Of a stretch of DNA of 64,000 nt, positions 1 to 64,000 are shown in pieces. Numbering within the stretch: position 1 is the first letter of the stretch; each line of letters starts with the position of its first letter. The notes beneath the pieces are model-generated. The model was not told where the DNA came from, did no database searches, and saw nothing but the letters and a program-made list of their open reading frames with translations. Source of the stretch: an uncultured delta proteobacterium (GTDB lineage Bacteria; Desulfobacterota; Binatia; UBA9968); NCBI GenBank assembly GCA_963804165.1, contig CAWDPO010000004.1, positions 64,001-128,000 of the forward strand. Reading direction: 5' to 3'. The position numbers were made by a program, and so were the translations under genes.

Positions 1-302
1 AAAATTAAGCGACGCATTCGTGCTTGCAGGATCGCACCCGTGCACATAAGACAGGGCTCCAACGTGACATAAATCTCACATTGATCAAGGCGCCAGCTAT
101 GCAAACGCTTGGACGCCTCCCGAATCCCCATGATCTCGGCATGGCCAAGTGGACTCTGACGCTCTTCGCGACAGTTGTATCCGGTGCCGATGATTTCGCC
201 CGCCGATACGATGACGGCTCCGACCGGCACTTCCCCTCTGCGAGATGCTTCTGCCGCAGCCACCAACGCCGCCTTCATGAAATCAATATCGTGCTCTGCC
301 AT
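1..302 (-). CDS. tadA: tRNA adenosine(34) deaminase, runs off the window edge (not in ORF track)
   Basis: Manual translation MAEHDIDFMKAALVAAAEASRRGEVPVGAVIV...HAEIMGIREASKRLHSWRLDQCEIYVTLEPCLMCTGAILQARM; contains the EVPVGA, HAE and PCxMC motifs. Confidence 0.93.
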   Translation of the reverse strand, partial: MAEHDIDFMKAALVAAAEASRRGEVPVGAVIVSAGEIIGTGYNCREERQSPLGHAEIMGIREASKRLHSWRLDQCEIYVTLEPCLMCTGAILQARMRRLI

Positions 303-427
303 TTGACAATTGTGACGTGGAGAAAATATTCAACCGGCGGTGAAAACGTTGACGCGTTTCTGAAGGAGGTTCAATTCGTCTGCGACCCAAGGGAACTTCT
401 TCGCTGCGCTACAGGTATGGGGATCTC

Positions 428-1246
428 TTACGGATGCATATATTCGATCGGCGGCGGCTCGATATCGGTAGTTACCTCCGACACGCCGGTGACACTCTTG
501 GCGATCCGTACGATCTCCTTTTCCAAGTCGGGATCGGCTAAAATACCGGATATACTTACCTGGCCATTGTCGCTTTTCACGTTGAGGACTACGTTTCTAG
601 TTTTAGGTGACGTGATCAACGCCGCTTGAACGCGCGCGGTCGTCGCTAAATCCTGAAAAGCTTTTGTCGACTCCGGCGTTGGCCTAAATTCCGTGCGCCG
701 CACCGTGTCGGCGATGAGCGCCGCGCTGACGTCGGGAGAAAACCTGCCACTGTTCAATACCAAATCATGTCCAACGGGATCTTGCCATTCGTCATTGAAT
801 ACCGCGCGAAAGCGGCGGCTGCGTACGCGATCCAGCTCGCGAAGATATTGCCGCGCGTTTTCACTGTCCATGGTTTTCTGCGCGCGCACCAGTTCGATTC
901 GATAATCCAGGGGCGCGACGATCAGCACCTTAAGAACGTGGGGAATCCCGGGTAGGAGTTGGTGACCGGCCCGACCATAATAAACCAAATTACCTCCTTC
1001 AGCGACTTCACACATGGCGGCTTGCAGCGTGATCCGGTACAACCTAACGCTTTCCCGCCATCGCTCCCACCAATGGCCCTCACCTTCCAGCACTTCGGTG
1101 TATTTGGCCTCCGGAATACCGTATCGTTTGCTCGCTTCAATGAGCACCTCACGATCGACGGAACGATAATTCAACAGTGCTGCGACTTTTTCCGCAACGG
1201 CGTTTCCGCCGCTATAGGCCGCGTGAGCAATCGTTACGACCGACAT
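428..1246 (-). CDS. Cytidylate kinase-like family protein with C-terminal BON domain
   Basis: N-terminal TIAHAAYSGG...VAEKVA, YGRAG and DLVLNS motifs; C-terminal V.SDNGQVSISG...VTGVSEV BON pattern. Confidence 0.8.
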   Translation of the reverse strand: MSVVTIAHAAYSGGNAVAEKVAALLNYRSVDREVLIEASKRYGIPEAKYTEVLEGEGHWWERWRESVRLYRITLQAAMCEVAEGGNLVYYGRAGHQLLPGIPHVLKVLIVAPLDYRIELVRAQKTMDSENARQYLRELDRVRSRRFRAVFNDEWQDPVGHDLVLNSGRFSPDVSAALIADTVRRTEFRPTPESTKAFQDLATTARVQAALITSPKTRNVVLNVKSDNGQVSISGILADPDLEKEIVRIAKSVTGVSEVTTDIEPPPIEYMHP

Positions 1247-1595
1247 GATCCCGTCCTCCGTTTTCGATGAATCCGTTCACCTAGGATCGCCTTGCCCCAG
1301 TTCGGCAATAATGGTGCAATATCATCCGTTTACTAACGGATCTACTACAACTTTCTTAGTATCGCGACAAGGCCTTTTTTTTCCTTCAGGGAGTCCGAAC
1401 GTCAAGGTAGGAACAAGTTTCCAGCTGCTCTCTCGTGCATGCTGCTGCTCCGGGAGTTTTGAAACAACTCGATCCCGGACTGATTGCGGCCATTGACAGG
1501 CCGCTTGATCAGTCAATTGCCATCGGCACTTATGAGATAAGTTAAACCACTGACGGGCTCAACGATTGGACCGCGGATCCGGAAGGAAAACTGCG

Positions 1596-2003
1596 CTATC
1601 GCGCTAATCTTTTTCTCTCGGCAGGCGGCGCGTCGTGCAAAAATTGCCGAATATGCGCCATTAAGTCGATCATTCTTACCGGCTTCTTTAGGAAATCATC
1701 GCACCCGCCATAAAGAGCGGCGTTCTTCATATACGAAAAAATGCTCATGGCGACGATAGGAATGGTCTCAACTCGGGGTTTTTCCTTGAGTAACGACACG
1801 AATTCGAGCCCATCCATGTCGGTCAGATCCAACTCGAGCAAGATCAGGTTGGGACGATACTCCATCGCTTTGCGAAGTCCACCTTCGCCGGTCACAGCAA
1901 CCAGCGGAGACAGTCCGGCAAACATAACCTGCTTGACCAATAGCTGTGTGTAATTCGGTTGCTTCTCGATGATCAAGATACTCTTACGGGTCACCCTATC
2001 CAT
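1596..2003 (-). CDS. Single-domain response regulator (atypical, Glu at the phospho-acceptor position)
   Basis: ILIIEKQ...PNLILLELDLTDMDG...AMS...GCDDFLKKP receiver fold. Confidence 0.85.
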   Translation of the reverse strand: MDRVTRKSILIIEKQPNYTQLLVKQVMFAGLSPLVAVTGEGGLRKAMEYRPNLILLELDLTDMDGLEFVSLLKEKPRVETIPIVAMSIFSYMKNAALYGGCDDFLKKPVRMIDLMAHIRQFLHDAPPAERKRLAR

Positions 2004-2033
2004 ATCCCTTCACCGGCCAAACTACGTAGGGAC

Positions 2034-2049
2034 AGCAACAATCATGCCC
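2034..2049 (-). promoter_or_regulatory. sigma54 (-24/-12) promoter upstream of the response regulator
   Basis: Minus strand GGGCATGATTGTTGCT: GG-N10-GC with TTGC, about 30 nt before the ATG. Confidence 0.6.
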
Positions 2050-2222
2050 TATGGCGCGAGCCATGCGGACGCCAAACTCCCAACAATACCGTAAGTGGAA
2101 AGTTTCCCGAATGAGACGAAAAATGCTTCGAATGGGCTGAAGCTGCCCAGATCCAAAAACCGACAACGAGTCAAGGCGACGATTTGGAGCGGTCGACAAA
2201 AAAGAACGGGGCAACTTTCGTG

Positions 2223-2495
2223 TTACTTGACTGTACGACCTTGTCGGACCACGCCCCTCGGATCCGTGCAATCGCAAGGCTCCCCCGCCGGCCCAAAACC
2301 AAAGGGGCACGTAAATCTGTCGACGTTACATTCCCGCTCTGTGATCGCGTCGGTTAACCTGTCGAAAAACCCCCGCGGTGCTTCTGTCGGGCTGCTCATC
2401 GTGCTCGTCGGAAAAGCGGTCGAGCTAGTGGTCGTGGTAGTCGTGCAACTTGAGATCGAGAGGGCTGGCAGTATGAAAGCTAAATAAAATTTCAA
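2223..2495 (-). CDS. Small Cys-rich lipoprotein
   Basis: Signal peptide with lipobox-like ISSC, Thr/Ser-rich linker, C-terminal C-x6-C-x9-C-x-C. Confidence 0.65.
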   Translation of the reverse strand: MKFYLAFILPALSISSCTTTTTTSSTAFPTSTMSSPTEAPRGFFDRLTDAITERECNVDRFTCPFGFGPAGEPCDCTDPRGVVRQGRTVK

Positions 2496-2576
2496 TGTTC
2501 TGACCCCACCGAGCCATTTTTTCGCTTAGCTGTAATAGACTGCTGTAACGGCATGTCCGTCGGAGAGTTCATTCGT

Positions 2577-2653
2577 TGGCGCGCCCGGAGGGATTTGAAC
2601 CCCCAACCCCCAGATCCGTAGTCTGGTGCTCTGTCCAATTGAGCTACGGGCGC
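2577..2653 (-). tRNA. tRNA-Arg(ACG)
   Basis: GCGCCCG acceptor stem, CCAGA-CT-ACG-GA-TCTGG anticodon arm, GTTCAAATC T-loop, encoded CCA. Confidence 0.97.
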
Positions 2654-2664
2654 GTGTATGAGTC

Positions 2665-2718
2665 GCAGATCTCAAATTTCAAATCTCAGATGTGTGAGAT
2701 TTGAGATATGAAATCTGC
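2665..2718. repeat. Heptamer-based imperfect palindrome between the two tRNA genes
   Basis: gcagat-ctcaaat-ttcaaat-ctcagat ... tgagatt-tgagata-tgaaatc-tgc. Confidence 0.7.
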
Positions 2719-2733
2719 AAAGCCTCAGCTAAA

Positions 2734-2825
2734 TGGCGGAGAGAGAGGGATTTGAACCCTCGGTGCGGAATTAACCGCACACACGCTTAGCAGGCGTGCG
2801 CCTTAGACCACTCGGCCATCTCTCC
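2734..2825 (-). tRNA. tRNA-Ser(GCT)
   Basis: GGAGAGA acceptor stem, CACGC-CT-GCT-AA-GCGTG anticodon arm, long variable arm, encoded CCA. Confidence 0.97.
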
Positions 2826-3000
2826 GTGCCGGTCCGATTTCGCGTCCGGCTTGCTAGCCGGAGAAGCGCGCAGCTAAAATTTGTGCAGTCCCTGCACAAC
2901 GTTAACTGTTCTTAAGGTTCGCTAAAATTAGCATAGCAATTTGCGCTTTTCTACAATCGCGACGCTCATTCATCGCGCGCGAACGGCACGAACCAGCTCG

Positions 3001-3040
3001 AAAAAAAGGAGCCGGGCGTAGCGTGACGTCCGGCCCCTTT
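3001..3040 (-). terminator. Intrinsic terminator after the ABC operon
   Basis: GC hairpin (gccgggcgt...acgtccggc) followed by a T run on the minus strand. Confidence 0.65.
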
Positions 3041-3066
3041 CCGTGCAAACAAAACAGTTACTCTTG

Positions 3067-4252
3067 TTAACCTTCCCAGATCGGCTTCACGAAGGTATCG
3101 AGCCACTTCTTCGGATCTTCCAGAAAGAGCGTATCCGTAACCGGCAGAGTCTTTGCGCCTTTGCCGAACGCCGATTCGATCGAGGTCTTCGATTTGAAAT
3201 CGTTACGCGCCGACTCGCGGCCGACTGAATCGATGGTTTTCTGGCCCTCGTCGGAAATCAACCATTCCGCAAACAGTTTGGCGGTATTCGGATTGGGCGA
3301 CTTCGCGTAAATGCCGGCCTGGCGCGGGAACAACACCGGCGGAATAGTCTTTACGTAACTCACCGGCGTGCCTTTATGCATTTCTTCCATGACATCGTGC
3401 AGCAAAGCCGGCATGGCGATGTTGTATTCACCCGAGATCATCAGCCGAAACATGGCGCTCGTGCTCTTGTGCACCGGCACATTGAGAGCTTTCAGTCCGG
3501 TCAAGAATTTTTTGAATCGCGCGTCATCGTTCCATTGAGTCTTCAACCCGGCGAGCATCGAGCTCAGCGGTCCCGCCCGCATCGGATCGTCGAGCGCGAT
3601 CATGCCTTTGTACTTCGGATTGGCCACCTCTTCCCAGCTCTTGGGCGCTTCGGCGAGCTTCATTTTTTTGGTATTGAACGCCAGCGCCTGGATCTGCAGG
3701 CTTACGGTCGGCAGCGTCGGATCATGCAGCAACAAGACATCTTTCTGCACGGTCTCGTAGGGCATGATTCCGCCAGCGGCGCGGATGACCGGCGGCGCGT
3801 TATCTGAAAGCACCACATCGAAACTCGCTTGGCCGCCTTGGAACTCGGTCAAAACACGCGTGACGATTTCCGGGTTGCGGCCCTGCCAGTAGGTCGCTTT
3901 GATGCCGGGATACCGCTTCATGAACGCGTCGGTGATCACCCTGCAGGTGCTCCACATCCCAAACGGAGTAAACGATCAGATTCCCTTCCTGCTTGGCCTT
4001 CGGATAAAGCTCGTGCGCTCGTTTTTTCGAAAGCCTTTGCCGCGCTGGCAGTCGGCGCCGGCGCTGCGCGGTCTCTTTCTTGACCTGCTGCTGGGCATAG
4101 CCTTCTGCGCCGCGGCCTTGGGTCCTTGACGGCATCCTTCACAGCTTCTTTGCCGGTATAGCAGCTTTCTCGGCTGCGCCACCGCGGGACCGAGAAACAC
4201 AAGCCTGCTGACAACCCGACTGTCGTAGATCTTCGATCGATTTCCTTAGCAT
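3067..4252 (-). CDS. ABC transporter substrate-binding protein, Fe3+/polyamine/thiamine-like family (frameshifted)
   Basis: ORF 3067..3957 plus upstream frames (LYPKAKQEGNLIVYSVWD); APKSWEEV...YKG and PNPNTAKLFAEWLISDEGQ motifs. Confidence 0.8.
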
Positions 4253-4298
4253 TGTTTCCTCCCCATGCTTTTAATTCGACTCTTGCATTTGACGATTC

Positions 4299-6008
4299 TC
4301 ACAAGCTGAACTTCATTTTGAAGGCGAATTTAGCCACAGACACGGCGACAATCAAGATAATTAAATAGATGACTCCGCCCGCCGCCGCCTCAGCCCATTG
4401 GCCGACCCGGAAGTATTCAAACAGCGTCACCGGACCATACTCCTTTCCGGGCGCGGTCAACAAGACCGCGACGTCGACGTTTCGAATCGCCTCGATGAAT
4501 ATGTAGAAGAGCGCGCCGCCCACGGACAGGCTTGAGGATCGGCAGAGTGATCTTGAAAAAAACATGCCGCCACTTCGCCCCATGCACCCAGGCCGCCTCG
4601 TCCAGCTCTTTGTGGATATTCACAATGGAGCCGGAAGCGTTGCGGAACGCGTAAGGGAAATAGGCGACAAATAGACCGATGCCCAAAGCCCAAAGGCTGT
4701 TGTAAAGCGGCGTGCCGATAAAAATAATAACCAGACCGACCGAGAGAACCAGCGGCGGAAAGGCCAGCGGCAGAGTACCGATAAACTCGAATAGCTTGGT
4801 GCCCCACGCCCGCGTGCGATAGATCGTGAACGCCATCGTGATACCCGCCAGCACGGTAACGATCGCTATCGTTACCGACAGCACCAGCGAATTATAAAGG
4901 CCGGTGACAAAGCTCGGGTGCCTCATGACGACAAAGTAATTTGTCAGCACCGCATTCGTCGGAAACTTCATGAACGTGTCGTAGTCGTAGTAAGGAATCA
5001 TCGACACCACGATCAAGACGATAAACGGAATCAAGATACCGGCGAGAAAGTAGAGAAACACCAACAAGAACGTCAGGTATTTCCACGGCCCGATATCGAT
5101 CACTCTCACCCGATAGCCTTTGCCGGTAATCGTCGCGTAGCGCTCGGAAAAACGCGTCGCGCGCACGTAGAAATAAAGCGTGATGACCGACAGCACGACC
5201 AGCACGACGCTGTAGGACGGTGGCCAAGCCGGTGTTGAATTCCAAAGCCATGGAGTCGTAAACGCGGCTGACGAACACTTTGATATTGCCCGGCGTCCCT
5301 TGCAGCACCGGCGTCTCGAAGGAGCGCAGACCCCGCAGAAAATTCAACACAAAGGCCGACAGGAAAGCGGGCAGCGCCAGCGGGAAAGTAATCTTGAACA
5401 TCGTGTGCATCGGCTTGCTGCCGGCGATGTAGGCGCTCTCCTCCAACGACGGATCGAAGGACAAGAACACCGGCAGCAAAAACAAATAGCCGAGCGGCAC
5501 GCAGGCCAAGCCAAATACCCAAATCATGCCAGCCATGCTGAAAGCGTTGAACACCAGATGTCTCGATGCCCAAGAACTGCTGCAGCATGCCGTTCAAAAT
5601 GCCCGACTTGGGCGCCAGCAACAGAATCCAGGCGATGTTCTTCATGATCGTCGGCATCAAGATCGGATAGAGCGGCATCAGTTCCACCAAGCGCCTTGCC
5701 CGGGGTATTGGTGCGCGCCACGATCCACGCCAGCAGCGCGCCCAACGCAGTCCCCAACAGCGCCGCGCCGGCCGCGTAGACCACCGAATTGCTGAGCATG
5801 GGCATGATGTCTTTGTCGTTGAACACGCGCGCATAGTTGGCCAAGTTCAGGCCGACGTCGAAACCCAACCGGCCGCTGGTAAAGCTCCGCCAAAACACGA
5901 CCAAGACCGGCGTGATGATCGCCGCGCCCGCAATCGTGCTGGCGACAAGCGGCACAAGAGTTCCTTGCTTGAAGGCGATTTTGAATGAATTTGACAGAGC
6001 CGTGGCCT
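4299..6008 (-). CDS. ABC transporter permease, FbpB-like double domain (several frameshifts; start approximate)
   Basis: Pieces 5524..5955, 4892..5554, 4417..5205 and 4299..4583; two EAA loops (DPSLEESAYIAG and HKELDEAAWVHGA). Confidence 0.8.
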
Positions 6009-6113
6009 TACTCCTTGAACTCTTATTGAGCCAATCCGGTCATGAGCATGTGCAATACTCATAACGGCGTGGCGTTTGGGCGCTACGGACATGGGCGGTT
6101 GTTTGGGTACCGG

Positions 6114-7218
6114 TTAATTGGCCACGATCAGGCTGATGGCGGAGCGGTCGATGCAGACAAAGGTCTTCTCGCCGTCGCCGTTGATGTGAATCATCGGACA
6201 GAGCTTATGAGAAGTGATGACCATTTCCGTCGAGCCGATTTGCACGCGATGATCGGTCAGGCCGCCGCGATACTCGCGCCCGACCATGATCCCTTCGAGC
6301 ACATTGTCGGCGCCTTCGGGGAACTTCTCATTATTGAGTTTGACCTCGGTGGTCCGAATCACCACCTTGCACGAATCCCCCAGGGCTAAGCCCTTCGCCA
6401 GCGGCGATAAGAGATTGGCGCCATTGAAACCCGGCACATTCACGACACAGTCGTTGCCGTCGATCCGCACCACTTTGCCATCGACGAGCGTCGAGTGACC
6501 GATGAAACGAAGCCACGAAAGCATGCAGCGGACGGTTGTAGATTTCATCGGGAGCGCCGTACTGAAGAATCTTGCCGCTATCCATCACCACGACGGCGTC
6601 GGAGATCGTAAACGCCTCTTCCTGGTCGTGCGTGACATAGAGCGCGCTGATGCCGACTTTTTTGATCAAACGCTTGAGCTCGACACGCATTTCTTCGCGC
6701 AGTTTCGCGTCGAGATTGCTCAGCGGTTCGTCGAGCAGGATGAGGCGCGGCTCTAAGGCGAGGCTGCGCGCCAAGGCGACGCGCTGCTGCTGCCCGCCGC
6801 TCAACTGCGACGGATATCTCTGGTCGCGTCCCTTGAGTCCAACGAGATCGAGCGTCGCCAGGACCTTGTGCTCGATTTCGTCAGCGGATTTTTTATGCAG
6901 CTTAAGGCCGAAGGCGACATTCTTAAAAACCGTCATGTGCGGCCACAGCGCATAATTCTGAAACACAAAACCGATCTCGCGCGAATACGGCGGCACGAGG
7001 ATGCCGCGCTCGATCGACGTCTGCACTTTGTCCGCGATGGAAATCGATCCCGCGTCTGGAACTTCGAGCCCGGCGATCGATCTCAACAATGTCGTCTTAC
7101 CGCAACCGGAAGGACCGAGAAAGGAAAGAATCCCTTTGTCGAACTCGAAGCTAACGTCATCGAGCGCTTTAAGGTCTTTGAAGAGTTTGGTGACCCCTTC
7201 GACTTTTAAAATGGGCAT
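6114..7218 (-). CDS. ABC transporter ATP-binding protein, PotA/FbpC-like with TOBE domain (one frameshift near 6500)
   Basis: GPSGCGKTT, LSGGQQQRVALAR, LLDEPLSNLD and YVTHDQEEA motifs; C-terminus continues in ORF 6114..6548. Confidence 0.9.
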
Positions 7219-7245
7219 GTTTCTAAATCCACCTTCGCCGCCGAC

Positions 7246-7261
7246 CGCAAGAAACAGGCCA
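7246..7261 (-). promoter_or_regulatory. sigma54 promoter of the ABC operon
   Basis: Minus strand TGGCCTGTTTCTTGCG (GG-N10-GC) about 28 nt before the ATG. Confidence 0.6.
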
Positions 7262-7725
7262 TGCCGGCGGCGCCGTACGGTTTACTTACCCTAATCACTT
7301 GAAAAATGGAAACAATCGCGATTTTCGCAAAATCATGCCTTGGCAGCCACAGTCGATCACGCGGCCATTGCATAGGCGCTGAACAGCCTGCATCGCCAAT
7401 TATTATGCAATATGCTGCTGATGAAATTGGGCGCACACTCTCAGGACTTTTATTAGCGCGTCAGCGCGAATGTTTCATCCGGTGCAGTTGGGCCCCGAAG
7501 CCGCGGTGATCACGGCAGTGATCTAGAGGCTGAACTTTACAGGCTAAAGAGATCTGTTACGATGCGCTATGGCGTCCTGCGCTTCGCCTTCAAAGGGCAG
7601 ATTAGACGCACGATGAACCTAAAATGTTCGCTGCCCGCTCACCATAACGAAGCGAGGATTGGACGCGGAAGAACAATGGGTTGTGCATACCGTACTCACA
7701 CGAAGCTAGCTCATTCCGGCGGGGT

Positions 7726-8769
7726 TCACACCAGCGGCACGACTTGCTGATACTTGGCGACTTCGACCTTCCATTTGAGGCGGTCGCGGATCACTTCCGC
7801 AAGCGCGTTAGCTGCCGGCGGCTCGCCGTGCACGACATAGGTCATACGCGGCGCTTTTTTAAATGTGCCGAGCCAACGCAATATCTCGCCCTGATCCGCG
7901 TGCGCGGAGAAGCCATCGAGAACTTTGATCTTGGCGCGCACCGGCACGACTTCGCCGAGCATTCTGATTTCCTTGGCGCCATCTTGAAGCGATCTGCCGC
8001 GGGTGCCCTCCGCCTGGTAGCCGGCCAAAAGCACCGTCGTGTCGGGATTGGGTAGGCGATGTTTCAGATGGTGTAAGACGCGGCCGCCTGTCGCCATGCC
8101 GCTAGCCGAGATGATGATCAGCGGCCCTTTCAAGCTATTGATCGCCTTCGACTGCTCAGGGGTTTTGTCCACGATCATGAGGCGTGAGTTGATCGGACAA
8201 CTCTCTCGGTTGCGCAGTTGAGTCATCTCAAAGTCATGCTCTTCGATATGGCGGCAATAAATCTCCGTCGCCTCGATTCCCATGGGACTATCGACGTGCA
8301 CCGGAACCGCCGGGATCTCACCCGAGTCTTCCATCTTGCGAATGGTGTAGATCAAGTCCTGCGTTCTGCCGATGGCAAACGCGGGAATGATCAGACAGCC
8401 GCGCTGCGCGACGGTGTCTTTGATCAGATCGCGCAGTGCGCTTTCCGAATCCTTTGCGTGGCTGCGATTGCCGTAGGTCGATTCAATAAGCAGCCAATCG
8501 GCGCTTCCCGCCGGTTCCGGATCTTTGAGAATCGGGCGGTTATAACGGCCGAGATCGCCGGAGTCGAGCAGGGTTCTTTTCTGCCCATTGACTTCAAACG
8601 AGAGACTGGCAGAACCCGCGCCGAGAATATGGCCGACCCGGCCGAAATCCAAAAACACGCCCTCAATTACCTCGACGACTTCGCCAACTCTGGTGGGCCG
8701 CAGGAGCTTTAACGAATGTTCGGCATCCTCCACGGTGTAGAGCGGCAACACCGGCGAATGTTTTGCGTG
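7726..8769 (-). pseudogene. MBL-fold metallo-hydrolase/beta-CASP RNase (YSH1/TTHA0252-like), 5'-truncated
   Basis: GHILG, SGDLG, ESTYG, PAFAIGRTQ, SASGMATGGR and GFSAHAD motifs are present; the N-terminal HxHxDH part is absent and homology starts at HAKHSPVLPLYT just after the tRNA. Confidence 0.8.
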
Positions 8770-8797
8770 TGGATCACTTCGACGAGGCTAGTTTTGT

Positions 8798-8885
8798 TGG
8801 CGGAGGGGGCGAGATTCGAACTCGCGGTCCCTTGCGGGACGCCGGTTTTCAAGACCGGTGGTTTCAACCGCTCACCCACCCCTCC
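8798..8885 (-). tRNA. tRNA-Ser(TGA)
   Basis: GGAGGGG acceptor stem, CCGGT-CT-TGA-AA-ACCGG anticodon arm, long variable arm, GTTCGAATC T-loop, encoded CCA. Confidence 0.97.
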
Positions 8886-10089
8886 GAGAAGGAAAACAGG
8901 TACTTACGAGCCGAATGTTTGGCAGGAGAATCCGTGTCACAACCATGTTGCAAAATACCAAAGGCTTTTGCAATGTCGTTTCGCTGCAAGTGGATATATC
9001 GTTGATGCATTTGGAACGAACTATGTCCGGCAGCCAACATCGCGCTTTCCGCCGGAATTCCTTTCTGCTCCCATGCCGTTTTTGCACAGTGCCGTAGATC
9101 ATGAAACCGGAAGTTTTTAACCTTCGCATCTCGGCAGGCGCGTTTCAACGTGCCGGTGATTGCGTCCTTCGTAATGCGCTTCCCGTTCTCGCGCGTGAAG
9201 ACAAGCCCTTGAACGTTTCGGATCTTCGATTGCTTCCGCTCGGCTTCGATTTCATCCAAGATTTCGCCGACGCGATCCGTAAGCGGCGCCACCTGGCGAA
9301 CCCCTGTCTTGATCCGGCCGCCCTCCGGCTCGATTACTCCCCGCTCGCGGTCGACCATATCCTCAGTTAGGCGAATCAGATCACCCACAGAGAGCGCGGT
9401 CTCGCGGGCGACTTCGGCGAGCCACCGGAACCACTAGGAACAATCGCAAAGAGCCTTTGAGCCTCTGCAACGCTCAGAATCCGCTCCCGGGTGTTGGCTT
9501 CCGGAATTGCGCCGCGGAAGGACACTGCCGACGTCTTGAGCCCTCGATCCCGTGCTAAGTTTATCATCCGGCGAAGGAGTGACAGCTCATTCTTGATCGT
9601 TCCGTCTGCGACTTTGACGGTGGATTCCTTTCCGCCGCGGATGATGCCCTCGGCCTTTCGTGCATTCCGATATGCAAATAGATCCTCGCGGCAGAGATCA
9701 GTTAGCAGCCTGACGCCGAGTAGCCGCTTCACCGGCGCCGCTAGTGTCCGATCACGGTCAATGCTGCGTTTGCTTTTGACTTCCTCGAGCTCGAAGTAGC
9801 TGTCGGCCCAGGTCGAAACAGTCAGCCCGGCGGTCGGCTTCACCTTGTCGAGGTCGAAATCTTCCCGGCGAATGTTCCGCGCTTCGTAAACTTTCAATTC
9901 CTGCTTCGCGGTCTTGATATCGGATCCAACCGGAAACGTGCGAGACTTCCCTTTCCAGTCCTTAAACCGTGCATAGTACAGCGTCGACCACTCGCCGCTG
10001 GCCGTCTGGTACTGGCGCCGATAGAAGTGCTTGATCGGTATTTCGGTCTTGCCGTGGCGCTCCGTTACTCGTTCAAAGGTTTCTTCCAT
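8864..10089 (-). CDS. int: Tyrosine recombinase/integrase (one frameshift near 9435)
   Basis: ORFs 9376..10089 and 8864..9388; TIKNELSLLRRMIN, FHDLRH, AGHS and QRY motifs. Confidence 0.9.
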
Positions 10090-10217
10090 TTTCGATTTTC
10101 CTCCTCCCCTTGTGACTTGTATGTTGTAGTCCTTGTGGACTCCCGCTGATAACTTTCAAACGTTCCCCGTGTTTAGAGCCCTCTGGACTCAAAAGCCGGA
10201 AGTAGCAGACTATATGG

Positions 10218-10478
10218 GTGAGCATAGAGAAGAATTTGTGGCTTGTTTGGCAGATTTTTTTGCTGGGCCTTGTTATAGGCCTTAGCCTCTTTATCCTCGC
10301 CTGGTTCATAAACTGGATCTTCAAGACCATTCTTCCAAAGCCATTCCGCGCGCCAGTATTGTTAGTCACCGGTGTCAGCTTCCTAATCATCGGTCTCTTG
10401 GGCCTGACCTCGGTTTTGGATAAAACTTCTATCGTTCAAGTTGTCCGCAGAGTTTTGACGTGGAGCCCTTTCAGTTAA
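10218..10478 (+). CDS. Small two-TM membrane protein
   Basis: Two hydrophobic segments; lies antisense between the HTH gene and int. Confidence 0.5.
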   Translation: MSIEKNLWLVWQIFLLGLVIGLSLFILAWFINWIFKTILPKPFRAPVLLVTGVSFLIIGLLGLTSVLDKTSIVQVVRRVLTWSPFS

Positions 10479-10569
10479 AACCGCCGGGAGCCAGCCACTT
10501 GGCCAGCATCTCGGGCGCAACCCATTTCCCTCTAAGTCTCCGCGATCGAGAGATGGCCCCGTTTTACTT

Positions 10570-10593
10570 CGCTTGCTAGTATACTGTCAAGCG
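10570..10593 (-). promoter_or_regulatory. 24-bp imperfect palindrome overlapping a sigma70-like -35 (candidate operator of the promoter facing int)
   Basis: CGCTTGctAGTATACTgtCAAGCG; minus strand reads TTGACA-N18-TAAAAC. Confidence 0.55.
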
Positions 10594-10824
10594 TTAGTTA
10601 CTTTTTTTCCCAGTCTCTTGATGGGCATCCGAAACGCGGTAAGTATCGAGGCTTTTGGCGTCGATTTTCCAGCCAGTCATAGTGACCTTAACGATCCTCG
10701 TCTGAATTATATCTCCGCGTTCCGCTTCAAGGCGTCCCTTCTTGATCGCGTCGTGCACAGCGGCTCTCGTAATGCCGAGCTTTTTGGCGGCCTCGGTGAT
10801 CGTGTAACTCTTTTTGGTAGGCAT
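10594..10824 (-). CDS. Helix-turn-helix (excisionase/HTH_17-like) protein
   Basis: YTITEAAKKLGITRAAVHDAIKKGRLEA. Confidence 0.8.
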   Translation of the reverse strand: MPTKKSYTITEAAKKLGITRAAVHDAIKKGRLEAERGDIIQTRIVKVTMTGWKIDAKSLDTYRVSDAHQETGKKSN

Positions 10825-10879
10825 ATTCGGTGCTCATCACCCTTCTCCGCTGAGTTTCAACTAATTTCCCAGCTCCGAT

Positions 10880-11360
10880 TTAAAGCCCGTTTTCGGCGTT
10901 TTGTGTGCGAGTTAATGGTAATGTGCCACTCCCCCGATTTTGACGCAGTCTAGGCTTAACAAAATCAGCAAGTTGGCCGACCCATAATTGCTCGTTCCGG
11001 ACCCTGTTGCGCGTTGCTTTTGTTCGACGGCCGGGTGAAGCCCATTTTTTGCGATCGAAAACCGACGCTCCGCAGCCGCACGCGCAGAACGGGCGCACTT
11101 GCTGAGGCTCGGCTGCCGTCGCAGCAAAGTAGAACTCAAGGAGCGATCGATATGGAATGATGCTTTCCGGCCATCTTCCGGAAAAGAACGCGGGTAAAAA
11201 ATTCGAGGGGCTTATCGATCCGGCCGCGGAAGCGACCCGCTAACGATTGCGCGGTTAGATTGCGCCGGCGCGCGAGCTCGGCAAACTGCCGAAAAGTGAC
11301 GAGCTCAATTCTCTTGGTGGTTGACTCAGGCTCGTTTTCGGGGTTAAAGTTTTCTCGCAT
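10880..11360 (-). CDS. Hypothetical protein with CxCGC motif (frameshift near 11183)
   Basis: Removing one T joins MRENFNP...FFTRVL to SGRWPESIIPYRSLLEFY...RPFCACGCGASVFDRKKW. Confidence 0.55.
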
Positions 11361-11443
11361 AGAGTTTTCCCTTTCTTTGAACGCCCGTTGCTTGGCCGCC
11401 GCGGGCGTTTTTTTGACTACAACTTTTTCATTCGCGCGTTTTC

Positions 11444-11770
11444 CTAAAACCATTCGATATTTTTCAGCCGCTCCTCGCGCTCTTGGCGGGTCTTGGCTTC
11501 TGCGAGCACTCGCTTTTCCCACCTGTCACGCTCCGGCTGGGCATTGCGCTTCGGCTGCTTTGGTCTCGGCTCGGGCTCTGATTTCATGACCGCACGAATG
11601 ACGCTGGCGCAGCGCCCCTGATCGCTTTCGTCGAATTGGCCGAAGGTATCCCTGATTTTCGCGGCAATTCGGTTTGATTCACTCGCGCGATAATTTTTAT
11701 GCCATGGCTGATCGTAGCAGCGGTTAACGACCAAGTAGCCATCGATCATCGAGATTAAGATACTTTTCAT
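11444..11770 (-). CDS. Hypothetical protein
   Basis: GGAGGA RBS, operon spacing, charged C-terminus. Confidence 0.6.
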   Translation of the reverse strand: MKSILISMIDGYLVVNRCYDQPWHKNYRASESNRIAAKIRDTFGQFDESDQGRCASVIRAVMKSEPEPRPKQPKRNAQPERDRWEKRVLAEAKTRQEREERLKNIEWF

Positions 11771-11780
11771 TTTTTCCTCC

Positions 11781-12485
11781 TTACTTCTTCCGGAGTTCTT
11801 TCACGTCGGCCAATGGCATCTCGACGGTTTCAAACCGATTGAAGTCAGGCAGACCCTTTTTGAGTTTCTCGAGCCGCGCCGTGATTTGATCGGCCGGGAT
11901 CACGTTGAATTTCATGCCCTCGGCTTCCGCAATTGCCGCTTTGATATAAGCTCGCTTCTTTTCAACCGCTTGAGAATTCGAGTCGATGATTGTGACTTTA
12001 ACCTCGCCCGTGATGCGCGCCTTAGCGCCTGGCCGATATCCCAACTTGAATTCGTTGCGCGCCTTCTCGTCGGCCGTGAGCATCTCATAGAGAAAGTCGT
12101 CTATTTCCTGGGGTGCGGTCTTTTTGATCTCCCCATCGATCTTGGAGACATTGAAGCTATAATCGAGACTCGCGCATAACCTGGAATGTTGGGCGGCCGC
12201 TCTTTCCCGAGTCGCCGCCTGAAGCGCTTCATGCGCCAGCCGCTCTTTTTCCTGCGCTTCCAAAATCGCGGCCTCTAAGGCGGGCACTGCAGCAGCCCAG
12301 TCCTGATTGATCTGGTCACGTTGCGCGAGTAGCTCGCGAAGCCTGGTCAAACGTCTATCGTCGCGTTCACGCCGTAGTAATTCCAGTTGAGGGGAGTCTT
12401 TCAGCAGCGAAACGATTTCGTCTGCCGCTTCAGCGGCTTTCTCCTCGTCCGATTTAAAAAATCGATTCAAGCGTTCCGTGAGCAT
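11781..12485 (-). CDS. Coiled-coil hypothetical protein (234 aa)
   Basis: Ala/Glu/Arg-rich heptad helices; coupled to neighbouring genes. Confidence 0.75.
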   Translation of the reverse strand: MLTERLNRFFKSDEEKAAEAADEIVSLLKDSPQLELLRRERDDRRLTRLRELLAQRDQINQDWAAAVPALEAAILEAQEKERLAHEALQAATRERAAAQHSRLCASLDYSFNVSKIDGEIKKTAPQEIDDFLYEMLTADEKARNEFKLGYRPGAKARITGEVKVTIIDSNSQAVEKKRAYIKAAIAEAEGMKFNVIPADQITARLEKLKKGLPDFNRFETVEMPLADVKELRKK

Positions 12486-12694
12486 AAGTTTTTTCTCTCT
12501 CTTTTTATTTTGATAACTGATCCCAAGCTGCTTCGTATCTCAAGGAGATCATCGCGAATGGTGCTGAGCAGATCGGAGGATCTATCGTTGCTCCGCGGCG
12601 GCATGATTTCGATCGCTGCAATGATCGAAGACAAGCGACGGCGAATCCGTTCAGGCGTCCAGGCCTCGCCCTCATGCTCCATGGTCATCGTCAT
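12467..12694 (-). CDS. Small hypothetical protein
   Basis: ATGA overlap with the upstream ORF. Confidence 0.5.
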   Translation of the reverse strand: MTMTMEHEGEAWTPERIRRRLSSIIAAIEIMPPRSNDRSSDLLSTIRDDLLEIRSSLGSVIKIKRERKNLCSRNA

Positions 12695-12873
12695 TTTTCC
12701 TGCAATCTGCCGCGGACGACTTCGAGCCGGCGGCGTGCATCCGCGATCGCGCCCCTGAGTGATGCGGGTCCGTCGCCGTAGCGGATCGCAATTATGATTT
12801 GCTGTTCGGTTGGTAGCAGTTCGATAATCTGCCCAACTTCGGTCTCGATTTCACTTTGCGTTTGCCTGTTCAC
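12691..12873 (-). CDS. Small hypothetical protein
   Basis: AAGGA RBS before the GTG; overlaps the next gene. Confidence 0.5.
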   Translation of the reverse strand: MNRQTQSEIETEVGQIIELLPTEQQIIIAIRYGDGPASLRGAIADARRRLEVVRGRLQEK

Positions 12874-13107
12874 GATGGATGGTCCTTTCTAAGCCGGCGG
12901 CGGCAGACTCGGCCTGAGAATTCTTTCCACCCGGCGCGCAAAGATCTTTGACTTCGCGAATCCCGACGCTCACCGTGCCGGGCTTGAACATCTTCTCGAC
13001 CTCGTCAAAGACGATGCCCGAGAACGACGCCTTCAAGATCGCCGTGGGGTCCGCGCGGCGATATCCGGCGGAGATGCAGCGCTCGGTCTGTTTTTAGTTA
13101 ATCTCAT
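12851..13107 (-). CDS. Small hypothetical protein (frameshifted)
   Basis: Strong GGGAGGA RBS then ATG; MRLTK-/-QTERCISAGYRRADPTAILKASFSGIVFDEVEKMF. Confidence 0.5.
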
Positions 13108-13185
13108 TTGTGTGTTGTCCTCCCTTTTTTTTAAAAAGCGGCCCGTCCTGCACCCTTTTTCCCGCGTCCAGCGCTGTTCTGTCGA

Positions 13186-13572
13186 TCATTCTTTTCTTGT
13201 TCTTTTCGCATTTACGGCACCCTCGAAGAAAAATCCGAGCTTACGAGCCAATGTCTGGCAGCGCAGCGTGTAGCGGTTGAGAGACTGCTCGATATGGGCC
13301 TCGCTTTCCCGTTTTGATCGAGGACTTTCCTTGACCCGTCGTAAAATCCGGAGTTGATCTCGGTACGAAACAAACCAGTCGAATGCGTCAGCGTATTCGA
13401 GCGCCAAGGTGTTATCGCCTGTGGCATCAATGCGTCGACGAACGCGCGAGAGAGTGACCACGCGGTAATATTCTCTCCGCGCCTTAACCGAAAGGGTGGG
13501 CCGCCCGGGAGCGAGCCAAACCGGAATATTGCGAGAAGCACACTCGAAGAATACGCCTCTCAAGGCGGTCAT
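13186..13572 (-). CDS. Hypothetical protein
   Basis: 128-aa ORF co-oriented within the element operon. Confidence 0.5.
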   Translation of the reverse strand: MTALRGVFFECASRNIPVWLAPGRPTLSVKARREYYRVVTLSRVRRRIDATGDNTLALEYADAFDWFVSYRDQLRILRRVKESPRSKRESEAHIEQSLNRYTLRCQTLARKLGFFFEGAVNAKRTRKE

Positions 13573-13939
13573 ATTTCGTCGAAAGCGGAAGGGGATGCTT
13601 GAGATTCATCCTGCCGCTTCGATCGAGGGCAAACCCAAAGTCAAGCGCCGCTTGTGAGCAGTTTCGACGCGCATCCATGAGCGCGGACTTTGCGCCGCGT
13701 ACGACATGGCCGCGCTGTGCCCAGCGAGCCATCGCTTTTCGAAGGCCTTGATATGTCGAAAATGAAGCGCAGTAAAACTGAAGCGCCATTTCAAACGCTC
13801 GCTCTAATCGCCCAAGCCGGCGAAGCGTCGGCGCAACACGTTCCCATTCCTGGCGCGCAAGGTTGTCACCGAAGTCACGGCCTGACCGACGCGGCAGAAT
13901 GCTCGCATTGGGAAGTTTGAAAATTTTCGCCTTGGTCAT
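13484..13939 (-). CDS. Divergent P27-family phage terminase small subunit-like protein
   Basis: ARQEWERVAPTLRRLGRL...ALQFYCASFSTY...ALDFGF resembles the P27 TerS core. Confidence 0.55.
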   Translation of the reverse strand: MTKAKIFKLPNASILPRRSGRDFGDNLARQEWERVAPTLRRLGRLERAFEMALQFYCASFSTYQGLRKAMARWAQRGHVVRGAKSALMDARRNCSQAALDFGFALDRSGRMNLKHPLPLSTKYDRLERRILRVCFSQYSGLARSRAAHPFG

Positions 13940-13941
13940 AC

Positions 13942-14461
13942 TCAGGCCAGAAACCGTCGAGCGCCGAAAAACCGTCGGCTCTTATATTTGTTCACCGGAT
14001 CGTCATCCTCATCGGGAGGAAGAGCTCGCAGTTTGGAACGATCACCGGGATTAAGTCCGAATGCGGCCATCACGGCCCAACATTGGGCAAAGGCTGCGCG
14101 GGCGATACCGACGTGCGGTCTTGCAGTTTCGCCGTTTGCCACCGTCGTATGCGTCAAATTGTCGTTCAAACTCTCCATGGCGCGTTGATAGACACTCCAC
14201 CATTGCGCCGCGGCGGCGAGCGCATGAAGGTCCGCCTCTGAAAGAACTCGAACGCGCTTGAGCAAGACGGCGTAGTATCGCCAAAACTTGTGGGCATGAG
14301 GATCGAGCTTCACCGGACAATCCAGCCGTTGCGCCAGCCGTGGTTGCGGCTCGGCAGAATTTAAAGGTCTTCCTCCGGGATTCGGCGCCTTCCTGCCAAG
14401 CGACGAAGCTCATCTCGAGGATTTTCTTTCCGATCTTCACTGTCACTTTTTCGATTGCCAT
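13942..14461 (-). CDS. P27-family phage terminase small subunit (frameshift near 14400)
   Basis: NPGGRPLNSAEPQP...LDPHAHKFWRYY...LSEADLHAL...PHVGIARAA...FGLNPGDRSKL. Confidence 0.8.
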
Positions 14462-14464
14462 GGG

Positions 14465-14694
14465 TTCAACCTTGAGTTGATACTGAAGCTAAACTCGAAA
14501 CCGATCTTCGTTGCCCTTCTCGCTCCCGGACTTTTATCCAGCGCTCGAGTGTTTCTCGGTCGACTCTCAAAATTTTCTTCCGCTTGCCGCTGCGTATCGT
14601 TACCGTCGGGATTGCGCCCTCGATCATTAGGGCGCGCGCTCGATCGGCTCACGCCCAAGACGTCGGCGACTTCTTCAGGACGCAGCAGCTTCAT
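14465..14694 (-). CDS. HTH_17/AlpA-like DNA-binding protein (frameshifted)
   Basis: MKLLRPEEVADVLGVSRSSA continues in the shifted frame as GAIPTVTIRSGKRKKILRVDRETLERWI. Confidence 0.7.
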
Positions 14695-16283
14695 TGGTCG
14701 GACGCTCGTTTAACAACTCGCCCGCCGAAAATTGATAGCGCCGCGGATTCTAGTCCCGACCCCATCGAAATTCGTTTCTCGTCCCAGCTAGTCCCATGCT
14801 CGTCCCGACCGTTGGGACTAGAATCTTCCGCATTCTTTTCAATGCGTTGTGCGTTTTTTTCGGATGCTAGTCCCGAAGTGCCGTTTCCTAGAGAATGAAG
14901 ATAAGGACTAGAATCTTTTTTCCCCCTTAAGAATCCCCCTTCTCGGAGACCATCGGAATGGTCCATCGGCCTTTCACCACTGGCCATCAGGCTACCGGCG
15001 AGTGAGTACAAAAACGGCTGGCCTCTCTTGCCGGTGCCAGTACGCTCGACGTCGCCGTTTTTGAAAAGTGAGCGCAGTGCCTTGCCGACAATCCAGCCGC
15101 GCATTGGAACGGCCTTCCGGATCTCGCCCTCGCGCTGCTCTCCGTCGTCTTCAAGCACTTTGAGTATCAGCGGCGCCGCTTCTTCAATCTCGACGTCGTC
15201 GACGGTACCTTGAACGTAAAGGCGCCCGGTTATTTTCTCGAATCCGATGCCCACTTCGCCGAAGTTTTTTCCGCCGCGTTGGTCGCTGCTCAGAATGCGG
15301 CGCTCACTATTCGCCAGCCGTTTTGCAAACAGGTAGGTGTAGCAAAGGCCACGAATTGCCGTTGAACCGATTGAAGCGTCCAAATCGTCACGCGAGTCCT
15401 TCTTGGCATGGTGCAGCGTCATCACATGGCAGTTTCCGGCCCTCGCCGCTTCGAGTAGCGGTTCCATCTTCAAAGTGACTTCGGAATAATCGTTGATGTT
15501 CTCGAAGCGGCAAAGCATCTGCAAAACGTCGATGATCACCAGGCGCGCGCCCTTGTCTTTCACCGCTGCCAGTATCCAGGCGATGGCATCGACCGGCGCG
15601 CTGCCGGCGTGAATGAAAACGGGGTCAGTCTCTCGAAGCCCGAGAGAAATAAAAGTATCGGCGATGTCAGGTAGGGGCCCGTCAAGAAAAACGTACGCCA
15701 CAGGGGATTGCTGCGTTACACGTCCAAGCCACGGCTCGCCGCGGGCAATGGATATCGAGAGATCGGCGGCTATCGTGCTCTTGCCTACTTTCGGCTTTGA
15801 GACTAAGACAGATGCACCACCGGCCGGCAAACAATCGGCGACAATCCAGCGGTTAGGATCTTTCGGCGCTTGTAGAATTTCCTTCGCTGTCAAAAACTCT
15901 GGCCATATCTCGGATTGTTTAGTCTGTGCGGACTTCGTCGGCTTGTACCGCTGATAAACCCGTGCAACTTTCTCGAGAGCGATGCGTTCAGAAAATGGCG
16001 GATCGCAATTCTTGGCGGCCTCGAGAATCAACGTCTCGGCCATCTCGCGCGGGACGTCGGCGTTTCTTAGTTTGCAGGCGAGCTTGAAAAGAGTTTGATC
16101 GCGCTGGCCCTCTGGTACGCCATGCAGAGCTCCGGCCGTGTTGAAGCGATCGCGGGCGCTCTCATTGCTCGACGGTTCAGAAATCAGGTTAAACAGCTCG
16201 GGTGGCAGCTTGGGAAGCTCGCCGCTTATAGATACTTCCCAAGCGTAGGGCTTTCCGTTCTCGTGAATAGAAGGGACGGACAT
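14691..16283 (-). CDS. Replication protein: PriCT-1 plus AAA_25 (RepA-like) helicase; N-terminal prim-pol domain missing
   Basis: PSIHENGKPYAW (end of a prim-pol domain), PEGQRDQTLFKLACKL (PriCT-1), SKPKVGKST Walker A, LVIID Walker B, LHHAKK. Confidence 0.8.
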   Translation of the reverse strand: MSVPSIHENGKPYAWEVSISGELPKLPPELFNLISEPSSNESARDRFNTAGALHGVPEGQRDQTLFKLACKLRNADVPREMAETLILEAAKNCDPPFSERIALEKVARVYQRYKPTKSAQTKQSEIWPEFLTAKEILQAPKDPNRWIVADCLPAGGASVLVSKPKVGKSTIAADLSISIARGEPWLGRVTQQSPVAYVFLDGPLPDIADTFISLGLRETDPVFIHAGSAPVDAIAWILAAVKDKGARLVIIDVLQMLCRFENINDYSEVTLKMEPLLEAARAGNCHVMTLHHAKKDSRDDLDASIGSTAIRGLCYTYLFAKRLANSERRILSSDQRGGKNFGEVGIGFEKITGRLYVQGTVDDVEIEEAAPLILKVLEDDGEQREGEIRKAVPMRGWIVGKALRSLFKNGDVERTGTGKRGQPFLYSLAGSLMASGERPMDHSDGLREGGFLRGKKDSSPYLHSLGNGTSGLASEKNAQRIEKNAEDSSPNGRDEHGTSWDEKRISMGSGLESAALSIFGGRVVKRASDQ

Positions 16284-16918
16284 CTACGTCACGCAAGTTT
16301 CAGCGGACTCCGAACGGACAAGCGCGCTGAGGAAGTGATCAGGGAATCACATTAGAAGACGTGCTGGTGTTTGCTGCGGGTTCTGCTAACTGGCTTCAAG
16401 GCGAAATTCCTCTGGCGTCCATCTTTGTTATCGTGTCTCAAGTTCTATGGCAGCAGGTTTACCCAAATGGCAGCGTTTGGTCGTCCTACTACGCTTGAAA
16501 GTTTATGGCATCGCCTTTGCGCTTTGTCCCAGCGGGAAAATTCCGAAAGCGAGGAGAAAAAGGGCATGCGATTGGAAAAAGCCATAAAAGTGTTAAAGCG
16601 CGTCTGGAAGGGTGTTGTTTGGGCTGAATTGGTGCTTGCGACTGTGTTACTTCTCTTCTTCTCGCAATTTTTTTCTTACGACGTTTTCGTATCAATTCTC
16701 CATCGACGGGCTGCGGCTGCAGCTTTCACCCAGCCGCGATAGCTTGCCGCGGGCGCGGTTCGACGAGGTCTGCGGGAAGGCCGGGAGGGCGAGCTGAACC
16801 GCACACACCGCTGGCTGGAACCGGTTCCGCTCTCTCCCAACCCGACCAGCCGCCGCGGGTTACTCTCCGCGATCCTAACCAGCCGTCGCCTGAAGTAACA
16901 CAGCATCCAACCCGAGAG

Positions 16919-17290
16919 TTATCTCTCACTTTGAGTAAATCGCTCGATCCTTGCTTTGATAACGTCTAGCGAGATCGGCTTTTCCAAATAATCGACCATG
17001 CCCGCCTCTAAAGCTTCTCCCCGAGTGTGGGGTCCAAGAAAAGCACTGCAACCGATGATGGGTATTTGAGCACTCGCTGAATTCTTTCGTATCGCGCGGG
17101 CGACCTCTGCGCCTTTCATATCTGGGAGATCGATGTCCAACAAGATAAGCGTGGGTCTATCGGAGATAGCTACTTTCACTGCATCTGCGCCGCTTGCGGC
17201 TTCTGAAACCTCATAGCCACAACGATGGAGCATCAGCGCCAAAATTTCTCTCAGGTGCAGATTGTCCTCAACGATGAGAATCTTCGGCAT
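16919..17290 (-). CDS. Single-domain response regulator (DivK-like)
   Basis: KILIVEDN...LILLDIDLPDMKG...CSA...YLEKP. Confidence 0.9.
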   Translation of the reverse strand: MPKILIVEDNLHLREILALMLHRCGYEVSEAASGADAVKVAISDRPTLILLDIDLPDMKGAEVARAIRKNSASAQIPIIGCSAFLGPHTRGEALEAGMVDYLEKPISLDVIKARIERFTQSER

Positions 17291-17312
17291 ATTGGGGCGG
17301 AGTGAAGCTTAG

Positions 17313-17711
17313 CTAAGGGGTGGTTTCAAAGCACGGAGATTGTATTGGCCGAGGTCTACTTCCGGAAGTCCCCAGGTACTTGTTCAATACTTCTCTCACG
17401 TCGGCGGAGGAAATGGGCTTGATTAAAACGGTGGCGGCGTTCGACAACGCTTCCTCTATCCGAGTTGCGGTTCGCTCCGCGGTGTAAATTACAATGGGGA
17501 AGCTAAAGGGAAATTGATTGCTCTTTAGCCAGGCGGCGATTTCAACACCGTCTGCAATCATGACCAAATCGGGTCGGTCACTCACCGATTTTTCTATGCC
17601 TTGGGCGATTTCTTCGGCTTGTATCACCTCATAGCCGACGCGGCGCACAATCGTTGCCATCGCGTGTCGGTACTCGAGATTGTTATCGACCAAGAGAATC
17701 TTTTTTGCCAT
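17313..17711 (-). CDS. Degenerate single-domain receiver protein
   Basis: KILLVDNN...PDLVMIA-DGVEIA (acceptor Asp and following loop missing)...YTA...LIKP. Confidence 0.75.
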   Translation of the reverse strand: MAKKILLVDNNLEYRHAMATIVRRVGYEVIQAEEIAQGIEKSVSDRPDLVMIADGVEIAAWLKSNQFPFSFPIVIYTAERTATRIEEALSNAATVLIKPISSADVREVLNKYLGTSGSRPRPIQSPCFETTP

Positions 17712-18240
17712 CGATTTTCCGCAGCGTTATTTTTCGGTGCCCTTGCACTACGACGTGTATCTCAACCGAGTTGTGGAATTCTTTCGGCTGAATCCGTGCT
17801 GATTCTGCAATTACGTCTTTCAATAGTTCCACGCCCGAATTGATTCCGGCATTTGCCACGTACCGTTGTAGCCATGAAAGAGTTTATCAGTTGTATGCAT
17901 TTCGCGTTTCATTTTATGGTGCCTTTTTAGGACTCCACACAAAGCAATCGCAGGGCCGTCAGCTAACCGTGGCAATCGAGGGCGCAATGCTTCCTTCTGT
18001 ACCCATACTGACCCGTGTTCACAACTTTTTCATGCGCCATTTTTGCTTTACCGGGAATATTTACGCGCGAAACCGTTCCCCCGTCGACGGTGATTGCATA
18101 GGCTTTCTTTGACAAAAGAGCCGGGTGAAAGGATAAGCCGCGCCCTCTCTCACTGACCAACCACCGCCGCGCGCCACACCCGCATTACTCAGCTCTATAT
18201 CGCCTCGACATATCGGAATCTTTTTTCAAGCCTGGAAACG

Positions 18241-18585
18241 TTGTACGAAGAAATAATGAATGCGATTCCGCCTTTCCTGCCGTGGGTCGTTGTTATCCTC
18301 GGCATCTCGATAATTTTCGCTGCCGCGGCGACCGACCACCACGAAGGAAGTCCGGTTCTGTTTACTGCAGGTGGAGTCTTTAGTGTCGCCGGATTAGTGA
18401 TGAGGTGCGTGCCAAAAGCAATGCCCGCACTGCGGCACTTCTATTGCGCTCCGACCAAAGATAACGTTTCGATGATTAGTTCCTCGGGCGGTAGGTTTTT
18501 GGCCATAGACAATTCTTCCTTTCTCAAGACAAACCGCGCCAACAGCGTATTATTCCTGTTTTCTTTCCCGTTTCGCTGGGGTTGA
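18241..18585 (+). CDS. Small membrane hypothetical protein
   Basis: Two hydrophobic segments in the N-terminal half. Confidence 0.35.
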   Translation: MYEEIMNAIPPFLPWVVVILGISIIFAAAATDHHEGSPVLFTAGGVFSVAGLVMRCVPKAMPALRHFYCAPTKDNVSMISSSGGRFLAIDNSSFLKTNRANSVLFLFSFPFRWG

Positions 18586-18780
18586 CTTGCACCGCTGAGC
18601 AAACGCTGGATGTGACGGTCAAAACGTGACAGATGAGGTCATCAGTTTGGTGAAAAACTGGAAATTATTTGCACTAAACTAAGAAACTTATAGACAAAAT
18701 TTCTTAGTGTGCTATCGACAAGACCTTCACCGCTCCGACAGCGCCAAGCGCGCGATTTGGACGGTCAAGCAGGATCCGAA

Positions 18781-19170
18781 ATGAGTCACGCCACGTCACT
18801 GAGAACAATCGGACAGTCGCTTGAGAAAGCTCGAGTGACGGTCTTTGAAATCGAGAATAATCGCGGCAATTATCTCGTCCTCAGCAATTCGTTGACCCAT
18901 CGGTTGATGCGTTTCAGTTCTGCCGACATTTTGCGGCATGAAGGGCAGGCAAAAAAGCAGAGACATCGTCATTATTTTTTTCGCGGATTAGCCAAGAATA
19001 AACTTTCCCATGCGCTACGTAGTTTAGGCGATCACCTTGATAGAGCCGAAGCACGTGCATTTCACATTTCCTGGACGCCTCATTTGGTTCTTGTAAATTC
19101 CGAGAGACCTGGTGGACCGAGCGATAGTCGAAGCTTTACGGTTAAAGAGCTGCACCATGGTCAAAGATAA
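18781..19170 (+). CDS. Hypothetical protein with internal duplication
   Basis: AGGA RBS before the ATG at 18781; SLRTIGQSLE and ALRSLGDHLD repeats. Confidence 0.6.
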   Translation: MSHATSLRTIGQSLEKARVTVFEIENNRGNYLVLSNSLTHRLMRFSSADILRHEGQAKKQRHRHYFFRGLAKNKLSHALRSLGDHLDRAEARAFHISWTPHLVLVNSERPGGPSDSRSFTVKELHHGQR

Positions 19171-19327
19171 GCAACTGACCGATCTCCAATCCGTCAACGC
19201 GCAGATGGCCCAGCTCTCACGCCAGATTCTAACCGAGCCGTACAATCCAAAGCGTGAGGAGCAGGTCAAAGAACTCGACCGACTTAAAGAGCAGGCCAGG
19301 CTACTACGAAACCAACAGCTGATCTGA
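19157..19327 (+). CDS. Small helical hypothetical protein
   Basis: MVKDKQLTDLQ...KELDRLKEQARLL; overlaps the previous stop. Confidence 0.45.
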   Translation: MVKDKQLTDLQSVNAQMAQLSRQILTEPYNPKREEQVKELDRLKEQARLLRNQQLI

Positions 19328-19374
19328 ACGCGTGACTTGAACAGCGCTGATGTTGGTGATAACTGCACGGCGCC

Positions 19375-19572
19375 ATGCTTTATGACATCCTCCTTGCCGT
19401 CGTGATTCTCGTACCAACAGTGTTCGTGTATCGATGGACATGTCGCCCTGACATGCCAAAGAAAATCGAGAGAGCCGGAAGCCGAAAAGAAGAACGCTCT
19501 TTCGCAGCTGTCTCAGTGACCAATCAGGTAAAGACCACGCCTGCCAAGTTGGAGCAAGAGCACGCGTTCTAA
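19375..19572 (+). CDS. Small single-TM protein
   Basis: N-terminal hydrophobic helix with a charged tail. Confidence 0.45.
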   Translation: MLYDILLAVVILVPTVFVYRWTCRPDMPKKIERAGSRKEERSFAAVSVTNQVKTTPAKLEQEHAF

Positions 19573-19843
19573 GCTTTACGCGATCTGAACTCCCACCGCA
19601 CTGGCATCCTCGCCAGCTCAGCGTTTAATCGATCGATCTCGTCTTTGATCTTTTCATCCTTGGTTCGGTGGTATTGCGTACCAAGCCGGCCAAGGCGCTG
19701 ATCGATCGCATAGCGGACGGCGGCATGAATGCCGGCAAAGTTAACGCGAAGGTTTTGCTGTTGCCCTTCGCCATCGTCATTGGCGTCGGTCGCGGTTTGA
19801 ATAGCTATCAGGCGGGCGCCGGTTGCTGTGCTAGCTAGAGGCG

Positions 19844-20011
19844 CTAGCGCCGAAAGAGCCGGAGACCGACGATCATGACCACGTAGGCCATGGCGGTCGA
19901 GAAGACCAGATTGACGCCCCAGCTGAACGGCTCCAGCATTTTGGCGAGGATCAAGCCCAGGCTCCCGGCGCCTACGAGATAAAGCACCAGTTTGATGCGC
20001 GGAACTCCCAT
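19844..20011 (-). CDS. 55-aa two-TM membrane protein (not in ORF track)
   Basis: MGVPRIKLVLYLVGAGSLGLILAKMLEPFSWGVNLVFSTAMAYVVMIVGLRLFRR. Confidence 0.5.
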   Translation of the reverse strand: MGVPRIKLVLYLVGAGSLGLILAKMLEPFSWGVNLVFSTAMAYVVMIVGLRLFRR

Positions 20012-20289
20012 TTGCGTTCCGGCCCTGGCTGACCTGGCGAGATGTAGTAAGAAAAACGCGGTTAATTTTCGATGGGCAATCTTACACTACCGTGTCGGTG
20101 TGGCTGAATCTACCTATCACAGCAAATTGACAAATATCCCTGCTCGGCTTGCGTTATCGCGGAATCGGTCGGCGCACTATAGCGAGTTGCCGGCGCAGTT
20201 TATCGATCTCGGCCTTGTTCTCTCGGAAGCCAGCGCCAAGCTCATTCATTTTGTCCACGAGCAGAACGATGCATGCCTGTTGAATGCCT

Positions 20290-20865
20290 CTAGTCGCGAC
20301 CCGTAGCGCTTCGCGGAGTTCTGTTTTTTCCCGATCGTTTCGCCTTTCGTTTATATTCTTGCGCCTTTTCAACCTTGGTTCCGAAGCTGCCATGCTTCCA
20401 CTCGACACTTCCCCGATCGCCGATGATCAGATAGCGCAGAGCCTTCGTTACGGAGCTTGCCGCGATTCCGCCGCGCTGTTCGATTTCCCGCTCACAACTA
20501 TCCCGCCGACCATAAACAAAATCGCCGGTAAGGCAAAAACGCATACCGGTGAATTCGGACGTCGGTACTTCATCAAACGCGAACTGCGATACATGATTCG
20601 GCGCCGCAAGGTTTTCGGCCGTTCCGCCAATGAGTTCCTGTAGAGTATCAAGTAAGTAAGTGCGCTCGGTCTCAGTCACAATTCCATCGGCTAGGACACT
20701 TTTGACGCGCGCATGAACAATATCGCCTGGCCAACCCGCGCAGATTTCATCGTTAGAGACCAGCCAATCGTTAAGAAACTTGATTTCGGTGTCGTTCAAG
20801 TGACCGTCGCAGACCATTCCTTGAGCGATTCCGAGCAACGCACGCAATCGGCTACTGTGCTGCAA
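20290..20865 (-). CDS. BRCT domain-containing protein (ends possibly truncated)
   Basis: LLGIAQGMVCDGHLNDTEIKFL...FCLTGDFVYG...GG...VTKALRYLIIG...WKHGSFGTKVEKA. Confidence 0.75.
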   Translation of the reverse strand: MQHSSRLRALLGIAQGMVCDGHLNDTEIKFLNDWLVSNDEICAGWPGDIVHARVKSVLADGIVTETERTYLLDTLQELIGGTAENLAAPNHVSQFAFDEVPTSEFTGMRFCLTGDFVYGRRDSCEREIEQRGGIAASSVTKALRYLIIGDRGSVEWKHGSFGTKVEKAQEYKRKAKRSGKNRTPRSATGRD

Positions 20866-20899
20866 CCAGAAGAATTAACCACACCTAACCGGAGGAGAC

Positions 20900-22006
20900 A
20901 TGGTCGACTTTATCAACCCATCACACCCATCGGAATTTGCAGTTTTAAGACTTGTTGCCGAAGCGCAAGAGGGCGGCGGCGATGTCTTCGATATCGGTCG
21001 TCTCTGCAGAACACTCGAGCCCGACGATAGGGTCGGGTGGGAAAAAGGTTGGCTTGGGCTCGCCGAGGCAACCGAAGCCAAGGCCAAGCACGAGCTGGCA
21101 TTAGGCCACAAGCGAACCGCTATGCAGTTTTTCTTCCATGCGAACCAATATTACCGAATGTCCGACGTGTTCCTCGCCGGCGATGAGCTGGAGCGCAGAA
21201 AGGCGCGCTTTCTAAAGTGCCAGGAAGACTTCCACGCCGCGGCAAAATTGCATTCTCCGAGGATCGAAACGATCAAAATCCCTTGCGGTGCAGAATACGA
21301 AGGTTACTTCTGTCATCCGGTAAACCCGGCGCCAGGCAAGTGGCCCGTGGTTTTTCTCATCGGCGGTGCTGATGCGTTCTCGGAAGAACTCTACTTCGAC
21401 GGCCGTCCCGCCACAGAGCGCGGCTGGGCTTTACTGCTGGTCGACACGCCAGGGCGCGGTTCGTCGATCTATGTGAAAGGCATTCCTGCGCGGCCGGACT
21501 ATGAAGTCCCGGTCAAGGCTTGCTTCGACTATTTGGTTTCTCGACCCGAGGTGGATCCGAATAGAATTGCCGTCATCGGCATCAGTATGGCCGGCTACTA
21601 CGCGCCGCGCGCGGTCGCTTTCGAGCCGCGCACGAAAGCCTATATCGGCTGGTCGGGCTGCTACAGCGTGTTGGACGATCTCTACGAGTTTTGCCCAAAT
21701 CTGCGGACGACCGTGCGGCGCCTTCTCGGCGGCGTGACCGACGAGCAAGCTCGCGAGCAGCTTAAGGCGTTCACCATGGAAGGCATTTCGCAGAATATCA
21801 AATGTCCGACGTTGATTACCCACGGCGGTCACGACATCCGCATGAGCGTCGAAGGCGCCAAGCGGCTCTTCAACGAGATCGGCGCCAAGGACAAGACTCT
21901 GAAAATCTACGACGACCCAAAAGCCGGCGGGACAATTCACTGCAGCCACGACTACTGGGCGCACAACGTCCCGTTCATGCTCGACTGGCTCGAAGAACGT
22001 CTATAA
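20900..22006 (+). CDS. Alpha/beta hydrolase (FrsA / 2,6-dihydropseudooxynicotine hydrolase-like)
   Basis: GGAG RBS; GGADAFSEE, DTPGRG and GISMAGYYAPR nucleophile elbow; HCSHD. Confidence 0.85.
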   Translation: MVDFINPSHPSEFAVLRLVAEAQEGGGDVFDIGRLCRTLEPDDRVGWEKGWLGLAEATEAKAKHELALGHKRTAMQFFFHANQYYRMSDVFLAGDELERRKARFLKCQEDFHAAAKLHSPRIETIKIPCGAEYEGYFCHPVNPAPGKWPVVFLIGGADAFSEELYFDGRPATERGWALLLVDTPGRGSSIYVKGIPARPDYEVPVKACFDYLVSRPEVDPNRIAVIGISMAGYYAPRAVAFEPRTKAYIGWSGCYSVLDDLYEFCPNLRTTVRRLLGGVTDEQAREQLKAFTMEGISQNIKCPTLITHGGHDIRMSVEGAKRLFNEIGAKDKTLKIYDDPKAGGTIHCSHDYWAHNVPFMLDWLEERL

Positions 22007-22100
22007 AAGCTCAGGGAGCCGGACCAACAATGTGTAGACCGGATGATAACTGTTTGCGTTGTCATCCCGAGCGACAGACTGCGTGAAAACTCTCACGGAG

Positions 22101-22196
22101 CCCTTCGACTCTGCTCAGGGCGAACGGATAAGGACTCAAGTCTAATAACCCACACCGTTCGTGCTGGCCCAGCCTGCCCTGAGCAAAGCCGAAGGG
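22101..22196. repeat. Palindromic intergenic repeat, copy 1
   Basis: cccttcgactctgctcagggcgaacggataa...ccgttcgtgctg...gccgaaggg; similar to 44300..44374. Confidence 0.7.
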
Positions 22197-22398
22197 AACC
22201 ATTTCACCCAGTCCAACGGAGCGACAAATCTATTCGAAACCAAGCTGCAGCTCAGCGCCATCCTAAGTCGCCGTTCCTTCAATCATATTCCTGCTGGCGC
22301 CTCGACCTTACAAATTCGTCAGTCCAGGTGAACCATCGCTGGGCTCACGCCTGCCGAAGTCAACGTTCTTGATCACTCTTTAGGCAAGCGCCCGGCAC

Positions 22399-23062
22399 AT
22401 GGGTAAGCACATCGCCGGAAATCCGAGCATCATCGTCGAAAACATGGCCGAAGCCGCAAGTCTGATCTCGGCGAATTATGTTTACAAAGCCGCCAAGCCC
22501 GACGGACTCACAATCGGTCATTTCATCGGCGGACGACGTTCCCCATGTGCTTCAGGCCGCGCTCGGCCTGCCGCCTGCAAGTCGTGTCGGGATACAAAGG
22601 TACCGCCGATATTCGCATCGCGGGCCGAAAGCGGCGAAGTGGCCTTCTGAACCGGCTGGGAATCTTTCAAATCGACCTGGCGCAAATCGCTCGATTCAGG
22701 TGACGCATTTATCGCCGTTCAAGCGGTCGCCAAACCTCATCCCGAGCTGCCCAAAGTGCCTCTGGCGATGAATTACGCCAAAACCGAGGAGGCCAAAAAA
22801 CTGATTCAGGTTGGCGCCCATGACCCTGGCACGCTCGCGCGCCCTTTCGTCTTACCTCCGGGCACTCCGAAGGATCGGGTGCAAATCCTGCGCAAGGTGT
22901 TCGCGGACACCATGGACGATGCGGAATTCCTCGCCGAAGCCAAGAAGAGCAACCTGGATATCAGCCCTCTATCCGGGGAGGATGTGGCGAAGACGGTGGA
23001 GAATATTTTTAAGATCGGCCTGCCATCGCCGCCAAGTTGAAGCAGATCCTGCTGTTCAAGTA
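22399..23062 (+). pseudogene. Tripartite tricarboxylate transporter (Bug/TctC-like) substrate-binding protein remnant
   Basis: RHMGKHIAGNPSIIVENM...KPDGLTIG then HPELPKVPLA...RPFVLPPGTPKDRVQILRK; N-terminus and centre missing. Confidence 0.75.
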
Positions 23063-23082
23063 GGGGCGACCGGCGGTCGCCC
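23060..23082 (+). repeat. REP-like GTAG hairpin between convergent genes
   Basis: GTAG-GGGCGACC-GGC-GGTCGCCC. Confidence 0.7.
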
Positions 23083-23109
23083 GTTACTCATGGGCGCGCA
23101 CGTCGCTTG

Positions 23110-23517
23110 CTACTGCACGAGTTGTGGCGCCGGTTGAATCACTTCAACAGGCAACGAGCCGATGTGCTCGCCATCGCTGTCAATGGCAAATTCGTAAGCA
23201 CCAGGCCCAGGGACGGTTAGATTGGCCACGCGCAAGTTGATGTTGGCGTGATAAAGATTGGTCACGTTGTTCCGTTCAATGACCTGGTGTCTGGCATCCG
23301 CGCGCATTACAGACTGTCCCTCCACCCTGCGGAATTCGATGGTGAGGCCATGATCGCCCGCGCCGTCAAATCCTACTTGAGCGAAAAGCCAAAACGTCGG
23401 CAGAGGAGCGCGAAAGTCGCCGACGATAAACCGGTCGAAAAGCCCCATGAGACTGAACTTGCCCGACTTCTCTTCGCGCACGTCATCGCACAGGGTGGCA
23501 AGGAATAATTTCGCCAT
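23110..23517 (-). CDS. Hypothetical beta-sandwich protein (DUF6941-like)
   Basis: MAKLFLATLCDDVREEKSGKFSLMGLFDR...PGPGAYEFAI. Confidence 0.7.
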   Translation of the reverse strand: MAKLFLATLCDDVREEKSGKFSLMGLFDRFIVGDFRAPLPTFWLFAQVGFDGAGDHGLTIEFRRVEGQSVMRADARHQVIERNNVTNLYHANINLRVANLTVPGPGAYEFAIDSDGEHIGSLPVEVIQPAPQLVQ

Positions 23518-23537
23518 GAGACTCGCTTCCGCATCCG

Positions 23538-24818
<1,281 letters not shown>

Positions 24819-25190
24819 CTACGATAGCTCGAAGGCATTCTCGATGTGTTCCACCACGGGTTCGCGTCCCGGCCAAGAGATGCCGACGACGTCGAACCGA
24901 GCATCGCGCTGATGGAGTTTCTTTTCCGCGAGAAAATACTGCGCCGCCTGAGTCATCTTTTGCTGCTTTCTAAACTCGACAGCCTCGAACGGCGTCCCGA
25001 AAGCGTGACCGGTACGCGTTTTTACTTCGACGAAAACAACCACGCGGCGATCTAAAACAATCAGGTCAAGCTCGCCCAAGGGGCAGCGATAGTTGCGCTC
25101 GACCAGTTTGTAACCTTTTTTTATGAGATACCGCTCCGCGATCCGCTCGCCTTCTTTACCGAGCACCTGTTTGCCGTTATTCAGGCTCAT
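24819..25190 (-). CDS. yraN: YraN family protein
   Basis: GKEGERIA...RNYRCPLGELDLI...FVEVKTR...RFDVV. Confidence 0.92.
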   Translation of the reverse strand: MSLNNGKQVLGKEGERIAERYLIKKGYKLVERNYRCPLGELDLIVLDRRVVVFVEVKTRTGHAFGTPFEAVEFRKQQKMTQAAQYFLAEKKLHQRDARFDVVGISWPGREPVVEHIENAFELS

Positions 25191-25906
25191 TGTTCGAACA
25201 GCGGCCCGTTCGTCTCTTGTTGCGGCGACACTTCGCGCACCGGCTTAAAACTTTGGCGGTGAACCGGCGACGGTCCATAGCGGCGCAACGCTTCAAAATG
25301 CGCTGCACAACTGTAGCCTTTATGGCTGGCAAACCCATATTCCGGGTATTTTTTGTCGAGCTCGATCATCATCGCGTCGCGCGCAACTTTCGCGAGAATC
25401 GATGCCGCGGCGATGGAGATACATAATTGATCGCCCTTGATTATAGTCTTTTGATACAGCGATCTGCCGCCAGTGAATTTTCCCATGCGAAACAGCGACC
25501 CCGGTATGGGCTGGTTTCCATCGATCAACACGCAATCCGGTTTCGAATTCAAGGCGGCCAGCGCTTTGACCATGGCGAGCAAGCTGGCCTGCAAGATATT
25601 GATCCGATCGATCTCGTCGACCTCACCGACGCCAATACCCCAGCAAAGCGATTCCTGCCGGATCACCGGCGCCAATTTCTCTCGCTGCAGCGCCGACAGC
25701 AATTTCGAGTCTTTGATCTCGGCGTGAGTAAAGCCGCGCGGCAGGATCACCGCCGCGGCAACCACGGGACCGGCGAGCGGACCGCGTCCGGCTTCGTCGA
25801 TACCGGCAATAAATTGGAACCCGCGCGTGTAGCTCCGTTCTTCGAAATCACGAAACTGCAGTGCCTCTTTCGCCTCCGCCACCAATGACAACTGTCCGCC
25901 TTTCAC
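25187..25906 (-). CDS. rnhB: Ribonuclease HII
   Basis: GIDEAGRGPLAGPV, DSK, IDG, KGD...AAASILAKV and HKGY motifs. Confidence 0.96.
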   Translation of the reverse strand: MKGGQLSLVAEAKEALQFRDFEERSYTRGFQFIAGIDEAGRGPLAGPVVAAAVILPRGFTHAEIKDSKLLSALQREKLAPVIRQESLCWGIGVGEVDEIDRINILQASLLAMVKALAALNSKPDCVLIDGNQPIPGSLFRMGKFTGGRSLYQKTIIKGDQLCISIAAASILAKVARDAMMIELDKKYPEYGFASHKGYSCAAHFEALRRYGPSPVHRQSFKPVREVSPQQETNGPLFEQ

Positions 25907-26021
25907 GGTGTCTATTGTTAGCGAAAAGGTCCTCTAACTGCAAATAAAATAACCTCTTTAGGTTGTCAGGCACGCCGTAACTCTATTGGAATTGGTCGCG
26001 CCCTTATGTTAAAAATTTGCT

Positions 26022-26309
26022 ATGAAATTGACCCGCGAGGAAATTGAGCGCGTCGCGGTTTTGGCGAGACTGCGACTGACGCCCGAAGAGCAGGCAAGCC
26101 TCACCGAAGAGCTTGATCACATTCTCGGCTATATGGAGAAGTTAAACCAGCTCGATACCGCGGACGTCGAACCGTTTAGCCACGCCGTCAATATCGAAAA
26201 TTCCCTGCGCGAAGACCAAATCACCAATCAGCCCAACGCCGACGCGCTATTGGCCAACGCGCCCGACCGCGACGCGACTTTCTTCAAAGTTCCGAAGATC
26301 ATCGAATGA
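26022..26309 (+). CDS. gatC: Asp/Glu-tRNA amidotransferase subunit C
   Basis: VAVLARL...LRED...NAP...FFKVPKIIE; precedes gatA. Confidence 0.95.
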
Positions 26310-27772
26310 GTCTCGCTCAGCTTACGCTACACGAGGCGAGTGACAAACTGCACAAGTGCGAGCTTAGCTCTGTGGAGCTGACCGAAGCAGTTTTTCAACG
26401 CATCGCCGACACCGAAGATAAGGTTCATGCTTATCTGACGTTGGCGCGGGATGCCGCCATCGACCAAGCTCGACAAGCCGATAAGGACCTAAAGCAACCT
26501 GGCGAGCACGCAGCGCTTTTAGGGATACCGCTTGCGCTCAAAGACAATTTTCTCACCAAAGGCCTACGCACGACCTGCGCGTCAAAAATTCTCGGTGACT
26601 TCATTTCACCCTACGATGCCACGACGGTCGATAAGGTTCGTACGGCCGGCGCGATCATTATCGGGAAAACCAATCTCGACGAATTCGCCATGGGCTCCTC
26701 CGTCGAGAACTCGGCTTTTTTTTCGACGTGCAATCCGTGGGACCTGGAGCGAATACCGGGCGGGTCATCCGGCGGCTCAGCAGCCGCCGTCGCCGCTGAT
26801 GAATGTATTGTGGCGCTCGGTACTGACACCGGCGGGTCCATTCGTCAGCCCGCCGCTTGTTGCGGCATCGTTGGGCTCAAGCCGACCTACGGCCGAGTCA
26901 GCCGCTATGGAATTATTGCTTTTGCGTCTTCGATGGATCAGGTCGGTCCGATGACTAAAGACGTGCGCGATGCGGCGCTGTTGCTCGAAGCGATTGCGGG
27001 ACATGATCCGGCTGATTCGACCTCCGTCAACGCAAGCGTGCCACGCTACGCCGCGGCGCTTAAGGGCGACATCAAAGGGCTACGTCTGGGCATTCCGAAA
27101 GAGTATTTCGTGTCAGGCATGCAAATCGAAGTGGGAGAAGCCGTGCGCAGTGCCATTCGCGAACTAGAGAAACACGGCGCCGTGATCGAAGAGATTTCGT
27201 TGCCGCACACGGAATATGCGGTGGCGGTCTACTACATTGTCGCCACAGCCGAAGCGAGCTCGAATCTGGCCCGCTACGATGGCATGCGCTACGGCTACCG
27301 CGCCAACGCCAAAGACCTAACCGAGACCTATATGCTGACCCGCGACCAAGGATTCGGCGCCGAAGTCAAACGTCGCATCATCCTTGGCACGTACGCGTTA
27401 TCGGCCGGCTACTACGACGCTTATTATCTCAAAGCGCAGCGCGTGCGCACGCTGATCAGAAAAGATTTTGACGCCGCCTTCGAGCGCTGCGACGTGATCG
27501 TCACGCCGACTGCACCGACCACCGCCTTCAGGCTCGGCGAAAAGACTCAAGACCCATTGCAAATGTATCTATCTGACATCTACACGATATCGATCAACCT
27601 GGCCGGCTTGCCCGCGATCTCTCTACCCTGTGGCTTCGATGGTGAGGGCATGCCTATCGGACTACAGATCATCGGCAAACATTTCGACGAAGCAACGATT
27701 CTCCGCGTGGCTAATACTTATGAGCGAGCGACGGAGTGGCACAAGAAAAAACCGAGGATCCAGGATCGATGA
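26306..27772 (+). CDS. gatA: Asp/Glu-tRNA amidotransferase subunit A
   Basis: [32 protein letters not shown] and EVKRRIILG motifs. Confidence 0.97.
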
Positions 27773-27821
27773 TGGAGCATCGCGATTCACTCTCGATCTT
27801 CTACTCCCGACTTGTGAAATC

Positions 27822-29276
27822 ATGAAATACGAACCCGTTATAGGCTTGGAAGTCCATGCCCAGTTATTGACCGAGTCAAAAATCTTCTGCGGCTGTTCGA
27901 CTAAATTCGGCCAAGAGCCCAATCAAAACACTTGTCCGGTTTGCACCGGTTTCCCGGGCGTCTTGCCGGTACTCAATAGACGCGTCGTCGAATTGGCGAT
28001 CAAGGCGGGGCTGGCAACCCACTGCAAGATCGCGCGCTCGAGCATTCTGGCGCGTAAGAATTACTTTTATCCGGATCTGCCCAAAGGTTATCAAATCAGC
28101 CAATACGAGTTACCCGTCTGTACCGGCGGCTATATCGACGTGGATATCGATGGAACTCAAAAGCGCGTGCGCCTAACGCGTATTCACATGGAAGAAGACG
28201 CTGGAAAAAATATTCACGACGCCCACAGCGACGCTAGTTTAGTCGATCTAAACCGCGCCGGCGTGCCGCTCTTGGAAATCGTCAGCGAGCCGGACATGCG
28301 CACCGCGGCGGACGCCGGCGTTTATTTGCGAACTCTCAGGCAAATCCTCCAGTATCTCGAGGTGTGCGACGGCAACATGGAGGAAGGCAGTTTTCGCTGC
28401 GACGCCAATGTGTCGGTACGCCCCGAGGAAACCGATGCGTTGGGCACGAAGATCGAAATCAAGAATTTGAATTCGTTCAAGGCCGTCGAAAACGCCATCA
28501 AGTTTGAAACCCAGCGACAGATCGAAACCCTGTCGGAAGGCGGCAGCCTCTTCCAGGAAACCCGCCTATGGGACGAACATCGCGGGAAAACTCGCGCCAT
28601 GAGATCAAAGGAATCAGCGCACGACTATCGCTACTTTCCCGACCCGGACCTTCTGCCGCTCGTCATCGACCAAGCTTGGATCGCGGAGGTTCGCGCCGGG
28701 CTGCCGGAGCTGCCGTCCGCGCGCCAGGCTCGTTTCATCGCCGAGTATAGACTGCCCGTTTACGATGCGGAGCTGCTGACCGGCCGAAAAGACATCGCCG
28801 ATTATTTTGAGGATGCCGTGAAAGCGCAGGCGAATACCAAAGCGCTCGCCAACTGGATTGTCGGTAATCTGTTCCGCGTCCTCAAAGAACGCAAACTCGA
28901 CGAGCAACTTTACATTTCGCAATGGCCGGTGGCCGCTGAGCATTTAGCGCAGTTGGTGCGAATGATCGATGACGGCAAGATCAGCGGAAAAATCGCCAAG
29001 ACGGTATTCGACGCGATGATTGACTCGAATAATCCGCCGCAACAAATTGTCGGCGAGAAGGGCTTGGAACAGGTTTCCGATGAGGGCAGAATAGAGGCAG
29101 CCATCGACCAGGTACTCGCTTCAAATCCGAAACAAATTGCGCAGTATCAGTCCGGCAACGAAAAAGTCTTTGGCTATTTTGTCGGCCAAATCATGAAAGC
29201 GACGCAGGGCAAAGCCAATCCCCAGAAGGTAAACGAGATCCTCCGAGAAAAGCTAGAAAGCTCAGGTCATCAGTGA
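27822..29276 (+). CDS. gatB: Asp/Glu-tRNA amidotransferase subunit B
   Basis: MKYEPVIGLEVHAQL, RKNYFYPDLPKGYQISQ, HMEEDAGK and DYRYFPDPDL motifs. Confidence 0.97.
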   Translation: MKYEPVIGLEVHAQLLTESKIFCGCSTKFGQEPNQNTCPVCTGFPGVLPVLNRRVVELAIKAGLATHCKIARSSILARKNYFYPDLPKGYQISQYELPVCTGGYIDVDIDGTQKRVRLTRIHMEEDAGKNIHDAHSDASLVDLNRAGVPLLEIVSEPDMRTAADAGVYLRTLRQILQYLEVCDGNMEEGSFRCDANVSVRPEETDALGTKIEIKNLNSFKAVENAIKFETQRQIETLSEGGSLFQETRLWDEHRGKTRAMRSKESAHDYRYFPDPDLLPLVIDQAWIAEVRAGLPELPSARQARFIAEYRLPVYDAELLTGRKDIADYFEDAVKAQANTKALANWIVGNLFRVLKERKLDEQLYISQWPVAAEHLAQLVRMIDDGKISGKIAKTVFDAMIDSNNPPQQIVGEKGLEQVSDEGRIEAAIDQVLASNPKQIAQYQSGNEKVFGYFVGQIMKATQGKANPQKVNEILREKLESSGHQ

Positions 29277-29356
29277 GCGGCGCCTGCCGGGCTAACCTTC
29301 CGCGCATGACGCCGCCGAGCCCCTCAGGCTTCTAATGAGTTACGCGAACTGAATTA

Positions 29357-31777
29357 TCAAGGTACCGAGCTGCGCGCTTCCGGTCTAAATGCCTGCGGCA
29401 AATTGATGATGATGCCGTTGACTCCGTCTTGCTTGAACGTTCGAAGTTGACGTTCCGCTTCGTCACGAAGAGCAAAATTTCCGAGCCGCACTCTCAGCGC
29501 GCCGTCCGCGCCCGCTTCGGTAATCGAAACCGCGAAGCCGCGCCGCTCCATGGCTTCGGCCCAATGCTGAGCTTTTTCTTTGTCGTTAAAGGCCAATTGG
29601 ATGATAAATCCTTCGAGGGCTTTCGGTAGCGGGCGCGTCAAAATCTTTTTCTCCGGCACAACTTCAAGTGGTTTATTCTTCAATGAGGCGAACTGCTCAC
29701 CGGCGGGCTTTTCGGAAAGTTTTTCTTGATTCGCTGCCCCCGCGATGGGCGCCGCCGCTTTTGGCGCAACGACCGGGGACTCTGTTTTCGCGCCGCTGAG
29801 GACTGGGGCAGGTTTTAGCGGCTCCACTGTGGGAGCGGGCTCCGTCGCTTTCGCCACCGGCGTCGGCGGCAGAACGGTCGAGCGAGTTTTCGTGCGAGAA
29901 GCCTTTTCTTCAAGATTTTCTATTGGCGCCATTGCTGGGACGAGGCTCTTTTGTGGAGCAGTCTCGGATTTTGCCGCCGACGCGATGACGGTCGGAATCG
30001 GCTGCTGGGCTTTCGGCTCAGACTTTATCTCCTCGTGGGGGTCTTTTGTCGCCGTGACTACCCGCTTCTCATCCGGCGCCGCCGCAGGTTTGACTGCGAC
30101 GGGCTCGGCAATTCTTTCTTCGCGCGCGGGCGCAAGCGGCTGCGCTTTGAGTTCCACCGGCGGCAAAGCAGCGGGCGCGCTGCGTTTTGCTGGGCTCTCT
30201 GATTGTCGCGGCGTTGATGTTGCCGCCGCCTGCGGCGGCTCGATTGCGGCCGGACGGCTCTCCGCCTTGGATACCGTGGAAACAGGTGCTTGCACCTTTC
30301 CTTCAACCCCGCTTGACTTATCCTGCGCTTTGGCAATCGGCGCGGGCGGTACGGCAGGTTTCTGCGGCTGCACTTCTTGAAGCGGTTTTGCTCTTTCGCG
30401 ATCGTCGGCTGGCTTCGGTGGTATTGCCGATTTCGCCGGCTGGCGCGACTCCTCGCTCGCCTTGATTTCCGGCTCGGTCTTTTTCGTCTCGACCGGCGGA
30501 TTCAGTGCAGTCCGATTCACTTCTTCGAGACGCATTTCTTGTGCTCTGACACTGGGCAGATCCACTGTCGCCTTGGAAGCCGGTGCGACCGCCGCGGCCT
30601 TGATCTCCACGGTAGCCGGCTGCGTTTCAGCCGGTTTTGCTTCGACCATCGGTATTTGAGCTGTCGCCACTGGCGTTGGCGGTGGTTGCGGCGTCGCGAC
30701 CACGGCTTCCGACTTTGTCTCGACGACCGGCACATCGGCCCGGGGCGTTTCGGCACGCGGCTGGAGTGCAACCTTCTTCGTATCGGCATCGCTTCGTCCG
30801 GCTGCCGATTTTTCGATTGAATTCTGCGATAAGTCCGATCCTTGTGCAGTCGCTACGGGATTTTGTTGCGCCATCGGCGCGGTTTTAGCTTCCGCTTTGG
30901 TTTGCGGCGGCGTTGGCTTGGTAACCATGCGCGGCGCCGTTTCTTCGGCCGGTGGAGAATCTTTTTTCGCGGTTTCAGCCTTTTGGACAATATCACCGGC
31001 GGTGTCCTTTATCTGAGCCGGCGGTACCGCAGCTGGGACCGCTTGGGACTGAGCTGGGGCAGAGGCTAAATTGTCCTCGCGAATCGCTGGACGAAAATCC
31101 GGTCGAGGATTTTGCGCCTGATACGAGACTAGGGCGAGCGGGCCATTCTCTTCCTCGCCAAATATTACCGCGTCACCGAGCAAATCATTTTGGTTGATTT
31201 CATCGCGCAGATAACTGCGCACCCTTTCCTTTGGAAAATAAATAATCGCGCGCGCCATAGCAACCCGATTGCCAGCCGGTTCAGCAATCACGTTGCGCCA
31301 GGCGAGATTCAAACCGTAACCGCTGAGTTCGCGGTCTTGGTAAACTTCACTATCGCCGTTGACAATGTTCAACAGGTCACGGCCGTAGCGGGAAAAAAGC
31401 TGATGAACTTTTTCGCTGTATTCGCCCTTGGTCTCAAACGTCTCCGGCGTCGCGAGAACAACTTCCAGATAGCGTTCATCCGGCGTCTTGGTCGCAGAAT
31501 GAGTAAAGAATCCAATACCACCTACCGATGATATGTTGTTAGCGAACCGCAACGTGGCGGTCTTCGGATTGCGAACGATCCGCTCGACCAATCGATCGAG
31601 GTTTTCTCTATACTTCGTGCCGAGATATTTCGCCTTGGTGGTGCTGTAATAGGATGGCGGTGTGGTAATCAAACCCTTTGCGTCCGGCTTCCTTGGGGCG
31701 CTGTCGTCCAATATCGCGCAGCCGCTGATCAACCACGAAAAGACCAGAATCATTAGACAGTTTTGTGTGAACTTCAT
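29357..31777 (-). CDS. Lipoprotein with long Pro/Ala/Lys linker and C-terminal SPOR domain
   Basis: LISGC lipobox; globular N-terminal domain; FIIQLAF...RVRLGNFALRDEAE SPOR pattern. Confidence 0.8.
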   Translation of the reverse strand: MKFTQNCLMILVFSWLISGCAILDDSAPRKPDAKGLITTPPSYYSTTKAKYLGTKYRENLDRLVERIVRNPKTATLRFANNISSVGGIGFFTHSATKTPDERYLEVVLATPETFETKGEYSEKVHQLFSRYGRDLLNIVNGDSEVYQDRELSGYGLNLAWRNVIAEPAGNRVAMARAIIYFPKERVRSYLRDEINQNDLLGDAVIFGEEENGPLALVSYQAQNPRPDFRPAIREDNLASAPAQSQAVPAAVPPAQIKDTAGDIVQKAETAKKDSPPAEETAPRMVTKPTPPQTKAEAKTAPMAQQNPVATAQGSDLSQNSIEKSAAGRSDADTKKVALQPRAETPRADVPVVETKSEAVVATPQPPPTPVATAQIPMVEAKPAETQPATVEIKAAAVAPASKATVDLPSVRAQEMRLEEVNRTALNPPVETKKTEPEIKASEESRQPAKSAIPPKPADDRERAKPLQEVQPQKPAVPPAPIAKAQDKSSGVEGKVQAPVSTVSKAESRPAAIEPPQAAATSTPRQSESPAKRSAPAALPPVELKAQPLAPAREERIAEPVAVKPAAAPDEKRVVTATKDPHEEIKSEPKAQQPIPTVIASAAKSETAPQKSLVPAMAPIENLEEKASRTKTRSTVLPPTPVAKATEPAPTVEPLKPAPVLSGAKTESPVVAPKAAAPIAGAANQEKLSEKPAGEQFASLKNKPLEVVPEKKILTRPLPKALEGFIIQLAFNDKEKAQHWAEAMERRGFAVSITEAGADGALRVRLGNFALRDEAERQLRTFKQDGVNGIIINLPQAFRPEARSSVP

Positions 31778-31936
31778 ACGGCCTCCCCATCAGCGTATCG
31801 GACGGAAGTAAATGCTTCTTCCTTGACACGACTACCCGATAACCTATAATGAAACGGTTTTTTGCGGAATATACCAAGACTATAGATGGTGGCGCATTCA
31901 AACACAACATTTTTTAGTTAGATCAGGGCAATTTTT

Positions 31937-33388
31937 ATGGCGATAGGCGAGCTTCTGTTAGCTAAAGGCATCATTACCGAGGACCAGCTCAAGGCGGTTC
32001 TGCAGCAGCAAAAAATTGCCGGCGGACGTCTCGGCGACAACCTTGTGGCGCTCGGATTCATCGCTCGCGGCGATCTCGAAGCGATTCTTCAAGAGCCGCC
32101 GCCCGTGGCAAAAAGCGTCGAGGACACGGGACTCGACGCCAATTTCCTGTTAAATTGCCTGCTCCGCACGATGTACATTTCGGCGTTGCAAACGATCCCG
32201 GAACTTTCGGAGCAGATCAAGCTCACGCGCTGGGTCGTCGAAGAGCTTTTGAACTTCGCCAAAAAGGAAGCCCTGGTGGAAATTCGCGGCCCTTCGGAAA
32301 AGAACTACAACATCATGCGCTATGCGCTCACCAACGCCGGCAAAGAGCGCGCCAGTGAGGCGCTGCGTCGTTGCGAATATATCGGCCCGGTCCCCATACC
32401 ATTGGAAACTTATCAGACTCAAGTGCAAAAACAGACGATCACCAATGAAGTCATCAGCATTGAAAAACTCAAGAAAGCGCTGTCGCACTTGGTCCTGTCG
32501 GAAGACGTCGTCCGCCGCCTCGGTCCGGCGTCGAACTCGGGACGTGCGATCCTCATTTATGGCTCTGCGGGCAACGGCAAAACATCCATCGCCGAGGCGC
32601 TCGTGAGCGCCTTCGAGCAGCCCGTATACATACCCTACGCAATCGAAGCGGATGGTCAGATTATCAAGATTTACGACCCATCGGTCCACGTCGCGTTTGC
32701 CACGGGCAACGGAGCGAACGGAAGTGACAACCCAATTTTTTTGCCGCATCTCGAACACGATCCCCGATGGGTGCGCTGTAGACGGCCCTACATCATCTCC
32801 GGCGGTGAGTTGACCCTCGAGATGTTGGATTTAGATTTTGACCCCCATTCAAAATACTACGAAGCGCCCTTGCAAATGAAGGCTATTGGCGGCATCTTCG
32901 TCATCGACGACTTCGGCCGTCAGCGGGTACGGCCGCACGAGCTGCTAAACCGGTGGATCTTCCCTCTCGAGCGCAAAATTGACTATCTGACGCTTCATAC
33001 CGGTAAGAAGTTTGCGTTACTGTTCGATCAACTGGTAATATTCGCGACGAACTTTCCGCCTGAGGAGCTCATGGACCCGGCGCAGCTGAGGCGTGTTCAC
33101 TATAAGATGAAGATCAATCCGCCGACGGTGGACGAATTTAAGGAGATTTTCCAGCGTATATGCGCCTCCTACGGACTGGATTTCTCCGAGGAGACCATGA
33201 CCTATTTGCTCAACACGTTTTACATCAAACACAAGATTCCCTTCGCCGGGTTTCACCCAAAGTTCATCGCCGAACATGTCATTGCCGCTTGTAACTATCT
33301 TGGCACTCCGGCGCAGATTTCGCGCCAGCTCCTGGCGGACTCCCTTGAGAATATGGTGATTCTCCCAACGTCTCCGACTCCAGAGTGA
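31937..33388 (+). CDS. AAA-type ATPase with N-terminal MshEN-like domain
   Basis: IGELLLAKGIITEDQLKAVLQQQ...RLGDNLVALGFI; GSAGNGKTS Walker A; FVIDDFGRQ; FATN. Confidence 0.85.
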   Translation: MAIGELLLAKGIITEDQLKAVLQQQKIAGGRLGDNLVALGFIARGDLEAILQEPPPVAKSVEDTGLDANFLLNCLLRTMYISALQTIPELSEQIKLTRWVVEELLNFAKKEALVEIRGPSEKNYNIMRYALTNAGKERASEALRRCEYIGPVPIPLETYQTQVQKQTITNEVISIEKLKKALSHLVLSEDVVRRLGPASNSGRAILIYGSAGNGKTSIAEALVSAFEQPVYIPYAIEADGQIIKIYDPSVHVAFATGNGANGSDNPIFLPHLEHDPRWVRCRRPYIISGGELTLEMLDLDFDPHSKYYEAPLQMKAIGGIFVIDDFGRQRVRPHELLNRWIFPLERKIDYLTLHTGKKFALLFDQLVIFATNFPPEELMDPAQLRRVHYKMKINPPTVDEFKEIFQRICASYGLDFSEETMTYLLNTFYIKHKIPFAGFHPKFIAEHVIAACNYLGTPAQISRQLLADSLENMVILPTSPTPE

Positions 33389-33394
33389 ACGCAA

Positions 33395-34675
33395 ATGGTG
33401 AAACCCCTTGCGCTTATTATTCACTCCACAGAAGCGCCGGTCACGGGAATTTCTAGACTCGTCGAAGCGCGCGACTGTTCAGTCCACTTGAGCCGAACGA
33501 TCGAGGAAGCAGAGCGTGTGCTTACGGCGTTTCCCGACGATCAACAGAAGTTTATCTTCGCCGATCTCGCTGTGTGTCAGGGAAACACCTGGAGCAATTT
33601 TACCGCGCGCCTGAAAGATCGTTGCACCAACCTGGCACTCATCTGCTACGACCCACATCATCTGCAAGGGCTTTACGGTTTATTCGGTCATGTCAACCAA
33701 ACGCCGGCCGACCCTGGTAATCCTCACGCGATCAAAGCGCCGACGATGATCGGCGACACCCCGCAGTTCCATGAAGTGTTAAATCTCGCCAATCGTTACG
33801 CCATGCATGACATTACTATCCTGATCACTGGGGAGACCGGTACCGGAAAAGAAGTAATGGCGCAATACATTCATTCCCATGGACCGCGCGGCGACAAACC
33901 CTTTGTCGGATGCAACATGACCGCGATTCCAGAGACTCTGGTTGAGAGCGAATTGTTCGGTTACGTCAAGGGCGCATTCACCGGAGCGGACCGCAACAAG
34001 AAAGGTTTCATCGAGGCTGCCGAAGGCGGGACTTTGTTTTTGGACGAGATCGGTGATCTGGCGCCGTCGATTCAGCTCAAACTTCTGCGTTTTCTCGAAA
34101 CTCGTCAATATTACAGAGTCGGCGAATCAACACCGAAAACCAGCGACGTTCGAATCGTCGCCGCCACCAATAAGGAACTCGAAGAAGCCATTCAAGGTAA
34201 CGGCTTTCGCAAGGACCTTTATTTTCGGGTCAACAGCGCACGCATAATTCTTCCTGCGCTTCGTGAACGCCGAGAGGACATGATCCTGTTAATTGCAAAT
34301 TTCGTCTATCAAGGCTGCAACCAATTTCAAAAGCCGCTCAAGAAGTTGACGAGTTCCGCCAAGGCGCTGTTTCTCGACTATCCTTGGCCAGGCAACATTA
34401 GGGAGCTTAAGAGCGTGATTGAGAGCGCCGTCATGGTATCCGACGGCGAATATATCACCATCAGCGACCTACCCATGAACTTGCAGCACTACGCCACCGG
34501 CCGGCGAGAGGAAATCGGCACGAAAGCCATTCGCAACATCGAAGAAGGCGAGCGCAGCGTGATCGAGGAGGCCTTGCGCCAAACCAATGGAAACAAAGCC
34601 AAGGCGGCGGAGGCGCTCGGCATTTCGACTCGCACGCTATACCGCAAGCTCGAAAAATTTGCTCTGGTCGGCTAG
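33395..34675 (+). CDS. sigma54-dependent enhancer-binding protein with atypical N-terminal domain and Fis-type HTH
   Basis: GETGTGKE, ESELFGYVKGAFTGA, FLDEIG, WPGNIREL and NKAKAAEALGISTRTLYRKL motifs. Confidence 0.93.
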   Translation: MVKPLALIIHSTEAPVTGISRLVEARDCSVHLSRTIEEAERVLTAFPDDQQKFIFADLAVCQGNTWSNFTARLKDRCTNLALICYDPHHLQGLYGLFGHVNQTPADPGNPHAIKAPTMIGDTPQFHEVLNLANRYAMHDITILITGETGTGKEVMAQYIHSHGPRGDKPFVGCNMTAIPETLVESELFGYVKGAFTGADRNKKGFIEAAEGGTLFLDEIGDLAPSIQLKLLRFLETRQYYRVGESTPKTSDVRIVAATNKELEEAIQGNGFRKDLYFRVNSARIILPALRERREDMILLIANFVYQGCNQFQKPLKKLTSSAKALFLDYPWPGNIRELKSVIESAVMVSDGEYITISDLPMNLQHYATGRREEIGTKAIRNIEEGERSVIEEALRQTNGNKAKAAEALGISTRTLYRKLEKFALVG

Positions 34676-34694
34676 TGATCTCGGCAAGTCGCGC

Positions 34695-35450
34695 ATGGCG
34701 TTTCTCATAACTACCGCGCTTGTCATCCTATCGTCCCTATTGCCGCTTTCGCTTATGTCGGGGCAATCCGGGAGCGCGTCTCAAGCAACACAGCAATCCG
34801 CAGAAATCCAAGTCTACGCCTCCGCCGACGAAACATCCCAACAGGTCGGCCTACTTTTACCCGGCGAGAACGTCACTCCAATAGGCGAAACCCAAGGCGG
34901 CAGCGGCGTCAAATGGTATCTCGTCAAGACCAAAGGTGGGGTCATCGGTTGGATCAAACAAGGCGATAATGATAACGCGAAGAAGATCGACACTTTTTTC
35001 AAGTCTTTGCCGCAAGATGCCGCCGCAACCACAGTCGCGATTCCCAACGTTTCTTCAGCCGTAGCGCCGCGAGGTGCGATCACAATTCCAGTGCTAGCGG
35101 CGGGCCGTTCAACCATTGTCTCGGTTATATTCAACCAAACTGTCACCGGCAATCTGACGTTGGATACCGGCGCGCCTAACACGGTTATTTCGCGTCGGCT
35201 CGCCGGACTGTTGTCGTTACGCACAATTGGAAACGCCGCTGTACAGACGGTGGGTGGGGTAATTCCGGTCGCGATTGCAAGGCTTCGCTCGCTAAGCGTC
35301 GGTTCAGCCGAAGTGACAGATCTGCATGTCGTTGTCCACGATTTCTCCCGTGATCCTCGTGTTGAAGGCTTGCTCGGAATGGACTTTCTTGGCCGCTTCC
35401 GGTTCGGTCTGGACGCCCAACACCAGGTCCTAGTGCTTTGGCCACGATAG
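34695..35450 (+). CDS. Secreted SH3-like plus retropepsin-like aspartyl protease
   Basis: Signal peptide; WYLVKTKGGVIGWI SH3b-like segment; LDTGA and GLLGMDFL motifs. Confidence 0.8.
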   Translation: MAFLITTALVILSSLLPLSLMSGQSGSASQATQQSAEIQVYASADETSQQVGLLLPGENVTPIGETQGGSGVKWYLVKTKGGVIGWIKQGDNDNAKKIDTFFKSLPQDAAATTVAIPNVSSAVAPRGAITIPVLAAGRSTIVSVIFNQTVTGNLTLDTGAPNTVISRRLAGLLSLRTIGNAAVQTVGGVIPVAIARLRSLSVGSAEVTDLHVVVHDFSRDPRVEGLLGMDFLGRFRFGLDAQHQVLVLWPR

Positions 35451-35607
35451 CTAAGCCGAGATTTTCGTAAGAAAACCAAAAACATAGCTGGATTGGGCCA
35501 CGTACAATTTTGTTCGCCCTGAACAGAATTCGTGGCATTATCTAGGATTTTTGCGACAAGCTCTGTTTAGATTGCTGAAAATGCAGCCGTTTCAGAAAGG
35601 GTATTCG

Positions 35608-35623
35608 TGGCAACTGTTTTGCT
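35608..35623 (+). promoter_or_regulatory. sigma54 promoter
   Basis: TGGCAACTGTTTTGCT (GG-N10-GC) about 57 nt before the ATG at 35681. Confidence 0.65.
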
Positions 35624-35680
35624 TAGATGACAAGTGTTCCAGTCTCGAAATCATCGTTCAGCATGTAACTGGATAACTCC

Positions 35681-37129
35681 ATGCTTCCAGCTCAGACACA
35701 AGAATTACAGCCCGAGATGGTACCTGTGCAGCAAACTCCTACCCCGACGGTCTACGGCTTTGGCAAAGTGCTCTCGTCCATCCAGGGCTTGCAGCAACGG
35801 CTTGAGGATTTCTCCGTCGAGGACGTCAGCCGCGCCGAAACTGACGCCAAGAACCTGATTCAGCAGCTTTCCGTGCTGCGATCGAAACTCCAATGCCTAG
35901 CGGAACTACAGGAATTCGTCGTCTCCGCCAATTCGCGAATCAGCGAGATTCCCGCAGAGAATTTCGAGCAAGCCGCTCCGGATGGGTTGGAAAATCATCC
36001 CCAGCTGCATGCAATTGTTCAAGCCAGCAAGCTAATCCGCTTTCACAGAATCATGAAGGCCGCCAAGGCTGGCGCAGAATCAATTTCCTTCGACCCAGAG
36101 GCTGGCGTGCTAAATATCGCGACTTCAGCTGTGCAGGATCGATTAACAGAACCTTTGGCGGAGATATCACTGCCACCCCCTGAACCGGAATTCTCACATC
36201 TATTCGACTCTCCGCCCGAGGCCCGTTCCGAGTTAACCCCCACAGAGACCGGTAGCGCGTCAAGTGAGCCTATATACGCGGTCGAGGACCACGAATGGTT
36301 GTTCTCAACTGAAACTGAATCACAATCGTCCCACGAAGCAGTTACAGACCAGCTTTTCGAACTCGCCCCGGCCGACTTGCAGGCACCCGCGGACCCCGAC
36401 CCAATTGGAAAATCACCGAGCGACAAGCCGGCTGTGAGAAGTGACACCCAAGGCATTGAAACGAAAGTATCACCCGCATCGGCAGCCGATTTTGACCAGC
36501 GGTTCCTAAGCGACCTGATCGAAACATATGGAGAGTTCACGGTAACACCAAATTTACCTGCGACGATCGAAGCGACGCAAGCGGCCAAGTCCGAGACCCA
36601 CGAGTTCCAAATGGTCGACGCGCCAGTACAGCTACGGAGACCCGCAAAGAAACAGTCGCCCAAGCTTCAGGCGCTTTCCACACCGGTCACCGAACAACCG
36701 AAATCGGAGGAACACCAAACTCTCCCTGTGCCGCTTACCTCGCCAAAGCCCGCGGAAAGCAAGGCCCCCGAACTGTTAGCGATCCCTGCACCGAGGACTA
36801 GCGAGTCGGAGCCGATCGAGAAAGAACAAAGGATTCCAACCGTAAGCAAGCATGGCGAGCTCGACCGGCAGTTAAAAAGCATCATCAAAGATTACGGCGA
36901 GTACGACTTGTACTCCCATCGAAGCGCGATCAATTTTAAGACTGCGGCGATCGCGGCATTCGCCGTCTTAGGTTTGGTATTGGGCGGTTTCTACTTTTTC
37001 AAAGTCCCCGCTGTCCCCACACCCGCTGCCGTTAGCACAATCGAGCAGCCGAGCAGCCTACCCGATACAGCCAAAACTAATGCGGGCGCACGGTCCGCAA
37101 ACACTTCAAACAGCAATAAAAGTAAATGA
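35681..37129 (+). CDS. Hypothetical protein: N-terminal coiled coil, acidic disordered region, C-terminal TM helix
   Basis: 482-aa ORF; TAAIAAFAVLGLVLGGFYFF TM segment. Confidence 0.75.
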   Translation: MLPAQTQELQPEMVPVQQTPTPTVYGFGKVLSSIQGLQQRLEDFSVEDVSRAETDAKNLIQQLSVLRSKLQCLAELQEFVVSANSRISEIPAENFEQAAPDGLENHPQLHAIVQASKLIRFHRIMKAAKAGAESISFDPEAGVLNIATSAVQDRLTEPLAEISLPPPEPEFSHLFDSPPEARSELTPTETGSASSEPIYAVEDHEWLFSTETESQSSHEAVTDQLFELAPADLQAPADPDPIGKSPSDKPAVRSDTQGIETKVSPASAADFDQRFLSDLIETYGEFTVTPNLPATIEATQAAKSETHEFQMVDAPVQLRRPAKKQSPKLQALSTPVTEQPKSEEHQTLPVPLTSPKPAESKAPELLAIPAPRTSESEPIEKEQRIPTVSKHGELDRQLKSIIKDYGEYDLYSHRSAINFKTAAIAAFAVLGLVLGGFYFFKVPAVPTPAAVSTIEQPSSLPDTAKTNAGARSANTSNSNKSK

Positions 37130-37153
37130 GATAGGAGAGGGTTGGAAAAGACG

Positions 37154-37480
37154 ATGAAAAACGATCTACAGAATCTGACGGAAGACATTTCGCGGCTCTA
37201 TGAAGACATCACCCAGAAGGCTGAATCGCTCGGACAGATCGACAGCATCACCCGTCTTTATGACGAGCTCCAAGCGCAATTGCAGGGAATTTCTACCGAG
37301 GAAGTCGATCTGCTTCAGAGTCAGATCAAATCGACGCTCGAGCAAATGGTGGGGATAAGCAAGAGTCTCGCGGTGATCAAGACTTTGAAAATGACGCTCA
37401 ACGGCCACGATGAACTGGCCGATCTGACGAAAAAAGCCCAGGGTGGGAAAGACCCAAGGCGCTCGATCGAGGATCGATAA
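37154..37480 (+). CDS. Small coiled-coil protein
   Basis: Heptad-rich; repeated ISRLYED/ITRLYDE. Confidence 0.7.
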   Translation: MKNDLQNLTEDISRLYEDITQKAESLGQIDSITRLYDELQAQLQGISTEEVDLLQSQIKSTLEQMVGISKSLAVIKTLKMTLNGHDELADLTKKAQGGKDPRRSIEDR

Positions 37481-37508
37481 GAACCCAGCGCGGTGACGCA
37501 TCCGAGCC

Positions 37509-38303
37509 ATGCAAGGTAATCTTTCTCAAATTAGTTTGACCGATCTCCTGTCGCTGACGACCAGTGGAAAAAAATCCGGAGTGCTGAAGCTCGTCCGGGG
37601 CAAGGAATCGGTGGAAGTTTTCCTAACCGACGGAAATATTGTCCACGCGACGTGCCCCATCGGCGATGGCGAGAAGGCGGTGCTCTATCCGGTAACCTGG
37701 GGGGAAGGAACTTTTAGCCTGCAACCCAACGGCACCGCACCCGCGACAACGGTCACCAAGAACTCGGCGGAGATTCTCGATGAGGTCAGAGCGATGACGC
37801 GCGAGTGGGAAACCATTCTCCAGGTGATTCCGTCGGGCAAGGCCGTTTTTCGGCTCGCTGATCTGCCGCCCGATCATACGGGACCGATCACTGTGCCAAA
37901 CGTGGGTTGGCGGGTCTTGAGCAAACTCGACGGCGTTCGAACCGTGCAAGAAACTACCGAGCTCTTACGCATTCCCTTCGCCTACGCGGCGAAAGTTATT
38001 TATAGCCTTTACAAAGCGAACCTCGTCGAGGCAGCGGCGCCATTCGTAAAGCCCGTCGTTGAACTCGTGCCTCCTGCGTTATTGAAACGAGTGACCCTCA
38101 TCCTCACGGAAGTCATGGGACCGATGGCGCCACTAGTCTTGCGCGATCAAATCGAAGCCCTCGGCGAATCGCCCGAGAGCTTTCCTGAAGCAAAACTCGA
38201 TGAACTGATTATGCTCATCGGCCGTGAAATCCCCGACGGCAAGCTTAAAACCAAGTTCGAGGAATCGATGTTTCAAGAGACCTCGAACTTTAAACGATTC
38301 TGA
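37509..38303 (+). CDS. DUF4388 (PatA_N-like) domain protein
   Basis: MQGNLSQISLTDLL...KKSGVLKL...GNIVHA...WGEGTFS; C-terminal LTEVMGPMAPLVL domain. Confidence 0.85.
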   Translation: MQGNLSQISLTDLLSLTTSGKKSGVLKLVRGKESVEVFLTDGNIVHATCPIGDGEKAVLYPVTWGEGTFSLQPNGTAPATTVTKNSAEILDEVRAMTREWETILQVIPSGKAVFRLADLPPDHTGPITVPNVGWRVLSKLDGVRTVQETTELLRIPFAYAAKVIYSLYKANLVEAAAPFVKPVVELVPPALLKRVTLILTEVMGPMAPLVLRDQIEALGESPESFPEAKLDELIMLIGREIPDGKLKTKFEESMFQETSNFKRF

Positions 38304-38337
38304 TCTCACCCAAACATCGCTTTGGAGGAAATAATCG

Positions 38338-39111
38338 ATGCCTCAGGAAACTGTGTCCGTGGAAAGCTCTAAACTCGCTAAGCCTATCAGTATCGATTGG
38401 CAGCGCGGGGGTCTGAGATGGAAAATCAGCACAACCTTTGGCGGGCTGATCCTGGTCTTGGGACTGCTTGTCATTGGAATTGTTTACTACTTTACCAGCG
38501 AAGCGCTGCAAAAGCAGGTGGATTTAAGATCGTCCGCAATAGCTACGAATCTTGCCGATGCCTCCGCCGGTCTAGTTTCCCGCAAGAGCGCTCTGGAACT
38601 CGACGCCCTGGTCGCCAAATACGGCCGCCTTGATGGAGTCGCTTACGCCTTCATTCAAGACCCCAAAGGCGAGGTCATCGTAAGCAGTATGCAGCCCTTT
38701 CCCGCCGAGCTGAAGGACGCGGGTGGGACCTCGGCATCATCCCGGGTGACCCGCGTACGCGGTAAATCTGTCTATGAAACTCGCTCCCCGTTGCTCGATG
38801 GACAACTGGGGGTTGTCCGTGTCGGTTTATGGGCAGAAACGATCCAGGACGATGTGCGCTCGACGTTGTTGCCGATTATCGGGCTGATCATCGGTTGCCT
38901 GGTGCTCGGCATCGTCTTGTCCATCATGCTAGCCAGCAAAACGATCCGCCCTATTTTAGATCTAAAGGCTATCGCTGATGACATCAGCCGCGGGCGGCTA
39001 GACACCTCGGTTTCGATTCAATCGAACGACGAGGTCGGCGAATTGGGACGGTCGCTCGAAAGGATGAGAGCGAGTCTGAAGGCGGCAATGGTTCGGCTAA
39101 ATCGCGAATAA
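38338..39111 (+). CDS. Membrane sensor-like protein ending in a HAMP domain, no output domain
   Basis: TM, extracytoplasmic domain, TM, then IRPILDLKAIADDISRG...DEVGELGRSLERM and stop. Confidence 0.85.
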   Translation: MPQETVSVESSKLAKPISIDWQRGGLRWKISTTFGGLILVLGLLVIGIVYYFTSEALQKQVDLRSSAIATNLADASAGLVSRKSALELDALVAKYGRLDGVAYAFIQDPKGEVIVSSMQPFPAELKDAGGTSASSRVTRVRGKSVYETRSPLLDGQLGVVRVGLWAETIQDDVRSTLLPIIGLIIGCLVLGIVLSIMLASKTIRPILDLKAIADDISRGRLDTSVSIQSNDEVGELGRSLERMRASLKAAMVRLNRE

Positions 39112-39150
39112 GAAACTGCGCGCCCTTAGCGCTAAAAAAGGAGAAAGTCG

Positions 39151-40524
39151 ATGGGATGCAGCATTAAGAACTTCATCGGGCGAATCGCTCTCGCGGTCAT
39201 CGGGATAATCAGTACCGTCACGCTTCCGCGGGTTTCCGGATCGTTGGCGGCGGAACGCCCGTTACAGAAAATCAACGTCGCCTACAGCTCGATCTCGGGC
39301 AACGTTTCTCCGCTTTGGATTACCCAGGACAGGGGCTTCTTCCGCAAATATGGCCTCGACGTTCAAGCAATTTTGATAGAGTCCGGCACGACCACAGCAC
39401 AAGCATTGGTCGCGGGCGATATTAGCTTTGCCTCGGTAGCAGGACCGGCCGCGATTCAAAGCAATCTGCGCGGCGCGGACGTTGTCATGATCGCCGGGAT
39501 AATCAACACCCTGACGTTTCAACTTTATACCGAAAGAGGCATCACCCGTCCGGATCATTTTAAGGGCAAATCGGTCGGCGTGACACGCTATGGGTCTGCC
39601 ACCGATTTCGCGATGCGCTATGCTCTCGACAAGTACGGGTTGGACGCCAACAAGGAGGTCGCAATCCTTCAATTAGGTAATCAACCCGCACAGCTGGCGG
39701 CCCTTGAAGCCGGTAAGGTCCAAGGGGTAATGCTTTCGGCACCGACATCGCTCCGGGCAAAAAAAATGGGATTCCCCATGCTCGCCGATTTGCAAATGCT
39801 GGGATTGGAATACCAGCACACTAGCATCGCAACGACCAAGGCGTTGCTGAAATCGAAACCCGATTTGGCGCGGGACTTTCTGCGAGCCTATATCGAAGGG
39901 ATTCAATACGCCAAGACCCATCGAAAAGAAACAATGGAAATTCTCGCAAAGTATCTACGCACGGATGACAAGGAAATTCTGGATGACACCTATGAATCGA
40001 TCATTATGACGCTGGTGCCCGAAAAACCCTACCCGACCATGAAGGGATACAGATCATCCTGCGCGAGTTCGGCGCTAAAGATGCCGTCGCTCGATCGGCT
40101 CGTCCGGAGCAGTTTGTTGATATCAGCGTAATGAAGGAGTTGGACAGCTCGGGATTTATCGATCGGCTTTATAAATCACCGGCCGTCGCCAAAGTGGCGC
40201 CGAAAGGCGAACCGGTAGCCGCACCAGCAGTGGATAAGCCGGCAAATCGTGGAGGCCAAGACCAAGCCGATAGCGACTGAAGAAAAACCCAAGCCGGTCG
40301 CAAAACTAATCCCCGCCGGCCAGCGAAAAGGCCGGCCACCGTCCCCGCTGCAAAGTCCGCGGGCAGCAATACACTGTCAAACCCGGCGACACGCTCAGCA
40401 AAATAGCGGAACAATTCTACAATCCACCGGCCAAGTGGGACAAATTTATGAGGCCAAAAGCGACGTACTCAAAAATCCTAATTACATCTACGTCGGCATG
40501 AAACTAGTGATTCCGGACCGATAG
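39151..40524 (+). CDS. NMT1/SsuA-like ABC substrate-binding protein with C-terminal LysM domain (frameshifted)
   Basis: GFFRKYGLDV and GKSVGVTRYGSATD motifs; shifted frames give ELDSSGFIDRLY, a linker, YTVKPGDTLSKIAEQFY and NPNYIYVGMKLVIP. Confidence 0.75.
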
Positions 40525-40542
40525 GCAATCGTAACATAGCGG

Positions 40543-40581
40543 AAAAGCGCCGGGCGGGTAAGGCCCTCCGGCGCTTTTTTT
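40543..40581. terminator. Intrinsic terminator, possibly bidirectional
   Basis: aaaagcgccgg...ccggcgcttttttt between convergent genes. Confidence 0.8.
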
Positions 40582-40605
40582 GCGTTTTGCAGCTCGATAA
40601 AATTT

Positions 40606-41698
40606 TCAACACAAAGGACCCAAAGAGCACGAAGTCGGCGCCTCAATCGTCCAAACCCTCGTGTCCTTCGGCTCTTGTGTGAAGTCAATTTTCTCGCCCG
40701 GGCAGTACTCGATCAGCTTTTTAAGATAGGCGAACTGCTCGATGACACGAAAATCTTGTTGATATCGCTCGAGATTTTCGCCGAGCTGTTCGATCTGTTC
40801 GTAACCAAGGTTGCCGAGAAAATCCCCCGCTAACGTCAGGTACTTCACCTTGACGTGGTTCAATGGTCATAAGCCGTGCGGTCGGTAGCGTCGACAGCGA
40901 CAAGGTCGTCGCCCATGACCAGTACTCCGCTATTTTTCGTCTCGTCCCTGTAACGGCCCATTGCCTTCCATCCCAACGATCCCATCGACGATCGCGAACC
41001 GAGGAATCGGCAGTGAGCTATTGATATCGACAATGCTGCCGTTGATACCAGCCCAATGCAGCGCATTCTTTGGCCAGCCATAGACCGAACCCGGCACGAC
41101 GCCAAACATATTTTTCAGAGAAGCGTCACCCCGGCCCAATGGTGGGTTTTGAGCTTCGGCATCGACACCAGCAAATCCGCGTCATAGAGGGTCTGCGGAA
41201 AGTATAACTGCCTCAAGTGGGTAAAACTGCTCTTCAGCTTGGTTAGCCGGACATCATCGGTATTAAGATCAACGTAGCGAACCCGATGCTCTCTAATAAC
41301 ATCGTAAAGGCCGGAAGCGCCTAGCAGATATTCGTTGTCGCGTCGATGACCTGGCCCTTCAGCGACGATGACCTCACGCGCGCCGAGAGTCTTAAACGCA
41401 TCGATCGCGGCCTCAATCACCGCCGGATGGGTATTGATCACACCTTTAGGATCGAACTCCACAAGGTTGGGTTTCAACAGCACCCGCTTACCGTCGAGAT
41501 CCAAGCGAAACAGCCGGATACCCCGAATCATTGTGTCGCGAAGCCCATTGCCGTATCGTCCGCCGCCAAAATCGCGACACGGGAAGCCTTGGCTTTGATA
41601 TAAGCCGCCTTTTCCCATCGATCTGTTTGTTCGCAGCCACCAAGGAGTGGGTACAGGGAAGCGGCAGCGGACGCTTTTAGAAATTCCCGTCGATTCAA
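40606..41698 (-). CDS. DUF362 protein with Tat/lipoprotein signal (frameshifted; 3' end approximate)
   Basis: TTG start MNRREFLKAS...LLGGC; VLLKPNLV...THP, PKLKTHHWAGVT, SLKNMFG and IVDGIVGMEGNGP motifs. Confidence 0.8.
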
Positions 41699-41707
41699 AT
41701 TCTTCCC

Positions 41708-42615
41708 CTAGACATGAAAATACCGCGCGCCATCTTCGCCGGCCAAGATGCCGAGTGCGACTGCTTTAGTCTCGCCGAGGAATTTCGTCTTGGCAAATCT
41801 TTGTTCCAAGCGCTGCTTCAGCGCTAAATCATCTTGGCCGTAAAGAGACAAACAGATCGGCTCCAGCCAAGCGCCAGACCGGAATCCGTGTTTCGTACCA
41901 TCTCGCTCAGGGCACGAAGGCTCAATTGATTTTCCTTCCTGTTCCGTTGATCTTGCAATGCGATCAGCGCAATGGCAGTGACGTCTGGATAGGGCCATAG
42001 TGTTTCACCGTAAACCGCAGCGTTGCCGTAATTCCAGCCGCCCTGGTGGCACATCCGGTCGTAAATCATGAGCTCGCCTTGCTCGACACGCTCTTGAACG
42101 GTTTTGGAGGGAAGCCGACTCTTAGTTTTTTTTAACGCGAGGAGAAAATAGCTTGTAGGCTCCACCCAACTAAAGGTGTTCGGCGTCCATGACCAACCGA
42201 TTAAGTCCTGGTTCAAATGAACGACTTTCTTTTGAAACGACAGAGCTCGAATCAGATTAGCCAGTAACCCCGGCTTGCTGCCTTCCTGTTCCAGTGCCCA
42301 ATTGCCGGCTTTAATGACTCGCTCCTGTTGATCGGTCGAGTCACTGAGCGCGATCATCGCCAGCGCTGTGCTCCACGACGACCCTTTGGTAGCACCGCTG
42401 AGCGGCCAGCTGCCGTCCGGGTTCTGGCGCTCCACAAGCCATTGCTTGGCCTTGCGAATCGCCGGTCCGTCGCCGCCCACGGCTCTAGATTGCAACGCCA
42501 AATACGCAAGTGCCGTAGCCTCCGTGTTGCTATGCTTGCCAGCCACCGCACCCCATCCGCCGTCGGGGTTTTGGCCGTTCAGCAGCAGGCTTGCCGCTTC
42601 TTCTATCATGCCCAT
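41708..42615 (-). CDS. Prenyltransferase/squalene-oxidase (QW) repeat protein (frameshift near 41860)
   Basis: QNPDGGWG and QNPDGSWP repeats, GWSWTP...WVEPT, GGWNYGN. Confidence 0.8.
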
Positions 42616-42621
42616 TTGGAT

Positions 42622-44205
42622 TTAGTCTCGCGCCAACTCGTAAATCTTATGTTTACCATCTCCGCTGGTAAAAACCCGTCTCGCCTTGTCGCCATAAGAC
42701 TTTAACAGGTCATCCAATAATTGGAGCGTCGCCTTCCCTTCGGCATAGCCGTTCATCGGATCGACGATCAAGTAGTCGACCTTCAATTCCTCCAGCTGCG
42801 GCTTGATCTCGTCCACCGATCCGACATCAGCTTGTGCTGCTCCATACGGATAAAAATAGGTCGCCGATCGATGCAGCGCAGGCCGGATCGCTTGGCGGCC
42901 AGTGTATAAATAATACATCGGATCATAAGCCGTGGCCAGCAAAGCGTTCGCGGGTGCATTCCGGCGAATCCACTCGAAGCTTTCCTCAAACCCGTGCCAG
43001 CTGTAAGGCATACGGCTGCCAGAGCCTCCCCGAGTGGTCTGATCGTCCTGTATCAATAAATAACTCGACAACCACACGCCGTTGACGATTAGAATCAGCG
43101 CCACCGGTAACCAGGTGATCGTTGCCAGCAATCGTCGGATCAAAGGCACTTCTCCCGTCGGCGCTATCCAATCCTTTACCGCCCCCATGCCGCGAAAAAG
43201 AAGCAGGACGAGAATGGGAACGACCGGAGCCAGGTAGCGTCCAGGATGAAAAGGCCAGATTAAAAGCAATCCGACCGACGATAAAAAAAAACTCCAGTGA
43301 ACCAGATCTTCGCGACACAGAGACTTGCTCGCCCCGATGACCGTAAAGGCAATCAAAAGCAGGTAGAGTCCCGGCATGAGTGGCGTCAAATAAAGTAGCT
43401 CGACGGTACCGGCTAAGTAGCGCGCATTCCCAGCGGCAATAATCATCTGTTGATTTACCCACGCGCTGCTCCCAACCGCCTTCGCCGCACCAAAGTCATA
43501 AGCAGCGTAATACGCGAAAAGTGAATCGCTCGATGGCAGCGACGCGCGAGATACCCACAAAAGCCACGGCGCGACAAAAAGCAACAAAATACCGCTAAAA
43601 TGTCCAACGCCGCGCCAGCCACGACTCATAAAAGAGTAAACGCATCCCGCCACGACCAACGGCGCCGCCGCCAATCGCGTCAGGCAAGCCAGTCCGGTAA
43701 CGAGCGCCAGAAACGGGATGACAAACCGTGACCTAGTAAAATCTGACCCAGACGCACAAATCGTCAGCGCGATGAGCGCAAACAAGACGAACAAGAGATC
43801 ACTGATCACATAGTCGGTAAAGGTAAAAATAATCGGGTTCGTGCAAACAATGATGGCGAAAATGATCGCGGCAAATTTCGACTCAGGAAAATAGCGCCGA
43901 TAAAAAACAATGCTGACGAAGAAAATCGCGACGAGGACCGCGATATTGAGGCTTTTCAAAACGATGATGTTCTCAGGAAAACTATGATCTAACGACCATA
44001 TCCAGGAAAGAAGGTATGAATACAAGAACGGATATTTTGTTTGAGAAGGCGACGTAGGGAGGCTGATAATTCGATAGCCGTCGCCTTGGGAGAGCGATTT
44101 GGCGACGACGGTATAAATACCGTCGTCATGGAATAATCCCAGCGCTTGCTTGTTCGCGCCCCAGAATGCAGCCCCAGCGAGCATCAGCCCAACGGCAACC
44201 ACCAA
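42622..44205 (-). CDS. Multi-TM GT-C fold glycosyltransferase-like protein
   Basis: HDDGIY early-loop acidic motif, KYPFLYSYLL, about 11 TM segments, RYLAP, soluble C-terminal domain. Confidence 0.7.
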   Translation of the reverse strand: MVVAVGLMLAGAAFWGANKQALGLFHDDGIYTVVAKSLSQGDGYRIISLPTSPSQTKYPFLYSYLLSWIWSLDHSFPENIIVLKSLNIAVLVAIFFVSIVFYRRYFPESKFAAIIFAIIVCTNPIIFTFTDYVISDLLFVLFALIALTICASGSDFTRSRFVIPFLALVTGLACLTRLAAAPLVVAGCVYSFMSRGWRGVGHFSGILLLFVAPWLLWVSRASLPSSDSLFAYYAAYDFGAAKAVGSSAWVNQQMIIAAGNARYLAGTVELLYLTPLMPGLYLLLIAFTVIGASKSLCREDLVHWSFFLSSVGLLLIWPFHPGRYLAPVVPILVLLLFRGMGAVKDWIAPTGEVPLIRRLLATITWLPVALILIVNGVWLSSYLLIQDDQTTRGGSGSRMPYSWHGFEESFEWIRRNAPANALLATAYDPMYYLYTGRQAIRPALHRSATYFYPYGAAQADVGSVDEIKPQLEELKVDYLIVDPMNGYAEGKATLQLLDDLLKSYGDKARRVFTSGDGKHKIYELARD

Positions 44206-44299
44206 AACCCAGAAACGTTGTGAGACGTGATGATTGGCTTTGACCGTCGGATGCTCCTTTGCGAGCGGAGCCTAACAGAACGCTGAAAACACCGTCATG

Positions 44300-44374
44300 C
44301 TTCGAACGGCTCGCACGAACGGATAACACTCAACTATTTTAACGTCCTTCCGTTCGTCCTGAAGCGCTCGAAGG
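44300..44374. repeat. Palindromic intergenic repeat, copy 2
   Basis: cttcgaacggctcgcacgaacggataa...ccgttcgtcctgaagcgctcgaagg; similar to 22101..22196. Confidence 0.65.
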
Positions 44375-44389
44375 GGTGAAATTACGCGC

Positions 44390-45406
44390 CTACTTCGCCT
44401 GACCGAGCTCCTCGTCGATAATCGCCGAAAACGCCTCTACCGGCTGCGCCCCGGAAATCTCGCGGCCGTTGATGAAAAACGTCGGCGTGCCCGTGATCCC
44501 CAATTGAGCGCCTTCGGAAAGATCTTTTTGGACGAGAGCCTTATATTTGCCACTCGTCAAGCACTGGTCGAATTTCGTCGTATCCAGAGACATTTCCTTG
44601 GCGTAAGCGTTTAAGTCGGGCGCAGCCAGCTTCGGCGCCTTCGCATAAAGCGTATCGTGATACTCCCAAAATTTTGCCTGATCGCCAGCGCATCGCGCCG
44701 CCTCCGCCGCAAGTTGGGCCCGGGGATGTATCGCTTCAAGCGGTAAATCCTTATGGACAACACGGACTTTGCCGTTGTACCGCTTCAACACCGTCGCGAG
44801 CGTGGGCTGGACATTTTTGCAGAAGGGGCACTCGAAGTCTTCGAATTTTATGATCGTGACCTGCGCCTTTTCAGAGCCCTTGAACGGCGCGCCATTGATC
44901 GACATTTGCGCTCGTTGAATTGCTGGAGGCTTTAAATACGTTGTAACCTTTGCCTTGGAACGGAGAATCTTGAAATAGTCCATCTTCCGTGCCGCAATCT
45001 TCTGTTCCCGCAGATAATCGCGAATCTGATCATGGACCTTGTCCAACTCCACCCCTATGCGGCTCTTATTGGTCTCGTAAAACGCTCGAATTTCCTCCTC
45101 CGAAACCGGAGAAGCTTTGGCAGTCACCTCCTGCTCCATAAGCGTAGAGACCGAAACACTCCGCTCCTTCGCTTCGCGCGATAGGAGGGTCGCTCCAATG
45201 TGTTCGTTCAGTTTTTGCCGCTCTAACTGGTAGAGTTGCTGACGTAAGGTTTGAAGTTGTTTTCCGCCCGAACGATCGATTTCAGCTCGCGTGATTACAG
45301 TGCCGTCGACCTCCGCGAGCTTTTCCGAATCTTTCGAGGGGCCACAATTCCAACCCGCCCCAAGAGATAAGCCGAGTAGAAGAAAAAACCGACAAAATTT
45401 TTGCAT
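44390..45406 (-). CDS. DsbA-family thioredoxin protein with SurA-like N-terminus
   Basis: FEDFECPFC and GITGTPTFFING motifs; LAEVDGTVITRAEID. Confidence 0.9.
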   Translation of the reverse strand: MQKFCRFFLLLGLSLGAGWNCGPSKDSEKLAEVDGTVITRAEIDRSGGKQLQTLRQQLYQLERQKLNEHIGATLLSREAKERSVSVSTLMEQEVTAKASPVSEEEIRAFYETNKSRIGVELDKVHDQIRDYLREQKIAARKMDYFKILRSKAKVTTYLKPPAIQRAQMSINGAPFKGSEKAQVTIIKFEDFECPFCKNVQPTLATVLKRYNGKVRVVHKDLPLEAIHPRAQLAAEAARCAGDQAKFWEYHDTLYAKAPKLAAPDLNAYAKEMSLDTTKFDQCLTSGKYKALVQKDLSEGAQLGITGTPTFFINGREISGAQPVEAFSAIIDEELGQAK

Positions 45407-45429
45407 GAATTAGCTACGAAGCGCCCAAG

Positions 45430-45465
45430 GGAGTGGCCGCCGTCTCTCAAAGTGTCGGCCACTCC
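45430..45465. terminator. Hairpin between tadG and dsbA
   Basis: ggagtggccg...cggccactcc perfect 10-bp stem; no clear U tract. Confidence 0.4.
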
Positions 45466-45519
45466 AAATACCGTTTAAGGTAGAAATTGATCGTTGAAGC
45501 TGCGGCTTTACCGAACTGC

Positions 45520-46557
45520 TCAATATCCCTTGCCAGCCTCCCGCACCAGTCTATGAGAAAAACAAAGACTAAGCTCGGCGTCGTTTATGAGTTCTGGACC
45601 GCAAACTACCTTCGCTTGTATGTACTTGGGATTGCCTGTGGTCTCGAAGGCTGTCGGATAGATTTTAGCAAAGTTCGTGATTCCCGTCGGGTTATCTGGA
45701 GCACAATTGCCGCCACCCCCTAGAACCGGAATGATCCACCAGCGGTTTGGGTTTGCAGTGAAGAATTTTTCAGCCGCTTGCAAAACACTGTTTACCTGCC
45801 CTCTGTTTTGGCAAATCATACTGCCGAGAGCGAGATTCCCGGCTAGTGTGGCGCCCGAGCAGCTTCCCGCAGTCGTGAACCCCGCTTTAATGTCTGGCGC
45901 ACCCGAAGAACAATCGAAAAAAGTTGTCCAACAAGCATTCTCGCCAGCGGGGTTCTCGCCATCACTGCTCGGGTGTTGCATCTGTATTTTGACGTCATAC
46001 TCAACCCCGTTTTGTGCGCACTGAGTTGACCACAAAGCGATTGGAATCGACGGCTTCGATTGTATGACCGAAACCGCGCTAACGTTTACATTGTTGGCTC
46101 CGGGAGCCGAGCCCCCAAACAGGTTAAACAGCGGAGTGAGAAAAGCCGGAGTCGCTATCGCGCTGTTTGTCGCTTGCTCCAACGCGACACGCACCCCATT
46201 GGCGGTTGCGATCGGTGCGGAATAATTGGTGATCTGGTTCGTAGTAAAATCGTACTGAATATAGCTGACATTGGCGCTGTGGATCGGATTATTGGGACTG
46301 TTGACGTAGTTATTGTTCGAAGCAAACGCGGCGGCTCGGGTTTTGACGTCTGCATCAATGCGGCTCGGCAGCGCGGAAACCGCCGACAGAGCGGCGGCGT
46401 CAACGGCCGCTTGCCCCGTAGCTCGGCTGTAGGTGAGTTGACCGGTATCCAGCCCCATTCCTACCATGATCATCAACAACACGATCATGAGAGTCATAAA
46501 CACGAGCACTGAGCCTTTGTCATTGCTTACGGAAAACATCTCAAACCTCCTTAACAA
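45520..46557 (-). CDS. tadG: TadG-like pilus tip protein
   Basis: KGSVLVFMTL...GLDTG...QAAVDAAALSA; Cys-rich C-terminus. Confidence 0.85.
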   Translation of the reverse strand: MLRRFEMFSVSNDKGSVLVFMTLMIVLLMIMVGMGLDTGQLTYSRATGQAAVDAAALSAVSALPSRIDADVKTRAAAFASNNNYVNSPNNPIHSANVSYIQYDFTTNQITNYSAPIATANGVRVALEQATNSAIATPAFLTPLFNLFGGSAPGANNVNVSAVSVIQSKPSIPIALWSTQCAQNGVEYDVKIQMQHPSSDGENPAGENACWTTFFDCSSGAPDIKAGFTTAGSCSGATLAGNLALGSMICQNRGQVNSVLQAAEKFFTANPNRWWIIPVLGGGGNCAPDNPTGITNFAKIYPTAFETTGNPKYIQAKVVCGPELINDAELSLCFSHRLVREAGKGY

Positions 46558-46563
46558 CTCCGC

Positions 46564-47055
46564 TTAAGGTGAGGTGATTGTCGGAGTCTCATCACAGGGT
46601 GCATGGTATGTAGCCGGCTGAGCCGCATGACGCATACGCGCTGTACGTGTAATTGGCTGATTGTTCGGAGCAGAAAAACCAAAAAGCCTGATGACCTGAT
46701 AAAGAAAGTAATTGTAGGTTCCTCCCCCACTGACTTGGACAAACCGGGCGCAATCCGTCGCTCCCTCTGCGTGAAAAGTAACCGTCGCGGTTTTCGATCC
46801 TAACCAAGCGGGAATTCTACTAAGAGCATCATTCTTGATGGCTGTACTGGCTGCCGTATCAAAAGGATCAGTAGATGCTGCTATCCGAGCCGATTCTCGC
46901 ACGGCGTTTTGGGTTAGGTGTGCAACCGAAAAGGCTACACCGAAATCGGCCGGGACGTACAAAGCAACCAATAGTAGAGGAGTGATTAATGCAATCTCTA
47001 CAATGCTCTGTCCCTTCCGATTCAAGACTTTCGGTAGAAGACCCGTTCTTAACAT
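46564..47055 (-). CDS. tadE: TadE/F pseudopilin
   Basis: KGQSIVEIAL...QNAVRESAR. Confidence 0.88.
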   Translation of the reverse strand: MLRTGLLPKVLNRKGQSIVEIALITPLLLVALYVPADFGVAFSVAHLTQNAVRESARIAASTDPFDTAASTAIKNDALSRIPAWLGSKTATVTFHAEGATDCARFVQVSGGGTYNYFLYQVIRLFGFSAPNNQPITRTARMRHAAQPATYHAPCDETPTITSP

Positions 47056-47579
47056 TGATGCTCCCAGCGCATAGTGGCAGAGCGCTGAATAGTGACTGGA
47101 TTCACCGTAGCACCCATGAGACGAAGCAGTTGGTAGAAAAAATATGGATACTGACCAGATGCGGTAACTTGTACCAGCTGATTACAACCAGCCGACCCAG
47201 GAGCTGGGTATGACACAGTGATAGACGTAGTCGCACCCATCAGAGCCGACGGTAGACGCACCGCGGTTTCGTTATAAATGTTGCCGAAACTAAAGCACGA
47301 AGACAGCGGTGGGCCACAAGTAGCACTAACCGCTGTAAGCGTCGGATCGGCCGCCGCGATCCTTGCCCCCTCACGCACAGCATTCTGAGCTATTTGTCCC
47401 GTATAAAATGCCAGGCCAAAGTCGGCGGGAATCCAAGCAATCACCACAAGTAGAAGGAAGACAAGCGTGAACTCGACCAGCGCTTGGCCTCTATTGTCGC
47501 AACAGACGCGTATAGTAGTAGATGATGCCGGACGCAAGCGGGGATGAACCGTACTCGTTAAGATGCTCCGTCTTCCCAT
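47049..47579 (-). CDS. tadE: TadE/F pseudopilin
   Basis: RGQALVEFTL...QNAVREGAR. Confidence 0.88.
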   Translation of the reverse strand: MGRRSILTSTVHPRLRPASSTTIRVCCDNRGQALVEFTLVFLLLVVIAWIPADFGLAFYTGQIAQNAVREGARIAAADPTLTAVSATCGPPLSSCFSFGNIYNETAVRLPSALMGATTSITVSYPAPGSAGCNQLVQVTASGQYPYFFYQLLRLMGATVNPVTIQRSATMRWEHQC

Positions 47580-47593
47580 TGTCCCTATGCCCT

Positions 47594-47609
47594 TTCACGA
47601 ATTGTGCCG
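47594..47609 (-). promoter_or_regulatory. Possible variant sigma54 promoter for tadE-tadE-tadG
   Basis: CGGCACAATTCGTGAA: good -24 element but GA instead of GC at -12. Confidence 0.3.
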
Positions 47610-47800
47610 GGCGCTATGAAACCTATTTGTCTCGGTCCGCGCTGGTTTGTCTTGCTCTGGCAGCCATTTGGCTCAGGCACGCTTCCACCAAAGAAGCCCT
47701 TCGCATTTGATCTGGGCAATAGTGCCCAATTTCGGATTGGTAGAAATCGAACGAGCAGCCCATTGTCCGCAGTAATATAGAAGTTCGCGGCCCGTATTTT

Positions 47801-48199
47801 TTAACCAATCTGGCTAAGACGCGTATCCCTCAAATCGTCCATCTCCGAAGTTTCCGCTAGGGAGATCTCGAATTGGTCGCCGATCTCCGAGTGTGATTTT
47901 CGTATCGTGCCGCTCGGCAGTTCGAGCACGCTGTAGCCTCGAAAGTGGACCGCGCTGATTCGATACGGCGCAAGACCGGACATCAGGCCCACCACGTGAT
48001 TGCCCCTGTTTAGAAAAACCACATCAATGGGAAATTTCATCCCGATGGTATGAATTCCTTTGCTCGGCATCAGCCACAATGCTTCCTCCGGCCCGAGATT
48101 GGTCCTTTTCAGCAGCCCGACCAACCGCGTGAGAAAGTTGTCGGCTTTCCGTACTTTGGTTGCAAGCCAGGTCTTTTTCGTTAAGTTGATTACCGGCAC
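47801..48199 (-). CDS. DUF192 protein
   Basis: ADNFLTRLVGLL...IHTIGMKFPIDVVFL...VLELPSG. Confidence 0.9.
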   Translation of the reverse strand: MPVINLTKKTWLATKVRKADNFLTRLVGLLKRTNLGPEEALWLMPSKGIHTIGMKFPIDVVFLNRGNHVVGLMSGLAPYRISAVHFRGYSVLELPSGTIRKSHSEIGDQFEISLAETSEMDDLRDTRLSQIG

Positions 48200-48213
48200 C
48201 TAAACATTCCTCT

Positions 48214-49146
48214 TCACCTGCCAACGGATCCGAAAGCATCTCCATGATCCCGAGCCCCGGAGGTCCGAGCAAGAATAATGAAAATCGCCGGGAGAATAAA
48301 AAACACCAGTGGAAAAATCAGTTTAATAACAGTTTTGCGCGCCGCTTCTTCGGCGGCCTGGCTGCGTTTGTCTCGCATGGTTTCGGCGTAAACCCGCAGC
48401 GAACGGGCGATGCTACCACCCATTTCTTCGGTTTGCGTGAGAAATGTAACAAGGCCTTGAAATTCGTCGATGCCGACTCGTTCCGCCAGACGGAGCAAGG
48501 CCTCTTTACGCACCGCTCCGGCCTGCATCTCTTGAGTGGCGAGCATAAGCTCTTCACCCAGAGCGAGATTCTTGCGAATTTTGTTCTCGCCCAACCGCGT
48601 TAGACGCCGCATCGACGCCCATGCCGGCTTCGACGCAGACGACGATCAAATCAAGAGTGTCTGGTAGAGTCTCCCGCATTTCCCGGACCCGGGCGCGAGA
48701 TTTACGAAAAACAGTGAGAAACGGCAGCATATAGCCGGTTGCCGCACCTGCCCGCGAGCATCAAGAAGTCGGGCATCGATGCGCTCGAACTGCAACGCCA
48801 CAAACCATCCCACCGAACGCGAAAGCGACGCAAAAAAGATTCTGAGACCCCAGAAAATCCGTACCGCTCGATTGCCACGATAACCCGCTTGGTGTAACCG
48901 CCGGCTGATCATGATTGAAGCGATCCGGCAATTCTTTGTCGCCAAAAAAGAAATTGGCGATCCGCTCCCAAAAAGTCATTTCATCGTTGTCATGCAGCCG
49001 AATCTGCGCTCGCGCCTCGCTCCTGAGTCCGATATTGTCCAGGCGCCGTTGAATGGCCTCTTCAGCGATCGGGGCCGGGAGGCGAAGATAAAGTAGACGA
49101 CCGCCGATACCAATCCAAAGAATCCGACGGCGATTAGTAGTTCCAT
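48214..49146 (-). CDS. tadC: TadC (T2SS F family) membrane protein (frameshifted)
   Basis: LHQAGYR; LPDTLDLIVVCVEAGMG; AEEAARKTVIKLIFPLVFFILP. Confidence 0.85.
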
Positions 49147-49156
49147 AAAATCACCC

Positions 49157-50139
49157 CTAGATATGAATCTTAATAATCTTGCGGAACACTAGGATTCCGC
49201 ATATTTCCAACACTAGAGCCGCGGCCAACATGCCTCGACCGATAGGATTGGGCATCATTTTGTTCATCATTTCCGTTTCACGCATAAACATAAACACCGC
49301 CAGAAACGGCGGCACGGAACATACCGTCCAGGCGCTGACGCGGTTTTGCGCGGTCAAACTTTTGATCAACCGCTCGATTCGGAAGCGGTCGCGAATGATA
49401 TTGGCCAAGCTTGTTGAGCAACTCGGCCAAGCTGCCACCGACTTCTCGCTGCACCATAAGCGCGGTGTTAAACAGCCGAACTTCGGGTAGAGTTCATCCG
49501 CTCTTCGAATTTCCGTAATGCATCGGCGAGCGGCAGTCCTAGATTCACCTCTTCGATAAATACGGAGAATTCGGTTCCCATCGGATCAGGCATCTCCTTC
49601 GCGACGAAAACCATCGGCTTGGGTCAAGCCCAAACCGGCTTGAAGGCTCTGGCCGATCATATCGAGCCCGTCCGGGAATTGTTCAAGAAACTTGCTCAAC
49701 CGTTTCCAAATGACTAACTGCACATAGACAGAAGGGGCAGAACAACGCGATCAGAGCAAAAACAAGGCTCAGCAGGTCGCTTGGCCCAAATCGATGCCAG
49801 CAAAAAAGTCAACGCCGCCAGCGCCGACGGAGCAGAGCAGAAATAATGCCCGGCGTCATATCGACGTTCGCTCTCTCCAGCAAGAGATCAATGCGGTGCA
49901 TGAATCTTTATTCGTGACAAAAAGTCATTAACCCAAGGGAACTTCGCTGTAGATCGAGGTTTTGAGTAGGCTCTGAATTTCTGCCTTGGATGCATAGTCG
50001 AGCCTGCCGATCGCCGTCAGTCGACGCTTGATTCGCGCCTGCGCCGTATCCTGCACCGCCATTGGCAACATGAAAAGAATAACGATCAGCGAGACCGCCG
50101 CAAAGAAACGAAAATATACGTGATAAGGAGCAGGCTCAT
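49157..50139 (-). CDS. tadB: TadB (T2SS F family) membrane protein (frameshifted)
   Basis: FLEQFPDGLDMIG, EMPDPMGTEF, QREVGGS and IRDRFRIERLIKSLTAQ fragments. Confidence 0.85.
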
Positions 50140-51527
50140 AACGCCCTTCTTTTCGCCCCCATCGAGACGGGCAAGAAATGAGTGTTCGGAATCCTAAAAC
50201 CATACCGTTCCAATCGGTCCATGAAGGATGGCATAACGCCGGTCGCAACGAACTCGCCGACAACTTTGCCGTTTTCCACACCTCGCTGTTCAAACTTGAA
50301 GATCGTCTGAGTAGTTATGGTATTGCCTTCCATACCGGTGACTTCAGAAAACTCGATCACCTTTCTGCTGCCGTCACTCAACCGGGTCAGCTGCACGATC
50401 ACATCGATCGCGGAAGCGACTGCTCACGCAACGCTCTTTCCGGCAAATCGATTCCCGCCATGAGCATCATGGTTTCCAAGCGAGACAGCGCATCGCGTGC
50501 ACTATTGGCATGGACTGTACTGATCGAACCATCGTGACCGGTATTCATCGCCTGCATCATGTCGAGCGCCTCGCCACCGCGGACCTCGCCGACGACGATG
50601 CGGTCAGGTCTCATTCGCAACGCGTTACGGACCAGGTCGCTGGCCGTCACCGCGCCCTGGCCCTCGATATTCGGCGGCCGGGTTTCAAGTCGCACTACAT
50701 GTTCCTGCTGGAGCTTTAGTTCGGCCGAGTCTTCGATGGTCACAATGCGTTCATTTTCCGGAATGTAATTCGACAAGCAATTCAGAAGCGTTGTTTTGCC
50801 CGCGCCGGTACCTCCGGAAACGATCATATTGAGCCGCGACTTGACGCAGGCCGCTGCGACTTCCGCCATTTGCGGCGGGATCGAATTGAACTGAATCAAA
50901 TCATTGATCGTCAGTCGTTCCGCGCCGAATCGCCGGATCGAGAGCACCGGACCATCCAGTGCCAGGGGCGGAATAATCGCGTTCACGCGCGAGCCGTCGG
51001 CCAATCGAGCATCCACCATTGGCGAACTCTCATCGACGCGTCGGCCGACCCGCGTGACAATTCGCTCGATAATCTGCATCAGATGGGCATCGTCGCGGAA
51101 CCGCACATCGGTTTTTTCAAGCTTGCCATAACGCTCGACGTAGATTTGACTGACGAATTGACAAAGATATCGGAAATCTCCGGATCCTTCATGAAAGTTT
51201 CCAGAGGGCCTAAGCCAAAGACTTCATGCTGGACTTCCATCACCAACCGATCGCGATCGGCACGACTGAGCGGGATGGCTTCCGCCATGACCATGTCTTC
51301 GAGAATGCGCCGAATTTCCACGCGCACCCGTTCCATCTCCAGATTGGAAAGCTTGGACAGATCCAAGGTATCGATGAGCTTGCGATGGATGCGTAGTCGC
51401 AAATCTTGCAAAATGACATCCGGGCTCGTCGTCTGCAGGGATCTGAATGGCGAACGGCCGCCCATCCGCCGCCAGTTCGATCAGCGTCCCAACGATCTTT
51501 ATCCGATTCGAACGATGGATTCTTCAT
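50136..51527 (-). CDS. cpaF: Tad pilus ATPase CpaF (frameshifted)
   Basis: [44 protein letters not shown] and MNTGHDGS motifs. Confidence 0.93.
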
Positions 51528-51546
51528 TGACTTGCCCCTTACTTAA

Positions 51547-52765
51547 TTAATCCACGCACCGGCGGTAATAACCGACCGAAGCAAGACCCGATCTTTTGTC
51601 GTTCTTCGATCTCCGCTCGAGACGATCCCAGAAAACGGAAACGTATTGAGCCACAGCATCGGTTAGCCCGGAGTAACTCTTGGCGATATCGGACCTAGGG
51701 TCGCATTCCTGAATCGATAACCCTTGATTGACCGCGGCAATCGCGACGGGATAGTTATTAGGAAGCGTCCAAAAAACTTTCACACCAAGCGCTTTTTCGA
51801 CCGACTCCAAAGTCATCAGCTTGCTCTTGACGTAGCGATTAAGAATCAAGCGAATCTTCTTGTCGTAAATACCCATGCGCTCGAAAAGCTCCAGTGCGCG
51901 ATGGGCACTCTTAAGCGAAGGGACATCCATCTCAGTTATGAACAGGATCAAATTCGCTTTATCGAGCACCAGTGCGAGCATGTCGTCAAATTCCTTTGGA
52001 GTATCGACGACGACATAATCAAAGGACTGCGCCAATACATCCAAGATTTCGTCGATGTCCGCCGGCGTGATACGCCGCGCATCCTCGGCATAAAAAGGCT
52101 CGGCCAGAACTCGGATTCCCGACGCGTGTTTTACCAGGGAGCCATCGAGAAAAAGCGGATCGATTCGTTTCAGATTCTTGACTAAATCAAGAATCGTGTA
52201 GGAGGCGTCGATATTAAGAAAGCTCGTCACCGAACCAAACTGCAGCACGAGATCGACCAAACAAACCGATTTCTTTTGCGCCACTAGACATGCCGCCAAG
52301 TTGGTCGCCGCCGTAGTCGAACCCACGCCGCCTTTGTTCGAGGAAATGGCTATAATGTGCCCGCGTTCCGCCGCTTTTTGCGCGTGAACATCGATTTTTT
52401 TACGAATCGTATCGAACGATTTAAGAACTTCAGTCCAATTAAAAGGTTGCGTGAGAAATTCTTCAGCGCCCGAGCGCATCGCGCGCAGAATCGCGTCTGG
52501 CGCACCGGTCGGCGAAGTCATCACAAGACGAACGTTGGCGAGGCGTAATTTAATTTGCTCGGCTACAGTAAAAGCCCGTTCCGGGTCCACGATTGATGTC
52601 GACCACGGCAACGATTGGGCCACTGCGGGTTTTGAGCGCGTCAAAAGCCTCGCCATAGCCATAAATCCGCGGGTCAACCGATACCGATACTTCTTTTTCA
52701 AGCTGTTGCTTCAACGAAGCTAGAGCCAGGCTATCTTCGCCGATGAGACAAATTGGTAACTTCAT
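51547..52765 (-). CDS. cpaE: CpaE/TadZ: pseudo-receiver plus MinD-like ATPase (frameshifted)
   Basis: AMRSGAEEFL, NKGGVGSTT, VDLVLQFG and VVVDTP motifs. Confidence 0.85.
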
Positions 52766-52818
52766 TGCCGGTTGCTATTTATCGTTGATGCCACATCATT
52801 TCAATTCTGTATGGCCGA

Positions 52819-54361
52819 CTATCTCATGGGATCGACGCGCCGCGGTGTCGCCGGCTTCTTTTCTTCCGAACCACCCGGCACCGGAACCTGTCGAATATCC
52901 GGATCGTCGTATTTTTCAAGGATCGGGAGCTGCGGACTTTCGCCCGGCTTCATCGTGCGCACAATCCGCGGCGTAATCACGAAAACGAGCTCGGACTCCT
53001 TGTTACTGAATTTTGTACTTCTAAACAGAGCGCCCAAAATCGGAACATCGCCCAAAAACGGAAATTTCGTCAGATCCTTTACCACTCTTTGATCTAACAG
53101 GCCTCCGATAATCAGGCTCTCACCTTCTTTCATCTCGACTCGGCTCACGGTCCGACGAACGACAAAACTAGGAGTATCGTACCGGCGCCAGCCGCTATAT
53201 CGCTGACTTCGGGAAACACCCTAAGATCAATTCGATCCGACAATGTAATTGTGGGAATAAAATCAAGCCGCACACCAAACGGTTTGAATATCACGCCAAA
53301 TGTATTCGCCGTGGATGTGACAATCGGGACTTCGCCGCCAGCCAAAAAGCCCCCGCTTCTGCCATTTTTTACGACCAGCCGCGGTTGCGCTAAAATTTGA
53401 GCGATGTCTTTGTTTTGCAACATTCGATACAGTGTCGAAAGCGCATATGCGCCGTTGACCCAACGGAAGGCTACCGGTTGCGGACGAGTAAAGGGGATCG
53501 CATCTGCTGCACGCTCACGGTGATTGCCGGTTCGGAAGTGAGCCAAAAGCTGGGCTCCCGATTGTGGACAGCTGCTGACATTCGGCCAGCATTTTGAGCA
53601 AAATCAAATCCAATGTCTCTGAATTTGCTCATCGAAACATCGGCCACGACGACATCCAGTTCGATTTGCCGGATCTCCCTGATCACAAGCAAATCGATCA
53701 CTCCCTCGATCGTCTTTTTGTCACCCCACCTGTAAGGATCCGTTATTGAAGACTCTTCCTCAAAGGCCAAGCTACCGCCACCGGCAAATCCCACGCCCGA
53801 CGATTTGATTTGCGCCTGGGGAGTCGCGCCAAACTGGACTGACTGCGACGTTGATGGACTCACCGTATGCTGGAGGCTTCGGGGGCAGGTACGTTGCTAC
53901 AATTTCGAAAACTCGATCATAGACGACTTCGTTTGATACCTCTCCTCGCAAAACTAAAGAAGCACCTGAAGTCGAAATATCGACCTTTTCGTTCGGGAAA
54001 ACCGATCGTCAATTGTCCCCGCAACGCAGCAATATCTGGCGCAACGACCAAGATCGTAGTTCGATCACATCGCCTTTTTCATCAAAAATGATCAGCGACG
54101 TAGTCCCAACGTCCTTGCCGTTGATCAAAAGTTGGCTCGGCGCCACGACGAGAACATCCGCCACCTGCGGTTGCGAAACGGATACCCGCTTCGCTCTTTC
54201 GGCAAGACGAAATACCATCGATTTGTTAACCGTCACCGTGATCGTCGGCGCCGACTTGCGGCTGCGCCGACTACTTCCTGTCGCCGCTGACGCCAACAAG
54301 AAGAACACAGCGCCAACGCAATTCTATTTAGCCGCCCCCGGACTAAACAACTGTTCATCAT
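52819..54361 (-). CDS. cpaC: CpaC/RcpA secretin (frameshifted)
   Basis: RVSVSQPQVADV...GKDVGTTSLII; ILAQPRL...FLAGGEVP; FPFLGDVPILGALFRS...ELVFVITP. Confidence 0.88.
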
Positions 54362-54380
54362 GAACTCCTCCCCTTCCCAG

Positions 54381-55208
54381 TTAGAATTCCACCACATTTC
54401 GATTACTACCATGGATCACTTCGACTCGATATTTATCAGGCGGCGGAGCGACAGTGCCGCCGCCACCTTGCGCGGTGCCGCCGCGAGCGCCAACAAATCG
54501 CGCTTGTTGCTGCCAATAGTTGTCGTAGCAGCGTCATCGCCAAGACCGCGCAGATGCCATGGCAATCTGGCCCTCTTGGAGGCTAACGACAGCTTTTCTG
54601 CTTCTTCAGGAGTAACTTCCAGCGTGATCGAACGTGCGAGTTGCGGTTTTCCATCTTTCTGCTCGGTACTTTGCGCAACCGACAAGGACTCGCTTATTCT
54701 GCAACACAATTTTCGAAATTTTGGTATCCGCGTCTGCCGCCCATGTGGGGTCGTGGTCAAAATGATATCAACCCGGTCATCGGGACAATAAATCCGCTGA
54801 CACCGATAATTTCATCGACCCGGAGCGCCAAGGCTCGCTTGCCAGCCTCCAGCCGAACAGTAAGCCCGGCGCCTTCGCCGGCTAGACGTGATTCCAATAT
54901 TGGCTCATTGGCTAAGAATCTTTACGCGATTCACTTTGCCAACAACTTGCTGCGGCGATGAAAATGCGCCAGCCGGCATCGAAGTCTTTGGCCAAGGCGT
55001 GGTCTTGATCAGTCCCTTCTTGATCGCCTCGTCATTGAGAGTCGTACCGGCGAGGAATATCCTGGGCCGCCACGACAATCTCTTGGTTCGCCGCTTTCGC
55101 ATCCTCCCTCTTTTTGTCTGATCACTGAGAAAATTGTAAATTCCATACGCCGCGATGAGCCCGAAAAATACCGCGACCACTAGAGCAATCTTTAAGCCTA
55201 TTCTGCAT
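54381..55208 (-). CDS. cpaB: CpaB/RcpC pilus assembly protein (frameshifted)
   Basis: N-terminal TM, SAF-like WPKTSMPAGAF, VDEIIGVSGFI, ITLEVTPEEAEKLSLA. Confidence 0.82.
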
Positions 55209-55291
55209 AGCAGCTCCTCATCAAACGGTCAATTATTTGCCAAGAACTTACCATCCACACTCGAGAATCTCCGGTTCAGACCAACATTGGC

Positions 55292-55864
55292 TCAGTGAAT
55301 CTTAGAATCCAGCCCATTGGCCGTCGGGTCAACATAATATGCGATCATTGTTCCAGCTGCAAACGCCACTCCCCACGGAACCGAATCGCCCCGCTCGCTG
55401 AGTCTGTTATGCGCACAGGCTTCGGGCAATACCTCCCCAAACTCAGGATGGCGAATTTTAAAATCTAACCAAAATTGTTTAAACGAGAGAAACTGAACTA
55501 GCCCGAAAGACCAAATAGCCAATGGCGATCACTCCCGCGACAAGCGCGGAATAGAAAAACACCCGCGGCAGCCAGGAAACTCCCAAAAGTGCGCCCACCA
55601 CTCCGAAAAATTTAACATCGCCGGCACCAATCCATCCCAGCGCAAACGGAAGAATCAGCACTGCGATACCAACCACAATACCCAAGAATACTTTGAAGCA
55701 AATAGCTGGCATCCCTGAAAAGCGTTCAAAACGACACCGCAAAACTAGGCCAATTACGATAAGCCAATTCGGGATTCTTCGGATCTTCAAATCGAAAGAA
55801 AGCCGAAAGACAGCTCACACAAAATATGACCGCATCTGAAAGTGCCAAATGTTTAAAACACCAT
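55292..55864 (-). CDS. cpaA: A24 prepilin peptidase CpaA/TadV (frameshifted; start approximate)
   Basis: DLKIRRIPNWL, GAGDVK and VPWGVAFAAG motifs. Confidence 0.85.
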
Positions 55865-55937
55865 TATTAACTTGTCAAAGCGTACACGTCATATCAAAAA
55901 GCTTGTCAATGAAATTTCGCGGCATACTCACCGCAAG

Positions 55938-56207
55938 TCATGCACGTGGCTCGAAAACAGACTGATAGCGGCCTCCGAGCCACGCTGTTAGTATGTAACA
56001 ATAGAACCCGAGTCTTACGAGCCGAATCGCAATCCTGCGGGTACCAACGCAAGCCGTAACCTTACTCCAGCCACTGGCCAACTGATTGCCGATATTCGTA
56101 TTCTTAATCGCTACCCAGAAAACCAGGGCCACCAGAACAACGATCAAAGTATATTCAACCAAACCTTGACCATCCTCCTCGACTAACAAACGTTTTAGAA
56201 GCTCCAT
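55938..56207 (-). CDS. flp: Flp type IVb pilin (true stop probably near 56015)
   Basis: MELLKRLLVEEDG|QGLVEYTLIVVLVALV Flp motif; GAAAGGGG RBS-like sequence upstream. Confidence 0.9.
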   Translation of the reverse strand: MELLKRLLVEEDGQGLVEYTLIVVLVALVFWVAIKNTNIGNQLASGWSKVTACVGTRRIAIRLVRLGFYCYILTAWLGGRYQSVFEPRA

Positions 56208-56286
56208 TAAATCGTTCACCCCCTTTCTTATTTTATCGTGACTTCGAATTCTTTGATAACTCTGTGTCAACGAACATGAGCGGTAA

Positions 56287-56302
56287 AGCAGAATACATGC
56301 CA
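56287..56302 (-). promoter_or_regulatory. sigma54 promoter of flp
   Basis: TGGCATGTATTCTGCT (GG-N10-GC) about 80 nt before the flp ATG. Confidence 0.7.
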
Positions 56303-56577
56303 ATACTAGAAGCATTCTAGAATTTCAGCTAATTGCTCCTGCCCCGGCCTCAGGGCGGTCTATGCTTGACAAATATGACATCGGTTTGAATCTAGTGTCA
56401 CAAAATGTGCAGGAGTGAATCTATTCCTTTGGAACAGTAACGCGGGAGACCAGAAAGCGACGAGCGTCAGACCGAAGATATACAAAGATCGTATGAACCC
56501 CGCATAATCGTGATTGTTGTTTTATCAGCGACATACTTGCAAGTCAAATGTTGCTTACTTAAGGACGCCATTAGCAA

Positions 56578-56593
56578 AGGTATGCATTTTGCT
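56578..56593 (+). promoter_or_regulatory. sigma54 promoter of the diguanylate cyclase
   Basis: AGGTATGCATTTTGCT (GG-N10-GC). Confidence 0.5.
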
Positions 56594-56698
56594 AATCACC
56601 GAGTGAGTCGAAATTTATCGATTCGCGCGATTACGACAAATACTTTAATCAGGTTAGTGCCACGATCGACCAGATCGAATTCGAAGGAAAATACGAAA

Positions 56699-57628
56699 AT
56701 GAACAACGACCAAAAAGATAATGCTCCGCTAACCGTCTTGGTCATTGAAGATCATCCTGATCAGCGAGACCTGTTAGCTATCGTACTGCAACGGGAAGGC
56801 TATCGGGTAATCACTGCAGCAAACGGCGTCGAAGCACTGGAAAAACTCGAGACAGAAAATATTCAAATCGCTCTTTCAGATATCATGATGCCGAAGATGG
56901 ATGGGTTTGAGCTGATCAAACGGATTCGCGGCAACGCCGCGTTCAAAAGTATCTACCTCATTTTAATCACCGCGAGAATCCAAGAAGGTGACCGGGTTCG
57001 AGGACTAGATCTCGGCGCCGACGACTACATTACTAAACCATTTTCGTTCTCCGAATTGCTCGCGCGGATGCGAGTCGGGTCGCGAGTCGTCCAGTACCAG
57101 CAACATCTCGAATATCAGACTCAAGTCGACTCGCTCACCGGGCTTTTTAATCGCCGTGCCTTCGAGAAGAAAATCCACGAAGAGTTCGAACGCTCCAAAC
57201 GCTATCACAACCCTTTGTCACTGCTGATTTTGGATATCGACAATTTCAAGATGATCAACGACACCTATGGCCATCATGGTGGCGACGCCGCGCTGGTAAA
57301 AATTTCCGAAACTTTTCGCGAAAAAACACGTCAAAGCGATTTTCCCTCTAGATATGGCGGCGAAGAGTTCGTTCTCGTGTTGCCGGAGACGGACCAGGAC
57401 AGCGCGTTCAAGTGGCAGGAAAGATTCACGAGTGCGATTCGTTCGTGCGCGTTCGGCACCACCGCCCGTCCCTTTACTCTAACGGTTAGCATTGGAGTGA
57501 GCTCAACGTCGGCAAGATTGTACTCGGATTGGCGAGAAATGCTTAACGACGCCGATCGCGCTCTATATCTCGCAAAGAATTCCGGTAAAGACCGCATCGA
57601 AAATTGGGAGTCCGGAAAAAAAAACTAG
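56699..57628 (+). CDS. Response-regulator diguanylate cyclase (REC-GGDEF)
   Basis: SDIMMPKMDG receiver; DSLTGLFNRR, DIDNFK, RQSD I-site and RYGGEEF motifs. Confidence 0.93.
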   Translation: MNNDQKDNAPLTVLVIEDHPDQRDLLAIVLQREGYRVITAANGVEALEKLETENIQIALSDIMMPKMDGFELIKRIRGNAAFKSIYLILITARIQEGDRVRGLDLGADDYITKPFSFSELLARMRVGSRVVQYQQHLEYQTQVDSLTGLFNRRAFEKKIHEEFERSKRYHNPLSLLILDIDNFKMINDTYGHHGGDAALVKISETFREKTRQSDFPSRYGGEEFVLVLPETDQDSAFKWQERFTSAIRSCAFGTTARPFTLTVSIGVSSTSARLYSDWREMLNDADRALYLAKNSGKDRIENWESGKKN

Positions 57629-57833
57629 CCAGATTCAGACTTCCGCGCATCCCTGATCAAATGCCAGCGCGACGTAATCAGTGTGACTATCGTTCCACGC
57701 CGATTAGCCGTATGGCCACCCTGTCGCCGACGGAATTCCATCTAGTGGGCAACGAGTTTTCGTTGCGGATTTGCACAGTTCCGTGAACCCAGTTCATTCA
57801 GCGCCAGGGAACAAAGTCCTCGCGAAGAGACAA

Positions 57834-58873
57834 ATGACGGCGGGCCAGTCTCGAATCATCTGGCGAATGGCTGCGGAAGGAACAGAGAGCTAATAGTCTA
57901 CGGCGCAATTAGTTTTTTTGGAATACTAATGATGGGTTTGGCCATCGGCAGCGCTCGTCAAATTCAAAAAGCAAAACAGCGGAACAATTGCGCGACTGCT
58001 TAAGCAAGAAAAAGAGAAAGCGGAAAATCTTGCCAAGCTGAAGTCGGAATTTCTCAATCAAGTTTCCCACGAACTTCGCACGCCATTGGCGGTTATCATA
58101 GGTTATATCGAGTGTATCACGGACGGACTCTATGGGGAAATGGAATCGAAACATCACGAAATTCTCCAAGTCGTCGCCAAACAATCAACACATCTGAAAA
58201 ACATGATCGATCAGATTCTGATCTACTCGCGATTGGAGGCGGGCAAGCAGCCGGTCCGAATATGAAGAAATACAACTGACCAAGGTCGTAAGTGACGTGA
58301 GAGAAACTTTCGAATTTCTTTGCCGGCAGAAAGGGATCGAATCTACGATTGGGAGCTTGCGAGAGATCCCTTGCTGATCCGCAGCGACGCGATTCGTTTA
58401 AAGGAAGTTATAAGCAATCTCTTGCAAAATGCGGTGAAATACACCGACCGTGGTTCGATCACCGTACGCTCGAAGAAACTCCCAACAACAGATTTCGTCA
58501 TCGGTCGAAGTCAAAGACACAGGCATGGGAATTTCTGAACATCATTTAACAAGCATCTTCGAACCTTTCATGCAGGCTCACAAAACATCCACCGAAAATT
58601 CGCGCGGCGGCATAGGATTGGGGCTAAGTATCGTAAAAAAACATCTTGAGCAAATGGAGCGGAACCATTAATGTCGACAGTGAACTCGGAAAGGGGTCCG
58701 CCTTTCGAATTGTTCTTCCGCGAAACTATGAGAAGCAGAAATCACGAACGAGCCGGCTCATAGACTTCGTTAAACGTCGCTCTTCAAATTCTCACCGCGA
58801 GCACCCCACCTTAGCTCCACACATGGAGACACAGGAGCGTAAGGCAGCAAACACTGGCCACAATATCGCTTAG
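57834..58873 (+). CDS. Sensor histidine kinase (several frameshifts; start approximate)
   Basis: KSEFLNQVSHELRTPL H-box, NLLQNAVKYT, DTGMGI, GIGLGLSIV and DSELGKGSAF across frames. Confidence 0.85.
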
Positions 58874-58942
58874 TTTTGAATCCCGCTGACAAGCACGCTT
58901 TTTTAAGACCGACGCGCGCGTAGTTTTACCGCTGAGATCCGT

Positions 58943-60522
58943 GATGGTTAGAGACACCCATATCGCGCCGCTCAAGACGAATTCAATTTCCGCTGATCCT
59001 GCTACCATCAATCGGAAATATAGTTTTTGTCTCAGTGCTTTTTGTTTTGATTTTCGGTTCGGGGAATGGTCTGCTCGGTGACGGTGATACGGGTTACCAT
59101 ATCCGAACCGGCGAAGCGATCCTGCAGACCTGGCGTGTTCCAAGTCAAGACCCCTATTCGTTCCACTATCCTCCTCTAAAATGGACGGCTCACGAATGGT
59201 TGTCCGAGCTTGTGATGGCGGCTTTTTTCAAATTGTACGGCCTCACGGGGGTTGTGATCTTTTTTACGTTGCTGCTCGCTGTCACGCATTGGTTGCTTTA
59301 TAAGGTTCTTACAAACCGCTCCGATGATGTCCTGTTGTGTATCGTTATCACCTTGCTCGCAACCGCCACATCCGCAACTCATTGGTTTGCACGCCCACAC
59401 GCTTTTTCACTGCTGTTAACTCTTCTTTGGTGTCACTTTTTGAATCAATTTCAGTTTGGAGACCGACGTTCCCTAGTTTATCTTCCCTTTTTCATGTTAC
59501 TTTGGGTGAACCTCCACGGCGGCTATATCATCGGGCTTATTCTCATCGTGATGTATTTGGCTGGCGCCATTTTCTATTTTTTCACTAAACCCACGGTGGA
59601 ATCACAGCACTTCCTGCATAAAGCGCAGGTCCTTTTTTGTACGTTGATAGCGTGCATCGCGGTTTGCTCGATTAATCCGTATGGATTCGAAATTTTGTGG
59701 TTTCCCATTCGGGTCACCTCCGACCGTTTTGTCATGGATCGGGTCTCGGAATTTCTGTCACCCAATTTTCACGAAGCGTTGCCATTTAAGTATATGCTCT
59801 TAGTTCTGATTGGCGCCCTCGCGCTCTCTCGATCATCGCTTAACGTCATCGATCTTTCGCTTGTTATATTGATGACTTACATGTCACTTTATTCTGCACG
59901 GCATGTCTCACTTTTTGCGATAATCCTAGCCCCAGTGTTGCTCAAAACATGTGCCGGCATTATCAGTAGCGCGCCAGAACCCTTTTTGCGGTTTTACCGA
60001 AAACGCAACTCGAATTTGAAGTCCATCGAGACCGTTGTAAATGGATACATTTGGCCAATTGCGAGTGTAGTTCTGATTGTTACTATCGCAGCGGCGGGAA
60101 GCCTAAACTATCGCTTTAACGACAAAATATTTCCCGTAGCGGCAGTAGAGTTTTTGCAACGAGAAGCCATAACCGGCAACATGTTCAATAATGATGAGTT
60201 CGGTGACTACATGATCTTCACAGCTTGGCCACGGTACCGCGTATTTATGGATGGCCGCTCGGATATGTACGGTGAAAAATACGGGAGCGATTACCTCAAA
60301 GTCGCTAACCTTCAGCCTGGATGGAGGGAAATTCTTAGTAAATACAATATTACTTGGGTTATTTTTGACACGGCATCAGCACTCACGGCGGCCCTGCAGG
60401 ATCAAAATGACTGGCAACCAGTTTATTCTGACGCCGTAGCGACCATTTTTGTAAAAAAGGACATTGAGCATGCTTCGCTGTTAGCTAAGTATCCTTCGGT
60501 CAAACTAGCAAACAAGCGATGA
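58943..60522 (+). CDS. Multi-TM GT-C-like membrane protein (start probably before a frameshift)
   Basis: DGDTGYHIRTG...DPYSF...HEWLSE, RPH, LWVNLHGG, NPYG and FMDGRSDMY motifs. Confidence 0.75.
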
Positions 60523-60843
60523 AGCGTTCTTTGGAGTTTTCTCTGCTAGCTCCGACACCCTCCCATTTCGGGGACCAGGTTTAAACACCGGAGGCCGGGC
60601 GGGTCAAATAATTCGAACCGGAGACCTCTAGTTCGTATTAGGTGCTCTCTGAGGGAAATTGGGGCGCCTTCGAGGTCAGCAGTTCTATTCGAAGCAAATC
60701 TGGTGACATGATTACCGCGCAAAGATTTTTGGCCATGACAAATCTGTCGACTTCGCTGTCGCTTTTGCCACTCGGTGCGCAACGTCTCGAACTTACATTT
60801 GACCAACGGTCCATTAACTGCCTGCGATCTCAAATATTTTCGC

Positions 60844-60859
60844 TGGCACAACCATTGCT
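60844..60859 (+). promoter_or_regulatory. sigma54 promoter of the EAL gene
   Basis: TGGCACAACCATTGCT, a near-consensus -24/-12 element. Confidence 0.75.
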
Positions 60860-60969
60860 GCCGCATAGTTCCGATCATCCAAGCGGTCATGAAATTTCAA
60901 TAATGATCTACAGTTCACGTCAGGTGAGGATGGCCTGTTTCGGATAACATCAATGCGCGATGCTTGTAA

Positions 60970-62376
60970 ATGAGCGAGATAATGGATAACAGCTCCGCCT
61001 CCGCGAGCGGTAACGCCGAATTCGAATTGCGCATTCGCCAAGCCTTGCTCTCGGCGAAGCACAGCATTCCCCAGGTCGCCGTTTTACTCTTTTCGTTTAA
61101 GCATTCTTTCAACTGCACTAATCCCGGACAAAGGGCTATCGCCCTAAATAACTCCGTCTTGATCCGATTGAGAGGTGGATTGCGCGATTCTGATACGGTC
61201 GCATTGCTGAGTAGCGGGCACATCGCAGTACTCTTACACTCAGTGCAAGGTCCTCAGGATCTCGATTTGGTTATAAATCGTTTATTGACCAGATTAGCGG
61301 AACCTCTTCTCATCGATGGTCACACCATCGTGCTCCAGCCACGAATAGGAGCGGCACTATTTCCTGAACACGGGGATAGCGTAAGAAGTCTGATCGAGCA
61401 TGCGGAAAACGAACTCACTCTGGCGAAAAGCAATACAAACTCCTACACAGCTTATTCGTCGAACCCACGGAGCCTATTTACTCCTCGACAATGGATGAGT
61501 GAGCTTCGCCAGGCAATCGTCACGGATCAATTATTTCTCACCTTTCAGCCAAAAGTGAGTTTCTCGGAAGGACGCGTAACCGGCGTCGAGGTACTGCTTC
61601 GTTGGCAACATCCTCAGCACGGAATCATCGTTCCCGATCAGTTTATACCGGTTGCCGAGCGGACGGGATTAATCATTCCATTAACTCTCTGGGTTCTCCA
61701 GCAGTCGCTTATTCAGTGTCGCCGGTGGAATGATATGGGCCTGGATATCAGCATAGCGGTTAATCTAACAATGTGGAACTTGGAGGCGCAAGAGCTTCCC
61801 GAACAAATTGAAAAGCTGCTTCGCGACACGGGGGTGCCACCAAAAAACTTGGAACTGGAAATTACAGAGACTAGCATCATGAGTGATCCCCAAAGGGTGA
61901 TCCAAACTCTGAACCAGATTCGCCGACTGGGCGCACGCGTCGCGATCGATGACTTTGGTACCGGATATTCCTCGTTCGCTTATCTCACCAAACTGCCGGT
62001 CTCATGTATCAAAATCGATAAATCTTTCGTACAGAACATCGAAACCGATCGAGATAACTCGGTCATTGTCAAATCGATCATCGACCTCGGGCATAATCTT
62101 GGATTGAAAGTTGTCGCTGAAGGCGTAGAAACAGTCCACGCAAAAAAACTCCTTCGGGTATTTCAATGCGACGAGGGTCAAGGGTTTTATTACTGCCGTC
62201 CGATTCCCGCCGATGCGATGACTAAGTTCTTGTTACAGCCGCCGCTTGCGATCAAGGAACGTCTGTTCGTAGCGGACGCACCAGAAACGGCCCCCGTGAA
62301 GCTCACGGAGGACTTTAGTCCCAAAGTATCAAACTTAACGCTCGCCACGAGCGAAAAACCCAACTCCGTCGCTTGA
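60970..62376 (+). CDS. Degenerate GGDEF plus EAL c-di-GMP phosphodiesterase
   Basis: RDSDTVALLSSGHI (degenerate GGDEF); FQP, EVLLRW, ELEITE, DDFGTGYSS, KIDKSF, AEGVE and QG motifs. Confidence 0.92.
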   Translation: MSEIMDNSSASASGNAEFELRIRQALLSAKHSIPQVAVLLFSFKHSFNCTNPGQRAIALNNSVLIRLRGGLRDSDTVALLSSGHIAVLLHSVQGPQDLDLVINRLLTRLAEPLLIDGHTIVLQPRIGAALFPEHGDSVRSLIEHAENELTLAKSNTNSYTAYSSNPRSLFTPRQWMSELRQAIVTDQLFLTFQPKVSFSEGRVTGVEVLLRWQHPQHGIIVPDQFIPVAERTGLIIPLTLWVLQQSLIQCRRWNDMGLDISIAVNLTMWNLEAQELPEQIEKLLRDTGVPPKNLELEITETSIMSDPQRVIQTLNQIRRLGARVAIDDFGTGYSSFAYLTKLPVSCIKIDKSFVQNIETDRDNSVIVKSIIDLGHNLGLKVVAEGVETVHAKKLLRVFQCDEGQGFYYCRPIPADAMTKFLLQPPLAIKERLFVADAPETAPVKLTEDFSPKVSNLTLATSEKPNSVA

Positions 62377-62672
62377 CTTGTCGACCGTTACCAAGCAAAA
62401 TAGCAGATAATTTTGATAAGAGTCCAAAAGACGAAAGGGGTCAAGATTATGAAAAAGACAACTCTGGACTGACCTCCCGAGCAATTAATTTGTGTTTGCC
62501 CGCCTTGTCATCGGGTTAAGCCAAAGCTCGCCAACGCCAAGTAACTCTGCGAAAATGTTTTTGGAGACTAAATTACTCTTCGAGCGACGGTCGAATACTT
62601 GTTTGTGCTTGACATTAAGTTGTTGATGGGCCCAAAATTCTGCATTCAGAGACAGCGAAAGGGGGCGTACTC

Positions 62673-63029
62673 ATGAAACGGTCGTTATTTTTGGTTATTG
62701 GCACTACCGTCTTATCGTTTAGTTTGTTGACTCCGGCGAGTCGCGGCTTCGCTGAACAAGCAGTCGAGGATGGAGCCCAGCAAAGAAGACCAGGCTTCTT
62801 TCATATTCTTGGAAGCATCGTGTTTACTACGCTACATTTGCCCGCTAAGTTAGTAACATGCGTTGGAACACAAGCGACTGCTGCGGTAGCCTACACAGCG
62901 ACGTTCGGTGTTGAAGGTAACTACGACGGCGGAACCAACGGGAGAGATATCGGCGAAACGGCGCGGCGTTCCTGCACTGGGTCCTGGATTGTGCGGCCAT
63001 CTCAGGTGGTGCGAGATTATGGTGAATGA
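62673..63029 (+). CDS. Secreted hypothetical protein
   Basis: Signal peptide; GGGGG RBS-like sequence; TTGACA upstream. Confidence 0.65.
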   Translation: MKRSLFLVIGTTVLSFSLLTPASRGFAEQAVEDGAQQRRPGFFHILGSIVFTTLHLPAKLVTCVGTQATAAVAYTATFGVEGNYDGGTNGRDIGETARRSCTGSWIVRPSQVVRDYGE

Positions 63030-63153
63030 TTAACCTAACGCAGTTACCTGAATGCGCAACTCGTCAGTAATGACCAGCTCGATCGAGAAGTTCCCTTATT
63101 TTCAATGGATCGAAGGTTTTCTGTTTAAGAAAATACTGGGCGTTAACAATACT

Positions 63154-63666
63154 CTAATATAGTGATTCCACGTATTGATTGACTGGCTCCGGCAGTAGGT
63201 CTTGTGGGTGATCGCCACCCATGGTTGTCCATTTACTTTTTCCAACTATAACTGCGGAAGCGATCTCGGCTCCTAAAGCAACATCGTATATAGAGATCTT
63301 GAGTTCAATTCTATCTGGTATGCCGGACCATTCAGTGGCTCGGTCTTCCCAATGCAAAATGTCTGGCTCAGCAAAATATGCGTACTTCTCGGTTGGTATG
63401 ATCTTTAAAGATTCGAGTCCTAAGCAGTCCTCTGATATGTAGATATTATTCGAAAACCGAGAGAATGCGGCCTTTAACGTATTTGCCGTCATTTTCCCAG
63501 AGTTTTTGTATTCAATTTTACCATACCACCCGTTCTTTGAAGTCGAAATAAAAACACCTTTGGCGCGTTCAAGCTTTGATAAAGGGCTTTTTAGAATCTG
63601 CTGATTATAGCTTGCTGCACACCCCGAAAGAAAAATACCTATCGAAACGATAAGTAGCACGTTCAT
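63154..63666 (-). CDS. DUF4823-like lipoprotein
   Basis: LSGC lipobox; ILHWEDRATEWSG and GGDHPQDLL motifs. Confidence 0.75.
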   Translation of the reverse strand: MNVLLIVSIGIFLSGCAASYNQQILKSPLSKLERAKGVFISTSKNGWYGKIEYKNSGKMTANTLKAAFSRFSNNIYISEDCLGLESLKIIPTEKYAYFAEPDILHWEDRATEWSGIPDRIELKISIYDVALGAEIASAVIVGKSKWTTMGGDHPQDLLPEPVNQYVESLY

Positions 63667-64000
63667 TATATATCCTCTTTGACTTAGTCTATTCGACTCT
63701 ACAATTGTGCACTTTTAGTGCTGTTAGCAAAATTCGTAATAGTAACGGCGTTCATGTGTCAACAAAGTCTAATCGGAAATAAATGGTGGCTGGCGACTAA
63801 AGTGATCCGCTCGAACTCACTTGACTCACTGGTCAACTTTCGATTTTTACCTACGCTAAGTGCCGAACGAGACATTGTCAATTAAAATTAGCGTTATGCC
63901 GAGACGTTCGGAAATAGTGACGGACGGGACGCAATTAGGCGAACCGCATTGCAATGCCAAGGTCTGTTTGTTGCGCACGACCCTAGAGGATTTCACTTAT

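What the first reader, a model, noticed from the sequence alone, without database searches (positions are those of the whole stretch)
8864..16283. Capsid-less PICI-like satellite in a poorly studied lineage
Seen: about 7.4 kb, mostly one strand, with replicase (PriCT-1/AAA_25), HTH, two TerS-like genes, small hypotheticals, a coiled-coil protein, a second HTH and int. No major capsid, portal, TerL, tail or lysis genes are recognisable. Known: int + alpA-like + pri/rep + terS without structural genes is the PICI architecture. Inference: a satellite of an HK97/P27-type helper phage with a gene order (rep first, int last) that I do not recognise from described families.
Basis: partly seen in the sequence, partly recalled or inferred. 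Interest (0 to 1): 0.7.

Follow-up and report, generated by a model that had tools for sequence, protein, structure and literature searches.

The report
Broken phage satellite, duplicated small terminase
This 7.4-kb stretch beside a serine tRNA gene is the truncated, partly broken remains of a mobile island with integration, replication and DNA-packaging genes but no capsid genes, so it is likely a phage parasite of a known general type, notable mainly for a second, stripped-down packaging subunit that might join or jam a helper phage's packaging ring.

Summary
The genes are there: rep (PriCT-1/AAA_25), HTH, two Terminase_4 genes, a coiled-coil protein, HTH and int, running into tRNA-Ser(TGA). 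No capsid, portal or TerL was found. The copy is a remnant: attL is missing, rep lacks 131 N-terminal (Prim-Pol) residues, and five genes are broken. 'Rep first, int last' is not a new order. These islands cross over near the tRNA anticodon and sit upstream of the tRNA, so the circle reads int-regulator-rep-terS, as in PICIs. Relatives with both att ends (7.7-16 kb) also lack head genes; only 1 of 10 terS loci in the order is followed by TerL. A prophage remnant is therefore unlikely. What is new is TerS2, a separate clade of HK97-type small-terminase cores without the canonical end segments, single or internally duplicated, found behind a normal TerS in 4 loci. Its role (ring spacer or helper-packaging blocker) is inferred, not tested. 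The scan noted capsid-less terS+tape-measure satellites on other DNA before, but not this tandem. Verdict: new variant of a known kind, decayed copy.

The parts
8798..8885 (-). tRNA-Ser(TGA); its first ~40 nt (8846-8885) form attR, the copy supplied at the island's int end
   Evidence: relatives carry a 39-42 nt 5' fragment at the island's other end
8864..10089 (-). tyrosine integrase, split over two frames near 9430; its 3' end runs into the tRNA
   Evidence: intact 389-401 aa homologues in L073 and L076
10218..10478 (+). 86-aa hydrophobic ORF, identical in two other islands of this genome
10594..10824 (-). HTH_17 / excisionase-like gene just before int
   Evidence: 59% identical to the gene at the same place in L076
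10880..11354 (-). one ~150-aa unknown gene with a CxCGC motif, split into two ORFs
   Evidence: the halves are 49% and 35% identical to one 152-aa ORF of L124
11444..11770 (-). 108-aa ORF, no family
11781..12485 (-). 234-aa protein: a 74-residue helix plus a three-helix bundle; function unknown; a homologue sits beside terS and a tape-measure-like gene in G322
12467..13036 (-). three small ORFs (75, 60, 61 aa), no family, no homologue in the loci held
13186..13939 (-). TerS2: two tandem HK97-type TerS cores, split by a frame change near 13545 into ORFs 13939-13484 and 13572-13186
13942..14400 (-). TerS1, P27/HK97-type small terminase; homologues are 157-163 aa, and here the start codon and first ~15 residues are missing
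14466..14694 (-). HTH_17 (Xis/AlpA-like) regulator, frameshifted
   Evidence: the intact 70-aa sister copy in L007 hits HTH_17 E 6e-12 and Phage_AlpA E 0.002
14691..16274 (-). Prim-Pol/PriCT-1/AAA_25 replicase lacking the first 131 residues, i.e. most of the Prim-Pol domain
16274..16352 (+). 24-codon scrap joined to the cut rep gene; resembles the C-terminus of LigD-type DNA ligases (name recalled, no Pfam hit)
16353..23110 (.). mixed extra DNA between the remnant and the conserved gene after serS (two receiver domains, a phrog_3989 gene, an alpha/beta-hydrolase-like gene, fragments); the true left boundary is lost somewhere here
   Evidence: serS-to-tRNA distance 14.7 kb here versus 0.9-3.6 kb in 9 of 12 relatives

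Best explanation
The stretch is the left-truncated, partly broken remnant of a tRNA-Ser-integrated island from a family of capsid-less islands that likely spread as PICI-like satellites of HK97/P27-type phages. How an intact member works: the integrase crosses over near the anticodon, leaves a ~40-nt 5' tRNA fragment as attL and restores the tRNA at the int end (the att anatomy is shown in relatives; the reaction is inferred). After helper infection the island would excise with its HTH/Xis protein and replicate with its own Prim-Pol/helicase (inferred from PICI biology). Its TerS1 ring would mark the island's own packaging site and recruit the helper's TerL and procapsids (inferred). TerS2 keeps the ring-forming core but not the canonical end segments, so it would co-assemble with TerS1 or with the helper's TerS, acting as a spacer or a blocker of helper packaging, analogous to Rpp (inferred, untested). 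This copy has lost attL and most of its primase domain, so it can probably neither excise nor replicate.
For: Gene content. Empty site: 9 of 12 relatives have only 0.9-3.6 kb between serS and the tRNA. attL 5' fragments in six relatives; int end fused to the tRNA 5' half in 10 of 66 genomes with a match. Complete terS-bearing islands with both att ends: L073 8.7 kb, L076 16.2 kb (rep 61% identical), L072 9.9 kb, L074 15.6 kb, G018:C7 7.7 kb. No capsid or portal in G110, G121, G025 or G018; no TerL_ATPase in G110, G121 or G025, and none on G018:C7. TerL follows terS in 1 of 10 loci; 1 is undetermined at a contig end. A shared motif lies before terS or after HNH in four related loci, plus one independent hit. 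Remnant state: no attL (best local score 22 against a shuffle mean of 20.75); rep starts at residue 132 of a 60%-identical homologue; five broken genes against a background of 0.18 per kb. TerS2: own long-branched clade, SH-aLRT 95 in a quick tree; model pLDDT 84, best solved match HK97 TerS 8pop_A, Z 9.6, rmsd 6.5, 118 aligned, over the second repeat; the best viral matches are mostly TerS.
Against: No excision, circle or virion evidence was obtained. No helper was found in this genome, which is 81% complete. No capsid-size gene was identified. 2 of 3 metagenome loci with close TerS1 relatives (L055, L056) have no TerS2 behind it, so the pair is not obligatory. Z 9.6 is within the range the tool calls common for helical proteins, and Foldseek gave no match at E<=0.001. 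The family sample is small and several relatives are themselves frameshifted or lack rep (G018:C7). Indel breaks may be assembly errors: P rises from 0.0035 to 0.05 if the true background is twice the estimate. The rep/ligase-scrap junction is not bridged by independent contigs.
Confidence: 0.72

Rival explanations
1. The family is an integrative element that is not packaged by its own terS; the TerS-like proteins serve as anti-phage factors that poison the packaging rings of incoming HK97-type phages.
For: TerS2 lacks the canonical ends and evolves fast. The window copy lacks the shared pre-terS motif (best E 0.53). Some sister islands have no Terminase_4 hit at all (G000:C46).
Against: TerS1 relatives keep the full N-terminal motif. 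HNH genes, a shared pre-terS motif and tape-measure genes occur in relatives, which points to self-packaging.
Confidence: 0.13
2. The stretch is a deletion remnant of a full HK97-like prophage or of a capsid-forming PICI.
For: The copy is clearly decayed and left-truncated. A cf-PICI-like element (primase, AAA_25, HNH, TerL, capsid, protease, portal; G005:C50) and a terS-terL pair (G016:C131) exist in the same genus.
Against: The known deletion is at the rep end, away from where head genes would lie (after terS). The terS-to-int part has no head-gene scraps. Five terS-bearing relatives with both att ends lack head genes too.
Confidence: 0.09
3. The element is intact and active; the breaks and the truncation are assembly errors of a long-read metagenome bin.
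For: 3 of 24 conserved genes in this genome show frame changes, and genes next to the island are broken too.
Against: Indel errors cannot remove attL and 131 codons of rep. A short-read contig is identical to the window across the terS2 break, though with only about 24 nt on one side, below the tool's 31-nt rule, and possibly from the source sample.
Confidence: 0.06

Closest known systems
PICIs, SatelliteFinder definition (PMC10085698, passages read)
   Same: Tyrosine integrase at a tRNA, HTH regulator, primase-replicase, own terS, no lysis genes; size of intact relatives 7.7-16 kb against a PICI median of 9.5 kb; circular order int-regulator-rep-terS.
   Different: No capsid-morphogenesis gene identified; att lies downstream of int, so the linear order looks reversed; second, derived TerS gene; tape-measure genes in some relatives, while the PICI model forbids tail components; helper dependence untested.
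Rpp of E. coli PICIs (PMC6739421, abstract and section 13 read)
   Same: A satellite protein that resembles part of TerS and could redirect or block packaging by hetero-oligomerising with it.
   Different: Rpp mimics the winged-helix DNA-binding domain of lambda TerS. TerS2 is an HK97-type ring core, sometimes doubled, sits behind the island's own TerS, and its binding is untested.
HK97 small terminase (PMC11331095, passages read; PDB 8POP)
   Same: Best solved structural match for the TerS2 model.
   Different: HK97 TerS reads DNA with residues 3-23 and 125-145 of adjacent protomers; TerS2 has different, shorter ends and can be a two-core chain.
EPIPs (PMC12822802, part 1 of 2 of the text read) and PLE tape-measure modules (PMC12987554, passages)
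   Same: Small satellites with their own tape measure (and terS in EPIPs), like relatives L072, L057 and L126.
   Different: EPIPs use a serine integrase and carry head-to-tail genes; PLEs parasitise ICP1. The window copy has no tape-measure gene.
Islands with a 5' tDNA fragment (Islander, PMC4383910, passages)
   Same: Island upstream of the tRNA, displaced 5' fragment, integrase overlapping att, tandem arrays.
   Different: This is the minority configuration (159 of 3919 islands), known but uncommon; the fragment is lost in this copy.

Membership tests
PICI | integrase | tested here: met
   PF00589 E 1e-18; frameshifted here, intact in L073 and L076
PICI | regulator homologous to AlpA, MerR or Stl | tested here: inconclusive
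   HTH_17 genes present; the sister copy hits Phage_AlpA only at E 0.002, below cut-off; the attL-proximal regulators seen in relatives lie in the deleted part
PICI | primase-replicase | tested here: met
   PriCT_1 + AAA_25; Prim-Pol domain cut here, whole in homologues
PICI | small terminase | tested here: met
   two Terminase_4 hits over cut-off
PICI | capsid-morphogenesis gene | tested here: inconclusive
   no family hit; fold searches of the 234-aa candidate gave only generic helical bundles
PICI | no tail, holin, portal or TerL genes | tested here: met
   window; relatives L072, L057 and L126 do carry tape-measure-like genes
PICI | order int - regulator - pri-rep - terS | tested here: met
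   holds on the circle formed by joining attL and attR in L073 and L076, not on the linear map
PICI | flanking att repeats | tested here: not met
   no attL in this copy; present in six relatives at the same tRNA
PICI | helper-induced excision, replication and packaging in helper particles | not testable with these tools
   no junction in two low-coverage runs; no hit in viral contigs
cf-PICI / full prophage | own capsid, portal and TerL | tested here: not met
   (genome 81% complete; the island itself lies inside one contig)
EPIP | serine integrase | tested here: not met
   the integrase is of the tyrosine family
EPIP | tape measure protein | tested here: not met
   no ORF of that size or family in the window copy; met in relative L072 (phrog_9483 E 2e-11)
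Rpp-like packaging redirector | hetero-complex with TerS that shifts DNA specificity | not tested

The most novel reading that the evidence does not exclude
TerS2 is a new class of satellite packaging effector, made by duplicating the HK97-type TerS ring core once or twice in one chain and shedding the cos-reading arms. It enters TerS rings to disable helper packaging or to bias mixed rings to the island's site. It defines an undescribed family of capsid-less, modular satellites (swappable replicons, optional HNH and tape measure) in this uncultured deltaproteobacterial lineage.
Probability: 0.3. Interest if true: 0.75.

Novelty: new variant of a known kind. Interest (0 to 1): 0.45.

Why it matters
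The island itself is a dead copy of a familiar design: capsid-less satellites with their own terS are standard PICIs. The value lies in the family. If TerS2 joins terminase rings, it would be an HK97-type counterpart of Rpp built from the ring core instead of the DNA-binding domain. A natural two-core chain would also be a direct probe of how an odd-numbered TerS ring reads cos with arms from neighbouring subunits. The work also shows that detectors anchored on int-first order will miss islands whose att lies after int.

Tried and rejected
Novel gene order: rejected (circular permutation plus truncation). attL search: exact and fuzzy searches of the window and of contig C4 found nothing beyond chance. 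The 234-aa protein as a Sid/Psu/TcaP-like scaffold (idea recalled): fold searches gave generic three-helix bundles (best Z 9.1, rmsd 2.6, 79 aligned) and no viral match at E<=0.001, so this is inconclusive; it has only 5 homologues besides itself, and the metagenome and viral scans were blank. The ESM Atlas was not available. Foldseek of the TerS2 model against the PDB gave no match at E<=0.001, and the TerS1 profile found no related PDB sequence. TerS1 was not found in viral contigs; P0172 (TerS2) had no match in 50,697 phage records, while a TerS1 homologue matched 287, all under 60% identity. Sequencing runs: no RNA holder listed; two DNA runs held 10-13% of the words, too thin to test excision or most breaks. 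Promoter/terminator scan was at chance level; Rfam found only the tRNA. Tree: only the quick tree finished; row L105 is probably not a true TerS reading and was ignored, and the second repeat of L057 fell outside the TerS2 clade on a very long branch. Literature searches for tandem or duplicated terS in satellites returned 0 papers (one search also 0), and none of the 15 papers listed for the guessed lineage names used them; the library lacks most subscription papers, and no supplements were read. The lineage name (Binatia/UBA9968) is my guess and is untested; the only taxonomic evidence is the record title of a same-genus genome, 'uncultured delta proteobacterium'.
Full report
What is in the sequence. 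None of the 22 (Pfam) or 19 (PHROGs) ORFs scanned hit a capsid, portal, TerL, tail or lysis family. Six-frame searches of the whole genome for TerL_ATPase, TerL_nuclease, Phage_capsid and Phage_portal were blank (genome 81% complete, so a helper may be unassembled). GC content is close to the rest of the window.

The site and the gene order. serS lies at 24809-23538, 14.7 kb from the tRNA. In 9 of 12 relatives where both genes were held the gap is 0.9-3.6 kb; the other three have 8.9, 16.2 and 17.3 kb. Six relatives examined carry a 39-42 nt copy of the tRNA's 5' end upstream of the tRNA (G018:C24, G005:C63, G027:C81, G025:C25, G110:C1, G121:C14). The int 3' end joined to the tRNA 5' half appears in 10 of the 66 genomes that matched, out of 90 searched. 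These islands therefore cross over near the anticodon and sit upstream of the restored tRNA. Islander counts this configuration in 159 of 3919 islands (PMC4383910, passages). Joining attL to attR in the complete islands L073 and L076 puts int in front of the regulator and rep, followed by terS, which is the PICI order (PMC10085698, passages). 'Rep first, int last' is a permutation, not a new plan.

This copy is a remnant. No 5' tRNA fragment remains: an 18-nt search with 3 mismatches finds only the tRNA itself, and the best local alignment between the tRNA and serS scores 22 against a shuffle mean of 20.75. Rep homologues at 60-79% identity have a full Prim-Pol domain. The window protein begins at residue 132 of one of them, and DNA similarity stops at 16274, where a 24-codon scrap resembling a LigD ligase C-terminus (name recalled) begins on the other strand. 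Five genes are broken: int, the first HTH, the start of terS1, terS2, and a 150-aa gene split into two ORFs. Background in this assembly is 3 of 24 genes and 0.18 frame changes per kb, giving P = 0.0035 for five breaks in 5.7 kb, or 0.05 if the background is twice as high. One short-read contig matches the window exactly across the terS2 break, with only about 24 nt on one side; that is suggestive only. A motif shared before terS or after HNH in four related loci, with one further independent hit, is absent here; I read it as a possible packaging site, which is inference.

The family is capsid-less. Terminase_4 was found at 12 places, forming 10 loci, in 8 of 123 genomes of the order. TerL follows terS in one locus (G016:C131, TerS about 45% identical to TerS1). 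One locus ends at a contig edge (G099:C66), and eight have no TerL_ATPase hit on their contig. Five terS-bearing islands have both att ends: L073 8.7 kb, L072 9.9 kb, L074 15.6 kb, L076 16.2 kb and G018:C7 7.7 kb; the last lacks rep. Capsid was found in 0 of 5 and portal in 1 of 5 genomes checked, the portal hit being on another contig of G322. Replicons are swappable: Prim-Pol/AAA_25, CHC2 primase/AAA_25, Prim-Pol/D5, or HTH_36 initiator with DnaB. HNH, a metallopeptidase-like gene, a coiled-coil gene and, in L072, L057 and L126, a tape-measure-like gene are optional (the L126 label rests on resemblance, with no Pfam hit). Satellites with tape measures are in print (PMC12822802; PMC12987554), and earlier scan notes describe more (not checked by me). 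A cf-PICI-like element occurs in the genus (G005:C50), but it is a different element.

TerS2. A second Terminase_4-like gene follows a canonical terS in four loci: the window, G018:C7, G110:C247 and L057. It is absent behind the close TerS1 relatives L055 and L056. A profile search returned 5 proteins among 716 candidates. Three are single cores of 127-128 aa and one is a short fragment. P0172 (52% identical) continues into a second core that aligns with window ORF 13572-13186, as does the intact 249-aa ORF of L057. The model of the L057 protein has mean pLDDT 84. Its best solved match among 48,161 chains is HK97 TerS with DNA (8pop_A, Z 9.6, rmsd 6.5, 118 aligned, residues 88-237), modest for a helical protein but agreeing with the sequence hits; its best viral matches are mostly TerS. 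In a quick tree of 58 rows, 9 of the 10 TerS2 rows form one long-branched clade (SH-aLRT 95), apart from the TerS1 clade. TerS2 lacks the N-terminal GNPG-type segment and the C-terminal tail of TerS1. In HK97 the terminal segments of adjacent protomers form the DNA-reading substructure, while the core forms the nonamer (PMC11331095, passages). I infer that TerS2 co-assembles into rings without reading cos, as a spacer in the island's ring or a poison in the helper's, in the manner of Rpp (PMC6739421, abstract and section 13). Its own short basic N-terminus could instead supply a new specificity. Binding was not tested. Searches for tandem or duplicated terS in satellites found no paper, and the scan holds no note on this sequence.

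The coiled-coil protein. It has 5 homologues at 52-61% identity and a distant one beside terS and a tape-measure-like gene in G322:C32 (hhalign 98%), which ties it to the packaging module. Its model (pLDDT 75) is a long helix plus a three-helix bundle with no informative fold match.

Verdict. Shown: gene content, integration site, left-end loss, capsid-less complete relatives, and a distinct TerS2 clade with single- and double-core forms. Inferred: helper dependence, packaging, TerS2 function. It works like a PICI; this copy fails the att test and the capsid-morphogenesis gene is unresolved, so I file it as a decayed member of a PICI-like family, a new variant of a known kind. Interest 0.45.

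Noticed in passing
window 9430-9400; L073:13642-14808, L076:1993-3156, L039:2660-3541: In 4 of 4 integrases of the tRNA-Ser(TGA) clade the first catalytic arginine position (by alignment to the L007 integrase; motif role recalled) holds serine, yet exact att duplications suggest the clade integrates.
   Followed up: partly
window 9843-10546; G000:C4:60176-60644; G000:C46:219130-219815: A 469-687 bp segment (86-aa hydrophobic ORF, int upstream region and int start) is 98.7-98.9% identical in three islands of this genome at different tRNAs, suggesting recent exchange; the C46 integrase is a chimera.
   Followed up: partly
G000:C46:202977-220849 (L099, L007): A complete 17.9-kb sister island upstream of tRNA-Leu(TAA), with attL, Prim-Pol/D5, HNH and the shared pre-terS motif but no Terminase_4 hit; it carries a large helicase-like cargo gene.
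   Followed up: partly
L100:876-8391 (G005:C50): cf-PICI-like element: CHC2 primase, AAA-type helicase, HNH, TerL, major capsid, protease and portal.
   Followed up: partly
L119:3002-5068, L101:10345-11950, L102:7825-10599, L008:4740-7202: Another small-island type in the genus, with a divergent TerL-like gene (weak PF20441/PF03354 hits), in two loci behind a short terS-like ORF, and no capsid seen in the ORF lists.
   Followed up: no
L055:590-1027, L056:928-1260, L078:3017-3391, L076:9440-9655: A conserved 120-146 aa protein of no family follows single terS genes in place of TerS2.
   Followed up: no
window 16919-17711 and 18709-19170: Stand-alone receiver domains and an unnamed 153-aa gene recur in or beside related islands (L004, L054, L122, L127), so they may be island cargo.
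   Followed up: partly
window 20290-20865: Gene matching phrog_3989 (E 5e-55) with weak similarity to the C-terminal part of NAD-dependent ligases.
   Followed up: no
L047:2600-18080 (G019:C46): About 15 kb of fragmented NRPS-like genes (recognised by eye) fill the serS-tRNA-Ser gap with no integrase hit and no att fragment.
   Followed up: no
window 22080-22200: A palindromic repeat (21-nt arms) draws many contigs from both runs, probably a REP-like element.
   Followed up: no
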